Source: Candidatus Latescibacterota bacterium
GTDB taxonomy: Bacteria > Krumholzibacteriota > Krumholzibacteriia > WVZY01 > JAKEHA01
NCBI GenBank assembly: GCA_963707635.1
Contig: OY970173.1
Span: forward strand, 928,001 to 992,000
Length of the DNA: 64,000 nucleotides
Reading direction: 5' to 3'
Part shown: positions 1-64,000 of the stretch, piece after piece
Numbering within the stretch: the stretch's first letter is position 1
Layout: each line of letters opens with the position of its first letter
Made by a program: the position numbers and the translations under genes
The notes under the pieces: generated by a model
Told to the model about the DNA's origin: nothing
Databases searched by the model: none
The model's input: only the letters and a program-made list of their open reading frames with translations

Positions 1-67
1 CGAGCCCTTCCGCCCGGAGACAGGCAATGCGAACGGACCGGCATGGATGCGGCCCATGTGAACGGCG

Positions 68-97
68 AGTTTACCATGTCGCGAAGCCTCAAGTCAA
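68..97 (-). promoter_or_regulatory. Putative sigma70 promoter for a divergent gene beyond the left edge
   Basis: Minus strand reads TTGACT-18nt-TAAACT, with TG just upstream of the -10 (extended -10). Confidence 0.5.
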
Positions 98-191
98 AGC
101 CTAACTAGGCGTTTGCGGCGCCGGTATGCGAAGAGCTCCGCGACCCCGTCGGTCAGGCGCGAGCGGGTGGCGTCGGCAAGCCAGAATCACG

Positions 192-220
192 TTTACTCCG
201 CGTTAAACATGGCGTATAAT
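192..220 (+). promoter_or_regulatory. Putative sigma70 promoter upstream of the structured RNA and tkt
   Basis: TTTACT (192-197)-17nt-TATAAT (215-220) in otherwise GC-rich DNA. Confidence 0.65.
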
Positions 221-226
221 TCACAG

Positions 227-390
227 GCAAGTTCTCCCCGTCCGACCGTATTTCCGGACGGCGCGTAAGTCGGGAAACCGGACCACCTCCATCAAGACCT
301 CCTCTGGTGGGGCGCCGTTCGAAATACAGCGGGCGGGGGCGAGTTCCCTCCGGTTCCACCTCCCAAATCTCCCTTGATCACCCCCCGGAC
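227..390 (+). ncRNA. Candidate structured sRNA or 5' leader with anti-SD (CCUCC) motifs
   Basis: About 26-bp nested helix (235-244/330-339, 248-254/321-327, 256-264/312-320), a GAAA tetraloop hairpin (271-280) and a hairpin (283-310) with ACCTCCT in its loop; begins just after a good promoter. Confidence 0.5.
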
Positions 391-459
391 GGGCGGTAGT
401 GTCGGCCGGTCCGCTGCCGCACGATCGCGGTTCGACAACCTCCCCTTCGCTGGCAGGAG

Positions 460-2484
460 ATGCTTCGAATGGCACCGCTCGATCGACTGTGTGTCGACAC
501 GATTCGCTTCCTCGCCGTCGACGCGGTGGAACGCGCGAAGTCCGGCCACCCGGGTCTCCCTCTGGGCGCGGCGCCGATGGTGTTCGCGCTCTGGGACCGG
601 GTGCTCAAGTTCAACGGCGCCGATCCCGTCTGGTTCGACCGCGACCGCTTCATCCTCTCGGCGGGTCACGGATCGATGCTGCTCTACGCGCTCCTGCACC
701 TCTACGGCTACGACCTTCCCCTCGACGAGATCGTGAGCTTCCGCCAGTGGGGGAGCCGGACTCCCGGACACCCCGAGTACGGCCACACGCCCGGGGTGGA
801 AGCGACGACGGGGCCGCTCGGCCAGGGATTCGCGATGGGAGTCGGGATGGCGATCGCCGAGAAGCACCTCGCCGCGCGCTTCAACGTGGCGGGCGAACCG
901 CCGGTCGTCGATCATCACGTCTATGCGATCGTCTCCGACGGCGACCTGATGGAAGGCGTCGCCCACGAGGCGGCGTCGCTCGCGGGGACGCTCGGGTTGG
1001 GCAAGCTCGTGTATCTCTACGACGATAACCGCATCACCATCGACGGGTCGACGTCGCTCGCATTCACCGAAAACGTGCCCGCGCGCTTCGAAGCGCTCGG
1101 CTGGCACGTGCAGTCGGTCGAAGACGGCAACGACGTCGACGCCATCGAGCAGGCGATCCGGCGCGCGCGCGACGAGCGCGAGCGTCCGTCGCTGGTCCGC
1201 GTGCGCACGCACATCGGCTTCGGCAGCCCGAAGCAGGATTCGGAGAAGGCGCACGGCGAGCCGCTCGGCCCGGACGCGGCGCGGGCGACCAAGCAGAAAC
1301 TCGGGTGGCCGGTCGATGCGCTTTTCCACGTACCGGCGGAAGTGCAGGCGCACTGCCGCGCGGTCGCGGCGCGAGGCGCCGAGGCGCAGCGCGAGTGGAG
1401 CGGGCGCGTGTACCAGTACGGCAAGGAGCACCGCGACCTGGCGACCGCGTTCGACGCGGCGCGCGCCGACCGCCTTTCGAAACGGTGGAAGGAAGCGCTC
1501 CCGGTGTTTTCCTCCGAGAAGGCGATCGCCACCCGCGCGGCGTCCGGCAAGGTGATCAACGCGCTCGCCGCGGCCGTCCCGACGCTCGTCGGGGGCTCCG
1601 CCGACCTCACCGGGTCGAACAACACGCGCATCGAATCGTCGCCGGTGTTCGGAATTGAGCGCGACGAGGGGCGCAACCTCCACTTCGGGGTCCGCGAGCA
1701 CGCGATGGGCGCCGCCATCAACGGCATGGCGCTCCACGGCGGGGTCGTGCCGTTCGCCGGCACGTTTCTCGTCTTTTCGGACTACATGCGCCCCGCCATT
1801 CGCCTCGCCGCCCTGATGCGGGCACCGTCCACGTTCGTCTTCACGCATGACTCGGTCGGACTGGGCGAGGACGGACCCACGCACCAGCCGGTGGAGCACC
1901 TGGTGAGCCTGCGCGCGATTCCGGGGCTGACGGTGTTCCGTCCCGCCGACGCCAACGAGACCGCCGCCGCGTGGGCGTGCGCGCTGGAGTTGAAGGGACC
2001 GCGGGCGCTCATCCTGACCCGGCAGGCGCTGCCCGTGCTCGAAGGCGACCGCGAGATGATCCACGCCGGCGTCGCGCGCGGGGCGTACGTCCTCGCCGAG
2101 GCGGACGGCGGGAAGCCCGCCGTCGTGCTCATCGCCTCCGGCTCCGAAGTGCACCTGGCGCTGACCGCGCGCAAGGCTCTCGCCGCGCAGGGAATCGCGA
2201 CGCGGGTGGTCTCGATGCCCTCGTGGGAGCTCTTCCGCGCGCAGAAGCCGCGCTACCGGAATGCGGTGCTGCCGAAATCCGCGCGCAAGCTCGCGGTCGA
2301 AGCCGGCGCCACGATGGGCTGGCGCGAGTGGGTCGGCGACAAAGGCGCGGTCATCGGCCTGGATCGCTTCGGGGCGTCGGCGCCGGGCAACGTGGCGCTG
2401 GAGAAGCTCGGGTTCACCGCCCAGAACGTCGTCGATACCGCGCTCGTGCTGCTCAAGAAGCGCGCGCGGGCCGTGTCGGAGTAG
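460..2484 (+). CDS. tkt: Transketolase
   Basis: [30 protein letters not shown] (TPP-binding), GVREHAM and GEDGPTHQP motifs; start could be the ATG at 469. Confidence 0.97.
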
Positions 2485-2576
2485 CGCTTAGCCTGCCCGC
2501 GGTTCCGTGCTAGGCTCGGCGTCGAATAGCCGGGGCGGGCGTGGGTAATGGTGCCGAGCCCGTGTCCGGGCAAACG

Positions 2577-2993
2577 ATGAACTGTCCCATCTGTCGCAAT
2601 CCCATGATCGTCCTCGAGTTGAATCAGGTCGAGGTCGACCACTGCACGCGCTGCGGCGGGGTCTGGCTGGACGCGGAGGAGATGGATCTCCTGCTCGACG
2701 GCTCGGCCGGCCGCGCGGAGATTCGCGAGAAGCTCCTGACCGCCGAGCCCGGCAGCGGCGAGAAGCACGTCCGCTGCCCGATCTGTCGCCACAAGATGGA
2801 GAAGGCGCGTGTGCGGCGTCCCGGGGTGGAGAAGAGCGTCGTGATCGACCGCTGCGGTCACGGCCACGGCACCTGGCTCGACGGCGGAGAGCTGCAGGCG
2901 ATCGTGGAGCTGTCGCAGTTTCCGGAAGCGCATCGAATCCACGAATTCTTGAGCGCGATTTTCCGCGGGCCGGCCCGCGGCGCGCGCACGTAG
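2577..2993 (+). CDS. Double zf-TFIIB zinc-ribbon protein
   Basis: Two repeats: CPIC...VDHCTRCGGVWLD.EE and CPIC...IDRCGHGHGTWLDGGEL. Confidence 0.85.
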   Translation: MNCPICRNPMIVLELNQVEVDHCTRCGGVWLDAEEMDLLLDGSAGRAEIREKLLTAEPGSGEKHVRCPICRHKMEKARVRRPGVEKSVVIDRCGHGHGTWLDGGELQAIVELSQFPEAHRIHEFLSAIFRGPARGART

Positions 2994-3051
2994 CGCACGC
3001 AAGGCCGTTACCCACGGCCCGTGCCAGCACTGTCTGAAAAAGGAGTCCTAC

Positions 3052-3609
3052 ATGGCTGCACTGATTTTTCTAGCCGTCGTCATCCTGGTGGCGGGGTTCT
3101 TCGTCGGGATGTACAACTCACTCGTCCAGCTGCGCAACCGCGTGAAGAACGCGTGGTCGCAGATCGACGTGCAACTCAAACGCCGGCACGACCTGATTCC
3201 CAACCTGGTGGAGACGGCGAAGGGGTACATGTCGCACGAGCGCGAAACGCTCACCGCCATCACCGAAGCGCGCGCCAAAGCGATGGGCGCCGGCAGCGTC
3301 CACGACAAGGGCGCGGCTGAAACCCAGCTCACCGCGGCGGTCTCCAGGTTCATGCTGACGGTCGAGAACTACCCCGACCTCAAGGCGAATCAGAACTTCC
3401 TGTCGCTCCAGGAGGAACTGACTGCGACCGAGAACAAGATCGCGTTCGCGCGCCAGGCCTACAACGACGCCGTGCTCTTCTATAACAATAAGATCGAGAT
3501 GTTCCCCTCGAACGTCATCGCGGGCATGTTCAACTTCCGCCCGGAGGAGAATTTCGAGATCGAGGAGCCGGCGCAGCGCGAGGCGCCGAAGGTGCAGTTC
3601 ACGCGGTAG
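3052..3609 (+). CDS. lemA: LemA family protein
   Basis: N-terminal TM helix, AWSQIDVQLKRRHDLIPNLV, ENYPDLKANQNF; AGGAG RBS. Confidence 0.95.
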   Translation: MAALIFLAVVILVAGFFVGMYNSLVQLRNRVKNAWSQIDVQLKRRHDLIPNLVETAKGYMSHERETLTAITEARAKAMGAGSVHDKGAAETQLTAAVSRFMLTVENYPDLKANQNFLSLQEELTATENKIAFARQAYNDAVLFYNNKIEMFPSNVIAGMFNFRPEENFEIEEPAQREAPKVQFTR

Positions 3610-3620
3610 GGTAGAACCGT

Positions 3621-5126
3621 ATGATGTGGGAACTGATCGCCGCCAACCGCAGGAAGTCGATCCTCCTGTTCGTCGGCATGGCGGTTCTCCTGGTGGCGCT
3701 CGGGTATTTCATCGGCGAGGCCACCATGGGCGAAGGCGGCGGCTCGATCGGCATCATCGTGGCCGTGGGCGTGTGGGTCATCATGTCCGCCGCGAGCGTC
3801 TTCGGCGGACCCGAGCTGATCCTCAAGATGAGCCGCGCGCGCGAGGTCACGCCCGACGTCCACCCGCAGCTGTTCAACGTCGTCGAAGAGATGAAGATCG
3901 CCTCCGGCCTGCCGAAGATGCCGAAGGTCTACATCATCGACGAGAAGGCGCCCAACGCCTTCGCCACCGGCCTGCGGCCCGAGGACAGCTCCATCGCCGT
4001 CACCGCCGGGCTCCTGACCCGCCTCAATCGCGACGAGCTGCAGGGCGTGGTCGCGCACGAGACCTCGCACATCATGAACCGCGACGTCCAGTTCCTGACC
4101 GTTGCATCCGTGATGCTCGGGAGTATCGTGCTGATCTCGGAAATCTTCCTGCGCGGCATGTGGTACTCCGGCGGCGGGTCGGCGCGGCGTTACCGGTCCA
4201 AGAAGACCAGCGGCGGTGGTGGGGGCGGCAACGCCGTGTTCGTCATCGCGGCCATCGCGCTGGCCATTCTGGGTCCGCTGTTCGCGCGGTTGCTCTATCT
4301 GTCCATTTCGCGCAAGCGCGAGTACCTCGCGGACGCGAGCGGGGTAATGCTCACGCGCTACCCCGAGGGGCTCGCGAGCGCGCTCGAGAAGATCGCCGCG
4401 TCTCCCCTGGAACTGGCGGTGGCCAATAAGGTGAATGCCCCCATGTTCATCGTGGCGCCGCTGCAGGAGGGGAAGAACTCACTCGCCGGATGGGGCAGCA
4501 CGCATCCCCCTATCGAGGAGCGGATCGGAATTCTGCGCGCGATGAGCCAGGGCGCGGGGCTCGTGAGCTACCAGCACGCGTTCACGAAGATGAAGGGCAA
4601 GCCCGTCAACCTCGTTCCGCGATCGGGGCTGCAGAAGGACAAGACGATTCCGATCCGTGAGCCGCACCCCGACGTCGTGCGCGAACAGGGCCAGAAGCAG
4701 CAGACGCGCGACGTTATGGACCTGATGCGAGCCGTCAACGGCTACGCGTTCCTGGTGTGCGCGTGCGGCCTGAAGATCAAGGTGCCGCCCGATTTCACCG
4801 AGCCCAAGGTAGCGTGCCCGCGCTGCGGGAGAGAGAACGAGATCCCGAAGGCGCAGATCTCCGAGTTCGCGGAAGTTGCCGCCGCCGTCGGCGCGATCGT
4901 CGGCGCGCCCGGCCAGACGGCCGGCGAGGTCCCGTTCGCGCAGCCGGCGAGCGGCGCGCCGGCCACCGTGGGTGCCGACGAGGCGCCGCTCGAGTATCAG
5001 CGCCGCACGCGCGGGGAGTGGGAGAGCTTCGCGTGCGGGTGCGGGCACCTGCTCCAGCTATCGCCGAGTTTCTCGGCGAGCCAGATGAAGTGCCCGAATT
5101 GCGGGAGGATTACGCGGGTGGTGTGA
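3621..5126 (+). CDS. htpX: HtpX-like M48 zinc metalloprotease with C-terminal zinc ribbons
   Basis: PNAFATG, VVAHETSH, SRKREYLAD, STHPP; extra C-terminal CACG...CPRCG and CGCG...CPNCG. Confidence 0.88.
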   Translation: MMWELIAANRRKSILLFVGMAVLLVALGYFIGEATMGEGGGSIGIIVAVGVWVIMSAASVFGGPELILKMSRAREVTPDVHPQLFNVVEEMKIASGLPKMPKVYIIDEKAPNAFATGLRPEDSSIAVTAGLLTRLNRDELQGVVAHETSHIMNRDVQFLTVASVMLGSIVLISEIFLRGMWYSGGGSARRYRSKKTSGGGGGGNAVFVIAAIALAILGPLFARLLYLSISRKREYLADASGVMLTRYPEGLASALEKIAASPLELAVANKVNAPMFIVAPLQEGKNSLAGWGSTHPPIEERIGILRAMSQGAGLVSYQHAFTKMKGKPVNLVPRSGLQKDKTIPIREPHPDVVREQGQKQQTRDVMDLMRAVNGYAFLVCACGLKIKVPPDFTEPKVACPRCGRENEIPKAQISEFAEVAAAVGAIVGAPGQTAGEVPFAQPASGAPATVGADEAPLEYQRRTRGEWESFACGCGHLLQLSPSFSASQMKCPNCGRITRVV

Positions 5127-5709
5127 CGTGCGCGGTGGCGAGCAAGTGGCGCGGGAGCGCGGTCGCGCACGAGGGGCAGAATTCCAGGCCGCGCAGGTCG
5201 ATCCTCTCCACGTTGGCTGCGAACCGCATGATGCACCCGACGTCGGAACAGTGGCCGAGTCCGACCACGTGCCCCAGTTCGTGCAGGATCTCGGCCACGG
5301 CGCGCCGCGCGGTGAGGCTGGGGTCAGCCGCGAGCCCGTACTGCTCCGGCCCGAGACGCGCGAGGGAGACGACCGCGGCGCGACCGCCGCGGGTGGCGCG
5401 CCCGAATACGAAAGTGAAAAGAGTGAGTCCGAGGTCGAGCATCGTGAGTCCGACGTGCACCGAGCCCGGCCGCACCGAGGCCTCCAGCGCTGCGAGCAAG
5501 CCGTCGGCGTCGGCCTGTTCGCGACCTTCGAGCAGCACCGGCCGGTTCTCCCAGGGCAGGGGGTGGAGGTGACAGGGCACGGCGAGGCGCCGGCTGGCGC
5601 GCGACACGATGTCCTCCGCCAGGGCGCGCCCAAGCCCGGCTTCGGCGTAAAACCACGCCGCCTCGATGGCAGGAGCGAGACTGCTCGTCGTTTCCGACAC
5701 CGACGTCAC
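5110..5709 (-). CDS. Archaemetzincin-family (M54) zinc protease
   Basis: HELGHVVGLGHCSDVGCIM...FCPSC matches HExxHxxGxxHCx4CxM..CxxC; GTG start overlaps the upstream TGA (GTGA at 5706-5709). Confidence 0.85.
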   Translation of the reverse strand: MTSVSETTSSLAPAIEAAWFYAEAGLGRALAEDIVSRASRRLAVPCHLHPLPWENRPVLLEGREQADADGLLAALEASVRPGSVHVGLTMLDLGLTLFTFVFGRATRGGRAAVVSLARLGPEQYGLAADPSLTARRAVAEILHELGHVVGLGHCSDVGCIMRFAANVERIDLRGLEFCPSCATALPRHLLATAHVTPPA

Positions 5710-7082
5710 CGGGCGGCGCGCGCCTTCTCGAGCCCGTACTTCTCGATCTTGTGGTAGAGCGTGCCGCGATCGATATCCAGCATGCGCGCCGCCGTGCTGA
5801 TGTTCCAATCCTGTGCCTGGAGCACCGAGACGATGTGGGTCCTCTCGGCCTCGGCCAGGGACAGACCGTTGGGGAGCAGCACCGGTGCGCGGGTCACGCG
5901 CATGGGGAAGTCCTTCGCCTCGATGACGGGTGGCGTCCCTGCCACGACGGCCCGTTCGATCGCGTTCTGCAGCTCACGCACATTGCCCGGCCACGCGTAG
6001 GCCTGGAGCGCGGCCAGCGCCTCTTCGGAGAACCGCATGGGCTTGCGATTCATGGACCGCGTGAACCCCGCGAGGAATGACTCGGCCATCGGCTTGATGT
6101 CTTCCGGGCGCACGCGCAGCGGTGGCATGTCGATGGCGAAGACGTTCAGCCGCCAGTAGAGGTCGTCGCGGAATTCGCCGCGCTGGATCTTCGCTTCCAG
6201 GTCCTCGTTGGTGGCGGCGACCAGCCGGAAGTCGACCGGGAAGGGACTGCGTCCTCCAACGCGGGTCACGGATTTCTCCTCGATGACCCGCAGCAGCTCG
6301 ACCTGCACCTTCGCGCTTATGGTCCCGATCTCGTCCAGGAAAAGAGTCCCGCTGTCGGCCATCTCGAATTTCCCGCGGTGGCGGTAGATTGCACCGGTGA
6401 AGGCGCCTTTCTCGTGCCCGAACAGCTCGCTCTCGAGCAGTCCCTCCGCCAGCGCGCCGCAATTGACGATCACGAACGGACCGTAGCGACGCGGCGAGCC
6501 GGCGTGGATGGCGCGCGCAGCCAGTTCCTTGCCGGTCCCCGATTCGCCCCTGATCAGCGCGGTCGCGTCGGTCCCCGCCACCGCCGCGATCAGGTCCTGC
6601 ACGCGGCGCATGGCGGCCGAGACGCCCACGATGGGCGATGGCGCCGACGCGGCCTCGAGCCGCTCCTTCAGGCGCAGATTCTCCGAGCGGAGCGAGCGAT
6701 GCTCGCTGGCGCGGCGCACAAGCACCGACAGCTCTTCGGGGTCGAAGGGCTTCGCGATGTAGTCGTAAGCGCCGGCCTTGAGCGCCTTGATGGCCGTTTC
6801 CACCGAGGCATAGGCGGTCATGATGATCACCGTCATGTCGGGTTTGACCGCGGCGAGCCTGGCCTGGAGCTCGAGGCCGTCCACCCCCGGCATCTTGATG
6901 TCCAGAAACGCGAGGTCGTAGTCCTTTTCGGCCACCAGTCGCAGCGCTTCGGCGCTGCTTTGCGCCGTGTCGACGCGATGACCGTCCTGCCGGAACCAGT
7001 CGCCCAGCGATTGAACGACGATCGGTTCGTCGTCGACCACGAGGATCGACGGCGGCGACGACTGCAGTAGTGTGTTGTTCAC
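5706..7082 (-). CDS. Sigma54-dependent (NtrC/AtoC-type) response regulator
   Basis: REC domain (LVVDDE, DIKMPG), GESGTGKE Walker A, GAFTGA, YAWPGNVREL, Fis-type HTH. Confidence 0.95.
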   Translation of the reverse strand: MNNTLLQSSPPSILVVDDEPIVVQSLGDWFRQDGHRVDTAQSSAEALRLVAEKDYDLAFLDIKMPGVDGLELQARLAAVKPDMTVIIMTAYASVETAIKALKAGAYDYIAKPFDPEELSVLVRRASEHRSLRSENLRLKERLEAASAPSPIVGVSAAMRRVQDLIAAVAGTDATALIRGESGTGKELAARAIHAGSPRRYGPFVIVNCGALAEGLLESELFGHEKGAFTGAIYRHRGKFEMADSGTLFLDEIGTISAKVQVELLRVIEEKSVTRVGGRSPFPVDFRLVAATNEDLEAKIQRGEFRDDLYWRLNVFAIDMPPLRVRPEDIKPMAESFLAGFTRSMNRKPMRFSEEALAALQAYAWPGNVRELQNAIERAVVAGTPPVIEAKDFPMRVTRAPVLLPNGLSLAEAERTHIVSVLQAQDWNISTAARMLDIDRGTLYHKIEKYGLEKARAAR

Positions 7083-8737
7083 GAAACCTGAACCTCCTTC
7101 TGTGCGACTTCCGGTGCGGCAGCGCGCGGCTGGCGCAGCGGCAGGCGCACGGTGAAAACCGTACCTGACTCGGGCGATGACTCCGCCGTCACCGTTCCCT
7201 GATGGCGTTCCACGATGCCGTGGACCACGCTGAGACCGAGGCCGACGCCACTCTCACCTTCCTTGGTGGTGAAGAACGGCTCGAAGATCTCGCCCAGGTG
7301 CTCCGGGGGAATGCCGCGGCCGGAATCGCGGACTTGAATCGATATCGAGTCCCCCTCGCCCTTCGCCGAGATCGCCACATGGCCGCCAGGCGGCGTGGCC
7401 TCGAGCCCGTTGATGGCCAGCGCGAGCACGACTTGCTCGATCTGTGAAGCGTCGCACTCGACCAGGGGCAGATCGGCCGGCGCGTCGAGCACGAGCGAGG
7501 TGTCGGAAAGATCGGCACGGTGCCGAAGCAGCATTGTGCAGCGCTCGAGCAATGGGAAGATATTCTCCTCGGCGAAGCGAACCTCGGAGGCGCGGCTGAA
7601 AAGGAGGAGGTTGCGCACGATGCTGCCACAACGCCGCGACTCGTCTTCGATCATCGCGAGAATGCGACGGAGATCCGCTTCGTCGGTGCCGGCAGTGGGA
7701 CTGGCGCCCGTCGGGGACGTGGACTCCTCGCTGCGCCGGCGCAGGAGACGCGCGTAGGTCGCGATGCCGGAGAGCGGGTTGTTCAATTCGTGCGCGACGA
7801 CGGCTGCGAGTTTCCCCAGAGACGCCATTTTCTCCACCCGGAGCATGCGACGGTGCGCCTGCTCGAGCTGCGCGGTCTTCTCGTCGACGCGTCTTTCCAG
7901 CGAGGCGTTCAATTCCTCCAGCTCACCGCGCGCGCCCCCCAGCCGCTCGCTCATCGCGTTCCAGGCATCGGTGAGCGCGCTGATCTCCCCCTCGTGACCG
8001 GCCTCGAGACGTTGCGAAAAATCGCCCGTTGCGATTCGTGCAGTCGCCCGCGTGAGCCTCGCCACCGGGCGCAGTACCGTGCGCCAGGTCAGGAGCCATG
8101 CGAGACCGAGAACGGCCAGGACCGCCACCGCCAACCCGAGCAGCAGCTGCCGTCCGGAAGCGGCGAGGTCGGCGTCCACGGTCTCGAGCGGGAGTTGCAC
8201 GTCGAGCACGCCGAGCACGCTCGTGTTCGGAGGGTGCGCGTGACAGTCGGCCTCGGCGCAGCCCGGCTCGTTGTGCACCGGGGCAATCACCCCGAGCACG
8301 CGCCCGCCGGATGCCGTGCGGAACACACGCGTGCGGTTGTTCTTCTCGACGCGGGCCAGCGGCCGTCCCGTGCGATGACACGACACGCACTGTTCCGCGT
8401 CGATGTCGACGAGTGCGCCCACTTCCGCTTCCGTCGTCGATATCGTGATCTTCCCCCGTGGGTCGAACACGCGGATGCGCTCGAACGATTCGTGATCGGC
8501 GATCGTCTGGATGATCCTGCGCACCTCGCCCGGGTCGTCGCGCATCATGGCGTCGCGGGTGGAACGGCGAATGACTTCTGCGACTTCGGTGGCCCGGTTT
8601 TCCACCAACCGGGTCAGGTGGGATCGTTGCAGGTGAAGGCTGGCGTAACCCACCGCGACCAGAATGATCGCGGTCCCCGCGCAGAGTGCGACCCCGAGGC
8701 GGGCCGCCAGCCCCCGATGATGATGGCCGCCGATCAA
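7079..8737 (-). CDS. HAMP sensor histidine kinase with periplasmic CxxCH motif
   Basis: Two TM helices, HAMP, H-box [16 protein letters not shown] and GVGLGL boxes; CVSCH and CAEADCH lie between the TMs. Confidence 0.92.
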
Positions 8738-8758
8738 AGGTCTTTCACCCCATCACAT

Positions 8759-9889
8759 TCACTTCGGTGGCTCCGGTGCCGGAGGGTAGACCGGCAGGTA
8801 CCGCACAGCCAGGTTGAACGCGCCGAATCCGAGCGCGACCAGCATCAACGTCACGAGCACCTCCGAGACGGCCGGGACATAGTGACCGCCCTGCGCGCCC
8901 TCGAGCCCGGTGATGCTGACGTTCAGTCGATTGGTAATGAACCCGAGTACCGTCAGCAGGCTGGCCGCGTAGAGCCCGCGCGGGCTCGAGCGCACGCGCG
9001 GCACCGCCAGCAGAGCCAGCGGCAGCAGCAACCCGATCAGGACCTCGAGCTGGAAGAGCGCCGCCTCGTAGGTGGGCTGGAAGGCCAGTGGCAGCACACC
9101 GCGCGCCCATAGATCCCGCACGCGTATCACCGCGAGCACGCCGAGGACTGCCACCAGCACACGGCCGAGCTCGGCAAGCAGCGGCATCTCGAGGTGACGG
9201 CCGAGGGCACGAGCCGATAGACGGGACTCGACGATCACCATGGCGAGGCCTGCACAGACCGACGACGCCCAGAAGATGGGCGGTAACCACTCCGTGTACC
9301 ACAACGGGTGGAGTTTCCCCGGCACGATCAGGTAGAGCGCGCCGAGCGACGATTGGTGCAGGGTCGAGAGGATCACGCCGGCGATGACGAGCGGCAGCAC
9401 GATGGCGCGCTGGATGCGCAGCGCGCGCTTCCAGTCGAGTCGCTCGAACACCATGCCCGAGAACTCGAGGCCGAGCACGGTGGTGTAGAGCGTCACGCAC
9501 CACGCGATCTCGAACATCACCGAGTGAGGATTCCACATGACCAGCGGGTGCCATAGGTTCCAGGGCCGGCCCAGATCCACCAGCAGTCCGCAGACCACCA
9601 GCAGGTAGCCGAGAAAAGCGGTGAGGATCGCGGGCCGCACAATCGGCCGGAAGCGCGAGAGGTGAAACAGATAGACGATGGCGGTGATGGTGAAGCCGCC
9701 CGCCGCCAGGCCGACGCCGCACAGCACGTCGAAGCCTATCCACAGGCCCCAGGGGTAGGTGTCCGATAGGTGGGTCACCGCTCCCAGTCCGCGCGTGAAG
9801 CGGAGCCACAGAATCGCGGCTCCGAATCCGACCAGAATCCAGAGAACGGCCCGCCAGAAGCCGAAGCTACGTAGTCTTGCGCGTGTCAT
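8759..9889 (-). CDS. NrfD/HybB-family membrane subunit
   Basis: GLGAVTHLSDTYPWGLW, DLGRPW, SVMFEIAWCV, LSTLHQSSLG; GGAGG RBS before the ATG at 9889. Confidence 0.9.
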   Translation of the reverse strand: MTRARLRSFGFWRAVLWILVGFGAAILWLRFTRGLGAVTHLSDTYPWGLWIGFDVLCGVGLAAGGFTITAIVYLFHLSRFRPIVRPAILTAFLGYLLVVCGLLVDLGRPWNLWHPLVMWNPHSVMFEIAWCVTLYTTVLGLEFSGMVFERLDWKRALRIQRAIVLPLVIAGVILSTLHQSSLGALYLIVPGKLHPLWYTEWLPPIFWASSVCAGLAMVIVESRLSARALGRHLEMPLLAELGRVLVAVLGVLAVIRVRDLWARGVLPLAFQPTYEAALFQLEVLIGLLLPLALLAVPRVRSSPRGLYAASLLTVLGFITNRLNVSITGLEGAQGGHYVPAVSEVLVTLMLVALGFGAFNLAVRYLPVYPPAPEPPK

Positions 9890-10676
9890 GGCTGACCTCC
9901 TGCGGGGAAACGGGTGTGGGGGCGGCGAGACGCTCGGCGGCCTCCGCCTCTGCAACGTCCTGCCGGCGCTTCGTGATCCACCAGATGCCGAGCAGCAGTG
10001 CGCCGCCGATCGAGACCACGTCCGGCACGTGACTCAGCGCCGCCCAGGTTCGCGTCGGCAGCGGTTCGAGCGGCAACGAGTGCTTGAAGCCGAGCTGCTC
10101 GAAGGACACCGGGGAGAGAAAGAGCATCGACGTCCCGCCGACTTCGTGCTCGCCGTAGATGTGCGGGTAGTACGCATCCGGTTTGGCCTCGATGCGTCGG
10201 TGCGCTTCCGCGAGCAGCTCGTCGCGCGTGCCGTACACGGTGGCGGCCTCCGGGCAGGCTTCGGCGCAGGCCGGGATCTCCCCGTGCTTCCACCGTTCCG
10301 CGCAGAAGTCGCACTTGGCGACGCTCGGCACCGCCTTGTCCCATTCGTAGCGCGGCACGTTGAAGGGACACGCCTGCATGCAGTAACGGCAGCCGAGGCA
10401 CCGCGCCGCCTCGTAGACGACGGGGCCGTCGTCCAGTTTATGCAGGGCGCCCACCGGGCAGACGCTGACGCAGCTCGGGTGCAGGCAGTGCATGCACATC
10501 CTGCGCACGTACAGATCGTCGCGTTCCATGAGGATGGTCAGCGCCGTGGGCGAAAGGTCCTTGACCTCGTCGATGTTGCCGGCATGACCGTGCGCCTGCA
10601 TGCAGGCTTCCATGCAGGCGCCACAGCCGATGCAGCGCGTGATGTCAATCAACATCGATCTGGGTGATGGCTTCAT
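9867..10676 (-). CDS. HybA/NrfC-like 4x[4Fe-4S] protein with C-terminal TM anchor
   Basis: CIGCGACMEAC, CMHCLHPSCVSVCP, CLGCRYCMQACP, KCDFC..PACAEACP, IYGEHEVGGT. Confidence 0.92.
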   Translation of the reverse strand: MKPSPRSMLIDITRCIGCGACMEACMQAHGHAGNIDEVKDLSPTALTILMERDDLYVRRMCMHCLHPSCVSVCPVGALHKLDDGPVVYEAARCLGCRYCMQACPFNVPRYEWDKAVPSVAKCDFCAERWKHGEIPACAEACPEAATVYGTRDELLAEAHRRIEAKPDAYYPHIYGEHEVGGTSMLFLSPVSFEQLGFKHSLPLEPLPTRTWAALSHVPDVVSIGGALLLGIWWITKRRQDVAEAEAAERLAAPTPVSPQEVSHDTRKTT

Positions 10677-10690
10677 AATATTTCTCCTAC

Positions 10691-11368
10691 TCAATTCAGC
10701 AGAAACTCATGGACCAACCGCTGCCAGTCATCCGTGGGCAGATGGCGGGCGAAGTCGGCGACCGGTTCTCCGCCGTCCTGCAGGACGGACCCCGACAGGG
10801 CCACCAGGTTCAGGTCGAGCCGCTCACGCGCGTCTTCGGTCCAGCGCCGCGCGAGTGAGCCACCGAGCAGGTTGCGCAGACCGCTCGCGAGATCGCGCGA
10901 GCGAATCTTGGCCAGCCAGCCGCGCCCGTACGGCTCGTCCGTTGCAAGCGCGGGTTGCGCCCCGAGGCGCGGATTCACTTCGAGTACTTCTCCGGTCAGC
11001 GGGGTGACCAGGTTGGCGCTGCCGCTATCGGAGACAACCCGGAATGCCGGCTGTCCGGCGGCGAATCTGGACCCCACGGTCGGCAGCACCATGTTCTTGG
11101 CGGAGCCGACCAGGCGGCGGGCGAAATCGTCCATGCCGACCGCGGCGGTGTCGGCGCTCAGCGGCCGCACCCACATGTGGCCGAGGTGATAGAGGCGGTC
11201 TTCAGGAAGTTGATATCCGCCGACCCACACCGGCTCGAACGAGAGCGGCATCGGCACTGGATCGGGGGCCGCGCGAGCGGCTGCGCCCAGCGGAACATTC
11301 CGGCGGCCAAAGATGTAATCGCAGGTCATGAACACTGAGACCATTAGCAGAACGATGAGGACAGTCAT
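10691..11368 (-). CDS. Membrane-anchored glycine cleavage H-like protein lacking the lipoyl Lys
   Basis: YHLGHMWV, VGMDDFA, TPLTGEVLEVN, DEPYGRGWL; N-terminal hydrophobic helix; AGGAGG RBS. Confidence 0.85.
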   Translation of the reverse strand: MTVLIVLLMVSVFMTCDYIFGRRNVPLGAAARAAPDPVPMPLSFEPVWVGGYQLPEDRLYHLGHMWVRPLSADTAAVGMDDFARRLVGSAKNMVLPTVGSRFAAGQPAFRVVSDSGSANLVTPLTGEVLEVNPRLGAQPALATDEPYGRGWLAKIRSRDLASGLRNLLGGSLARRWTEDARERLDLNLVALSGSVLQDGGEPVADFARHLPTDDWQRLVHEFLLN

Positions 11369-11406
11369 GGCGAGCCTCCTTGATAGTTGTTTCGACACTT
11401 CAGCTA

Positions 11407-11423
11407 TTACAAGGGGGATGCCA
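11407..11423 (-). promoter_or_regulatory. Putative sigma54 -24/-12 promoter
   Basis: Minus strand TGGCATCCCCCTTGTAA (GG-N10-GT), about 40 nt upstream of the first gene of an operon that encodes a bEBP. Confidence 0.65.
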
Positions 11424-11523
11424 TGTCCGCCGCCGTGCGCGGCGCGCGTTGCAACTGTGGGAACCAGCAGGAGGTTGGCGCGATGGACCGCGTTGAATCC
11501 AAAAACAGGAGCGGAGAGCGCGG

Positions 11524-11641
11524 TGTGGGGCTTCTCGACAACTTCAGCGAGCACGCGCCGCGTCGTCGCGTCTAAGGGCTTGCTTCTTTGGGAATTCGTT
11601 CGCTGTGGGACCATTCCACACCACCGTGGCGGGTTTCCACA
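11524..11641. promoter_or_regulatory. Putative enhancer (UAS) sites TGTGG-N7-CCACA
   Basis: TGTGGGACCATTCCACA (11604-11620), CGTGGCGGGTTTCCACA (11625-11641), TGTGGGGCTTCTCGACA (11524-11540). Confidence 0.6.
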
Positions 11642-11978
11642 GCTCCGATCGCGGTTACCCGCCTGAAGGGGATTCGGGATCGGTGAATGGCTCCCTGCGG
11701 CCGGGAGGCCGCCGATATCGAGAATCCGTTCACAAACAGTGTGGGCTCGTGTGTGGCAATAGTCAACAGCCATCGGACTTAATAGTCCGTATTATAGTTA
11801 TCTGATTGTATCTAAATTAGATATATCAATAGCCTGGCTGGCGTCCCGCAGTAGAAAACAGGATCTTGAGTCGAAGACGGAAGGGACCTCGGCCGAACTC
11901 GCGCAACCCGGGCAGCCGACGAGCCGGATGAAGTGCGCGAATCGCGGAAGGACTACGCGGGTCGCGTCCTCACGACGG

Positions 11979-13937
11979 TTAGCGTCGCCCGCCTGCGATC
12001 GTCCCCGCCTTCGCCCGCTCCGCGGTGCGGTTCGACGCGCCGACGCCCAGTTGCCGCACCGCTTCCGATACCTTCGCCAGCCACGGCGCCCGCCTGGCCG
12101 GGACCGGCCAGACGACCTTCGCCGACGAACGCAACGAAGTCGCCGGATCCTGCATCGTGATCACGACATCGAGCAAGTCGCTCCCGTTGGCGATCGTGAC
12201 AGCCGTCGGCGTCAGCAGCCCGCCGTAGAGCCCGGCGGGCTCGGTGGCCGGGTCGTAGTCGCCGTTGCCGTTGAGGTCGAGGAACGCCCCGAGATAGTAG
12301 CTTCCATCCGCGAGCCCGTCGTCGAGGGTGTTGAAGCGCCACTCGGGGAAGTCCGGCCAGGATGCAAACGTCCCATACAAGGGCGTTGCCGTCGGGTCAA
12401 AGCCGTCGGTGTCGAACACGCCGATGCCCATCTGGTAGCTGCCGCCACTGTGGCCCCCGCTATAGGCCACGGTGCCCGTGATCGCGCTGGGGTCGAACAG
12501 CGGGAAGTTGATGTTGGTCAGGTGAGCGCCGCCCGCGATGGTCACGCTGTCGGGCTCGAAGTCACCGGTGCCGGGGTTGGCCCCGAACGCGCCGATCGCG
12601 TCTCCGTTGGATGGGTCGATGTCGTTATCGCCATTCGTGTTCATGACGGCGATCGGGTAGTACACGTCGTCCGGAAGATGTCCGATGCTGTAGGTGTTGT
12701 TGCCCGCGACGATGCCGGTGCCGAGAATGAGGAAGTCGTCGTTCCCCGCGAACGGGAACTGGTTCGGTGCTACCACCAGCGCGCCGGTCGGATCGCTCGC
12801 GTAGTTGGACCCGGGGTCGCCGGCGAGGGTGCCCGCGAAACTCCCGGTCTCGAGCGCGTTTCCGGTGGTGAAAACGATGGTCACCGGGAGAACGATCCCG
12901 TTGCCCGCCAGGTCCATCACGCCGCCCGGGAGGATGCTCAGGGTGTACTGCTGGTCGTCCAGCAACGCCAAATCCGGATCGAACGTCAGCGTCTTGCCGT
13001 TGTTCGACCAGGTCACGGTTCCGTGGCCCGGATCGGGGATGAGTTGAATCAGGATTTCCATCTGATTGATGGCTTCCGAAAACGTGAGCGAGAGGTTGGT
13101 GTTCACGTTCACGCCGTAGGCAAGGTTGGCCGGCACCGACGAGACCAGCGTCGGCGGCGTGGCGTCGACGACGTTCGTCGTCCGGTATGACCACGTCGTC
13201 AGTGGCATCGCGTTGCCGGCGATATCCTCTACGGCGGTCAATGTCACAATGTAGAGAGTGTTGTACTCGAGCGGTTCCATCGGCGAGACCATGAAACTCA
13301 CCGCGTCCTCGGTCGTGACCTGGTACGGCACCGCCTGACTCGCATCTGATTCCCACACCAGGGTGTTGACGAACGAGCTGTAATTCACCGGCTCCGAGAA
13401 CTGGACGACCACCGGCTGGCCGATGCCCGCGCCGGTGGCATTCGGCGCCGGCGAGCGGTACACGATCTCGGGGGCGGTGACGTCCGGATTGACCGTGCCC
13501 GTGAACGACGTGGCCGTCGTGCTGGTGACGGCGTTGCCGCTCGCGTCGGCGACGCCCACGACGCTCATGTCGTAGGGAACCGTCCCCATCCCCTGCGTCG
13601 TCAGCGAGACGGTCCGTTGATCGGAGTTCAGCGATGCGGCCAGCACCTGCAACGTATCGCCGGGCGTTTCGGACCAGTCCTGCGGGCGGGGGGTCAGCAC
13701 GATCGTCTGCTCGATGATGACGTAGTTGTCTTCGTCTTCCGCCGATGCGCGTCCGAGATTCTCGTTGAACGCCACGTCGATGTGAGATTGATCGACCGGC
13801 GTCACGCTGGTTACCGCGGGAGGCGTCGTGTCCGGGTTGCCTCCGGACGGGCTGCCATCGTCGTTGCTGCAAGCGACGAGCGCGAGCATGATCACCAAAG
13901 CCGAAGCGGGAAGAGTGGTTCTGGAGAACGAAGCCAT
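11979..13937 (-). CDS. Lipoprotein with bacterial Ig-like (Big_5/SbsA-type) domains
   Basis: Lipobox LVAC; repeated DTTPP/DVTAP/DATPP...FSE...V.D.AGN modules; acidic DxNGxGDxD loops. Confidence 0.8.
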   Translation of the reverse strand: MASFSRTTLPASALVIMLALVACSNDDGSPSGGNPDTTPPAVTSVTPVDQSHIDVAFNENLGRASAEDEDNYVIIEQTIVLTPRPQDWSETPGDTLQVLAASLNSDQRTVSLTTQGMGTVPYDMSVVGVADASGNAVTSTTATSFTGTVNPDVTAPEIVYRSPAPNATGAGIGQPVVVQFSEPVNYSSFVNTLVWESDASQAVPYQVTTEDAVSFMVSPMEPLEYNTLYIVTLTAVEDIAGNAMPLTTWSYRTTNVVDATPPTLVSSVPANLAYGVNVNTNLSLTFSEAINQMEILIQLIPDPGHGTVTWSNNGKTLTFDPDLALLDDQQYTLSILPGGVMDLAGNGIVLPVTIVFTTGNALETGSFAGTLAGDPGSNYASDPTGALVVAPNQFPFAGNDDFLILGTGIVAGNNTYSIGHLPDDVYYPIAVMNTNGDNDIDPSNGDAIGAFGANPGTGDFEPDSVTIAGGAHLTNINFPLFDPSAITGTVAYSGGHSGGSYQMGIGVFDTDGFDPTATPLYGTFASWPDFPEWRFNTLDDGLADGSYYLGAFLDLNGNGDYDPATEPAGLYGGLLTPTAVTIANGSDLLDVVITMQDPATSLRSSAKVVWPVPARRAPWLAKVSEAVRQLGVGASNRTAERAKAGTIAGGRR

Positions 13938-14048
13938 GCGGACACCTCCGTGCGGCGGGTAGACGCGAATGCTCAATTTAGTAGCGCGAACCGCCGTGGT
14001 TGTAAACATGATTCTCGCCCTCTGCGGCGCAGAGAAGAGTCCCGCGGG

Positions 14049-14939
14049 CTAGAGCGGAAACGCCATCCCCTCGCGCGCCACGTCCTTGCCGTCCACGATT
14101 GCCGGGTTCGAGTGGTTGAGGTGGATGAACCGGAGCTCCGCGCGGGTGCGTTCGAGCAGGGCGCGCGTTTCCGACATGAGCGGGTGCGGCACCTCCGACA
14201 TCTCGCGTCCCGGCAACTCGTTCATCGAGGCGAAGGTCCCATCGACCAGCACGACGTCGACGCGTTCCGCCAGCTCGCGGAGACTTCGATCCCATTTCTC
14301 CCACTTGTCGATGTCCGGGATGAACAGCGCCTTCGCGCGCGGCCCCTCGATCAGGAATCCGACTGTGTCGGTGAACTCATCGCGGTGCGGGACGAGCATC
14401 GGGGTGATTCGCAGGCCGTCCGGCAGCTCCACCGGCCGATCCGGCGTCAGCACCCGCAAATCGACGCGGCCGTCCTCGACCAGCAGGTTCCACGGCCCGT
14501 TGCCCTTCAAGAAAGCGACCATCCGCTGCGTCCCGTAGACGGGAACGCCGCTGGCAGCCATCGCCTCCTTGCCGAGGTACATGAGGCCGGTGTAGTGGCC
14601 GATGTGGGCGTGGGTGAGGAAGACTCCATCCGGCGGCTTACCGCCGGTCAATGCGTGGAGCTGGGCTGGGAAGTCGGGAGTGGCGTCGAGCATGTACGCC
14701 GTGCCCGTATTCCGATTGATCAACCCCAGGCAGCTGACCTTCTCGGCGCGACGACTACCCGCGCGGACGTCGGCGCAGGGCGGTTTCGCGCACCCGGGGT
14801 GGGGCATGCCGCCGTCCTGCGCGATACCGAGCACAACCAGCACCCAGCCGCTGGTATCCACCGGCGGCGCGTGCGCCGGCGCAGCGATCCCGAGCGCGAC
14901 CACCAGGAGCGCGGCGCAGCGCGTGAGCGAGGCGGTCAT
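14049..14939 (-). CDS. PqqB-like MBL-fold metallohydrolase with signal peptide
   Basis: LGIAQDGGMPH, LTHAHIGHYTGL, VPHRDE, PDIDKW, HLNHSNP. Confidence 0.85.
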   Translation of the reverse strand: MTASLTRCAALLVVALGIAAPAHAPPVDTSGWVLVVLGIAQDGGMPHPGCAKPPCADVRAGSRRAEKVSCLGLINRNTGTAYMLDATPDFPAQLHALTGGKPPDGVFLTHAHIGHYTGLMYLGKEAMAASGVPVYGTQRMVAFLKGNGPWNLLVEDGRVDLRVLTPDRPVELPDGLRITPMLVPHRDEFTDTVGFLIEGPRAKALFIPDIDKWEKWDRSLRELAERVDVVLVDGTFASMNELPGREMSEVPHPLMSETRALLERTRAELRFIHLNHSNPAIVDGKDVAREGMAFPL

Positions 14940-14960
14940 CGTCGGCGAACGCCCGGGCGC

Positions 14961-15449
14961 CTAGAACGACCAGTTCACGATCGGGAACACGGGCAGGAAG
15001 CCATCCTGCGAAATGATGTTGATGACCCCGATCTGGAGCCCGTGAATCTTCTTGGCGTAGTTGACGAACCCAAACTGGAGTCCGTCGCCGTTCATGGTGT
15101 GATTCACGACGCCCCACTGCACACCCTCGAAGCTGCCCGCGTTGTAGTTGACCGTCGCGAGCTGGAGGCCTTTGAAGTCCCCCTCGGCGATATTGACCGC
15201 GCCCCATTGGAGACCCTTCGATAGGCCGGACGTGGTGTGGTTGACAAGCCCCAGATCGAACACCTGGACGGACGTGTTCTTGCCGTAGAGCAGGTTGAAG
15301 CGAAACGCCGTCACCGAGTCGGTCTCCTTCGCGATCGAGATCGGTGTGAACAGCGAAAGATTGACCGCCTTCTCCGCCGCGTGGCTCGGGATGACCGACG
15401 TCGTCGAGATAGCAACCGCGGATAGCAACGCAAGCTTTAGTATGTTCAT
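14961..15449 (-). CDS. Exported short-repeat protein (GLQ.G.VN repeats, LA_2272-like)
   Basis: Signal peptide; tandem GLQWGAVN/GVQWGVVN/GLQFGFVN repeats; terminal VNWSF. Confidence 0.75.
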   Translation of the reverse strand: MNILKLALLSAVAISTTSVIPSHAAEKAVNLSLFTPISIAKETDSVTAFRFNLLYGKNTSVQVFDLGLVNHTTSGLSKGLQWGAVNIAEGDFKGLQLATVNYNAGSFEGVQWGVVNHTMNGDGLQFGFVNYAKKIHGLQIGVINIISQDGFLPVFPIVNWSF

Positions 15450-15546
15450 GAAGACACTCCTGGTTTGGACAGAACTCCCAGCGTCGTACGGAACGACAGC
15501 CGAACACAGAGTAGCACAATCGCAGTGGTCGTGTTAGGTTACCGCC

Positions 15547-18282
15547 ATGAGCACCCCACCTCGAGCCCTCCGTCCCAGACCGCGGCGTCCGCGTCGAACG
15601 GGCCTGATCGTCGCCTTCCTCGCCCTGGTCATCGTACTGCCCGTGCTGTTCCGGTTCGCCGCCGAATGGCTCTGGTTTCAGGCTCTCGGCTACGAGCGCG
15701 TATTTGCGACGCAACTGGTGGCGCGCACGCTGCTCGGCCTGGGCGTGGGTGCGGTCGCGTTCGCGTTTCTCTACGCAAACATCCGGATTGCGCTGCGCGG
15801 CGCCTTCCTGAATCCACGACTGGCCCAGATCACACCGGCCGGCCCCGTCGACCTGATGCGGCTCGTGCAGCGCGTGGCTTTGCCGGCGGCGCTCGGCGTG
15901 GCCGTGTTGATGGGTCTGGGAGCGGCCAGTGCGTGGCTCGACGTGCTCCGCTTCGCCCATCGGACCCCGTTCGGCGCGATCGATCCGGTGTTCGGACGCG
16001 ACGCGGCCTACTATGTGTTCAGCGTGCCGGTCATCGCCGGTGCGCTCCGTCTGCTCACCATCCTGACTGTCGTGACGCTGGCCGCGACCATTCTTCTGTA
16101 CGTCCTGCGGCGTGTCATTACCGCCTTCGGGCGACAGGTCACCATCGAGCTACAGGCCCGCTTGCACGTTGCGATACTCGTTGCCACGCTGTTCTTGCTG
16201 ACGGCGTTGCGAGTGCAGTTCGTGCGGCTGCCGGGGCTGCTCCACTCCACCACCGGCCCGCTGGTCGGAGCGAGCTACGCCGACTTGCACGGCACCCTCA
16301 TCGGGCTCCGGCTCGTCGCGTTCGCCGCGCTGATCGGGGCGGGGGTCGTGTTGTGGGGCGCGCGCGGTGCGCGCCTCGCCCGCGCCACGCTGCTCGCGGT
16401 CGGGCTGTACTTGGGCGTGTCCCTGCTCGGCGTCTCCATTTATCCGACCATCATCAACCGCCTCGTCGTGGCACCGAACGAACTGGTGAAGGAGACTCCG
16501 CAACTCGCCCGCCACATCGCCGCCACGCGCCGGGCGTGGGGACTGGACAGCGTCGTCACGCGCGACCTCACCGGCGAGGCCCACCTCGCCGAGAAGGACA
16601 TTCGCGCCAACGCGGCGACCATCGACAACATCCGGCTGTGGGACCGCGATCCGCTGCTGCAGACCTTCGGGCAGCTGCAGGAGATCCGCACGTACTACGA
16701 CTTCCTTTCGGTGGACGACGACCGCTACCTTATCGACGGCCGCTACCGGCAGGTGCTCCTCTCGCCGCGCGAGCTGAACACCGCGTCGCTCCCCACGCGG
16801 ACGTTCATCAACGAGCGCCTCACCTTCACCCACGGCATGGGGCTGACCCTCGGGCCGGTGAACCAGATCACGTCGGAAGGCCTGCCGGTTCTCTTCATCA
16901 AGGACCTGCCGCCGGCATCCACCGTGTCGCTCAAGGTGACGCGTCCGCAGATCTACTTCGGCGAGACTGCCGATTCCTGGGTGTTCGCCAATACCGGACA
17001 GCGCGAGTTCGACTATCCGTCCGGCGATGACAACGTCTACACGGCATACGAAGGGACGGGAGGCGTGCGCGTCGGCTCGTTGCCCCGGCGGCTGTTGTTC
17101 GCGGCCTACTTCCGCTCGATGAAAGTGCTGCTGTCGAGCGACATCACCAACGACAGCCGCGCGATGTACTTTCGCAACATCCGCGTCCGCGCGCTCAAGG
17201 CGCTGCCGTTTCTGGCCTTCGACAGCGACCCGTACCTCGTGATCGACGACGAAGGCCGCCTGCGCTGGATCCTGGATGGCTACACGCGGACCAACCGCTA
17301 CCCGTATGCGCAACCGCTCACCAACGGCATCAATTACATGCGCAACAGTGCGAAGGTGATCATCGACGCCTACGACGGCACCGTCACGGCGTACCTCGCC
17401 GATCCGGCGGACCCGCTGGTGCAAACGCTCGCGAAGGTGTTCCCCGGCGTCTTTCACCCGCTCGACGAGATGCCCTCGGACCTGCGCGCCCACCTTCGCT
17501 ACCCCGAGGGTCTGTTTCGTGTTCAGAGCGACATGTACGCCACCTACCACATGGACGAGCCCGTGACGTTCTACCACCGCGAGGATCAGTGGCAGAAGCC
17601 GGTGTTGTCGGTGCCGGGGTCCACGCAGGATCCCTTCCTCCGTCACATCGTGATGCGGCTGCCCGGCGAGAAGGACGCGGAGTTCATCTTCATGGTGCCG
17701 TTCACACCCAAGGGCAAGGACAACCTGGCCTCGTGGATGGTGGCGCGCAACGACGGGGAACACTACGGCAAGCTGGTCGTGTACCGCCTGCCCAAGCAGA
17801 GCCTCGTGTACGGGCCGTCGCAGATCGTCAACCGTATCAACCAGGACACCGAGATCTCGCGGCAGATCTCGCTCTGGGACCAGCGCGGCTCGGAGGTGAT
17901 CCGCGGCCACCTGCTCGTGATCCCCATCGAAGAGTCGCTCATCTATGTGCAGCCGCTTTATCTGCGCGCCGAAGGGGGACGCATCCCGGAGCTCAAGCGC
18001 GTCGTCGTTGCGTACCAGAACCAGGTCGTGATGGAGGAGACGCTCGAGGCGGGACTGTCGCGGCTCTTCGGCGGAACTGTCCCGACCACAACCGCTGCGG
18101 TTGTGCCGCCGCCACCCGCAGGAGATGGCGGGATCGCGGACCTCTCGCGCCGCGCGACTGAAATCTACGAGCGCGCTATCGCGGCGCAGCGTTCGGGCGA
18201 CTGGGCCCGCTACGGCGAAGAGCTAAAGCGGCTGGGCGAGCTGCTGAAGCAGATGGAAGCCGAGGCAGGTCGGGAGCGGTAG
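15547..18282 (+). CDS. UPF0182 family membrane protein
   Basis: WLWFQALGY, DPVFGRD, NIRLWD, QLQEIRTYYDF, NYMRNSAK.IDAYDG, HLRYPE, QPLYLRA. Confidence 0.95.
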   Translation: MSTPPRALRPRPRRPRRTGLIVAFLALVIVLPVLFRFAAEWLWFQALGYERVFATQLVARTLLGLGVGAVAFAFLYANIRIALRGAFLNPRLAQITPAGPVDLMRLVQRVALPAALGVAVLMGLGAASAWLDVLRFAHRTPFGAIDPVFGRDAAYYVFSVPVIAGALRLLTILTVVTLAATILLYVLRRVITAFGRQVTIELQARLHVAILVATLFLLTALRVQFVRLPGLLHSTTGPLVGASYADLHGTLIGLRLVAFAALIGAGVVLWGARGARLARATLLAVGLYLGVSLLGVSIYPTIINRLVVAPNELVKETPQLARHIAATRRAWGLDSVVTRDLTGEAHLAEKDIRANAATIDNIRLWDRDPLLQTFGQLQEIRTYYDFLSVDDDRYLIDGRYRQVLLSPRELNTASLPTRTFINERLTFTHGMGLTLGPVNQITSEGLPVLFIKDLPPASTVSLKVTRPQIYFGETADSWVFANTGQREFDYPSGDDNVYTAYEGTGGVRVGSLPRRLLFAAYFRSMKVLLSSDITNDSRAMYFRNIRVRALKALPFLAFDSDPYLVIDDEGRLRWILDGYTRTNRYPYAQPLTNGINYMRNSAKVIIDAYDGTVTAYLADPADPLVQTLAKVFPGVFHPLDEMPSDLRAHLRYPEGLFRVQSDMYATYHMDEPVTFYHREDQWQKPVLSVPGSTQDPFLRHIVMRLPGEKDAEFIFMVPFTPKGKDNLASWMVARNDGEHYGKLVVYRLPKQSLVYGPSQIVNRINQDTEISRQISLWDQRGSEVIRGHLLVIPIEESLIYVQPLYLRAEGGRIPELKRVVVAYQNQVVMEETLEAGLSRLFGGTVPTTTAAVVPPPPAGDGGIADLSRRATEIYERAIAAQRSGDWARYGEELKRLGELLKQMEAEAGRER

Positions 18283-18424
18283 CCCCTTGCCCGGATAGTG
18301 TATAATAACCGACAAAGACAGCGCGTGCGCTTCGCGCATCCCACTGCCAGCCGTCGCATTGCCACCGCGGTGTCGCTCTCTCCCGCCGGGAAAGAGTTCC
18401 GCCGGTCAACGTGGAGGCCCCCTC

Positions 18425-20725
18425 ATGCGGACGATTCTCGGCATTACCCTCGGTTTCTTTCTTATTGGGTTCGCCACTCCGTCTCCGGCCCAGGGCCCGG
18501 CCCACTTCTGGAGCAAGCGTTTCGGGAGCACGGGCAGTGACCGCAGCCATGCCGTCGCGGTGGACGGTTCGGGGAACGTGGTGGTGACCGGAGAGTTCGC
18601 CGGCAGCGTGAGCTTCGGGGGCACCACCCTCGTAAGCGCGGGGGGCGCCGACATCTTCGTCGCGAAGTACAACGCAAGTGGTGCATACCAGTGGAGTCAA
18701 AGCTTCGGAAGTGCGGGCACCGATGTTTCTAACTCGGTCGCCGTGGATGGATCGGGCAACGTGGTGATTACGGGGGCGTTCACCAATACCGTCAATTTCG
18801 GGGGCGTCCCCCTCGTGAGTGCGGGGAGCCAGGACATCTTCCTGGCGAAATTCGACCCGAACGGCGTGCACCAGTGGAGCCAGAGCTTCGGGAGCACGGG
18901 TGGTGACGCGGGCAATTCCGTTGTCGTGGACGGTCTGGGAGGCGTGGTCATGACGGGGGGGTTCGTTGGGACCGTGAATTTCGGGGGCGTCAACCTCATG
19001 AGCGTGGGGGGGCAGGACGTCTACGTCGCGAAGTACACCTCGGGCGGGACACATCAGTGGAGCCAGCGCTACGGCAGCACGTCCCCCGACGTCGGCAACG
19101 CCGTCGCGGTGGACGCTTCGCGCAACGTGATCGTGACGGGGCAGTTCAACCTCGCGGTGAGCTTCGGGGGCGGCACCCTCTCGAGCGCCGGGGGCTACGA
19201 CATTTTCCTCGCGAAGTACAACTCGAGCGGTGTGCATCAGTGGAGCAAGCGCTTCGGGGGCGGGACCTACGACGCCGGCGAAGCGGTCGCAGCAGACGCC
19301 TCGGGGAACGTGGTGGCAACGGGGTCGTTCGAAGGCACCGCGAACTTCGGAGGCGGCAACGTCGTGGCGGCGGGAGGCGGCGACGTCTTCCTTGCCAAGT
19401 ACGACGCGGGTGGAGTCCACCAGTGGAGCCAGCGGTTCGGCGGGGCGAGCGGCGAAGTCGGAAATGGTGTCACGGTGGATGCTTCGGGAAACGTCGTGAT
19501 GACGGGATTCTTCTTTGGTCTTGCGGACTTCGGGGGTGGCAACCTCACGAGCGCGGGAAACGCCGACATCTTCGCGGCGAGGTACGGCCCGAGCGGCAAG
19601 CACGTGTGGAGCGAGCGCTACGGGAGTACGGCCAACGAGATCGGCAATGGAGTGGCGGTGGACGCTTCGGAAAATGTCGTGGTGACGGGGTATTTCAACG
19701 GCACGGTGACTTTCGGGGGAGCCAACCTCACGAGCGCCGGAGGCGACGAAGTCTTCGTGGCGAAGTACGGTTCTTTCGCGGCGGAACCTCTCATTACGTC
19801 GGTCGTGGATGTCGGCAACGACCAGGGGGGAAAGGTCCGGATCCAGTTCTCCCGATCAGGATATGACGCCGTGGAACCCGCGAGCCCCACCCAGCGCTAC
19901 GAGGCCTATCGCCGGAACGACGCGCTCCCTTCGGCGATGACGGCATCACCGGCGGGCCCGCTTTCCCGCCAACAGCTCCTCGATCTGGGGTGGGTCGACG
20001 CCGGTTCTACGCAGGCGCATGCTGCAGCGGGCTACGTGATGGACGCGCCAACGGACGCGGACTCGACGAGCGCGCTCGGTCAGCACTATTCCGTGTTCTT
20101 CATCCGGGCCGCAATGACGACGCCGAGTGTCTTCTACGACTCCGCGGCCGACTCCGGCTACTCGATCGATAACCTCGCGCCCGGTGTGCCGGCGAGCTTT
20201 GCGTACACCACAGGCGTGCTGTCGTGGGATGAGTCCAGCGCAGCCGACTTCGACTACTTCTCGATCTACGGCGGCAGCACCAACGCGTTCGGGTCCGCCA
20301 CGCTGGTGGACTACACGACCGCCACGGACCTCGACGTGAACGCCTCGCCGTACGTCTTCTATTTTGTGACGGCGACCGACTTCTCGGGGAACGAGGGCAA
20401 GCCGGCGGTGATCAACACGCTGTCGGGAACCGGCGAGACGCCGACGCAGTATGTGCTGTCGATCTCATCGTACCCGAATCCATTCAACCCGGAGACGACA
20501 GTGCGCTACACGGTTCCGGCGAAGGGACGCGTCACCATCGAGGTGTTCGATGCGCGCGGCGGGCACGTCGCGACACTCGTCAATCAAGAGACGGAAGCGG
20601 GCGCGTTCACGGTGACCTGGAACGGTCAGGACGGACGAGGCAACGCCGCGGGTTCGGGAGTCTACTTCGCGCGGCTCACGTCGCCGGCGGGCCACAGGAG
20701 TTACAAGATGACCTTGCTCAAGTAG
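18425..20725 (+). CDS. Secreted SBBP-repeat beta-propeller protein with FlgD-Ig/T9SS-like C-terminal domain
   Basis: Seven ~61-aa repeats (WS.RFG...VAVD.SGNVV.TG.F...DIF.AKY); tail YPNPFNP...SGVYF...KMTLLK. Confidence 0.88.
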   Translation: MRTILGITLGFFLIGFATPSPAQGPAHFWSKRFGSTGSDRSHAVAVDGSGNVVVTGEFAGSVSFGGTTLVSAGGADIFVAKYNASGAYQWSQSFGSAGTDVSNSVAVDGSGNVVITGAFTNTVNFGGVPLVSAGSQDIFLAKFDPNGVHQWSQSFGSTGGDAGNSVVVDGLGGVVMTGGFVGTVNFGGVNLMSVGGQDVYVAKYTSGGTHQWSQRYGSTSPDVGNAVAVDASRNVIVTGQFNLAVSFGGGTLSSAGGYDIFLAKYNSSGVHQWSKRFGGGTYDAGEAVAADASGNVVATGSFEGTANFGGGNVVAAGGGDVFLAKYDAGGVHQWSQRFGGASGEVGNGVTVDASGNVVMTGFFFGLADFGGGNLTSAGNADIFAARYGPSGKHVWSERYGSTANEIGNGVAVDASENVVVTGYFNGTVTFGGANLTSAGGDEVFVAKYGSFAAEPLITSVVDVGNDQGGKVRIQFSRSGYDAVEPASPTQRYEAYRRNDALPSAMTASPAGPLSRQQLLDLGWVDAGSTQAHAAAGYVMDAPTDADSTSALGQHYSVFFIRAAMTTPSVFYDSAADSGYSIDNLAPGVPASFAYTTGVLSWDESSAADFDYFSIYGGSTNAFGSATLVDYTTATDLDVNASPYVFYFVTATDFSGNEGKPAVINTLSGTGETPTQYVLSISSYPNPFNPETTVRYTVPAKGRVTIEVFDARGGHVATLVNQETEAGAFTVTWNGQDGRGNAAGSGVYFARLTSPAGHRSYKMTLLK

Positions 20726-20739
20726 TCCTCCGGCCCGCG

Positions 20740-21660
20740 CTATCGGAGAAACGAAACGATGGAGTTTGCGGCCTTCTCGGCTTGTGTCACAAGCATCAGG
20801 TGTCCCGCACCCGGAAATGGAACCAGTGTGACCCGTGCTCCGAGTTCTTCCTTCAGTAGCTCGCCATTCTCCGGCGGCGCCGCCTGGTCTTCGGTCCCCT
20901 GCAGAACGAGATACCTGGCTTCCCCCGGCGGCGCCCACCAGTCCTTGAGTGGCGTGCTCATGGCCGCGGCCTTCTCGATTCCGGCTACACCGGGGGACCG
21001 GCAGGGCTTGAGAATCCGCCACGCAGCCGCGACGTCTTCATTCTTGCCAACCATGTACTTCATGGCCTCCAGAGCCTCGGCGTCCGTCGATTTGGGGTCG
21101 AAGATCGTCTTCAACGCGCGCTGCGCCGGCTGCTTCGGGGCGACCTTTCCGCCCGCGGCAAAGAGGATCACGCTACGCACGAGCTCGGGGCGGTCGGCGG
21201 CCAGCATGCGCGCCACGCGATTTCCGAAGGCGTGCCCCGCGACGTTTGCCGGTGCGAGCCCGAGAGCCTCGATCACGCCAGCCACGTCGGCCGTCAGCGT
21301 GTGAAGAGTGACGTCCGTATCCAAACCCGTACTCTTGCCCGACCCTCTGAAGTTGATCCGGATGGCCCGGTACCCGGCCTTTGCCAGCGCGTTTGACAAC
21401 CCATCCATGTAGCCAACCGTGAGACTGCCACCCGGCAGCAAGACCACCGCCTGGCCTTTTCCCTCGCTGAAGTACTCGATGTTCGAGTCGGCAAGTTTGA
21501 CCATGCCCGATTCGACGCGGCTCGATGGCGCCTTGCTCTTTGGCGTCGCAGTCTTCGTCGGCTTTGCGTCCGGCGTCGACTCGGGAGCCGGGCCTCGACA
21601 GCCGGAAGTCATCGTGATCGCCATTCCTGCAAAGAGGGCGAAGAAAAGTATCGTTCTCAT
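20740..21660 (-). CDS. Alpha/beta hydrolase fold lipoprotein
   Basis: TSGC lipobox, RGSGKS, nucleophile elbow GHAFG (Ser replaced by Ala), QGTED, GAGH. Confidence 0.8.
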   Translation of the reverse strand: MRTILFFALFAGMAITMTSGCRGPAPESTPDAKPTKTATPKSKAPSSRVESGMVKLADSNIEYFSEGKGQAVVLLPGGSLTVGYMDGLSNALAKAGYRAIRINFRGSGKSTGLDTDVTLHTLTADVAGVIEALGLAPANVAGHAFGNRVARMLAADRPELVRSVILFAAGGKVAPKQPAQRALKTIFDPKSTDAEALEAMKYMVGKNEDVAAAWRILKPCRSPGVAGIEKAAAMSTPLKDWWAPPGEARYLVLQGTEDQAAPPENGELLKEELGARVTLVPFPGAGHLMLVTQAEKAANSIVSFLR

Positions 21661-21825
21661 CTCGAAAGGTCCTTTCGATTGAGCGAGTTTGCGCGCAGTC
21701 TATGGGCGATGTCTCGCGGGTGTCAACCGACCTTCGCGGCACTCGAATCCGCCAGGGACTGCCCTCAAAGCACAGGAAGCCAGCGAGCAGGCCAACCTCG
21801 CCAACTTCGACGATCTCGATTTCAA

Positions 21826-21885
21826 CGTGTTTATCTGTTCTGGGACAACCAGACGTTCGTGAAGCAGGTGGGATTGGGGCAGTAG
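21826..21885 (+). pseudogene. Remnant 3' end of an ester-cyclase/SnoaL-like gene
   Basis: YLFWDNQTFVKQVGLGQ* resembles ester cyclase C-termini; no matching upstream part. Confidence 0.45.
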
Positions 21886-21901
21886 AGAGGACAAGGCTCC
21901 A

Positions 21902-21988
21902 GTGGACGACTGGACCCGAGAAGAAGTCGAAGCCACGGTTGCAGACTACTTCGAAATGCTCACCGCCGAACTACGGAATTCACATTGA
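21902..21988 (+). pseudogene. Truncated 5' fragment of an HNH/DUF3883-type nuclease gene
   Basis: GTG-start VDDWTREEVEATVADYFEMLTAEL followed by a stop after 28 aa; purine-rich RBS-like sequence upstream. Confidence 0.5.
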
Positions 21989-22008
21989 TGTATGACTAGT
22001 TCCCCCCG

Positions 22009-24489
22009 TCAGTTCGTCGTGTCATCGCCCTTGTCATCATCATCATTGTCGTCGTAGTCGTAGTTGTATTCGTATTCGTGCTTTTCCCTGTCGTGGCGCT
22101 CCCGCTCCTCGGCCCTCCAGCGCTTCGCCATCTTCTTGTAGCGGGGATCGCCGTGGAGGGGATCCAGGTCGTCGTCCCAGCGGGCCTGCGACCACATGTG
22201 CATGCCGGCGGCCTCGGACTTCTCGAGCCATGCGAACGCGGCGTCGATGTCGCCGGCCTGTGCGGTCGAGCACGCGAGGTTGTACATAGTGGTGGGCGGC
22301 TGGTAGCCGAGATCCAGCGCCTTCTTGAATGACGCGGTGCCCTTGTCGCCATCCTGATCCGCGGCGAGCTGCGCGTAGCCGAGGTTGAACCACGCGCGCC
22401 CGATCTCCGGGTGCTCACGCGTGACGCTCTCGAGGCGAGCGATCGACTTCCGCCATCTCTTCTCGTCGCTGAACTTGCCCCACCCTCCATTGTCGCCGTT
22501 CCACCAGCCGCCCTGGTTGAGTGTGAGATCCTCGGCAAGTTCGACGAGCTCGTCGAAGGCAGGCTCCTTGTGGAGGGTGATGAGGTCGGGGTCTTCCTGC
22601 ATATGGTCGGCGTCCACCGAGCCGGTCTTGATCGACTGCTCGAGCAGCTTGAGCGCCTCGGTGGTCTTGCCAGCCAGTGCGCGCGCGCACGCCATATTAT
22701 AGAGCGCGTCCTCGTCCTGGCTGACCTTGAACTCGTTGTTGAAGGCCTCCGCAGACTTCTCGTAGTCGCCGGAACGGAGGAGGTCCATGCCGACCGAGTT
22801 CCAGTCGCCATCGTCGACGTTCTTCCGCTTCGCGAGCCGGTCGAAATCCCGATTCGCGGCGCGGCGCGAGGACTCCGCGCTGCCGGAGTTCATCACCTCG
22901 TCGAGGAGCTTCCGGAAGCGCGGGTCGGCGCGGAGCGAATTCAAATCATCGTCGGCCGCGTATAGATTGGGACTGTCGAAGCCCTCGTCGAAAGACTCGC
23001 GCAGCGCATCGATCGCCTTATCCGTCTCGCCCGCAAGCGCGTACGAACAGCCGGCATTATAGTAGGCGGTCCCGCGGCGGTACCCGAGGCGGGCGGCGTG
23101 CATGTAGGCTTCGCCCGCCTTCTTGTAGCTCTCGTTGTGGTACAGATCGCTCGCGCGGTCATACCAATCGCCGCCGGAGCGCTCGTCGCGGTCGTCGGCG
23201 AGGTAGTACTTCTGGCCGGAGCCGCCTTCATCCTCGCTGTTCGCGGCGTCCGCGGACGAAATCGCAAACGTGAACCCGGGCTCCAATACCGTACGCTTCT
23301 GCGTCACGGCCTCGTTATTGGAGGAATACTCGTTGCCCTGCACATAGGCGTCCATGGGGTCAATTTGCGCCGAAACAACCGGCGTCGGGCGCACGGCGGC
23401 GACTACCACCAGAAGAGCCAGCGAGCCGGCCGTCACCGCGGCGAACATCCGCGGCGAAATGGTGGCCCGCGGCGAGTGCGCGTGCAGAATCGACACGACG
23501 CGCCGCTCCAGCGACGAGCGCGTGGCAAACGCCAGCGCTGTACCCGCGAGCGGGTCGCTGGTCATGACGGTACGCGCGATGTCGACCAGGTGCCCCGCGT
23601 AGTCGGACCCGCGGACACCGCTGGCCAGGACGACGTCGTCGCACGCGCGTTCGGCTTCGCGACGCACGTGGGTCGAGAGCACCCACACCAGCGGGTGGAA
23701 CCAGAAGATGCCGGTCACGACCCGCGCCACCAGCAGCCAGAGCGCGTCCCGCCGGCGCGCGTGCGCCAGCTCGTGCAGGAGCACCACGGCCAGCCGCTGG
23801 CGCGACCAGACCATCGCGGCAGCGGGGAGGATCACGCGTGGACGGCGCACGCCCACGATCATCGGGATCGCGACTTCGGGCGAGACATGCACGTCGATCG
23901 CGCGCTCGATTCCGAGTATGCGGCGTGCACGGTCGCATTCGCCGAGGAGGATTTCATCGGTGGTGGCCGGCGCCCGCCGCGTGAATCGCCGCGCGACGAA
24001 TGACGCCATGCCGATTCGAAACAGGATGGCCATCGCCACCAGCAGCCACGTGAAGAGAACGACGCGCTTCCAGTCCACCGCGATGCCGATGGATTCGCGC
24101 GCCGACGTCGACGACACGCTTCCCGCCGTCAACACGATCGGCGCCGGCTGGGTCAGCGCGGCGGTCGACGGCGTCGGTTCGGTCGTAGAGGCGTCGATCG
24201 CGGGCGAGAATTCGCGCGGTGCGCTGCCCGTGTCCGTGGCCCGGATCGACGGCAGCACCGGGAGCGGCACCGAGGGCAGCAACGCCGACGCAACCGGCAG
24301 GACCGCGATGGAGAGCAAACTTCCCACCGCGACCAAATGCCGCGTCGCGGGGCGCGCGCGGCGCGCGAGGGCGAGGTAGGCGCAGGCGAGCACGCCGATC
24401 AACGTCATGCGCGAGAGCCACCACACGAGCGACTCCGGCGTGATCGAGCCCAGTACCGATGAGAGACTGAAGATCGGGGTCATGATCAT
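22009..24489 (-). CDS. BlaR1/MecR1-type M56 peptidase with C-terminal TPR repeats
   Basis: N-terminal TMs, LLHELAH, FWFHPLVW, EAERACDD, LERRV; repeated YN.(A/G)C TPR units. Confidence 0.9.
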   Translation of the reverse strand: MIMTPIFSLSSVLGSITPESLVWWLSRMTLIGVLACAYLALARRARPATRHLVAVGSLLSIAVLPVASALLPSVPLPVLPSIRATDTGSAPREFSPAIDASTTEPTPSTAALTQPAPIVLTAGSVSSTSARESIGIAVDWKRVVLFTWLLVAMAILFRIGMASFVARRFTRRAPATTDEILLGECDRARRILGIERAIDVHVSPEVAIPMIVGVRRPRVILPAAAMVWSRQRLAVVLLHELAHARRRDALWLLVARVVTGIFWFHPLVWVLSTHVRREAERACDDVVLASGVRGSDYAGHLVDIARTVMTSDPLAGTALAFATRSSLERRVVSILHAHSPRATISPRMFAAVTAGSLALLVVVAAVRPTPVVSAQIDPMDAYVQGNEYSSNNEAVTQKRTVLEPGFTFAISSADAANSEDEGGSGQKYYLADDRDERSGGDWYDRASDLYHNESYKKAGEAYMHAARLGYRRGTAYYNAGCSYALAGETDKAIDALRESFDEGFDSPNLYAADDDLNSLRADPRFRKLLDEVMNSGSAESSRRAANRDFDRLAKRKNVDDGDWNSVGMDLLRSGDYEKSAEAFNNEFKVSQDEDALYNMACARALAGKTTEALKLLEQSIKTGSVDADHMQEDPDLITLHKEPAFDELVELAEDLTLNQGGWWNGDNGGWGKFSDEKRWRKSIARLESVTREHPEIGRAWFNLGYAQLAADQDGDKGTASFKKALDLGYQPPTTMYNLACSTAQAGDIDAAFAWLEKSEAAGMHMWSQARWDDDLDPLHGDPRYKKMAKRWRAEERERHDREKHEYEYNYDYDDNDDDDKGDDTTN

Positions 24490-24869
24490 CGTCCTTCCTT
24501 GCGCGCGCGTTCTATCAGCGCCGCCATGCGATCCAGGTCTTCCGGGGTCAGTTCGGCGCCCGGAGTTTCCAGAAGAGCCATCACCGCACCCGCCGCCGAG
24601 CCGTCGAAGAAGGTGTTGAGCAGGTGCTCCACCGCGCCGCGCCGCGCCTTGTTGCGGGCCAGCGTGGGGCGGTAGATGTAGCGCTTGCCGTCGTGCTCAT
24701 GGGTGAGTAGTCCTTTTTGCTCCAGAACGCGCAGGGTGGCGCGGACGGCTGAATAACTGGGCGGGGAGGGGACCCGGCGGTGAACCTCGCCCGCGCTGGC
24801 ACTGCCCGCGCTGTACAGGACATCCATGATCTCCCGTTCGCGGCGACTTAGTGTACGCATTCGTTTCAT
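24486..24869 (-). CDS. BlaI/MecI/CopY-family repressor
   Basis: LSRREREIMDVLY, PPSYSAVRATLRVLEQKG, FFDGS; overlaps the start of the M56 gene. Confidence 0.93.
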   Translation of the reverse strand: MKRMRTLSRREREIMDVLYSAGSASAGEVHRRVPSPPSYSAVRATLRVLEQKGLLTHEHDGKRYIYRPTLARNKARRGAVEHLLNTFFDGSAAGAVMALLETPGAELTPEDLDRMAALIERARKEGR

Positions 24870-24907
24870 GGGGGGTTGCCTCCGAGGCCTAAAAAGGCCG
24901 GGTTGTA

Positions 24908-24961
24908 TGCTGAATTTTTAGCACGTGCTGGAAAACTAGCACTTGAGGGGAGGGGTGTCAA
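24908..24961 (-). promoter_or_regulatory. blaI-like promoter with tandem palindromic operators
   Basis: Minus-strand TTGACA-17nt-TAGTTT; TGCT-N8-AGCA at 24908-24923 and 24926-24941, the second overlapping the -10. Confidence 0.75.
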
Positions 24962-25062
24962 CGACCTTTTTTGAGGTGCCCGGGCATTCTCACGTGACAA
25001 CACACCTGACGACGCCGGCCCCGAGGTTGGCAGCGATTGATTGAACCGCGCGGGAATAATCC

Positions 25063-25091
25063 TTTACATTGGCGCCACTTGTGCGTATGCT
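25063..25091 (+). promoter_or_regulatory. Putative sigma70 promoter of RRM gene 1
   Basis: TTTACA-17nt-TATGCT; conserved in copy 2. Confidence 0.65.
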
Positions 25092-25097
25092 TCGTTC

Positions 25098-25302
25098 AGC
25101 CCACCTTACACGGCCTCCGGACGACGATTGTTCAGCCTCCCTTTTCTAGAGTCGCTCAACTTTTTGAATCCTATCGACGGTTGACGGGTTGCGGTTCGAC
25201 ACGTTGTCGGGCCACTCTGGAAGCGCAACGGATGCCCGGAACTAGCCGGAGATCCCGAGAGCTTCTGCTAGCCGGACATCCGGCATTTTGGAGAAAAAGC
25301 TA
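25098..25302 (+). ncRNA. Conserved structured 5' UTR of RRM gene 1
   Basis: GTTGCG/CGCAAC, CGACA/TGTCG and GGATGcCCGG/CCGGaCATCC stems; closely similar to copy 2. Confidence 0.55.
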
Positions 25303-25581
25303 ATGAAGAAAATCTACGTGGGCAATCTGCCCTTCAGCGCGACCGAATCCCAGGTCAAAGACCTGTTCAGCAAGCACGGCAACGTGCAGTCGGTCGCACT
25401 CATCATGGACAAGGAAACGGGTCGTCCCCGGGGCTTCGGCTTCGTGGAGATCGACGACGCCGGCCTTGCTGCCGCTCTCAAGGCGCTCGACGGCCACGAG
25501 ATGGACGGACGCGCGCTGAAAGTGAACGAAGCCCAGGACAAGCCCCGTGGCAATGGCGGCGGTGGCCGCGACCGCTGGTAG
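25303..25581 (+). CDS. Single-RRM RNA-binding protein (copy 1)
   Basis: RNP2 IYVGNL, RNP1 RGFGFVEI, LKVNEA, Gly-rich tail. Confidence 0.95.
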   Translation: MKKIYVGNLPFSATESQVKDLFSKHGNVQSVALIMDKETGRPRGFGFVEIDDAGLAAALKALDGHEMDGRALKVNEAQDKPRGNGGGGRDRW

Positions 25582-25605
25582 CCTGATCGTTCCCTCGCAT
25601 TAACA

Positions 25606-25648
25606 CCGAGGACCCTGCCATCTCACGGTGGTACGGTCCTCGGCTTTT
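25606..25648 (+). terminator. Rho-independent terminator after RRM copy 1
   Basis: CCGAGGACC...GGTCCTCGG hairpin followed by CTTTT. Confidence 0.65.
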
Positions 25649-25730
25649 CGGTCAGAGGGAAAGCCGCGGTCCGGCCGTGGCGACTTGGCACGCCGAAGGG
25701 TGAAGAAAGTGGCGGAGGGCGGAATCGAGC

Positions 25731-25759
25731 TTTACATTGGCACCGCTTGTGCTTATCCT
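25731..25759 (+). promoter_or_regulatory. Putative sigma70 promoter of RRM gene 2
   Basis: TTTACA-17nt-TATCCT. Confidence 0.65.
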
Positions 25760-25765
25760 GTCTCC

Positions 25766-25968
25766 AGCCCATCTTAAACGACCACCGGACGAACATTGTT
25801 CAGCCTCCCTTTTCTAGAGTCGCTCAACTTTTTGGTCCCCTCGATGATTGACGGGTTGCGGTTCGACACGTTGTCGGGTCGCTCGGGAAGCGCAACGGAT
25901 GCCCGGAACTAGCCGGAGATCCTGAGAGCTTCCACAAGCCGGACATCCGGCAATTTGGAGAAGAAGAA
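25766..25968 (+). ncRNA. Conserved structured 5' UTR of RRM gene 2
   Basis: Same stems as copy 1. Confidence 0.55.
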
Positions 25969-26250
25969 ATGAAGAAGATCTACGTGGGCAATCTGCCCTT
26001 CAGCGCGACCGAATCCCAGGTCAGGGAGCTGTTCAGCAAGCACGGCAACGTGCAGTCGGTTGCCCTCATCATGGACAAGGAAACCGGTCGTCCCCGGGGC
26101 TTCGGCTTCGTGGAGATCGAAGACAGCGGTCTGGCCGCCGCTCTCAAGGCGCTCGACGGTCACGAGATGGACGGACGCGCGCTGAAGGTGAACGAGGCCC
26201 AGGATAAGCCCCGTGGTGGCGGTGGTGGTGGCGGACGCGACCGCTGGTAA
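25969..26250 (+). CDS. Single-RRM RNA-binding protein (copy 2)
   Basis: IYVGNL and RGFGFVEI; only a few substitutions relative to copy 1. Confidence 0.95.
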   Translation: MKKIYVGNLPFSATESQVRELFSKHGNVQSVALIMDKETGRPRGFGFVEIEDSGLAAALKALDGHEMDGRALKVNEAQDKPRGGGGGGGRDRW

Positions 26251-26276
26251 GCGGGTCGCACCCTCGTATTGACGCA

Positions 26277-26320
26277 CCGAGGACCCTGTCATCTTTGGAT
26301 GGCAGGGTCCTCAGCATTTT
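26277..26320 (+). terminator. Rho-independent terminator after RRM copy 2
   Basis: GAGGACCCTGTCATC-TTTG-GATGGCAGGGTCCTC followed by a short T run. Confidence 0.65.
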
Positions 26321-26337
26321 CGGTCAGTTTACGTCTT

Positions 26338-28773
26338 CTATTTCAGCAGATTCACCTTCGTCCGCAGCAGGCCATCCGGCGCGCGCAACTCGGCCAGGTA
26401 CACACCCGAAGCAACCGGTCGTCCGCGATGATCGAGGCCCGCCCACTCGTAGGTGTGAACACCCGCGCCCAGCGTGCCGTCGTGCACTGTCGCCACGTAG
26501 CTCCCGTCGACCGCATAGATCTTCAATGACACGCGCCCGCTGCGCGCGAGGTCGAACGCCAGCGTCGTGCGCGGGTTGAACGGATTCGGGTAGGCCGGTC
26601 GCAGCACGGTTCTCGCCGACTGCGGTGCCGAGTCGACCGGTGTTGCCTTCGGCCGTCGATCGAGCAGCACGATCAAGGGAATGCCCGCGAATCGCCCCGA
26701 AAGCACGGCATCCTGAATCGGGCCGGGATTCACCGTGTTCTGCGCGATGACTTCGATCAGGTCCGCCTTTGTGAGCGGCAGCGCCAACGCTCCGTTTGTC
26801 ATCGCGGGACCGCCGGGAATCGTCACATCCATCTCGTAGCCGAGGTCGATCCACATCGACCACGGCTGATCGGGGTACTGGAGCAGCTGGTAACCGACAC
26901 CGATCGGCCAGTCCGGCAACACCGCGATCGGTATCGTCGAGCTGGAGTGCATGAACTCCGCCACCTTCTTTCCCGCTTTCTTCAAGACCACGCGGAAATC
27001 GGGGGACTGACTGGGGCCGGGTGTCTTCAGCACGCTCACCACGGATCCGTTTGAGTTCATATGGATCGACATGCGTTGGATCGGCCCGGGTTGACTGGTG
27101 ATGAAGTCCCAGTCCGTCTGCCCCATGGTCGCGCTCGGAGGCCCCAGCGGTGCCCACTCGACGCCGAACTGGTCGGGGGGAGTCCCGGCTGGCAGGATGC
27201 ACGGTTGAAAATCGACGCCATCATTACCGCTCGCGTCGATGTCGCTGATGACGAGGCCGTCGTAGCATTTCTTGCCGTAGGCGCCGCCCCGCAGTGCCAC
27301 GTCCATTCCGATGGAACCTTGCGTGAACCGGAACGCGTTGACTTCCGCTCCCACGTTCGACAAACCGCCCACGCCGCTCAAGTTGGTGCGATCGATGATG
27401 GCAAAGAACCTGTGCCTCCTCGGCGCGTTCGAGTGCATCTTGATGGTCTTCCCCGTGACCATGCCCACGCCCGGCAGGTTGACCGGCACGGGCGTCGCAT
27501 AGCCGAGCACGAGGGCGAGGCCATCGATGTCTTCCACGCCGGTCTCTGTCGGCCAGTAGTCGGTCATGACGGCGAACGAACCCGTCATGGAGGGATTGAC
27601 TCCCAGGAGATTCCCGGATGCGTCGAAAATCTCCACGCGCGCGTCAGGCGAACCCGAACCGTTGAAGTTGGGGGTCACGCTCCACTGCGATCCGTTGAAG
27701 TTCGACGACACCTTTCCGACTTCGCCCTGGCCGCCGGCGAGGAGCTCCGCCATTACCGAAACCTCGTCCAGGTCTCCGGTGACGAAGCCGTCCTTGAGGT
27801 CCCAGATCAGGATCTCGCCCGTCTGCGACGGATGCATGTCGAACTGAAGCCCGCCGAGAACACCGGGGGGAAGGGCGATGTCGACCCCGCGGTGGTGGGT
27901 AAGCGGCGCGGCGCTCGTCGAGAGCGTCGGCGCCCCGCCGGTGTGGCTGTGGATCGTCGCCCCGCCCGAGCCGCGGTGCAGGCGCCAGAACTGTTGCTGC
28001 GCGAGGTCGTCAACGCTCATTGTATAGGGCGCAGACGCAGCCGGTACCGTGACCAGCACGTCGATGGAGTTTACCGACACGAGTCCGGCCCACCCCGCGG
28101 GGTACACGCGCAATTCGTCGCCCGTCACGATCGGGCCGCCGCTGCCGATCGACATGGTCACGTTCATGTCCCAGCGCAGGTGAAGACCGTCCGAGAGCGC
28201 GAAGGGCGCGGACGCGGGAAGCAGGAAGGGGTCGGGCAGCGGCGCGATCACACCCTCGAGATCCACCAGAAACCGGGAAGGAAAACCGGTGGCCATGATG
28301 TCACCGGACGTGCCGTCGATTTCGGCGACCGGAACGCCGTCGTTCCACACCTCCGCGCGGTAAATCGAGGGACCGGTCGGCGTGAAGTCGGGATGAACGA
28401 CGACCCCGCCCGCATTCCGCATCACTCGCCAGCACGGCTCAATCGACGCGGCGTCGTGCACGATGAAATTCATCTCGCCCCCGACCGGAAAACTCGCCGC
28501 TTCGTCGGAAAAACCGACGAGCCCGCCGCTTCCGCCACCGATCTGCATGCTGAAGCCACTGCTGTTGAAGCTGAGGTTGCCGACGTAGAGACGATTGCCC
28601 GTTATCGACGCGTTGCCGCCCAGGAGGGCGGGGCCGACCGACAGAGTTGCTCCACCCAGCGGCAACACCTCGGTGCCGAGAAAGACCACCGAGCCGCCGG
28701 CTTGAGCGAATGAGAACGTCGGGAAGACGACCGGGAGTACGAGGGCGAGGAACAGGGAGAAGCGCACGGGCAT
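26338..28773 (-). CDS. Secreted protein with three divergent copies of an unassigned domain and a FlgD-Ig/T9SS-like tail
   Basis: Signal peptide ending SFA-Q; tail YPNPFNP...ASGVY...KVNLLK; GAGGAGG RBS. Confidence 0.8.
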   Translation of the reverse strand: MPVRFSLFLALVLPVVFPTFSFAQAGGSVVFLGTEVLPLGGATLSVGPALLGGNASITGNRLYVGNLSFNSSGFSMQIGGGSGGLVGFSDEAASFPVGGEMNFIVHDAASIEPCWRVMRNAGGVVVHPDFTPTGPSIYRAEVWNDGVPVAEIDGTSGDIMATGFPSRFLVDLEGVIAPLPDPFLLPASAPFALSDGLHLRWDMNVTMSIGSGGPIVTGDELRVYPAGWAGLVSVNSIDVLVTVPAASAPYTMSVDDLAQQQFWRLHRGSGGATIHSHTGGAPTLSTSAAPLTHHRGVDIALPPGVLGGLQFDMHPSQTGEILIWDLKDGFVTGDLDEVSVMAELLAGGQGEVGKVSSNFNGSQWSVTPNFNGSGSPDARVEIFDASGNLLGVNPSMTGSFAVMTDYWPTETGVEDIDGLALVLGYATPVPVNLPGVGMVTGKTIKMHSNAPRRHRFFAIIDRTNLSGVGGLSNVGAEVNAFRFTQGSIGMDVALRGGAYGKKCYDGLVISDIDASGNDGVDFQPCILPAGTPPDQFGVEWAPLGPPSATMGQTDWDFITSQPGPIQRMSIHMNSNGSVVSVLKTPGPSQSPDFRVVLKKAGKKVAEFMHSSSTIPIAVLPDWPIGVGYQLLQYPDQPWSMWIDLGYEMDVTIPGGPAMTNGALALPLTKADLIEVIAQNTVNPGPIQDAVLSGRFAGIPLIVLLDRRPKATPVDSAPQSARTVLRPAYPNPFNPRTTLAFDLARSGRVSLKIYAVDGSYVATVHDGTLGAGVHTYEWAGLDHRGRPVASGVYLAELRAPDGLLRTKVNLLK

Positions 28774-28934
28774 GGCGACCCTCCTCGGGCGGTAAGGGGA
28801 GCCGCCTGTGTCGTCGAGATGGCGTGCGTCGAGACCCCGGCGGCCGTAGAGGTTCTCGTTAACGGTAGATAGTACCATATTGCTTCGGCCGCAGAGCAAT
28901 CGCGTCCCTCATTTTGTGATATAAGAAGAGCTTC

Positions 28935-30179
28935 ATGCGCCCCCTCACCTCCGCTGTTCTCGTCACCGTGTTGGTTGCGCACGCTGCGTTCGCTTGTGCC
29001 GGCGCCCCGCAGGGCGGCGCGGCCGTCGCGGAGAAGGTCGACTCGAGCGTTGCTCCGAGCGACACCGTTGCGCAGCAGGATGCGATCGACGTCTTGCGGC
29101 AATGGCTGCACCGCCCCGTCCAGACCGAGGTCAAGGGAACCATTCCGTTCGGCCTCGACTGGAGCCTTCTTCCGACCGTGAGCTATAACCCCGTGTACGG
29201 TGTCGCGGTCGGGGCGATGCTCTCCGGCGCAGGGCGGTTGGGGTCGAAGACCATGCGCTTCTCCCAGCTCGCGGTCTCCGCGAACTACTCGTCGGAGGGG
29301 CAGTTTCAGGCGCAGGTTCGAGGCGACGTCTATGGTGGGAACGGTAACGGCCTCATGAAGGCAGACTTTCGCTACCTCGATACCACCCGCTCCACGTGGG
29401 GACTGGGGCCCATGGAGCCGGATCAGGAAGAGTACCCGATGGAGTTCAATCTCACGCGCGCGTACGCGACGTTCTTTCGCCGCGTGAGCGGGCCCGTGTT
29501 CATCGGCCTCGGCTACCACTTCGACGAGTTTCAGGACATCGTCGACACGCGCGCCGCCGCGGGCGATTCCACGCCGTTTACGGACTACAGTGGCGGGGCC
29601 CCGGGACACACGATTGCCTCGGGTATGTCGATCAACGTCCTCGCGGACACGCGCGACAATCTGGTCAATCCTTCCGCGGGCTACTACTTGAGCTGGAGTT
29701 TTAGAAACTATCTGAAGGATCTGGGTGCGGACCAGAACTGGCAGGAGCTCTGGGTCGAGATGCGGGTCTATCCGCACGTTCCCAAGCGGAGCCAGAACGT
29801 GCTCGCCTTCTGGCTCTACGGGTGGATGACGTTCGGACCGGGGCCGTACCTCAATCTGCCTTCGGACGGATGGGACACCTACGGGCGCGGGGCGCGTGGA
29901 TATCTCCAGGGACGGATTCGAGGAGCGAGCCAGCTGTATTTCGAGAGTGAGTATCGTTTTTCACTTACGCCCAGCGGGCTGCTCGGCGGCGTGGTGTTCT
30001 ACAACATAACGACCACGACCCAGCCCGAGGAACAGTCGTTCGGCCGGCCGGACGGTGCCCTGGGGGTGGGACTGCGCCTCAAGTTCAACAAGCACACCGA
30101 CACCAATCTCACCATCGACCACGGGTGGGGTCGCGAGGGGTCGCGCGGGTTCTTTCTCGGGATGTCGGAAGTGTTCTAG
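28935..30179 (+). CDS. Omp85/BamA-TamA-like outer-membrane beta-barrel (no evident POTRA)
   Basis: Signal peptide, DTRDNLVNP, ARGYLQGR, G.GLR, terminal GMSEVF. Confidence 0.8.
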   Translation: MRPLTSAVLVTVLVAHAAFACAGAPQGGAAVAEKVDSSVAPSDTVAQQDAIDVLRQWLHRPVQTEVKGTIPFGLDWSLLPTVSYNPVYGVAVGAMLSGAGRLGSKTMRFSQLAVSANYSSEGQFQAQVRGDVYGGNGNGLMKADFRYLDTTRSTWGLGPMEPDQEEYPMEFNLTRAYATFFRRVSGPVFIGLGYHFDEFQDIVDTRAAAGDSTPFTDYSGGAPGHTIASGMSINVLADTRDNLVNPSAGYYLSWSFRNYLKDLGADQNWQELWVEMRVYPHVPKRSQNVLAFWLYGWMTFGPGPYLNLPSDGWDTYGRGARGYLQGRIRGASQLYFESEYRFSLTPSGLLGGVVFYNITTTTQPEEQSFGRPDGALGVGLRLKFNKHTDTNLTIDHGWGREGSRGFFLGMSEVF

Positions 30180-30484
30180 CTGGACGCGTGGCGGGACTTG
30201 CCAGCCTTCACCAGGCGGTATCCCTCGAGGGCGAGAGGCACCAGCGACACCGCGCGGCGAATCCAGCTCCGGGCCGCAAGGGGCGCGAGCACCAGGAACG
30301 CGCCGGCAGCGCCGACGAGCAGTCGATGACGGTTCAGGCGGCGCGCGGTCGCTACCACGGTGTCGACGATGGCGAGCTTGCGCTCGAGCCCTCCGAATAT
30401 CGCCGCCAGCTCGGCTCGCTCCTGGTCCGAGCGCTGAACCAGCGCTTGCCGCCGCTCCGCCAGCGTGTTCGTCTCGCCACTCAT
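30176..30484 (-). CDS. YqjK-like protein
   Basis: LAERRQALVQRSDQERAELA; ATGA overlap with the upstream gene; synteny with DUF883/YqjE-like genes. Confidence 0.7.
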   Translation of the reverse strand: MSGETNTLAERRQALVQRSDQERAELAAIFGGLERKLAIVDTVVATARRLNRHRLLVGAAGAFLVLAPLAARSWIRRAVSLVPLALEGYRLVKAGKSRHASS

Positions 30485-30882
30485 CGTCCCCTCCGCAGGT
30501 GCTCCCGGTCTTTTTCCAACTCGTGCAGCGTGGCATCGAAGGGCCGCGGCTTCGCGCGCAAGATCTTGCGAATGGAGCGATATCCGACTGCTGCAACAAT
30601 CAAGAACAAGAGCGCCATTCCCGCCGCCGTTAGCGAGCGATACGCCGGAGGCGCGAGCATGAGAATCATGGCGCCGAGAAAGGTCGCGCCGATCATCGCC
30701 GAGAAAACGGCGACGAGGGTCCACACCAGCACCCCGACCAGGCGCGTCAGTTCTTCTTCGAGTTCGGTGGTGAGAAGCTCGGTGCGATTGTGCAGGATCG
30801 CCAGGATCGTATCGAGCAGCGCGCGGAGGGAGTCAAAGATCCCGCGGGGTGGATCGTCGTGCGGATGGTCGTCCATGTGCAT
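30481..30882 (-). CDS. YqjE-like (phage-holin family) membrane protein
   Basis: RTELLTTELEEE, two TM helices, PFDATLHELEKD. Confidence 0.8.
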   Translation of the reverse strand: MHMDDHPHDDPPRGIFDSLRALLDTILAILHNRTELLTTELEEELTRLVGVLVWTLVAVFSAMIGATFLGAMILMLAPPAYRSLTAAGMALLFLIVAAVGYRSIRKILRAKPRPFDATLHELEKDREHLRRGR

Positions 30883-30894
30883 ATCCCTCGGTGA

Positions 30895-31224
30895 TCAGCG
30901 CCGCCGGCCGAGCTGACCCAGCAGGTAGCCGATCCCGACCGCGACCGCGACGGCGGTCCAGGGATTTTCGCGAACATAGATATCAGTAGAACGCGCGGCC
31001 GACCGGGCGCGCGCACCGACCTCGGCGCCGGCGTTGTGCATGCGCTCTCGTGCGCCGCCCAGTGTTTCCTCGGCGCGGGCGCGGATCTCGCTGATCTTTT
31101 CGCCGGCCTGGCCCTCCGTCGCGCGCAGAAGCGCCTCGGCGTCGTGGATGACGGCCTTCAGGTCAGCGAGAAGATCATCCGTCGTCACCCGTTCCTTCGC
31201 GCCATCTGCCATTCCTGTCGGCAT
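30895..31224 (-). CDS. ElaB/YqjD/DUF883 membrane-anchored ribosome-binding protein
   Basis: DAEALLRAT, YVRENPW.AV.VA.GIG.LLG, terminal RRR. Confidence 0.88.
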   Translation of the reverse strand: MPTGMADGAKERVTTDDLLADLKAVIHDAEALLRATEGQAGEKISEIRARAEETLGGARERMHNAGAEVGARARSAARSTDIYVRENPWTAVAVAVGIGYLLGQLGRRR

Positions 31225-31380
31225 GATCGTCTCCTTGCAGAAACACAACGTGTCGCAAATATCCGAAAAAGCGGTCTCATTATAGATACCATTTACGCTC
31301 GCGGTTGTCTAGAATGAGCGGGTTCACTGCGGAACAAGTGCATCCTGATGTTTCGCCACGGGACGGTCGGAGTTTTTCCA

Positions 31381-33513
31381 ATGAAGAACCAAATCCGCCA
31401 GTTTACCGTCGCGACCTGCGGCACCATCAGTGTCGCCGCTCTTCTGCTCGGCGGAACCTACACGTACGCCAGGCGCACGTTCTTCGACCCCGACGTCTTC
31501 GCGACCCGCGTGGCCGACGGGCTCGCGCAGCCCGAGCTCGCGGCCCCGGTGGCGGGGCTCCTTGCCGACCAGATCATCGCCGCGCGTCACGACCTGCTGG
31601 CCTATCGGCCCATCATCGTCGGCTCCGTGGAGCGTGTGGTGGCGTCCCCGCCGTTTCGGGCAGTTATCAAGAAAGCAGTCAGGGAGACACACGAAACCAT
31701 TCTCTCGAGCACGGGAAAGACCATCGCGCTTACGGTGAATGACGCCGGGGTCATGGTCCGCAACGCGCTCGCCAGTAACCCCGAGATCGCCGCAAAGGTG
31801 CCGTCGAAGGTGCGCGCGGTCATCGGCAACGAAAGCGACTGGCCGTCAGGAAAGTACCTCGCCCGGGTGATGCAGATCGGGAGCCGTGCCCGCACACGTT
31901 CCCTTTTCCTGCTCGGCTTGAGCCTCACCACCGGTGTGTTGGCGGTGGGACTTGCACGGCGCAAGGAGAGGTACCTCGTGCGCTACGGCCTTGCGATGGC
32001 GATCTCCGGCGTCGTGGTGGGTGCGGTGGCGCAGTTTGGCGGGCCCGTGTTCGGCTCGCTGGCCAAGACCGACTTCATGTCTCAACTGGTTCGCGGTCTG
32101 TGGGTGGCGTTCGTGGGTCCGCTGGCGCTTCGCATGTGGGTTTTTGCGGGCATCGGGCTGGTGGTGGTGGCGGGTGTTACCTCGACCTTCAGCCGCGTCG
32201 ACATCGCCGCGATCGCAGCCTGGGTGCGGCGTGGTGTCGGAAGCCGCCCGCACCGCGGCGGTCTCGGGCTCTTGCGCGCGGTGGGCATGGCGGTGCTCGG
32301 TGGAGTGGCTGCGTTTCATCCCACCCTGGCGATGCAAGTACTGGCCGTTGCCGGCGCAACCGTGCTGTTCTTCTTCGGTGTACAGGAAGTCTTTTCGATC
32401 ATCATGGGCTGGGTCCCGCAGGTGGAAGCAGCGGTCGCGGCGGCATCCGGCGGCAAGCGCTCGCATGTTCCACGCACCGTGGTGGCGGTCGTGATCGGCG
32501 TGGCGGTCATGGGCGCGGGCGTCTGGTGGTATGTCCGCCAGGATGCCACACCCGCGGCGGCCTCCGTGGTCGAGGTCTGCAACGGCCATCCGGAACTCTG
32601 CGACCGCCGCTTCAATGAAGTGGCGCTGCCCGCGACGCACAACTCGATGAGCGCGGGTGACATCGCGGACTGGATGTTCCCGAACCAGCAGAAGGGCATC
32701 CGCACGCAGCTCGATGACGGCATCCGGGGCTTCCTTGTTGACGTCCATTACGGCGTGCCGGTGGGCGACCGCATCAAGACCATCCTCGACGACGAAGTCA
32801 ACTCGGTTGCGAAGTACGAAGAGGCCATGGGCAAGGAAGCGGTGGACGCCGCCATGCGCATGCGTGACCGAATGGTGGGCAAGGAAACCGGCGAACGCGA
32901 CGTCTACCTGGGTCACGGCTTCTGCGAGCTCGGGGCCGAACGCTTCGTCGACGCGCTGGAGCAAGTCTACGAGTTCCTGGTAATGAACCCCGGCGAGGTC
33001 ATCGTCATCATCGTTCAGGACGAAGGTGTGACCCCGCAGGATGTCGCGGCCTGTTTCGAGCGAAGCGGGCTCGACCGCCTCGTCTACCGCGGAGCGGTGA
33101 CGCCCCCGTGGCCGACGTTGCGCGAGATGGTCGATAGCGACCAGCGCGTGCTGGTCCTCGGGGAAAACAACGTGGAGGGTGTGCCCTGGTACCACCACTC
33201 GACCGAGGTCTACCAGGAGACGCCGTATCGGTTCTTAGACCCGTCCGAGTTTTCGAACAAGCCGAATCGGGGAGGAACCGCGGGTTCGTTGCTGCTCATG
33301 AATCACTGGATCGAAACGACACCCACGCCGCTTCCCAGCAACGCGGAGATCGTAAACGCGTACGACTTCCTCCTCAAGCGCGCGCGCGCGTGCCAGAAGG
33401 AGCGGCACATGATCCCCAACCTGGTCGCGGTCGACTTCTATCGGAGCGGGGACTTGATGCGCGTCGTGGATGCGCTCAACGGGGTGGAGACACCCCCCGA
33501 GCCGTCGTTGTAA
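31381..33513 (+). CDS. Multi-TM membrane protein fused to a PI-PLC-like phosphodiesterase domain
   Basis: Several TM helices, then CNGHPELCDR...THNSMS, QLDDGIRG, LGHGFCELG, LMNHW, NLVAVDFY. Confidence 0.75.
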   Translation: MKNQIRQFTVATCGTISVAALLLGGTYTYARRTFFDPDVFATRVADGLAQPELAAPVAGLLADQIIAARHDLLAYRPIIVGSVERVVASPPFRAVIKKAVRETHETILSSTGKTIALTVNDAGVMVRNALASNPEIAAKVPSKVRAVIGNESDWPSGKYLARVMQIGSRARTRSLFLLGLSLTTGVLAVGLARRKERYLVRYGLAMAISGVVVGAVAQFGGPVFGSLAKTDFMSQLVRGLWVAFVGPLALRMWVFAGIGLVVVAGVTSTFSRVDIAAIAAWVRRGVGSRPHRGGLGLLRAVGMAVLGGVAAFHPTLAMQVLAVAGATVLFFFGVQEVFSIIMGWVPQVEAAVAAASGGKRSHVPRTVVAVVIGVAVMGAGVWWYVRQDATPAAASVVEVCNGHPELCDRRFNEVALPATHNSMSAGDIADWMFPNQQKGIRTQLDDGIRGFLVDVHYGVPVGDRIKTILDDEVNSVAKYEEAMGKEAVDAAMRMRDRMVGKETGERDVYLGHGFCELGAERFVDALEQVYEFLVMNPGEVIVIIVQDEGVTPQDVAACFERSGLDRLVYRGAVTPPWPTLREMVDSDQRVLVLGENNVEGVPWYHHSTEVYQETPYRFLDPSEFSNKPNRGGTAGSLLLMNHWIETTPTPLPSNAEIVNAYDFLLKRARACQKERHMIPNLVAVDFYRSGDLMRVVDALNGVETPPEPSL

Positions 33514-33526
33514 CTGCACGCCTGCC

Positions 33527-35197
33527 ATGAAACTCGTCGAGTGTGTCCCCAACTTCAGCGAGGGACGCGACCGCGGCGTGATCGACAAGATCGTCGCAGC
33601 GATCGCGTCCGCCGCCGACGCACACGTGCTCGACGTCGACCCGGGGCGCGACACCAACCGCACCGTGGTGACGTTTGTGGCACCGGTCGACCGCGCCGTC
33701 GACGCTGCCTATCGCGGCATCGCGAAAGCCGCCGAGCTGATCGACATGTCGAAGCACCGCGGCGAACACCCGCGCATGGGGGCGACCGATGTGTGTCCCT
33801 TTGTTCCGCTGGGCACCACCACCATGCAGGAATGCGTCGCTCTCGCGCGCGCACTCGGCGAGCGCGTGGGACGCGAGCTCGGCATCCCGGTTTTTCTGTA
33901 CGAGTACGCGGCCACCCGGGACGACCGCCGGAGCCTCCCGGACATTCGCGCCAGCGAGTACGAAGGCCTCGCCGGGAAACTCGCCGACCCGCACTGGAAG
34001 CCCGACTTCGGCCCGGCGACGTTCAACCCGCGCTCCGGTGCCACCGTGATCGGTGCGCGCAAGTTCCTGATCGCCTACAACGTCAACCTCAATACCCGCG
34101 ACAAGAAAAAAGCGAACGACATCGCGTTCTCGATCCGCGAGACCGGGCGCAAGGTGCGCGACGAGCACGGGCGATTCATGCGGGACATGAGCGGTGACTT
34201 CGTCTACGAAGAGGGCACGCTCAAGGCGTGCAAGGCGGTGGGCTGGTATATAGAGGAGTACCAGCGCACGCAGGTCTCCATCAATCTCACCGACTTCGAC
34301 GTGACCCCGCCGCACGTCGCGTTCGAAGAGACCCGTCGTCAGGCGGACATGCGCGGTCTGCGCGCGACCGGGAGCGAACTGGTCGGGCTGATCCCGCTGG
34401 AGGCGATGCGCCGGGCGGGCTGTTACTATCTCGAGCTCCAGGGCGCGTCGGCTGGTGTGCCCGAGGCCCAGCTCGTCGAGACGGCGATTCAATCGCTTGG
34501 ACTTCGTGAACTCGGAGGGTTCGATCCCATGCAGAAGATCATCGAGTACCGTGTTGCTCCCGACGCCCCGCTGGCGTCTTCGTCGCTGCGCAACTTCGTC
34601 GACCTGACTTCTTCCGGCACCGCGGTCCCCGGCGGCGGCTCGGTGGCCGCGCTCTCCGGCGCGACGGCGGCCGCGCTGACCGCGATGGTGGCCAACCTCA
34701 CCTTCGGGAAGAAGGGCTACGAGTCGCACAACGACGAGATGAGCGCGCTCGCCACCGAGGCGCAGGCCCTCAAGGACGAATTCCTGCGCGCGGTGGACGA
34801 CGACGCGCGCGCGTTCGACGCCGTGATGGCGGCGAACCGGCTTCCGAAGGCGACGCACGACGAACACACCCGCCGCGACGCAGCCGTCCAGGAAGCGACG
34901 AAGCGCGCGATCGAGGTGCCCCTGTCGGTGATGCGCACGTGCGCGAAGTTGCTCCCGCTGATCGAGCGGGTCGCGGAGAAGGGGAACAAGAACTCGATCA
35001 GCGACGCGGGCGTGGCGGTGATGGCCCTGAAGACCGCCGCCGGCGGCGCCTACCTGAACGTGCTGGTCAATCTCTCGGGGATCACCGACGAGAAGTACGC
35101 GAAGTCAGCCGGCGGAGAAGCGCGAACCCTTCTCGACAGCGTGTCGGACGCGGCGCCGCGGATTGCGGACAGCATCGAGAAGGGGCTCGGGGCCTAA
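33527..35197 (+). CDS. ftcD: Bifunctional glutamate formimidoyltransferase / cyclodeaminase
   Basis: LVECVPNFSEGR, HPRMGATDVCPFVP, PGGGSVAA, GNKNSISDAGV. Confidence 0.95.
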   Translation: MKLVECVPNFSEGRDRGVIDKIVAAIASAADAHVLDVDPGRDTNRTVVTFVAPVDRAVDAAYRGIAKAAELIDMSKHRGEHPRMGATDVCPFVPLGTTTMQECVALARALGERVGRELGIPVFLYEYAATRDDRRSLPDIRASEYEGLAGKLADPHWKPDFGPATFNPRSGATVIGARKFLIAYNVNLNTRDKKKANDIAFSIRETGRKVRDEHGRFMRDMSGDFVYEEGTLKACKAVGWYIEEYQRTQVSINLTDFDVTPPHVAFEETRRQADMRGLRATGSELVGLIPLEAMRRAGCYYLELQGASAGVPEAQLVETAIQSLGLRELGGFDPMQKIIEYRVAPDAPLASSSLRNFVDLTSSGTAVPGGGSVAALSGATAAALTAMVANLTFGKKGYESHNDEMSALATEAQALKDEFLRAVDDDARAFDAVMAANRLPKATHDEHTRRDAAVQEATKRAIEVPLSVMRTCAKLLPLIERVAEKGNKNSISDAGVAVMALKTAAGGAYLNVLVNLSGITDEKYAKSAGGEARTLLDSVSDAAPRIADSIEKGLGA

Positions 35198-35334
35198 TGT
35201 TCACAACTTGATTTCCGCTTGCCGATCAACTATTCTTGAGCTCTGATTGGCGCATGAGGCGAACTGAACCGCTTCACTACTCGCGTCGATAAATCTGGCC
35301 GCGCGCATTAGACCTCCTTCCTCGCGGTGTCCCC

Positions 35335-37263
35335 ATGCGCTTACGATCGTCTATCATGGTGCCGTTCATGTGCATTCTCGCAGCTTCGTCTTCGGCGCGA
35401 GCGGCGGTTCCCATTCATCTCTGGAGCTACAACTCTGGCGGCAGCAACCCGGACGCCGGGTGGGGGGTCGCCACGGATGTGGCGGGCAATGTTGTGATTA
35501 CGGGTCAGTTTTCAGGGTCAGCGAGCTTCGGCGGCAAGGTACTGACCGGTGTCGGATATGTAGACGTCTTTGTGGCCAAGTACGATGCAAACGGCGTCTA
35601 CAAGTGGAGCAAGCGCTTCGGGAGCCCATTCAACCTTGCCATTGGCTATGCGGTCGCCGTGGACGGGACGGGCGATGTCGTTGTCATGGGGGCGTTCCAG
35701 GGAAAGGTGGACTTCGGCGGCGGCCCGTTTACCAGCACCGGCACCGACATCTTTGTCGCCAAGTTCGATGCGAATGGTGTCCACCAGTGGAGCCAGCACT
35801 TCCCGAGCTCCACGAGCTATGCCTCTGTCTACTCGGTCGCCATAGATGGACCGGGCAATGTGATTCTCGCCGGAACATTCCAGGGAACAGTGGACTTCGG
35901 CGGTGGGCCGCTGATCAGCGCCGGTGGCGAAGACATCTTCGTAGTCAGTTTTGATGCCAACGGCGCCCACCAGTGGAGCAAGCGCTTCGGAAGCGCGGGC
36001 CATGACTACAGCGATGGGGTCGCGGTCGATGCGATGGGCAACATCGTCGTCACCGGCGCGTTTAGACTTGCCGTGAGTTTCGGCGGCTCGACACTGACGA
36101 GCGCAGGCGGCAGCGACATCTTCGTGGCCAAGTACAATGCGGGTGGCGTCCACCAATGGAGCAAGCGATTTGGAAGCACGTCCGAGGACGTGGGCGGTGG
36201 GGTCGCCGTCGACATGCCCGGCAACGTCGCCGTCACCGGCAGTTTTAGAGGTGCCGTGAGTTTCGGCGGCTCGACACTGACCAGCGCAGGCGGCAGCGAC
36301 ATTTTCGTGGCCAAGTACGCGGCTAACGGTGTCCATCAGTGGAGCCGGCGCTTCGGAAGTACAGGTTCAGACGGCGGCTCGGGGATCGGCGTGGATGCGC
36401 CAGGGAATGTCGCGGTTACCGGAGGCTTCGAAGGAACGGTAAACTTCGACGGGGGACCACTGGTCAGCTCGGGTGGTGCCGATATTTTTTTGGCCAGGTA
36501 CGATGCGAGTGGCGGCCACCAGTGGAGTCGGGCCTTCGGTGGCGATACCGTTTTCGACAATTGCTATGGGCTTGCTGTGGACGGTTTGGGTAGTTTCGCG
36601 ATCACCGGGTCCTTCAATGGAACCGTGGACTTTGGCGGCGGCGGCCTGACCAGCGAGGGATGGGATGACATATTCGTCGCCAAGTTCGGCGAAGAGAGCC
36701 CCGTGCCCGTGCTCTTCACGAACTTCACGGCGACTCCTCGCGGTTCTGCGGTGGAAGTCGCGTGGGATGTTTGGAGCGACGACCCGTTGGGCGACTTCAC
36801 GCTCTATCGTCGCGACGAAACCGCTACGCAGACCAGAGTTGTGGCGACCGGGAGTGCGCTAGCCGCGCACTCGCACGTCGACGCCGCGGTCGAGGCCGGG
36901 AAGACCTACCACTATGAACTGGTGATTCACACGGCTGACGGGAGTGTTTTCCGCTCCCCCGAGGTCACTGTCACGGTCGCGGCGCTTGCCGGTGGCCTGG
37001 AACAAAACCAGCCGAACCCGTTCAATCCGACCACGGCGATCACCTACACATTGGCCGAACGCGCCGTGACGGCGATCAGTGTCTACAACGCGGCGGGTGA
37101 GAGGGTGGTGCGTCTCGACGAAGGCGAACACGCAGCGGGTACCCACCGCGTGGAGTGGGACGGTCGCGATGCCGCCGGACGTGCGGTGGCGAGCGGCGTA
37201 TACGTCTATCGTGTTGAAGGTGTGTCGGGCGTCGGCGCGAGAAAGATGGTCCTGCTCAAATAG
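35335..37263 (+). CDS. Second SBBP-repeat beta-propeller protein with FlgD-Ig/T9SS-like tail
   Basis: Seven ~61-aa repeats paralogous to 18425-20725; PVPVLFTNF linker; NQPNPFNP...ASGVY...KMVLLK; start uncertain. Confidence 0.88.
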   Translation: MRLRSSIMVPFMCILAASSSARAAVPIHLWSYNSGGSNPDAGWGVATDVAGNVVITGQFSGSASFGGKVLTGVGYVDVFVAKYDANGVYKWSKRFGSPFNLAIGYAVAVDGTGDVVVMGAFQGKVDFGGGPFTSTGTDIFVAKFDANGVHQWSQHFPSSTSYASVYSVAIDGPGNVILAGTFQGTVDFGGGPLISAGGEDIFVVSFDANGAHQWSKRFGSAGHDYSDGVAVDAMGNIVVTGAFRLAVSFGGSTLTSAGGSDIFVAKYNAGGVHQWSKRFGSTSEDVGGGVAVDMPGNVAVTGSFRGAVSFGGSTLTSAGGSDIFVAKYAANGVHQWSRRFGSTGSDGGSGIGVDAPGNVAVTGGFEGTVNFDGGPLVSSGGADIFLARYDASGGHQWSRAFGGDTVFDNCYGLAVDGLGSFAITGSFNGTVDFGGGGLTSEGWDDIFVAKFGEESPVPVLFTNFTATPRGSAVEVAWDVWSDDPLGDFTLYRRDETATQTRVVATGSALAAHSHVDAAVEAGKTYHYELVIHTADGSVFRSPEVTVTVAALAGGLEQNQPNPFNPTTAITYTLAERAVTAISVYNAAGERVVRLDEGEHAAGTHRVEWDGRDAAGRAVASGVYVYRVEGVSGVGARKMVLLK

Positions 37264-37276
37264 GATAGAGGTCACG

Positions 37277-37846
37277 TCAGCGCGGCGGCAGCACCTCGAG
37301 CCACCTGCGTTTCCGCACGGCACGCCGCGCCAACTCCTCTTCGAAGAACGACAGGTACCGGCGCATCCCGCGCGAGCGCTGGACGACCGCTTCGTGCGCA
37401 ACCTCGAATACCATCCTGGCCTGCGTGTCGTGCAGGCGGCCGTCGCGATCGAGCAGGTCGAGTGGAATCCGGATATAGCTCGGTCGATCGTCGTTCAAGG
37501 TCCAGTGCCGCGCGAGCGAAAACACGTCGCACGCTTTCTCCCCCGACGGAATCCCGAGATCGCGCAGCTGCAAAAGATGGACGAGCTCGTGCGCGATGGT
37601 GTGGTAGGTGAGCCGCGACGGGTTGAGCCAGATGCGCGAGCCGCCGGGAACCGCCATGCCGCTCGCCGCCCGTGTGAGCCCGACGGTGACGGTTTCTCCC
37701 TCCAGCTCGGGGAAATAACGACGCACGTACGCGACGCGGCGCAGGACATCGTTGCGAAGACGATGCTTGCGAAGCACGGCGCTCGCGACCACGCGGGGTG
37801 CTTCGACATTTGGTTGCGAGAGGAGGCCGAGCTCGAGCTGGATCAT
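37277..37846 (-). CDS. Hypothetical HExxH zinc-metallopeptidase-like protein
   Basis: TIAHELVH plus downstream GEKACD. Confidence 0.6.
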   Translation of the reverse strand: MIQLELGLLSQPNVEAPRVVASAVLRKHRLRNDVLRRVAYVRRYFPELEGETVTVGLTRAASGMAVPGGSRIWLNPSRLTYHTIAHELVHLLQLRDLGIPSGEKACDVFSLARHWTLNDDRPSYIRIPLDLLDRDGRLHDTQARMVFEVAHEAVVQRSRGMRRYLSFFEEELARRAVRKRRWLEVLPPR

Positions 37847-37890
37847 CTGCGGCGAAGCTAGCCGAGAAGTCGTTTCGGTGTCGAGAAAAG

Positions 37891-39339
37891 TTACCGGGTC
37901 CGGAATGTTTCCGAGTACGCGTGGCCGCGCTCGTCGATCGGGGTGCCGTCGATCCGGCCTTTGAGGCGGGCCCGTCCCTCCATCTGATAGAAGAACGAGC
38001 GCGCCTGCTCGTCGGCCCGAAACAGCGGCTGCTCGCCGCCCCCGGTCTCGGTGACGAAGCGGCGGCCCACCTCGATCCGAAGCCGGAGCGAGTCCATCCC
38101 CGCCGTGAACCCCACGTCGATCGACCGCGGCACGGCGTCAGGCCGCCATGTCACCGCGTAGTCGCTCGTCAGCACGAACGGCCGGGGCCCCTGGTCGTCG
38201 AACAGAGCCACGAGCACCGGCTGGCGGGCGAGCGCGCCGGCGGACGACGCGAAACGGCCGTAGAGGACGCTGAACCGGCCCGCGTGCACGATGCCCCAGT
38301 CCCACGCGGCGTCGCGGAAGTGCCCCCAGTTGTGGTCGTGGTAGCCGATGCCGTCGAGCTCGACGGTCTTTCCGCCCATCGACACCCGCCCGGTCATGCG
38401 CCCACGCACCACCGGCACGACGTAGCCGAAGGGCACGTCGGCGCCCATCGGGGTCAGCGGCGGGACGTACTGGTGCGGCGTCGGCGTCAATTCCAGCGAT
38501 ACGGTCACCGGGCGTGTGAGCGAATCGGCCAGCGCCGCGTGCACCTGGTACGCGCCGCCGTCGAAGCGAACCGTGTTCAGGCCCACCAGCAGATCGGGCG
38601 AATCCGTCGACGCGGCAATCTCCCGCCCGGGGAGGATGTCGACGAGCTTGGTCTGCCGGCCGGTTTCATCGACGTACTCCAGCAGCACCACACCGCGCGA
38701 ATAGCCGCTCGCCGCCCGGTCGTCCTCCCACGCGAGGGCGCTGATCGACACGTACAGCGCCCGTCCGGCGTCGTCGTGGTAGTTGAAATAGTGCCACTCG
38801 GCCCAGGTCTGCGACGAATCGACCACCGGCGGGTGGAAGGCGTCGATCTGATAGAGGAGGGAAGTGAAATCCGGGTCGAGGTAGTCGCGCTCGCCCCCGC
38901 CGTCGGTGAACGCGGCCGGCATCGCGGGCCAGAGCGCCGCGAAGCGCGACGGCACCACGCCGTCGACGCGGATCAATTGCTCGCGCCCGTCGTGCGCGAG
39001 CGTCGCGTAGGTGCGCGTCAGCTCGGGCGATACCACCTCGACCTCGCGCAGCCGCCGCGTTGAAAGAATCTCGCGCGTCAAGAGACGCCCGTTGGGAATG
39101 TCGAAGTGCATCGAGGTGACCCCGCCGGTCTTGAGCACCGCCACGTCGATACCCACCGGGAGCAGCACGATGTCGCCGCCGCCGGTCAGGTCCTCGTCCA
39201 TCGCCTGGTCGAGCACGGCGGAGCCGACCGACAGCAGCACCACCATCACCATCACGCCGATCGCGAACCCGAGCAGCAGGAACAGGGTGCGCTGCGGCCG
39301 GAACCGGAGTCCCTTCGTGACCAGCGAGGCCGTGTTCAT
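37891..39339 (-). CDS. MacB-type N-terminal segment fused to an AttH/CrtC lipocalin-like domain
   Basis: RPQRTLFLLLG TM helix; WAEWHYFN, YVVPV and GYHDHNWG...WDWG motifs. Confidence 0.7.
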   Translation of the reverse strand: MNTASLVTKGLRFRPQRTLFLLLGFAIGVMVMVVLLSVGSAVLDQAMDEDLTGGGDIVLLPVGIDVAVLKTGGVTSMHFDIPNGRLLTREILSTRRLREVEVVSPELTRTYATLAHDGREQLIRVDGVVPSRFAALWPAMPAAFTDGGGERDYLDPDFTSLLYQIDAFHPPVVDSSQTWAEWHYFNYHDDAGRALYVSISALAWEDDRAASGYSRGVVLLEYVDETGRQTKLVDILPGREIAASTDSPDLLVGLNTVRFDGGAYQVHAALADSLTRPVTVSLELTPTPHQYVPPLTPMGADVPFGYVVPVVRGRMTGRVSMGGKTVELDGIGYHDHNWGHFRDAAWDWGIVHAGRFSVLYGRFASSAGALARQPVLVALFDDQGPRPFVLTSDYAVTWRPDAVPRSIDVGFTAGMDSLRLRIEVGRRFVTETGGGEQPLFRADEQARSFFYQMEGRARLKGRIDGTPIDERGHAYSETFRTR

Positions 39340-40010
39340 GCGGACTGGTTCTCCATTTCGATGGTGCGGTCGCCAAGCTCCGCCGCGTGCGGGTCGTGGG
39401 TCGCCATCACGAGGGTGAGACCGCCGGCCTGAAGCTCCTTGATGAGGGAGAGGATCGACGCGCCGGTCTTGCGGTCCAGCTCGCCGGTGGGTTCGTCGGC
39501 GATCAGGAGGTCGGGGCGGTTCGCGAGTGCGCGCGCGATCGCGACGCGCTGCATCTCGCCGCCCGAGAGCTGGTGCGGCCGGTGGTGGAACCGGTGCGAG
39601 AGCCCGACCCGGGCCAGCAGGCCCTCGATGCGCTCGCGGCGCTCACGCCGCGGGAGGTTGGTCTCGATCATGGGAAGCTCGACGTTCTCGAACGCGGTCA
39701 GCATCGGGAGCAGATAGAAGCGCTGGAACACGAACCCGATGCGGCGCAGGCGCAGGCGCGAGCGGTCGGCCTCCTTCATGGCGGCGGTCTCGACGCCGAA
39801 CACCTGCAGGCGGCCGCTGGTCGGCGCGTCGATGCACCCGAACAGGTTCAGGAGCGTGGTCTTGCCGCAGCCGCTCGGTCCCATCAGGACGACGAATTCG
39901 CCTCGCGTCACCACCAGATTGAAGTCGCGCACGGCGTCGACGACCGCGGCGCCCACGCGGTACGTCTTCCCGATGTTCTCGGCGCGAATGACGACGTCGT
40001 CCGCAGCCAC
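39336..40010 (-). CDS. LolD/MacB-type ABC ATPase
   Basis: [43 protein letters not shown]. Confidence 0.95.
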
Positions 40011-41219
40011 CTAGACCACCTCCTCGTGCAGCGTGCGCGGAATGTCGATGCGGCCGGCCTGAATCGCAGGCAGCAGCGCGGCCGCGAGACCGGCGGCGCC
40101 GGAGAGCACCATGGCGAGCACGATCTCTCGTGGTGCCGGCACGAAGAAGCGATACCCGGCGGGAAGACTCGGCGACTGGGTCAGGATGTGGTCGAGGCGG
40201 CCCGCGAGCATCCATCCCAGCGCGGCGCCGGCCACGGTACCGAGCAATAGCAGCACCCCGCTCTCCGCGAGCACCATCCACTGGATCGAGCGCCGGCGAA
40301 TGCCCATACTGCGCAGCGCGGCAATCTCGCCGCGGCGCTCGCCCACCCCGATGACGAGTACCACGGCGATCAACAAAAACGTAGTGAAGAGACTGATGGT
40401 CGAGAGGATGGTCGCGAACTGCTTGAAGTACGCGAGCTGGCGCACGAGCGACCGCATGAGCGCCTCCATCGAATAGACCGAGGTCTCCGGGAACGCCCGC
40501 GCGAGCGACGCCGCGACATCGCGCTGCGTTTCCGGCGAGGCCGGGCCGCCGCCTTCGTCCGCGTGCAGCTTCACCAGCACGAACGAGGCCGCGTCGGGCG
40601 GCGCGGGGCGTGTCCGCTGCGCTGCCGACAGAGGAATGATGGCGGTGCGCTGGTGCGGGAGATCGAAATCGATTTCGATCAGGGCGGTGACGATCGTGTG
40701 CAGGGTGTGCCGCGTGGCCAGCGACGCGGCAGGCGCAATATCGGAAAACTCGAGTGAATCACCCACCGTGACGCCGAGGGCAGTCGCCGCGTTCCGATTG
40801 AGTGCCATGGGGATGCGCGCGCGTGCGCGCGCCTGGTCCACGTCGACGCCTTCGACCACCCGGTAGAGCGATTGCGCCTCGCCCTCGATCCCCATCGTGA
40901 ACACGGGCGTCGAGTCCGCGTACAGTGTGGTGCCGAGCACGCGCAGCCAGCGCTCGACGCGCGGGTCGGCGGCGAGCGCGTCGCGCACGCGCCCGCTCTC
41001 CGCCACCACGGCGTCGGTGCCGAAGGGAAGCGTTCCCTGCGGACACACGCGCACTTCGTAGCCCACCGAGGAGAGCACGCGCCGGAAGGTCTTCTCCATC
41101 CCGGTCGACAGCATCAGCATGTCGGCGAGCAGGGCCACCGCGATCGCGATCGCCGCCACCGAGAACGCGGTGCGGAGCCGGTGCCGGAGCACGTTGCGAA
41201 GGGCGACGCGCGCGATCAT
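40011..41219 (-). CDS. FtsX/MacB-family ABC permease
   Basis: ALRNVLRHRLRT, ERRGEIAALRSMG, LLPAIQA; ATGA overlap with the upstream gene. Confidence 0.9.
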   Translation of the reverse strand: MIARVALRNVLRHRLRTAFSVAAIAIAVALLADMLMLSTGMEKTFRRVLSSVGYEVRVCPQGTLPFGTDAVVAESGRVRDALAADPRVERWLRVLGTTLYADSTPVFTMGIEGEAQSLYRVVEGVDVDQARARARIPMALNRNAATALGVTVGDSLEFSDIAPAASLATRHTLHTIVTALIEIDFDLPHQRTAIIPLSAAQRTRPAPPDAASFVLVKLHADEGGGPASPETQRDVAASLARAFPETSVYSMEALMRSLVRQLAYFKQFATILSTISLFTTFLLIAVVLVIGVGERRGEIAALRSMGIRRRSIQWMVLAESGVLLLLGTVAGAALGWMLAGRLDHILTQSPSLPAGYRFFVPAPREIVLAMVLSGAAGLAAALLPAIQAGRIDIPRTLHEEVV

Positions 41220-42094
41220 CGCCCGAGCACCTCGTTCACTTGAAGCCTGAACAGGTACGCGGTGGCGAGCGAGCCCACCAGGCAGCCCACCAGCGACGCC
41301 ACGCCGAACGCCAGCGCCAGATGCCAGCCGGCGATGCTGGAGAAAATCAGGTCGGTGTCGAAGAAGCGCTGGTAGTAGCCGTTGACCACCCGCGAGACGA
41401 CGAACGCCGTGCCGACGCCGATGGCGGCGCCCAGGTTGGCGAGCAGCACGGTCTCGCCGACCACGAGCGCGTAGATGCGACGCTTCGAGATGCCGATCAC
41501 GCGCAGCACGCCGAGCGACTTGCGAAGCTCCTGCACCTGCAGGAGCACGATCGCGGCGAGGAACGCGGTCCCCGCCAGGATCGACAGGAAGCTGATCGCG
41601 CGGTGGAAGTTCGAAATGACGACGAAGGTCTGCGACGACTCGCGCGCCACGGCATCGGCGCGGTGGGCGCGAAAGCCGAGCTGAGCGGTATTGAGCACGG
41701 ACACCAGCGAGTCGACGCCCGCGCCTGGCGTCGTCTTCAAGATGAAGCGGCTCACGCGATCCGTCCGGCCCGTGAGGTCCTCGAGGTCCGTGATGGGCAT
41801 CCACGCCTGCTTGCTCGCGCGGCTGATGCCGGCCGGGTCGGGGGGCGGCGCGTAGGTTCCGGTGACGACGAACCGGTCGGCCGCGCGGCGCTCCCCGGCC
41901 ACGCGTATGGTCACCGTGTCTCCCGGCGCGAGCGCGAGGTTGCGCGCCAGCGACGCCTCGACCACCACCCGTCCGGCCGGGACGGCGAGCACCAGCGGGG
42001 CCGGGAGCAGGCACGACGCGACGCTCGCGATGAAGAAACGCTTGCCTGGCAATTGGCGCCCGGGGTTCCGATGGGGTACGCTGCCTCTCGACAC
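41216..42094 (-). CDS. Short FtsX-family ABC permease (start uncertain: GTG 42094 or TTG 42052)
   Basis: GDTV.I, ELRKSLGVLRVIGISK, C-terminal TMs; lacks the usual N-terminal half of the periplasmic domain. Confidence 0.75.
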   Translation of the reverse strand: MSRGSVPHRNPGRQLPGKRFFIASVASCLLPAPLVLAVPAGRVVVEASLARNLALAPGDTVTIRVAGERRAADRFVVTGTYAPPPDPAGISRASKQAWMPITDLEDLTGRTDRVSRFILKTTPGAGVDSLVSVLNTAQLGFRAHRADAVARESSQTFVVISNFHRAISFLSILAGTAFLAAIVLLQVQELRKSLGVLRVIGISKRRIYALVVGETVLLANLGAAIGVGTAFVVSRVVNGYYQRFFDTDLIFSSIAGWHLALAFGVASLVGCLVGSLATAYLFRLQVNEVLGR

Positions 42095-42128
42095 GGCAAC
42101 ATCATAGTATGCGAGTCGGTTTTGAACG

Positions 42129-42626
42129 ATGACCTTATCGCAGGGATTCCGGCGTCTGGATCGCACTCGAAGACTCGAGTTGGTCTTCGGGGTCATCCTT
42201 CCCGGCGTCCTCTTCGGCCCCTTTCTGTGCTTCGCCCTCGTGGGCATGCTGCTGACCGTGGCGACCAGCAAGACGCCGGTGCCGGGTTCCACGCTCCAAT
42301 TCATGGGCATTGTGGCGGCGATGATCGTGGGCGGCGCGTCGGCGCTCCTGGCACTCGGGTCGGCGGTGTTGCTGGATCCCGAGACGATCCAGCGCCGGAG
42401 GGGGCTCCGGGTCGGCATCGTCGCGGCTCTGCTGGGTGGAATCGGTGTCGCCGGCTACGCGCTGTGGGCGCAGCGCTCGAGTCTCGCGTGGTCGCTGAAG
42501 AGTCCCGGGGGGGCGGGCGCGCTCTGGATTCTGCTCCCCGGGCTCGTCGCGCTCGCAGGCCCGATGGTCATCGCGTTTCGCCGGCTGCCGGCGCTCATGG
42601 GCATGCGCCGGGCGCCGACGGTGTGA
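42129..42626 (+). CDS. Hypothetical 4-TM membrane protein
   Basis: Four hydrophobic segments; lies directly upstream of the FGE gene. Confidence 0.6.
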   Translation: MTLSQGFRRLDRTRRLELVFGVILPGVLFGPFLCFALVGMLLTVATSKTPVPGSTLQFMGIVAAMIVGGASALLALGSAVLLDPETIQRRRGLRVGIVAALLGGIGVAGYALWAQRSSLAWSLKSPGGAGALWILLPGLVALAGPMVIAFRRLPALMGMRRAPTV

Positions 42627-42638
42627 TAAAGTCCCTCC

Positions 42639-43673
42639 ATGCTCCACATCCCGCGCCGCGCAGATTGGACCATGATCGCGTGCGCGCTGATGCTCGCGTG
42701 CTCGCGCGAGGGCAAGGCGCCGGCGAACGAGACCGCGAGGAGCGCCCCGCACGAGCTCGCGCCCGAGGGCATGGTGTGGATTCCCGGCGGCGAGTTCACG
42801 ATGGGCTCGAACGACCCCGCGTTTCGCGACGCGCAGCCCGTGCACCGGGTCCGCGTGCATCCATTCTGGATGGACGCGACCGAAGTCACCAACGCGGAGT
42901 ACGACGCCTTCGTCAAGGCGACCGGCTACGTGACCGTGGCCGAGCGCACGCCGCGCGCGGAGGATTTCCCCGGCGCGCCGCCCGAGAATCTGGTCGCGGG
43001 CTCGGTGGTGTTCTCTCCGCCGGATCACGAGGTGGCGCTGGACAACCACTATCAATGGTGGGGCTATGTCCACGGCGCGAACTGGCGGCACCCCGAAGGC
43101 CCCGAGAGCAACCTGGACGGGCGCATGGAGCACCCGGTCGTCCACATTGCGTTCCCGGACGCGGTCGCCTACGCGCAGTGGGCGGGCAAGCGGCTCCCGA
43201 CCGAAGCGGAGTGGGAGTTCGCCGCGCGCGGCGGGCTCGACGGCAAGGAATTTGTGTGGGGCGACGAGTTCAAACCCAACGGCAAGTTCATGGCGAACAC
43301 GTTCCAGGGCGACTTCCCGGGCCATAACACCGGCGAAGACGGCTTCCTGGCGACCGCGCCCGTGCGGTCGTTTCCGGCCAACGGGTTCGGTCTCTACGAC
43401 ATGGCCGGCAACGTGTGGGAGTGGGTGTCGGACTGGTATCGTCCCGATCAGCCCGCCGTGCTGGCGGCGGCCGCCGAGGTGGTCGACAACCCCAGCGGAC
43501 CCGATACCAGCGTCGATCCGTCCGAGCCCGGCGTGTGGAAGCACGTGCACAAGGGCGGATCGTTCCTGTGCACGGACCAGTATTGCGCGCGCTACAAGCC
43601 GGGCGGGCGCGGCAAGGGCGAGCCGGACACCGGCACCAATCACCTCGGGTTCCGATGCGTGCGGGATTTGTGA
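42639..43673 (+). CDS. Formylglycine-generating enzyme (SUMF1) family lipoprotein
   Basis: GGEFTMGS, TEVTN, RLPTEAEWE, GLYDMAGNVWEW, GGSFLCTDQYC, GFRC; MLAC lipobox. Confidence 0.93.
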   Translation: MLHIPRRADWTMIACALMLACSREGKAPANETARSAPHELAPEGMVWIPGGEFTMGSNDPAFRDAQPVHRVRVHPFWMDATEVTNAEYDAFVKATGYVTVAERTPRAEDFPGAPPENLVAGSVVFSPPDHEVALDNHYQWWGYVHGANWRHPEGPESNLDGRMEHPVVHIAFPDAVAYAQWAGKRLPTEAEWEFAARGGLDGKEFVWGDEFKPNGKFMANTFQGDFPGHNTGEDGFLATAPVRSFPANGFGLYDMAGNVWEWVSDWYRPDQPAVLAAAAEVVDNPSGPDTSVDPSEPGVWKHVHKGGSFLCTDQYCARYKPGGRGKGEPDTGTNHLGFRCVRDL

Positions 43674-43707
43674 GAGCATTGCCAGGCGGACACGTTTCCA
43701 GCCGCTC

Positions 43708-44388
43708 GTGAAACTAATCCTCTTCGACATCGACGGCACCCTCGTCGACTGCGGCGGGCAGGCGCGGCGCGCCTTCGCGACCGCGCTCATCGAAGTGGTG
43801 GGGACGGCGGGCGCGATCGACTCCTACGATTTTTCCGGCAAGCTCGACCCGCGCATCGTGCTCGATTTGCTCACGGGTGCGGGGTTGTCGCGCGACGAGG
43901 CGCTCGCGCGGCTTTCGGACGTTCGTCACGCCTACCTGGCGCGGCTCGAGGAGACGCTGCTCGTGGATCGAATGCGGCTCCTGCCCGGGGTCGGTGAGTT
44001 GCTCGACCGGCTCGCCGCGCGCGACGACATCGCGCTGGGGCTCCTCACCGGGAACTGGGAGAGCGGCGGGCGCATCAAGCTCTCCCGCTTCGACCTCAAT
44101 CGCTACTTCGCCTTCGGCGGTTTCGGCGACGACGCGCTCGACCGGCTCGACCTCCCGCCGGTCGCGCTCGAACGGGCGCACGCAACCGTCGGCCGCCGCT
44201 TCGCGCCTGAGGAGACGGTCATCGTCGGAGACTCGCTGCTGGATGTCGCGTGCGCGAAGGCGCACGGAATACGGGTCCTGGCGGTAGCGACCGGGCGGAC
44301 TTCCCGAGGTCTGCTCGCGCAGACCGCCCCGGACTGGGTGGAAGACGATTTGAGCACGGCGGGCGGCCACCCGGCCTTCGGTGCGTGA
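43708..44388 (+). CDS. HAD-family hydrolase
   Basis: LFDIDGTL, LLTGN, IVGDS..D; GTG start. Confidence 0.9.
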   Translation: MKLILFDIDGTLVDCGGQARRAFATALIEVVGTAGAIDSYDFSGKLDPRIVLDLLTGAGLSRDEALARLSDVRHAYLARLEETLLVDRMRLLPGVGELLDRLAARDDIALGLLTGNWESGGRIKLSRFDLNRYFAFGGFGDDALDRLDLPPVALERAHATVGRRFAPEETVIVGDSLLDVACAKAHGIRVLAVATGRTSRGLLAQTAPDWVEDDLSTAGGHPAFGA

Positions 44389-44399
44389 CAAGAAACGAC

Positions 44400-44428
44400 T
44401 TGCATTGGCCGCCGGGGGAGGCTACTAT
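44400..44428 (+). promoter_or_regulatory. Putative pyr operon promoter
   Basis: TTGCAT-17nt-TACTAT just upstream of the PyrR site. Confidence 0.6.
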
Positions 44429-44440
44429 GCTTCGAGCAGA

Positions 44441-46110
<1,670 letters not shown>

Positions 46111-46121
46111 ACAGGCGAGAA

Positions 46122-46227
46122 GCGCGAGCAACCTTGTGCACTCCCTCGGGAGACAATCCGCAGTCGCGCATACCAACGTTGTGCGCGGGAGGACGTCGAC
46201 CGAGGGAGTGCACAAGGTTGCCCACGC
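46122..46227 (+). repeat. Intergenic palindromic element, family copy A
   Basis: Perfect 22-bp inverted repeat (46128-46149/46200-46221) around the core CAATCCGCAGTCGCGCAT...TGCGCGGGAGGACG. Confidence 0.85.
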
Positions 46228-46236
46228 CGAGGTGCT

Positions 46237-47556
46237 ATGCTAAAACTCAACCAACTCACGCATCGTTCCTACATCATCGACAACGTCACCGTCGTCGATC
46301 CGAAGAAGAGTACGAGCTACCCGGGCCACGTCGTGGTAGTCGAGGGCAAGATCGAAGGCGTCGAGCGCGGGCGTGCGAAAGAGGCGTCGCTGCCGATCTA
46401 CGACGGGGAGGGACTCCACCTCGCACCCGGCTTCGTCGACATCCACGTCCACCTGCGCGAGCCTGGCGCCGAATACAAGGAAACCATCGCCACCGGCACC
46501 GCGGCCGCCGTCGCGGGCGGGGTCACGTCGGTGGCGTGCATGCCCAACACCAACCCGGCCATCGACGACCGCAGCGTGGTCGAGTTCATTTTGAAACAGG
46601 CCCGGAGCGTCGGACTCGCGAAGGTGTATCCCATCGCGGCGGCGACGATGGGACGCAAGGGCGAGATCCTCTCCGAATATTATGAGCTGGTCGGGGCGGG
46701 TGCGGTCGCGGTGACCGACGACGGCGCGCCGGTGTCGACCGCCGACATGGCGCGGCGCGTGATGGAGTACTCCGCTCCGCTGGGGATTCCATTCATCGAG
46801 CACTGCGAGGACATGACGGCCACCGGCGAAGGCGTCATGCACGAAGGCTTCTATTCCACCAAGCTCGGGCTCAAGGGCATCCCCGCGTTCAGCGAGGAAG
46901 TCTGCCTCTCGCGCGACCTCCTCATCCTGAGTTCGGTGCGGGGGGCCCGCTACCACGCCGCCCACATGTCGACGCGCGGATCGGTCGACCTGATCCGGCG
47001 CGCGAAGGATGCCGGATTGTCGGTGACGGCGGAAACGGCGCCGCACTACCTGTGCCTCACCGACGGCGACCTGGAGACGTACAACACCAACTTCAAGATC
47101 AGCCCGCCGCTTCGCGGCGAGGCGGATCGCGACGCCATGATCGAGGCGCTCAAGGACGGGACCATCGATTGCATCGCGTCCGACCACGCGCCGCACGCGG
47201 CCCACGAGAAGCAGGTCGAATTCAACGCGGCGCCCAACGGATCGGTCGGGCTCGAGACCCTGTTCCCGCTGGTGATGACGCACCTGGTGCGCCCCGGACA
47301 CTTCACACTCCCGCAGGCCCTCGGCCTCATCACCCACCGCCCGGCCGAGTGCCTGCGCATCCCGGGCGGGACGCTCGTGCGCGGCGCGGCGGCGGATCTC
47401 GTGCTCTTCGACCCGGAGGAGGCGTGGACCGTCCGCCCCGAGGGTCTCCATTCCAAGTCCAAGAACTCCGCGTTCCTCGGCCGCACCGTGTACGGGCGCG
47501 TGCGGCACACGCTCGTCGACGGGGTGAACGTGAGCGCGACGCTGATCGGCGCGTAG
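46237..47556 (+). CDS. pyrC: Dihydroorotase
   Basis: DIHVHLREPG, MPNTNP, AETAPHY, PPLR, ASDHAPH. Confidence 0.95.
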   Translation: MLKLNQLTHRSYIIDNVTVVDPKKSTSYPGHVVVVEGKIEGVERGRAKEASLPIYDGEGLHLAPGFVDIHVHLREPGAEYKETIATGTAAAVAGGVTSVACMPNTNPAIDDRSVVEFILKQARSVGLAKVYPIAAATMGRKGEILSEYYELVGAGAVAVTDDGAPVSTADMARRVMEYSAPLGIPFIEHCEDMTATGEGVMHEGFYSTKLGLKGIPAFSEEVCLSRDLLILSSVRGARYHAAHMSTRGSVDLIRRAKDAGLSVTAETAPHYLCLTDGDLETYNTNFKISPPLRGEADRDAMIEALKDGTIDCIASDHAPHAAHEKQVEFNAAPNGSVGLETLFPLVMTHLVRPGHFTLPQALGLITHRPAECLRIPGGTLVRGAAADLVLFDPEEAWTVRPEGLHSKSKNSAFLGRTVYGRVRHTLVDGVNVSATLIGA

Positions 47557-47557
47557 C

Positions 47558-49156
47558 ATGGACTGGCGGCGGGCATTCCGGTGGACAACGGTCGCGGGGA
47601 TGGCGGGGGCGCTCGCGCTCACGGGCTGCGCGTACTTCAACACCCTCTACAACGCCAAGGAGAAGTACGACGGAGCGGAAAAAGCGAGCAAGTCGCGCGA
47701 GGCGGCTGAGCAGCGCGCCTCCGGCGGACAGGCGGGCAACACGGGTTCGACCGTCAATGCCCAGGCGGCACAATACGAATCCGTCATCGAGAAATGCACG
47801 AACGTGATCGCGCGCTATCCCGACAGCCGCCACGTCGACGACGCGATGCTCCTGATCGCGAAGTCGCTCTATAGGCTCGAGCGCTACGACGAAGCCGCCG
47901 CCGCGCTGGATTCGCTCGAAACCCGTTATCCGAAGACGAATCTCCTCGCGGACGCCCGTTTCCTCAAAGGCAAGTCGCTCGAAGCGGCGGAGCACTACGA
48001 CGTGGCGGCCACCGTGCTGTCGGATTTCGTCGATCGCCATCGCAAGCACCACGATCGTCCGGAAGCGCTCTATCTCCTGTGCATGTGCCAGATGCAACTC
48101 GGCTTGAGCGACAATGCGGTGGCGACGCTGCACCGTCTGGAGAAGGATCACAGCCGCTCGAACTATCGATTCAAGGCGCAGACAGACATGGCGGAAATCC
48201 TGGCCGACAAGGAGCTCTACGACCAGAGCCTGGCGGTCTACCGCAGCTTGAGCGAGGCGCGCATTCCCGCGAACGTTCGCTTCGACGTGTGGGTGGGTAT
48301 GGCGGGCGTTCAGGTGGAAGTGGGGGATTACCCGGGCGCGCTCGCGACCGTCGCCCGGTTGAAGACGCTGAAGATCACTGTCGAACAGGAACCCGTTGTG
48401 CTGCTATTGAGCGCGCGCGCGAATGCCGGCGCCGGCAACACCGAGCAAGCGATGCGCGAGTACAAGGACATCGCGAAGCGGTTCGCGCGCGGCACCTACG
48501 GCGCGGAGGCGAACTTCCGCCTGGGCGAGATGAGCGAGGCGACGGACAGCCTCGTGGCTGCGCAGCGGTACTATCAGGAAGTGCCCAATGCGTACTCCGG
48601 CTCCGAGTTCGCGGAAGAGGCCATCCGGCGCAGTTCCGACATCGGGCGCGTGCTCCTGATCCAGCAGACCTCCGGCGACGACAGCCCGGAGGCGGTGGCG
48701 CTCCGGACCTTTGCGATGGCGGAAGTGCAGCTCTTCCAGTTCAACAACACCGAGAAGGCAATCCCCAACTACGAGAAGATCGTCAACGAATTCGGGGAGA
48801 GCGAGTACGCGCCCAAGGCCGTGTACGCGCTGGGCTACATCTACGGCGTCATCCTCGCCGACTCGGTGAAGGCGAGAGAGTGGTACGAAGTGCTGCGCAC
48901 GCGCTATCCGGACAGCCAGCAGGCGCTGCTCGCGTACGGGTTCTACAAGGGCGCGTCGCCGCCGCCGCCGCTCTCCGACATGGCGCGCTTCGCGAAGCCG
49001 AAGGCGAGCCCGCCGCCCGCGGTGCCCGCCACGCACCCCGTCGGGGCGCCGCCGGGCATCCACCCACCGGCGCCTCCGCCGGCGCCGGTGCTGCCGGATT
49101 CGCTCCACGACCCCGAGGACCTGCTCCAACCCGCGCCGAAGGACTCATCGGGATGA
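47558..49156 (+). CDS. TPR-repeat outer-membrane lipoprotein with Pro-rich tail
   Basis: Lipobox LTGC followed by AYFNTLYNA; repeated YP.S TPR turns. Confidence 0.85.
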   Translation: MDWRRAFRWTTVAGMAGALALTGCAYFNTLYNAKEKYDGAEKASKSREAAEQRASGGQAGNTGSTVNAQAAQYESVIEKCTNVIARYPDSRHVDDAMLLIAKSLYRLERYDEAAAALDSLETRYPKTNLLADARFLKGKSLEAAEHYDVAATVLSDFVDRHRKHHDRPEALYLLCMCQMQLGLSDNAVATLHRLEKDHSRSNYRFKAQTDMAEILADKELYDQSLAVYRSLSEARIPANVRFDVWVGMAGVQVEVGDYPGALATVARLKTLKITVEQEPVVLLLSARANAGAGNTEQAMREYKDIAKRFARGTYGAEANFRLGEMSEATDSLVAAQRYYQEVPNAYSGSEFAEEAIRRSSDIGRVLLIQQTSGDDSPEAVALRTFAMAEVQLFQFNNTEKAIPNYEKIVNEFGESEYAPKAVYALGYIYGVILADSVKAREWYEVLRTRYPDSQQALLAYGFYKGASPPPPLSDMARFAKPKASPPPAVPATHPVGAPPGIHPPAPPPAPVLPDSLHDPEDLLQPAPKDSSG

Positions 49157-50007
49157 GCGCGCACCAACACGCGGCGGGAAGCGCCTACTCGTTCACGCCT
49201 TCGAACGCGCACGAGCACACCGGCGCCGTGCTGGCCAATGTTTCCTTGAGCCGCCGGTACTTTCTCCTGCGAATCGCACGACCCGCGCATTTCGTCGAGC
49301 CCGCCGCGGGTCAATTCGTGCACGTCGCCGTCCCGCCCGTCGACGGGGACGGGCGGTTCTTTCTCCGGCGGCCGTTCTCGCTCCACGACTGCACGCGGGA
49401 TTCCCTCGAGCTGGTCATCGTCGAAGTCGGGCCCGGCTCGCAGGCTCTGCGGCGTCTCTCACCCGGCAGCCACCTCTGCTTCTATGGCCCGCTCGGGACC
49501 CCCTACCCGCTGCTGCCGGGCAAGCGCGTGCTCGCGATCGGCGGGGGAGTGGGGCTCGCGCCGCTCTATTACTATGGATTCCGCGCGCCCGGCCGGATCG
49601 GCGATGGCTACCGGCTGCTCTATGGCGCGCGTACGAAGGAAGACTTGTTTCTCGAGCACGTGCCGCTCGAGCAAGGCGGCGTTCTGCTGTCGACCGACGA
49701 CGGCAGTTACGGGTTCAAAGGCAACGTCGTCCAGCTCGCGTCCCGCGAGCTGGACCGGAGCCCCGCCGACGCGATCTTCTCGTGCGGTCCCACTGTAATG
49801 ATGAAAGCGGCGCAGCGACTCGCGGACGAGCGCGGACTCCCGCACTACGCGTCGCTCGAGAACCGCATGGGCTGCGCGCTCGGCGCGTGCCGCTCGTGCG
49901 TCGTGCCGACCCGGCTCGACGGCGCGAGCCCGTATCGGACCGTGTGCCACGACGGCCCCGTGTTCGACGGGAGCGTGCTGGTGTGGGACGAGCTGCCGGT
50001 GCCGTGA
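49153..50007 (+). CDS. pyrK: Dihydroorotate dehydrogenase electron transfer subunit
   Basis: GQFV, LRRPFS, GGGVGLAP, CGP, MGCALGACRSC...VCHDGPVF; ATGA overlap with the TPR gene. Confidence 0.93.
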   Translation: MSAHQHAAGSAYSFTPSNAHEHTGAVLANVSLSRRYFLLRIARPAHFVEPAAGQFVHVAVPPVDGDGRFFLRRPFSLHDCTRDSLELVIVEVGPGSQALRRLSPGSHLCFYGPLGTPYPLLPGKRVLAIGGGVGLAPLYYYGFRAPGRIGDGYRLLYGARTKEDLFLEHVPLEQGGVLLSTDDGSYGFKGNVVQLASRELDRSPADAIFSCGPTVMMKAAQRLADERGLPHYASLENRMGCALGACRSCVVPTRLDGASPYRTVCHDGPVFDGSVLVWDELPVP

Positions 50008-50018
50008 GGCGAGTGAGA

Positions 50019-50951
50019 ATGGCGCGCGCACACGATATCAGCGTTCAGATCGGACCGGTTCGGTTCAAGAACCCGGTCTTCATCGCGTCGGGGATCTGCG
50101 GCTACGCCGAAGAGTACTCGCCGCTGGTGAACCTTTCGCGCCTGGGCGGAGTGGTGACGAAGACCATCACCATGCTCCCGCGCCAGGGCAACCTGCCGCC
50201 GCGCATCCACGAGCTGCCGCACGGCATGCTCAATTCGATCGGCCTCGAGAACGTGGGTCTCGACCTCTATCTAACGGAGAAACTCCCGCAGCTGAATCAG
50301 CGCCCCGACGTCGGGGTGATGGTGAGCGTCGCCGCCGAAACCGAAGCCGAGTTCATCCGCCTCGCGGAGGCGTTCGCCGCGCGCGAGGGTTACGCCGGCC
50401 TGGAACTCAATCTCTCCTGCCCCAACGTCGCCGGCGAGGCGCTGGACCAGGGGCGCAACCCCCAGCTCGTCGAGCGCATCACGCGCATCGTCAAGGATCG
50501 CATTCCAAAGAAATCACTGTGGGTGAAAGTCACGCCCAACATCACCGACGTCGGCCTCGTCGCGCGCGCGGCGGAGCAGGGCGGCGCCGACGCGGTCGCC
50601 GCCATCAACACGCTGGTCGGAATCGACTTCGATCTGGAGACCGGCAAGCCCGTGTTCGCGCGCGGCAGCGCGGGTTACTCCGGTCCGGCCATTCTCCCCA
50701 TCGCGCTGCAGAAAGTGTGGGAGTGCGCGAAGGCGGTCTCGATCCCAATCGTCGGCATCGGCGGCATCATGACCATCGATGATGCGCGCAAGTTCTTCCT
50801 CGCCGGCGCGACCGCGATCCAGGTGGGGACGGCGCTCTACGCGGATCCGGGCCTGCCGGAGCGGATCATCGACGCGTTGGAAGCGCACCCGGAGTGGATC
50901 ACGGCGCGAGCGCGGCAGGCGTCGCCGCGGTCCGACGCCGCTCCGGCTTGA
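50019..50951 (+). CDS. pyrD: Dihydroorotate dehydrogenase (family 1B) catalytic subunit
   Basis: KNPVFIASG, MLNSIGLEN, ELNLSCPN, INTL, SGPAI, GIGGI. Confidence 0.95.
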   Translation: MARAHDISVQIGPVRFKNPVFIASGICGYAEEYSPLVNLSRLGGVVTKTITMLPRQGNLPPRIHELPHGMLNSIGLENVGLDLYLTEKLPQLNQRPDVGVMVSVAAETEAEFIRLAEAFAAREGYAGLELNLSCPNVAGEALDQGRNPQLVERITRIVKDRIPKKSLWVKVTPNITDVGLVARAAEQGGADAVAAINTLVGIDFDLETGKPVFARGSAGYSGPAILPIALQKVWECAKAVSIPIVGIGGIMTIDDARKFFLAGATAIQVGTALYADPGLPERIIDALEAHPEWITARARQASPRSDAAPA

Positions 50952-50977
50952 CTCCATGTCATTCCGGCGGTTAGACT
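50948..50977 (+). promoter_or_regulatory. Putative internal sigma70 promoter for the POT transporter
   Basis: TTGACT-18nt-TAGACT overlapping the pyrD stop. Confidence 0.45.
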
Positions 50978-51040
50978 GCCTCGATCTCTCCGACCCGAAC
51001 TCCCCACAAAAGGAGTGTTTCGAATGACAGGGAGAAACCC

Positions 51041-52546
51041 ATGAGCGGCGGTCCTGCCCGATCTGAATCGGCCCCGGTTCCGGAGTTCACGCAGGTTCTC
51101 GGCCATCCGCGTCCGCTGTGGATGCTGTTCATGACCGAGTTCTGGGAGCGCTTCGCGTTCTACGGCATGCGCTGGGCGCTGACGCTCTACATCGTCGCGC
51201 AGTTCCACGGCGGCGATGCCTCGGGCGAGGCGCCGGCCAGCCGGATCTACGGCGCCTATCTCGCGCTGGTCTATGCGACGGCGATCTTCGGCGGCTACGT
51301 GGCCGACCGCATCATCGGCTATCAGCGCTCGATTCTGCTCGGCGCGGTGATCATGGCGACGGGCCTGTTCATGATCACGGTGCCCAACGAGCAGATCTTC
51401 AAGCTGGGCCTGGCCACCATCATCGCCGGCAACGGCCTCTTCAAGCCGAACATCTCGACCATGGTCGGCAAGCTCTACGGGGTCGGCGATCCGCGTCGCG
51501 ACTCGGGCTTCACCATCTTCTACATGGGGATCAACGCGGGCGCGTTCATCGCGCCGATCCTGACCGGGTGGCTCGCCGGCCGTGTGTTCGGCAGCGAGGA
51601 CATGCCGACCTACAAGGTGGTGTTCTTCACCACCGGCATCGGCATGTTGATCAGCCTGGTGTGGTTCTGGATCGGACGCCGCCAGCTCGGCACCGTCGGC
51701 CGGCCGCAGGAAGGCGGCGCCCAAAACCGCGCGCGCGTGCTGTACGTGGGACTCTGCGCGCTGGTCGCGATCCCGGTGATCTTCTTCCTGCTCACCATGG
51801 ACGCCGGCATACTGGCGTGGGTGCTGGGCGCCTTGTTCATCGGCCTGTGCGCCATGATCATGATCGAGGGCGTCCGCGAGGGAGCGGTGGCGCGCGACCG
51901 CGCGATCGCGATGCTCATCATCTTCGTCTTCAACATCATGTTCTGGATGTTCTTCGAGCAGGCCGGCAGCTCGTTCAACTTCCTCGCCGAGAAGATCGTC
52001 AATCGCGACTTCGGCGGCTGGATCTTCCCGGTCGCCTGGTTCCAGTCGATCAACCCGATCGGCATCCTCGCGCTCGCGCCGGTATTCGCCTGGCTGTGGG
52101 TCAAGCTGGGCAAGCGTAAATCCTTCGATACCGCGCAAGTTCGGCCTCGGCCTCACTGCCAACGGGCTCGCCTTCCTGCTGCTGATGTTCTCGCTGTCGA
52201 AGCTGGTGAGCGCGACGGGCATGATCCCGTTCTGGACGCTTGTTCACGGTGTATCGTGATTCAGACGGTGGGCGAGCTGTGCCTGTCGCCGATCGGACTG
52301 TCGATGGTGACCAAGCTCGCGCCGGTGCGTCTGGTCGGCCTCGGCATGGGGGGCTGGTTCCTGTCCACGGGGATCGGCAACAACCTGTCGGGTATCTTCG
52401 CCAGCGGTGTCAGCGGCGAAGGCGGCATGACCACGGCATCGGCGTTGTCCGGATACACGTTCGGCTTCTGGGCCCTGGTCAGCGCCGGCGCGGTGCTGCT
52501 CCTGATCGCACCGCTGATCCAGAGACTGATGCACGGCGTGAAGTAA
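51041..52546 (+). CDS. POT/PTR-family proton-dependent di/tripeptide transporter (with compensated internal frameshifts)
   Basis: EFWERFAFYG, GLFKPNIS, IFYMGIN.G, FEQAGSS, GELCLSPIGLS; about 52118-52255 reads in the wrong frame. Confidence 0.9.
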   Translation: MSGGPARSESAPVPEFTQVLGHPRPLWMLFMTEFWERFAFYGMRWALTLYIVAQFHGGDASGEAPASRIYGAYLALVYATAIFGGYVADRIIGYQRSILLGAVIMATGLFMITVPNEQIFKLGLATIIAGNGLFKPNISTMVGKLYGVGDPRRDSGFTIFYMGINAGAFIAPILTGWLAGRVFGSEDMPTYKVVFFTTGIGMLISLVWFWIGRRQLGTVGRPQEGGAQNRARVLYVGLCALVAIPVIFFLLTMDAGILAWVLGALFIGLCAMIMIEGVREGAVARDRAIAMLIIFVFNIMFWMFFEQAGSSFNFLAEKIVNRDFGGWIFPVAWFQSINPIGILALAPVFAWLWVKLGKRKSFDTAQVRPRPHCQRARLPAADVLAVEAGERDGHDPVLDACSRCIVIQTVGELCLSPIGLSMVTKLAPVRLVGLGMGGWFLSTGIGNNLSGIFASGVSGEGGMTTASALSGYTFGFWALVSAGAVLLLIAPLIQRLMHGVK

Positions 52547-52583
52547 TGCCCGGACGAAGGCGGTCGCGCGAGGTAGCGATGAG

Positions 52584-53288
52584 ATGACGACCCCGCGCGA
52601 CCGCCTTATCGTTGCCCTCGACGTCGATTCTCACGCCGCCGCGTCCGCGCTGGTCGCTTCGCTTTCGCCCCACGTCGGGTGGTTCAAGATCGGCAGCGTG
52701 CTCTTCACGCGCGAAGGACCGCGCGTGTGCGCGCTGGTCAAGGACTCCGGCGCGCGCCTCTTTCTCGACCTCAAGTACCACGACATTCCGAACACCGTCG
52801 CCGGCGCCGTGCGCAACGCACTCGCGCTGGGCGCCGACATGATCACCCTCCACGCCTCGGGCGGCCCCACCATGCTGCGCGCCGCCCGCGACGCCGCCAA
52901 CGAAACCGGCCACCGCGACGTGATACTGGTCGCGGTAACAGTGCTCACCCATCTGGACGACGAGGAAATGAATGCGGTCTTCGGGGTGCAGGAACCGGTG
53001 GAAACCCGGGTGCTGGCCCTCGCACGCGTGGCGCGCGACGGTGGAATGACCGGAGTGGTGGCCTCCGCCCAGGAGCTGCCCGCGATCAAGCGCACGATGG
53101 GGAAGGACTTCGTGGTGGTGACGCCGGGGATTCGCTTACCCGACGCCAAACAGGACGACCAGACCCGCGTGGTGACACCCGAGCAAGCGATCAAAGATGG
53201 AGCCGACTATATCGTCGTCGGGCGGCCAATCATCGCGGCGAAGGATCCCGCCGCCGCGGCGCTCGAGATCTTAAAGCGGATTCGATAG
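52584..53288 (+). CDS. pyrF: Orotidine-5'-phosphate decarboxylase
   Basis: LIVALD, FLDLKYHDIPNT, VTPGIR, DDQ.R, VVGRPI. Confidence 0.97.
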   Translation: MTTPRDRLIVALDVDSHAAASALVASLSPHVGWFKIGSVLFTREGPRVCALVKDSGARLFLDLKYHDIPNTVAGAVRNALALGADMITLHASGGPTMLRAARDAANETGHRDVILVAVTVLTHLDDEEMNAVFGVQEPVETRVLALARVARDGGMTGVVASAQELPAIKRTMGKDFVVVTPGIRLPDAKQDDQTRVVTPEQAIKDGADYIVVGRPIIAAKDPAAAALEILKRIR

Positions 53289-53384
53289 GTGGGCGGTTCG
53301 CAGTCCCCGTGGCGCCAATCCGCAGTCGCGCATTTCAACAGAATGCGCGGGAGGACGGCGCGCAGGGGACGGCGAACCGCCCAC
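53289..53384 (+). repeat. Intergenic palindromic element, family copy B
   Basis: GTGGGCGGTTCGC...GCGAACCGCCCAC arms with the same core as copy A; starts right after the pyrF stop. Confidence 0.85.
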
Positions 53385-53392
53385 GTCGGCTA

Positions 53393-54766
53393 CTACAACG
53401 CGAATCCGATCAGCATCTTGATGCGCCGGTATGTCATTTCCGTCGGTGTCGCCGTCGCCGGCAGCACGCCGCGCGATACCGGCGTGATCTCGACCGGCCG
53501 GCTCCCCCAGGTGAACCCACCGCCGAGCGTCAAGTCGATCCCTTTGATCGCGAAGGCGACGCCGCCGTTGATCTGGTAGAGGTCCCAGGACGTCAGCACG
53601 ATCGGGCGCTGCGAAAGTTCCTTCCAGGCGGAGTGATCGGTAATGAAGCTCGCGTACGCGGTCGTGCGCTCGCTGAACTTCTTCTCGAGTCCGAAGCCGA
53701 AATTCCAGACGTCCTTCAGCGCGTGGGCGTAGGTCATGTCGAAGGACGTCACCCCGGGGCCCGTATCGGGCGCGGGCGATTCGACCACCGTGTACTCGTC
53801 GACCGACGAGAACCACTCGACCGTGGCATGGATCGTGGACGAACCGAGCGGGCGCGATCCCCCGATTCCCACCGACAAGGGCGAATGGTACTCCGCGGAA
53901 AGGTCCTTGCCGAAGGACACGTTCGCCGCGGAATCGTCGGTCCCGTTCCCGTCGACGTCACCGACCACCGACTGATTGACGACGACCTCTCCGGATCCGA
54001 ATACCTCGAGCCCCCGCGTCGTCACCGTGACGCCGAACGTGCTTCCCGCGAATTCGGCGGACACGCCGAATTTGCCCAGCAGGCGAAACGTCTGGTAGTC
54101 GACCTCGTTGACGTAGAGAAGCATGGTTCCGTAGTCGTTGTTGCCGATCGCCTCGATCGACTGTTGCGTCCGCGTTCGCTGCGAACGATACGCGCCGTAG
54201 AGACTCGCGCCCACGCCGAACCGGTCTCCCGCACGCGATGACCAGGTGGCCCCGCCCCAGTTCTCGGTGAGATTCTGATCGAGGATGATCTCCCCGCCGA
54301 TGGAGAGGGTGTCACCCGGGGTGTCCAGGCCGACGAGGACCCCGTCGCGCGAGTCCAGGCGAAAATCGAGCTGCTGGCGGGTCAAGAACGAGTACCCCCA
54401 CGTGTCGCCGAACCACTTGACCGGCAGGAGGCCGGCGATCAGGCTCGGCGCCGGGCCCACCGTGCGCGAAGCCAGCGCGTCGGCGTCGCTTTCGGAGTCG
54501 GACAGACGGATGGTCTGTATTTGAAAAACGCTGGCCGTGAGGATGAACGACGGGTCCTTGACCAGGCACAGCGATCCCGGGTTGTAATACGTCGCGCTCA
54601 TGTCGACGGCGCTTCCCACCACCACACCGCCCAAGAGCTCACCGCGTGTTCCGTACTGGAGATTCCAGTAGTGGGTGTCCTGGGCGACGGCGGCGCTACC
54701 GATCGTGAGCAAGCCGAGGCACAATGCGAACGTTCGGGGAAGCCTGCGAAACAATGTAGCCGTCAT
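53393..54766 (-). CDS. FadL/TodX-like outer-membrane channel
   Basis: Signal peptide, hatch-like SATYYNPGSL, amphipathic beta strands; AGGAGG RBS. Confidence 0.72.
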   Translation of the reverse strand: MTATLFRRLPRTFALCLGLLTIGSAAVAQDTHYWNLQYGTRGELLGGVVVGSAVDMSATYYNPGSLCLVKDPSFILTASVFQIQTIRLSDSESDADALASRTVGPAPSLIAGLLPVKWFGDTWGYSFLTRQQLDFRLDSRDGVLVGLDTPGDTLSIGGEIILDQNLTENWGGATWSSRAGDRFGVGASLYGAYRSQRTRTQQSIEAIGNNDYGTMLLYVNEVDYQTFRLLGKFGVSAEFAGSTFGVTVTTRGLEVFGSGEVVVNQSVVGDVDGNGTDDSAANVSFGKDLSAEYHSPLSVGIGGSRPLGSSTIHATVEWFSSVDEYTVVESPAPDTGPGVTSFDMTYAHALKDVWNFGFGLEKKFSERTTAYASFITDHSAWKELSQRPIVLTSWDLYQINGGVAFAIKGIDLTLGGGFTWGSRPVEITPVSRGVLPATATPTEMTYRRIKMLIGFAL

Positions 54767-54886
54767 GATTTTCCTCCTGGCGCACGGCCAGCCTAGCACG
54801 TGGCCGCGTGATACGTAAGCAACGGTCCGGGTGTGACGCCATATTCCGCGCTCGGGGCATCCCGCGATCATGTACAATTATTGCAG

Positions 54887-56428
54887 ATGGCCACCCGACT
54901 GCTCGTCATCGGCGCCGACGCCCTCGATAAGGACCTGGTCCTGCGCTGGGCTGACGAGGGCGTGCTCCCCGGGTTTCGCCGCCTGCTGGAGACCTCCGCG
55001 TGGGGGGTCACGGAGGCCCCGCCGGGGCTCTTCGTCGGCGCGGTCTGGCCGTCGTTCTGGACGGCGACATCGCCTGCCCGCCACGCCCGCTATTGCTTCG
55101 AGCAGCTCAAGCCCGGCACCTACGAGCGAGTCCGTATCCATCCGACCGACACCCAGGCGCCCGCATTCTGGCAGGCGCTGAGCAGCGCCGGCAAACGCGT
55201 CGCCATCCTCGACGTTCCCAAGACCTACGTCGAGAACGGCCTCAACGGGCTCCAGGTGGTCGATTGGGGCACGCACGACCCCGACTTCGCGGGTCCGCTG
55301 ACCTGGCCGGAGCCGTTCGCGAACGAGGTGCTCTCGCGCTACGGTCGCGACGAAGTCGGCAACTGCAACGCGCACGGCCGCGCGGGGGAGTACGCGAAGC
55401 TGCGTGACCAGCTGGTGGCGCGGACCCGCGCGCGCGGGCGCATGATCACGGATGTGATCGGCCAGGGCGACTGGGACGCCGTGGTCGCGGTCTTCAGCGA
55501 GAGCCACTGCGTGGGGCACCAGTGCTGGCACCTGCACGATGTCTCGCACCCCCGCCACGACGCGGCGGTGGCGCGCGAAGTCGGGAGCCCGATGCGCGAC
55601 GTGTATCGCGCCATCGACGCCGAAATCGGCCGCATCCTCGACGCGGCGGGCCCGTCGACCGACGTGATCGTGTTCGGCAGCCACGGCATGCGGTCGCACT
55701 TCGACGCCACCTTTCTCCTGGATGAAATGCTGCGCCGGATCGAGCGCCCGGGCGCCCCATCCCCGGGGCCCAAGAAGCGCCGCCCCCTTGCCAAGCGCAT
55801 GTGGGGCCGCATTCCGGCGCCGGTGCGCCGCGTGCTCGCGCCGCTCAAGGAGCCGGCGAAGGCGCGCCTCGGGATCGAAGGGCCGGCCGCGCGCCGCTGT
55901 TTCGCCGTCCCGAACAACGACGCGTATGGAGCGGTGCGGGTGAATCTCATCGGGCGGGAACCGTCGGGCCGGGTGCGCACGGAAGACCTGGATGCCTTCT
56001 GCCGCGACCTCGAGCGGGACCTGAAAAGCTTCGTCAACCTCGACACCGGTGAGCCGCTGGTGCGCGGCGTCATGCGCGCGGCGGATTTCTACCGCGGCCC
56101 GAACATGGAACACCTCCCGGATCTCATCATCGAATGGAATCGCGACACGCCGGTGTCGCGCGTGCACTCGGAAAAAACCGGCGAGATCGTCGGGACCTAC
56201 ACAAAGTGCCGGACGGGCGACCACTCTCCTTTCGGGGTGTTTTTCGCGCGGGGCGCGCGCGTAAAGCCGGGGCCCGTCCGGCGCTCGTTCTCCGTGATGG
56301 ACTACGGGCCGACCATCGCCGACCGCCTCGGGGTTCCGCTGGCCGACGTCGACGGTCGCTCGTTCGCGGCACTCTTCGACGGGGCGGCGTTGGAGCCCCC
56401 CGCGAGCGTCTCACGCGCGAGCGAATGA
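54887..56428 (+). CDS. Alkaline phosphatase superfamily (type I phosphodiesterase-like) protein
   Basis: LVIGADA, WPSFWT, H.VGHQCWH, IDAEIG, GSHGM, TGDH. Confidence 0.85.
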   Translation: MATRLLVIGADALDKDLVLRWADEGVLPGFRRLLETSAWGVTEAPPGLFVGAVWPSFWTATSPARHARYCFEQLKPGTYERVRIHPTDTQAPAFWQALSSAGKRVAILDVPKTYVENGLNGLQVVDWGTHDPDFAGPLTWPEPFANEVLSRYGRDEVGNCNAHGRAGEYAKLRDQLVARTRARGRMITDVIGQGDWDAVVAVFSESHCVGHQCWHLHDVSHPRHDAAVAREVGSPMRDVYRAIDAEIGRILDAAGPSTDVIVFGSHGMRSHFDATFLLDEMLRRIERPGAPSPGPKKRRPLAKRMWGRIPAPVRRVLAPLKEPAKARLGIEGPAARRCFAVPNNDAYGAVRVNLIGREPSGRVRTEDLDAFCRDLERDLKSFVNLDTGEPLVRGVMRAADFYRGPNMEHLPDLIIEWNRDTPVSRVHSEKTGEIVGTYTKCRTGDHSPFGVFFARGARVKPGPVRRSFSVMDYGPTIADRLGVPLADVDGRSFAALFDGAALEPPASVSRASE

Positions 56429-57567
56429 AGCGCCGTATTTCCGTCCTCGTGCCCAGTCTGTGTCGCGGCGGGATGACGCGCGCGTACACGATCGCGGGCG
56501 CGCTGACCCACGCGGGCGCCGAGGTCGAGATCGTCGGGCCGCTGCCGCGCGGAGCCATCGTCTACCCCGAACCCGCGCCGGGCACCACGATTCACCGGGT
56601 GCCCGAGTCTCCGTTTGCCGGCCGGGCGGTGGCGACGGCGCGGGTCGCGACCGGCGACATTCTGTACGCGGTCAAACCGCGCGCGACCAGCTTCGGGGTG
56701 GCACTCCTGTGCCGCGGGGGCCGCCCCCTCGTCGTGGACATCGACGACTTCGAGGCCGGCTTCGCACTTGAGCGGCGCGCGCGCGGGTCGCTGCCGGGTC
56801 GCGCGCGCAAGGCTCTGCGCCGCGTGCGCAATCTGGATCACCCGGATTACACGCGCTGGATGGAGCGCTGGCTCGCCCATGCCGACGCGATCACGGCGAA
56901 CACGCATTTCCTCGCGGAGCGCTACCGGGCCACGTATCTGCCCAGCGCGCGGGATACGACCCAATTCGACCCCGCGCGGTTCGACGCCGATCAGTGCCGC
57001 CGTGACCTCGGGCTGGCCGATTTCCGCGTCGTGATGTTCCCGGGGACGCCGCGCGTGCACAAAGGGGTCGAGGACGCAGTGGCGGCGCTCGATCGCCTCG
57101 GCTGGTCCGACGCGCGTCTGGTGCTGGTGGGCGGCCGCGAGGTCGGAGACGACGTCGCCGACGATCTCGCGCGGCGCTACCCGAAATGGGTCGTCCGCCT
57201 GGGCAGGTTCGGGGTCGCGGACATGCCGCGCGTGGTGGCCGCCGCGCACGTCGTGGTCGTCCCGCAGCGCGACACCGCGGTCGCGCGCGCGCAGTTCCCG
57301 ATGAAGCTGACCGACGCGATGGCGATGGCGAAGCCGATCGTCGCGACGCGGGTCGGCGACATCGCCGACGCACTCGACGGCGCGGCATGGCTGGTGCCGC
57401 CGTCCTCTCCCGATGCGATCGCACAGGCGCTGGCGGAGATCTTCGCCGACCCGGGCGAGGCGGCCCGCCGCGGCCGCGCGGCGCGCCAGCGCTGCGAGGA
57501 ACGATTCAGTTTCGCCGCCGCCGGGCGCGTCCTGGCGGAAGTGATCGAGCGAGTCAGCGGCGCCTGA
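56425..57567 (+). CDS. GT4-family glycosyltransferase
   Basis: GTPRVHKG, FPMKLTDAMAMAKPIVATRVG. Confidence 0.9.
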   Translation: MKRRISVLVPSLCRGGMTRAYTIAGALTHAGAEVEIVGPLPRGAIVYPEPAPGTTIHRVPESPFAGRAVATARVATGDILYAVKPRATSFGVALLCRGGRPLVVDIDDFEAGFALERRARGSLPGRARKALRRVRNLDHPDYTRWMERWLAHADAITANTHFLAERYRATYLPSARDTTQFDPARFDADQCRRDLGLADFRVVMFPGTPRVHKGVEDAVAALDRLGWSDARLVLVGGREVGDDVADDLARRYPKWVVRLGRFGVADMPRVVAAAHVVVVPQRDTAVARAQFPMKLTDAMAMAKPIVATRVGDIADALDGAAWLVPPSSPDAIAQALAEIFADPGEAARRGRAARQRCEERFSFAAAGRVLAEVIERVSGA

Positions 57568-57724
57568 CGGATGCAGGTCCTGTGTCGACAGCCCGAGGCG
57601 GCTCGTTTCGTCCGCGCCTTCGCACTAGACTCAGCGCCGGGGCGCCGTCGGCGCGACCCGCTAGTGCCCGGCAAGAGGACCCGCGAAGCTGTAGGGCATG
57701 GATTTGCCCCGATCGCCAAAGGCT

Positions 57725-57753
57725 TTGACGGCTGCGGAGACTTGCCGTAGGCT
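57725..57753 (+). promoter_or_regulatory. Putative promoter of the nucleotide-sugar cluster
   Basis: TTGACG-17nt-TAGGCT. Confidence 0.55.
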
Positions 57754-57798
57754 CACAGGCCGAAGTCTTTCCCTGGCCGACGTGAAAGGTTGCCCTCT

Positions 57799-58752
57799 TT
57801 GCGCGTCCTCATAACCGGAGTCACCGGCTTTGCCGGGAGTCACCTGGCCGACTACTGCCTCGAACGGGGCGGGGTCGACCTGCACGGCATCATCCGCTGG
57901 CGAAGCCGGACTGAGAACATCGAGCACCTCGACGGCAAGATCGCGCTCCACGAGTGCGACCTGCGCGACGCCACCTCGACGCGCGACGTGGTCGAGGAAG
58001 TCCACCCCGACTACATCTTCCACCTGGCCGCCCAGAGCTTCGTGCCCACGTCGTGGAGGGCCCCGGCCGAGAGCCTCATCACCAACGTGATCGGCCAGCT
58101 CAACATTTTCGAAGCCGTGCGCAAGATCGGGCTCAAGTGCCGCATCCAGCTCGCGTGCTCGAGCGAAGAGTACGGCATGGTCCTCGAGCACGAGGTGCCG
58201 ATCAAGGAAACCAACCCGCTGCGACCCCTTTCTCCCTACGGGGTGAGCAAGGTGGGGCAGGACCTGCTCGGCTACCAGTACTTCATGAGCTACCAGATGG
58301 ACATCGTGCGCACGCGCGGCTTCAACCACGAGGGGCCGCGCCGGGCCCCGGTGTTCGTGATGAGCGATTTCGCCAAGCAGATCGCCGCGATCGAACGCGG
58401 CAAACAGCCGCCCGTCCTGCGCGTGGGCAACCTCGACGCCAAACGCGATTTCACCGACGTGCGCGACATGGTGCGCGCGTACTGGCTCTCGCTGGAGAAG
58501 GGCAAACCCGGGGAGGCGTACAACATCTGCCAGGAGAAGTGCTGGTCGATCCGCGACATGCTCGACGCGTTGCTGAAGCTCACCCGGGCGAAGATCCGCG
58601 TCGAGACCGACCCCGCGCGGCTGCGGCCGTCGGACGTGATGCTGCTGCTCGGCGACTGCTCCAAGTTTCGGGCCGATACCGGCTGGCGGCCGGTGATTCC
58701 ATTCGAGCAAACCTTGCGCGATACGCTGGACTACTGGCGGGAAAGGCCTTAG
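57799..58752 (+). CDS. GDP-mannose 4,6-dehydratase / Rmd-like SDR
   Basis: ITGVTGFAGSHL, HLAAQSFV, CSSEEYG, PYGVSK, FNHEGPRR, GNLDAKRDF; TTG start. Confidence 0.88.
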   Translation: MRVLITGVTGFAGSHLADYCLERGGVDLHGIIRWRSRTENIEHLDGKIALHECDLRDATSTRDVVEEVHPDYIFHLAAQSFVPTSWRAPAESLITNVIGQLNIFEAVRKIGLKCRIQLACSSEEYGMVLEHEVPIKETNPLRPLSPYGVSKVGQDLLGYQYFMSYQMDIVRTRGFNHEGPRRAPVFVMSDFAKQIAAIERGKQPPVLRVGNLDAKRDFTDVRDMVRAYWLSLEKGKPGEAYNICQEKCWSIRDMLDALLKLTRAKIRVETDPARLRPSDVMLLLGDCSKFRADTGWRPVIPFEQTLRDTLDYWRERP

Positions 58753-58761
58753 GCGATTCAT

Positions 58762-59706
58762 ATGCCCCGAGCGCTGGTCACCGGATGCAATGGTTTCGTG
58801 GGGGGTGCGCTCGTGGAACGGCTCGCTGGGGGCGGCTACGACGTCTACGGCGTCGATCGCTCGGCCGGGACGGGCGCGTTCCGCGGCAAGACGCGCCTCA
58901 CGGGCGACCTGACCGACGCGGGGTTCGCCACCCGCGCCGTCATGGAGGCGACGCCCGACTGCATCATCCATCTCGCGGCGCAGTCGAGTGTGAAGCGCTC
59001 GTTCGAGGAGCCGGCCGAGACGCTGCGCGACAACACGGTGCCGGCGCTCAACATCCTGGAGTCCGTCCGTCGCGCCGGAGCGCATACGCGCGTGCTCTTG
59101 ATCGGCTCGGCCGACGAGTACGGCACCGTCGATGCGGACCGGCTGCCGCTGGTCGAATCGACGTCCGTGAACCCGGAGAGCCCGTACGCGCTCGCGAAGT
59201 CGATGCAGAATCAGTACGGGCGCATGTTCGCGAAGCTCTTCGGGGTGGACGTCCTGATGACGCGCAGCTTCAACCACACCGGGCCCGGTCAGCGCGACAG
59301 CTTCGTGCTGTCGAACTTCGCGAAGCAGGTGGCCGAGATCAAGCGCGGCGCGCGCGAGGCCGTGATCGACGTCGGTAATGTAGACGTGCGCCGCGATTTC
59401 CTCGACGTGCGCGACGTGTGCGACGGCTACGTCGTGCTGCTGCAGAAGGGGCGTTCGGGGGAGACCTACAACGTCTGCTCGGGCCGGTCGTACCGGGTGG
59501 GCGACCTCCTCGACCAGTTGTGCGCCATCGCGGGCGTGCGGGTGCAGATCCGGGTCGACGAGTCGCGGCTGCGGCCCGTCGACATGCCGGAGCTGCGCGG
59601 CGACCCGTCGAAGATGCGCGAGCACACCGGCTGGACGGCGCGCCGTCCCATCAACGAGACGCTGCGAGCCCTGCTGGAATACTGGGACAAGGGAGCGAAT
59701 GGTTAG
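58762..59706 (+). CDS. Rmd-like (GDP-4-keto-6-deoxymannose reductase family) SDR
   Basis: VTGCNGFVG, HLAAQSSV, GSADEYG, PYALAK, FNHTGPGQ. Confidence 0.85.
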   Translation: MPRALVTGCNGFVGGALVERLAGGGYDVYGVDRSAGTGAFRGKTRLTGDLTDAGFATRAVMEATPDCIIHLAAQSSVKRSFEEPAETLRDNTVPALNILESVRRAGAHTRVLLIGSADEYGTVDADRLPLVESTSVNPESPYALAKSMQNQYGRMFAKLFGVDVLMTRSFNHTGPGQRDSFVLSNFAKQVAEIKRGAREAVIDVGNVDVRRDFLDVRDVCDGYVVLLQKGRSGETYNVCSGRSYRVGDLLDQLCAIAGVRVQIRVDESRLRPVDMPELRGDPSKMREHTGWTARRPINETLRALLEYWDKGANG

Positions 59707-61012
59707 AATCTGCATGATCGGCACGGGCTACGTGGGGCTGGTGAGCGGCGCGTGCTTTGCCGACTTCGGCCACAGCGTTACCTGCGTCGACATCGACCAG
59801 GCGCGCATCGAGGGGCTCGGACGCGGGGAGATCCCGATCTACGAGCCGGGCCTGAAGGACGTCGTCACGCGCAACGTGGAGAGCGAGCGTCTCGCGTTCA
59901 CCACTCGGCTCGACGCCGCGGTCGGCGGCGCGCAGGTCGTGTTCATCGCGGTGGGGACACCGGCACTCGCGGACGGCGCCACCGACCTCGCGTTCGTGTT
60001 CGACGCGGCCCGCGACCTCGCGCGGCACCTGTCCGGCTACACGGTCGTGGTCCAGAAGAGCACCGCGCCGGTCGGCACTGCGCGCCGGGTGGCCGCAGTG
60101 ATCCGGGAGGGCAAGCCCGCGGACGCCGAGTTCGACATCGCGTCCAACCCGGAGTTCCTCCGCGAAGGATCCGCCGTCGGGGACTTCATGCGGCCCGACC
60201 GCGTCGTGGTCGGCGCCGAGACCGATCGCGCGCGCGAGACCATGGAGCAGGTGTACCGGCCGCTATACCTGCTGGAGACGCCGATCGTCTCCACGTCGCT
60301 CGAGTCGGCCGAGATGATCAAGTACGCGTCCAACGCGTTCCTCGCGACCAAGATTTCGTTCATCAACGAGATGGCGCGGATCTGCGAGCTGACCGGCGCG
60401 ACGGTGGACGACGTGGCGCGCGGCATGGGGCTCGACGGGCGCATCGGGAAGAAGTTCCTCCACGCCGGCATCGGCTACGGGGGCTCCTGCCTGCCCAAGG
60501 ACGTGTCGTCCCTGATCCACGCCGCCCGCGAGCACGGCTACGACGCCCCGCTGATCCGCGCGGCGCACACGATCAACCACGAGCTGGTCGACCGGGCGCT
60601 GGAGAAACTCTCGCGCGGCCTGGGCGGATTGAACGGCAAGGCGGTGGGTCTGCTCGGGCTGGCGTTCAAGCCCAACACCGACGACCTCCGCGAGGCGCCG
60701 GCCTTGCGCATCGTGCACGAGCTCCTCAAGGCCGGGGCGCGGGTGAAGGTCTACGACCCGGTGGCGATGGAGAAGTTCCGCCGCACCATGAAGGCGCCGG
60801 TCGAATTCGGCAAGAGCGCCTACGAGACCGCCGAGGGCGCGGACGCGATGGTGCTGGTGACGGAGTGGAACGAGTTCCGCCAGCTCGACTTCGAGCGGCT
60901 GAAGAAGCTCATGCGCGGAAACGTGTTCGTCGATTGCCGGAACGTTTACTCGCCGGACCGGCTGGAAAAGATCGGGTTCAAGTACGAGTCATTCGGGAGA
61001 GGAAAAGCATGA
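59699..61012 (+). CDS. ugd: UDP-glucose 6-dehydrogenase
   Basis: GTGYVGL, SNPEFLREG, KYASNAFLATKISF, GYGGSCLPKD, FKPNTDD. Confidence 0.95.
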   Translation: MVRICMIGTGYVGLVSGACFADFGHSVTCVDIDQARIEGLGRGEIPIYEPGLKDVVTRNVESERLAFTTRLDAAVGGAQVVFIAVGTPALADGATDLAFVFDAARDLARHLSGYTVVVQKSTAPVGTARRVAAVIREGKPADAEFDIASNPEFLREGSAVGDFMRPDRVVVGAETDRARETMEQVYRPLYLLETPIVSTSLESAEMIKYASNAFLATKISFINEMARICELTGATVDDVARGMGLDGRIGKKFLHAGIGYGGSCLPKDVSSLIHAAREHGYDAPLIRAAHTINHELVDRALEKLSRGLGGLNGKAVGLLGLAFKPNTDDLREAPALRIVHELLKAGARVKVYDPVAMEKFRRTMKAPVEFGKSAYETAEGADAMVLVTEWNEFRQLDFERLKKLMRGNVFVDCRNVYSPDRLEKIGFKYESFGRGKA

Positions 61013-61470
61013 AGCTCATCGACGGCGTCCGCGTCAAACAGCTCAAGGTGATCCCCGACGAGCGCGGGTTTCTGATGGAAATGCTCCGCTCCGACGACGA
61101 ATTCTTCCAGAAGTTCGGGCAGGCGTACCTGACCGTCGCCTACCCGGGCGTGGTCAAGGGCTGGCATTACCACCGCAAGCAGACCGATCACTTCGTGTGC
61201 GTGCACGGGATGCTCAAGGTGGTGCTCTACGACCGCCGCGAGAAGTCGCCCACGCAGGGGCTGGTGAACGAGTTCTTCATGGGCGAGCGCAACCCGATCC
61301 TGCTGGTGATTCCGCCGCTCGTGCTCCACGGCATGAAGGGGATCGGCACGACGCCGGGCTTCCTCATTAACATTCCGACCGAGCTGTACAACTACAAGGA
61401 ACCGGACGAATTCCGCGTCGACCCCCACGACAACGACGTCCCCTACGACTGGAACCGCAAAGACGGCTGA
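61009..61470 (+). CDS. rfbC: dTDP-4-dehydrorhamnose 3,5-epimerase family cupin
   Basis: DERGFLMEM, PGVVKGWHYH, LYDRR..SPT; ATGA overlap with ugd. Confidence 0.85.
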   Translation: MKLIDGVRVKQLKVIPDERGFLMEMLRSDDEFFQKFGQAYLTVAYPGVVKGWHYHRKQTDHFVCVHGMLKVVLYDRREKSPTQGLVNEFFMGERNPILLVIPPLVLHGMKGIGTTPGFLINIPTELYNYKEPDEFRVDPHDNDVPYDWNRKDG

Positions 61471-61486
61471 CGCCCGGTTGTCCACC

Positions 61487-62524
61487 ATGCCGTTCAAGTC
61501 CATCCTCGTCACCGGCGGAGCCGGCTTCATCGGCTCGAACTTCGTGCGCATGATCGCGAACGAACAGCCGGGGTGCGCGGTCACGGTCCTGGACGCGCTC
61601 ACCTACGCCGGCAACCTGGAGAACATCGCCGAGCTGGTCGACGCGAAGCGCGTGCGGTTCATTCGCGGGAACATCTGCGACCCCGCCGCGGTGCGCGCCG
61701 CGATGGACGGCTGCGAAGTGGTGTTCAATTTCGCGGCCGAGACGCACGTGGACCGCTCGATCGAAGAGGCGGCGTCGTTCATCGAGACCGATATCCAGGG
61801 GACGTACACGCTCCTGAATCACGCGCGCGAGCTCCAGGTGCGGCGCTACGTACAGATCTCGACCGACGAGGTGTACGGGTCGAGCGCGGGCGAAGGGTTC
61901 AGCGAGGAATCGCCGCTGCGGCCGGGCAACCCGTACAGCGCCAGCAAGTGCGGCGGCGACCTCATGTGCCTCGCCTACGCCAACACCTACCGGCTGCCGA
62001 TCGTGATCACGCGCAGCTCGAACAACTTCGGGCCCTATCAGCACGTGGAGAAGTTCATCCCGCTCTTTACCACCAACGCCATGGAGGGGAAGGACCTTCC
62101 GCTCTACGGGGACGGGATGCACCACCGCGACTGGATCTTCGTGGACGACAACTGCCGCGCGATCGCGCTGGTGGCGGAGAAGGGCAACGACGGCGAGGTC
62201 TACAATATCGCGGTGGGCAACAGCCAGCCCAACCTGCGGGTCGCGGAGTTGATCCTCCAGCACGTCGGCGACACGAAGTCCCGCATCGTCTTCATCGAAG
62301 ACCGCAAGGGCCACGACCGCATGTACAAGCTCGCCGCCGCGAAGGTGCGCGCGCTGGGCTGGGCGCCGGCCACCGATTTCGCGGTGGGGATGGAAAAGAC
62401 GGTGCGCTGGTACGTCGAGAACCGCGGCTGGTGGGAGCGGGTGAAGTCGGGCGCGTTTCGCGACTACTACGAGAAGCACTACGGCGCGCGGCTGGCGAAA
62501 GGGAAGGCGAAGGGTAGTCCGTGA
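61487..62524 (+). CDS. rfbB: dTDP-glucose 4,6-dehydratase
   Basis: GGAGFIGSNF, LTYAGN, AAETHVDRSI, STDEVYG, PYSASK, GHDRMY. Confidence 0.95.
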   Translation: MPFKSILVTGGAGFIGSNFVRMIANEQPGCAVTVLDALTYAGNLENIAELVDAKRVRFIRGNICDPAAVRAAMDGCEVVFNFAAETHVDRSIEEAASFIETDIQGTYTLLNHARELQVRRYVQISTDEVYGSSAGEGFSEESPLRPGNPYSASKCGGDLMCLAYANTYRLPIVITRSSNNFGPYQHVEKFIPLFTTNAMEGKDLPLYGDGMHHRDWIFVDDNCRAIALVAEKGNDGEVYNIAVGNSQPNLRVAELILQHVGDTKSRIVFIEDRKGHDRMYKLAAAKVRALGWAPATDFAVGMEKTVRWYVENRGWWERVKSGAFRDYYEKHYGARLAKGKAKGSP

Positions 62525-62616
62525 GGCAGCGTGGCTCACTCTCCCGCTCAGGTCCTCGCGCGCGATGGTTGAAAGCGCGCTGCGGATTCGCGTGCGAGTG
62601 AACCACGCTGCCTCGC
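62521..62616 (-). repeat. Intergenic palindromic element, family copy C (core inverted)
   Basis: Arms GTGAGGCAGCGTGGCTCACTC / GAGTGAACCACGCTGCCTCGC; minus-strand core AATCCGCAGCGCGCTTTCAACCATCGCGCGCGAGGAC. Confidence 0.8.
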
Positions 62617-62625
62617 ACCGTTGAG

Positions 62626-63732
62626 ATGTCTTCCAAACCCCGCATCCTCCTGGTCGCCGGCGCGAGGCCCAACTTCATGAAGGTGGCGCCGGTGTGGCGC
62701 GCGCTCGACGCGATGCGGCGCTTCGAGCTGACGCTCGTCCACACCGGGCAACACTACGACGACAACATGTCGAAGGTCTTCTTCGACGACCTCCGTCTCC
62801 CCCGGCCCACCGCTCACCTCGGCGTGGGTTCCGGGAGTCACGCCGAGCAGACCGCGCGCGTGATGCTGGCGTTCGAACCCGCGCTCGTCGCGGCCGGCCC
62901 GAACCTGGTGATCGTCGTCGGCGACGTGAACTCCACGCTGGCGTGTACGCTGGTGGCGGTGAAGCGCGACGTGCCGGTGGCGCACGTCGAAGCCGGGCTG
63001 CGCAGCTTCGACCGCACCATGCCCGAAGAGATCAACCGCATGGTGACGGACATTCTCGCCGAGCTGCTCTTCACCACCTCGCCCGAGGCGCGCGACAATC
63101 TGATGCGCGAGGGAGTGGACGAGGCCAAGATCCATTTCGTCGGGAACGTCATGATCGACAGTCTGAATTTTTACCGGCCGGAGGCCGAGAAGTCGGGGGT
63201 GCTGCAGACGCTCGGCCTGACGAAAAAGGGCTACGGGCTGGTGACCCTGCACCGGCCCTCGAACGTGGACGACGCGGCGGTCTTGGTTCCCCTGCTGGAC
63301 GCCCTGACCGCCATCGCGCAGGACTGCCCGCTCGTCTTTCCCGTGCATCCGCGTACCCGCCAGGCGATTGCACGCGCCGGATTCCAGGAGCCATCGGGCC
63401 GGTTGCGCCTGCTCGACGCGATCGGATATCTGGACTTCATGAAGCTCATGACCTATAGTTCTATAGTCCTCACCGATTCCGGAGGTATCCAGGAAGAAAC
63501 CACTGCTCTCGGGATCCCCTGTCTGACGATCCGCGACAACACAGAGCGTCCCATCACGGTCACGATGGGCACCAACCGTCTGGTCGGGACCGACCCGGTG
63601 CGAATCGTCGCCGAAGCCAAGGATGTGCTTCGGCGCGGTGTCCACGGGGCCCGGGTTCCGGACCTGTGGGACGGTAAAGCGGCGGATCGGATCGCGCAGG
63701 CGGTAACTCGATTTTTACATGAGCAGTCGTAG
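62626..63732 (+). CDS. wecB: UDP-N-acetylglucosamine 2-epimerase (non-hydrolysing)
   Basis: GARPNFMK, HTGQHYD, HVEAGLRS, MPEEINR, TLHRPSNVD, TDSGGIQEE. Confidence 0.96.
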   Translation: MSSKPRILLVAGARPNFMKVAPVWRALDAMRRFELTLVHTGQHYDDNMSKVFFDDLRLPRPTAHLGVGSGSHAEQTARVMLAFEPALVAAGPNLVIVVGDVNSTLACTLVAVKRDVPVAHVEAGLRSFDRTMPEEINRMVTDILAELLFTTSPEARDNLMREGVDEAKIHFVGNVMIDSLNFYRPEAEKSGVLQTLGLTKKGYGLVTLHRPSNVDDAAVLVPLLDALTAIAQDCPLVFPVHPRTRQAIARAGFQEPSGRLRLLDAIGYLDFMKLMTYSSIVLTDSGGIQEETTALGIPCLTIRDNTERPITVTMGTNRLVGTDPVRIVAEAKDVLRRGVHGARVPDLWDGKAADRIAQAVTRFLHEQS

Positions 63733-64000
63733 GTCCTGGTCGTTCCGCCATTCTCCGGTCGGGGAGAGCTTCGCCTGGAGCCTCGGCCTCTCCTTCCTCC
63801 CGGTCATCGCCGCGTTCGCCGGCTCGTGGATCATCGCGCGTTTTTCCGGCCCCACCGTGTGGGGATCGGTGTCGTGGGCGATGGCGCTGGCGACCCAGAT
63901 CCTCATCGTCGCCAAGATGGGCCTGGACCTGGGTGCGTCGCGACTGGCGAGCGAGTACGGAGTCAGCCGGCCCGGTATCCTGCGCGAGCTGCTCGCCGTT
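63719..64000 (+). CDS. Wzx-type polysaccharide flippase, 5' part (runs off the window)
   Basis: Own translation: MSSRRSWSF...WIIARFSGPTVWG...KMGLDLGASRL, resembling the IAR.LGP..YG...LG pattern of flippases; open to the edge. Confidence 0.65.
   Translation, partial: MSSRRSWSFRHSPVGESFAWSLGLSFLPVIAAFAGSWIIARFSGPTVWGSVSWAMALATQILIVAKMGLDLGASRLASEYGVSRPGILRELLAV

Follow-up and report, generated by a model that had tools for sequence, protein, structure and literature searches.

Repression of a porin by a small RNA acting in trans is known from pairs such as MicF/ompF. The VrrA RNA of Vibrio cholerae, which acts on ompA, is another such repressor, described as working without a strict need for Hfq in a report that also names MicA, RybB and RseX (PMC2628432). 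In Acinetobacter baumannii, Aar, a small RNA of ~100 nt, sequesters the ribosome-binding site (RBS) of the carO mRNA, which encodes an outer-membrane protein, by means of a conserved seed; this seed is 9 nt long and has four targets (PMC11472050). A different type of RNA is represented by the cuckoo RNAs of Alphaproteobacteria, which consist of 2-4 adjacent hairpins with CCUCCUCCC in each loop and which have variable stems and no multiloop (PMC4615179).

The locus described here lies in a 64,000-nucleotide stretch of DNA (the window) from a Krumholzibacteriia genome, G000, which is assembled as a single contig of 3.2 Mb and is 96% complete. It consists of an RNA element upstream of the transketolase gene tkt, and its features, in window positions, are as follows.

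192-220, plus strand: sigma-70-type promoter P1 of the small RNA, TTTACT-17-TATAAT, recognized in the sequence
227-345, plus strand: conserved core of the small RNA, from homolog alignment and folding, with its start placed ~7 nt past the -10 box
235-264, plus strand: 5' strand of the rod, with helices P1a (235-244), P1b (248-254) and P1c (256-264), from helix pairing and homologs
271-280, plus strand: hairpin P2 with a GNAA tetraloop (GNAA in 19/21 homologs, ACAA in 2/21)
283-310, plus strand: hairpin P3 (CCACC/GGUGG), with a loop of 16-23 nt among homologs
296-311, plus strand: invariant 16-nt seed, made of 10 loop nucleotides, the 3' strand of P3 and one G; complement of the barrel-gene RBS
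312-339, plus strand: 3' strand of the rod, from helix pairing and homologs
346-373, plus strand: variable C-rich tail, without an intrinsic terminator in G000; many homologs have a hairpin and U-run here
374-402, plus strand: promoter P2, TTGATC-17-TAGTGT, predicted for tkt; contains GATCACCCCCC
469-2484, plus strand: the neighboring gene tkt, with its Shine-Dalgarno sequence (SD) GGAG at 456-459 and its start placed at 469

In its organization, the element resembles the VrrA class, being a stand-alone small RNA of 100-140 nt that is encoded away from its target and is predicted to pair where translation of the mRNA for an outer-membrane barrel is initiated. Among the features of this class of repressors, we found an own promoter in 21/21 homologs, a target 461 kb away, a 16-nt seed match in 14/14 orthologs of the target within the genus, and a target that a structure model and a fold search predict to be a barrel. 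Unlike MicA, RybB and VrrA, it has a sigma-70-type rather than a sigma-E promoter, its host gave no hit for Hfq or ProQ, and it has no sequence or Rfam relation to them; further differences from the porin-repressing small RNAs are its perfect 16-nt seed, of which one half lies in a loop and the other is locked into a helix carried by a long invariant rod, its PopA-like target and its host, which belongs to an uncultured genus of the Krumholzibacteriia. Compared with Aar, the seed is longer and perfect, and there is one clear mRNA partner. A C-rich motif resembling the anti-SD in a hairpin loop is shared with the cuckoo RNAs; in contrast to the cuckoo RNAs, there is a single conserved motif of different sequence, the stems and rod are nearly invariant, a three-way junction is present and the host is of another phylum.

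A previous sequence-only reading of this DNA had described the promoter, the rod, the three-way junction, a CGG-GAAA-CCG hairpin and an ACCUCCU loop, and all of these were found at their places with complete pairing (235-244/330-339, 10/10; 248-254/321-327, 7/7; 256-264/312-320, 9/9; 271-273/278-280, 3/3; 283-287/306-310, 5/5). TTTACT-17-TATAAT sites are expected 0.1 times in shuffled sequences, and a TTTAC-N-17-TATA(A/C)T promoter with a 17-nt spacer lies upstream of the RNA in every distinct homolog; the element would be transcribed from about position 227, as judged from the sequence. The segment 227-345 folds clearly beyond its shuffles (z -3.69, with 0/200 shuffles as good), and 227-390 only modestly so (z -1.77, 11/200). 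The same reading had extended the element to 390, further than the conservation, which ends near 343. It had also stressed repeated CCTCC motifs: copies do start at 286, 298, 347 and 359, as well as at 439, and five within 160 nt occur in only 5 places of the genome. Nevertheless, only the copy at 297-303 is conserved, within the 16-nt gene-specific seed, and the copies at 347 and 359 lost their standing as a signal, with 13/21 homologs having none in the 60 nt past the rod.

The element is single-copy in G000, where the only other match is the opposite strand of the same rod. Among the nine homologs chosen for folding with their tails, seven end in a strong hairpin and U-run; the RNA of G000 has no intrinsic terminator, only the C-rich tail. 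The genome encodes Rho and, in addition to the canonical rho, has a second Rho-like gene (G000:C1:195951-197027) that scores 401 bits, under the TIGR00767 cut-off. Three metatranscriptome contigs cover the element (244-343, 236-398 and 271-526), all of low depth and unstranded, with DNA as a possible source, and window positions 1-200 have no RNA cover in three metatranscriptome runs, for which the data are sparse. Just left of the window lies a divergent gene (L001:7270-7980, minus strand), whose 236-aa product is secreted and has a WGxVKALYR-type motif at its end; such a gene adjoins the RNA in several relatives, and the promoter-like site of this gene is found at window positions 97-68.

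DNA and covariance-model searches identified the element in 13/17 genomes of one Krumholzibacteriia genus, G000 counted. The four misses can be attributed to assembly, since no tkt was found in G003 and G006 and the 5' side of tkt is cut off in G010 and G011. No homolog was found by the covariance model in 19 other genomes of the order (104 candidates per genome scored), nothing for the RNA rose above noise at 11 tkt loci of other genera searched with filters off, and viral contigs gave 0 matches. Three weak DNA matches in other genera map outside the element and were rejected as homologs. A metagenome scan, in which the pattern left the loop free, recovered 11 loci, all with the identical 10 loop bases; eight of these are new sequences, leading to a total of 21 distinct homologs for the comparisons. 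Across these, the 28 counted pairs are kept in 97.8% of cells, and only one of the 28 shows a two-sided change. Covariation in the rod does not reach significance (97-103 of 500 shuffles score as high), and the structure therefore rests on conservation, G-U pairs and energy. The 5' half of the P3 loop is variable and its 3' half invariant, and the invariance begins exactly at the start of the complement to the target.

The suggestion that the RNA is unannotated, acts in trans and exposes an anti-SD loop is supported, and the Rfam check proposed with it matched no known family: Rfam 15 gave 0 matches at E up to 10 for window positions 1-3000, and 0 at the gathering score for three homologous loci. 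As candidates, 6S RNA and SRP RNA were rejected, since G000 has each of them at another locus with a score above cut-off. In the literature searched, we found no description of the element. It is best read as an uncatalogued, genus-specific, stand-alone small-RNA gene.

A search of the genome against itself turned up a perfect match of 16 nt that coincides with the invariant segment. It reads CCCACCAGAGGAGGTC on the other strand (G000:C1:1389291-1389306) and lies at -22 to -7 relative to the ATG of a gene whose 429-aa product begins with what resembles a signal peptide. Leaving aside the antisense strand of the RNA itself, this perfect complement is unique in the genome, other G000 sites covering the anti-SD reach 12 nt at most, and, again after the own antisense strand, the target is the best of 1155 prefiltered sites (-37.9 vs -33.5 kcal/mol for the next).

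Orthologs of this gene are present in 31/36 genomes, and 30 loci were read. The site is perfect in each of the 14 orthologs of the genus and matches over 7-10 nt in 15/15 scored orthologs of other genera, which come from genera where the RNA was not found; one more had no start found. Around this invariant site, the genus shows variation both in the sequence preceding the leader stem and in the distance from SD to ATG (3-6 nt). At the level of the phylum, the 15-mer of the seed occurs in 12/151 genomes. All 12 belong to this genus, and the RNA and the target are the sole sites of the 15-mer: both carry it in nine genomes, and one of the two does in three incomplete assemblies. There is no compensatory change inside the seed. 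As the RNA and target sides are both invariant, co-evolution rests on presence and absence in a single clade, that is, on one evolutionary event. Part of the site would be conserved in any case: the SD core is common to all orthologs, the CCC of the site is paired within the leader itself, and in sister genera the differences are limited to the linker, where they amount to 1-3 bases or a 1-base gap. A covarying seed was not found in sister genera, where G018-G022 each hold the barrel RBS once, with no second antisense copy (wobble-pattern loci in G018 and G020 left out). Just 5' of the seed, pairing is inconsistent: it extends in G007, G013 and G014 and has a second-position mismatch in G002, G005 and G016.

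The energy of the hybrid plus that of opening, calculated with a custom RNAup-like script over ten windows, ranges from -16.9 to -25.0 kcal/mol in the 11/11 genomes with both partners, and from -5.2 to -14.4 kcal/mol for the G000 RNA on 15 leaders of other genera. The central loop bases are predicted to be largely unpaired in most homologs. Whole-molecule cofolding yields only -0.9 to -5.3 kcal/mol in 6/11 genomes, and the minimum free energy structure in G000 lacks the duplex; this calculation cannot draw pairing that nucleates in a loop, and it shows that opening P3 is costly.

The G000 protein itself has no Pfam match and no PDB sequence match, while PF13505 matches 23/104 of its relatives. 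Its look-alikes in the Atlas are mostly unnamed, one cluster having PF13505 on 16% of its members. A structure model built from the 104 sequences gave a long-stranded beta-barrel (mean pLDDT 83, pTM 0.80), with the closest fold being that of the pentameric outer-membrane protein A (PopA) of Bdellovibrio (E 1e-12, TM 0.58-0.60). On the basis of this model, the target is predicted to be a PopA-like outer-membrane beta-barrel. PopA is described as the major outer-membrane protein of Bdellovibrio (PMC12228718), and the likeness to it, together with the very strong SD of the gene, suggests that the target is likely the major outer-membrane protein or porin of the host. The leader of the gene (G000:C1: about 1389100-1389312) is long, conserved and structured, with ~210 nt here and more than 300 nt in most relatives (compared at loci L084, about 1100-1312, for G000, L086-L097 and L114); that of G000 is without a ~90-nt block, kept by other members of the genus, that holds an internal SD-like hairpin. 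No Rfam family matched the leader above threshold, with two weak sub-threshold hits only.

Given that a 16-base segment of the RNA is perfectly complementary to the barrel RBS, the RNA likely shuts off barrel synthesis instead of controlling tkt, and we consider it quite probable that 227-345 represses translation of the distant PopA-like barrel gene by base pairing in trans. In such a mechanism, pairing would begin between the ten loop bases and the SD of the target, after which the target's CCACC, identical to the 5' strand of P3 in the RNA, could displace that strand at little net cost. The duplex would then extend to 16-19 bp over the whole RBS and block 30S loading without Hfq or ProQ, and RNase III, which is present in the genome, may clear it. 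Hfq, ProQ and CsrA gave no hit in the 96% complete G000, an absence that a long perfect seed fits. The sequence invariance of the rod, which extends to both of its strands, is not explained by this trans-repression model.

A 12-nt scan showed a third conserved site, which belongs to a second non-coding RNA.

G000:C1: about 1218054-1218259 (L115:955-1160), minus strand: second RNA, ~205 nt, with its own promoter and terminator

This RNA is divergent from a LysR gene, lies upstream of a gene with an FGE domain, and is found in 15/17 genomes of the genus. It folds far beyond its shuffles (z -4.16), has no Rfam match and carries two invariant segments, one purine-rich and one C-rich. Just before its terminator, 12 nt are common with the barrel RBS, so that 13 bp are possible with the seed (window 300-312). 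Two metatranscriptome contigs lie over it in one of three runs, the data being sparse. Known analogues are GcvB/SroC among sponges and OxyS among small RNAs divergent from a LysR gene; as with these, the second RNA can pair with the seed, through the 12 nt that it shares with the target RBS, but, unlike those sponges, it is more widely distributed than the RNA that it would sponge. The segment is kept in G019, G022 and G023, where the seed was not found, which indicates that the second RNA is probably the older of the two and acts on targets of its own. Either RNA may be a sponge for the other.

One could go further and regard the element as a sponge for which the older LysR-divergent RNA is the main partner, with the match to the barrel gene being secondary. 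The 13-nt perfect complement to an invariant segment of the second RNA, the folding of the latter and its retention without the seed, pointing to a function of its own, all fit this idea. Nonetheless, the predicted energy of this pairing is far less favorable, at -6.5 to -12.7 kcal/mol across 9 genomes, as the site overlaps the terminator stem of the second RNA, and seed bases 296-297 pair with the barrel-gene site only, so that a sponge role leaves their invariance without explanation. We therefore regard it as unlikely that sponging is the main role.

A related question is whether the loop alone could act in the manner of cuckoo RNAs, as a general anti-SD RNA that dampens many mRNAs with strong SDs and has the barrel gene as its strongest target. 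The loop matches the anti-SD of the G000 16S rRNA and, as described above, its central bases are largely unpaired; in addition, 35 RBS-like sites offer 7-9 bp, and loop-only pairing to foreign leaders reaches about -14 kcal/mol. Since an anti-SD pairs with any strong SD, a decoy control was run. Over the 35 RBS-like AGGAGGT sites, the target reaches 16 nt and the next best 9 nt, and decoy seeds with the anti-SD core kept and the flanks shuffled reached at least 16 nt in 86/50000 trials; with the same type of decoy on all 374 sites, 127/5000 did so. There is also just one conserved motif, set in the longer 16-nt seed, which is where the proposed likeness to the cuckoo RNAs breaks down, and the invariance reaches past the anti-SD to bases that fit one gene. 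Although a purely general action thus appears very unlikely, some anti-SD action of this kind would be compatible with repression of the barrel gene, the two not being exclusive.

The genomic position suggests yet another role, as a cis leader of tkt, also put forward in the sequence-only reading, or as an attenuator or riboswitch of that gene, in which formation of the P1 helix would choose between terminator and antiterminator or mask the tkt SD. The RNA is directly upstream of tkt in 11/12 genomes with the downstream DNA assembled, one of the RNA contigs begins at 271 and continues into tkt, no intrinsic terminator is present in G000, and in six homologs (L005, L009, L010, L011, L013 and L049) the terminator arms just after the rod resemble the two P1a strands, making an alternative pairing possible. 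However, in equilibrium folding P1a dominates, being formed with a probability of 0.75-1.00 in 9/9 folded homologs. Moreover, tkt has its own promoter: the boxes and spacing of P2 are conserved in 19/21 loci, the exceptions being a contig end and G002, and in genera without the RNA, similar promoters were recognized by eye before tkt. The RNA of G002, which is intact, and the strong terminator after it point toward a gene on the opposite strand; tkt is 1.6 kb away and is preceded by this type of promoter as well. The predicted pairing of the RNA to the tkt RBS is unfavorable (+1.2 kcal/mol), no Rfam riboswitch matched, and the 16-nt match in trans would go unexplained. Based on the separate promoter, the arrangement in G002 and the RBS pairing, we hold a role of the element as a tkt leader to be highly improbable.

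Around tkt, the SD GGAG was located where it had been expected, and the start is probably the ATG at 469 and not that at 460, considering that no spacer separates GGAG from the first ATG and that, in a close relative (L051), only the second is found. The 16S-like GATCACCCCCC is indeed present at 376-386, yet it lies across the -35 box and the spacer in the tkt promoter, with only its TTGA core conserved, so the resemblance to the 16S 3' end lost its meaning as a further anti-SD element. In G018 (L075), of a sister genus, a P1-type promoter lies ~300 nt before tkt; the 250 nt after this promoter are non-coding, lack the seed and look unrelated.

That there is no functional RNA, and that the element is a conserved DNA inverted repeat or the SD of a small gene on the minus strand, is hardly credible: the stems are invariant almost without compensatory change and the minus strand in G000 does read as a strong SD followed by an ATG, but the conserved G-U pairs and the GNAA tetraloop fit a plus-strand RNA and the promoter points into the element in 21/21 homologs. 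A minus-strand peptide was rejected, with an ATG start in 2/21 homologs, no start in 2/21, and differing frames and lengths in the rest.

Returning to repression of the barrel gene by the RNA, the two small RNAs and the target could be part of a chaperone-free switch of three RNAs, a scheme that we put forward as tentative and rather doubtful. In it, the barrel RBS would be locked by toehold strand displacement, the second RNA, under LysR control and with its 12-nt copy of the site, would titrate the first and turn the barrel on, and the rod would offer a grip to an RNA-binding protein taking the place of Hfq and ProQ in the phylum. If the LysR-controlled mimic RNA is a real partner, it would add a sponge layer to the control of the barrel gene.

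The pair of small RNA and target was identified from genomes alone in an uncultured phylum, for which no small-RNA work was found in the literature searched. In this pair, an otherwise generic anti-SD would gain its specificity from a long and perfect seed, one half of which is concealed in a helix. The finding suggests that an RBS-blocking RNA has evolved once more to control the main barrel, in a lineage remote from the Proteobacteria and without Hfq, ProQ or CsrA.
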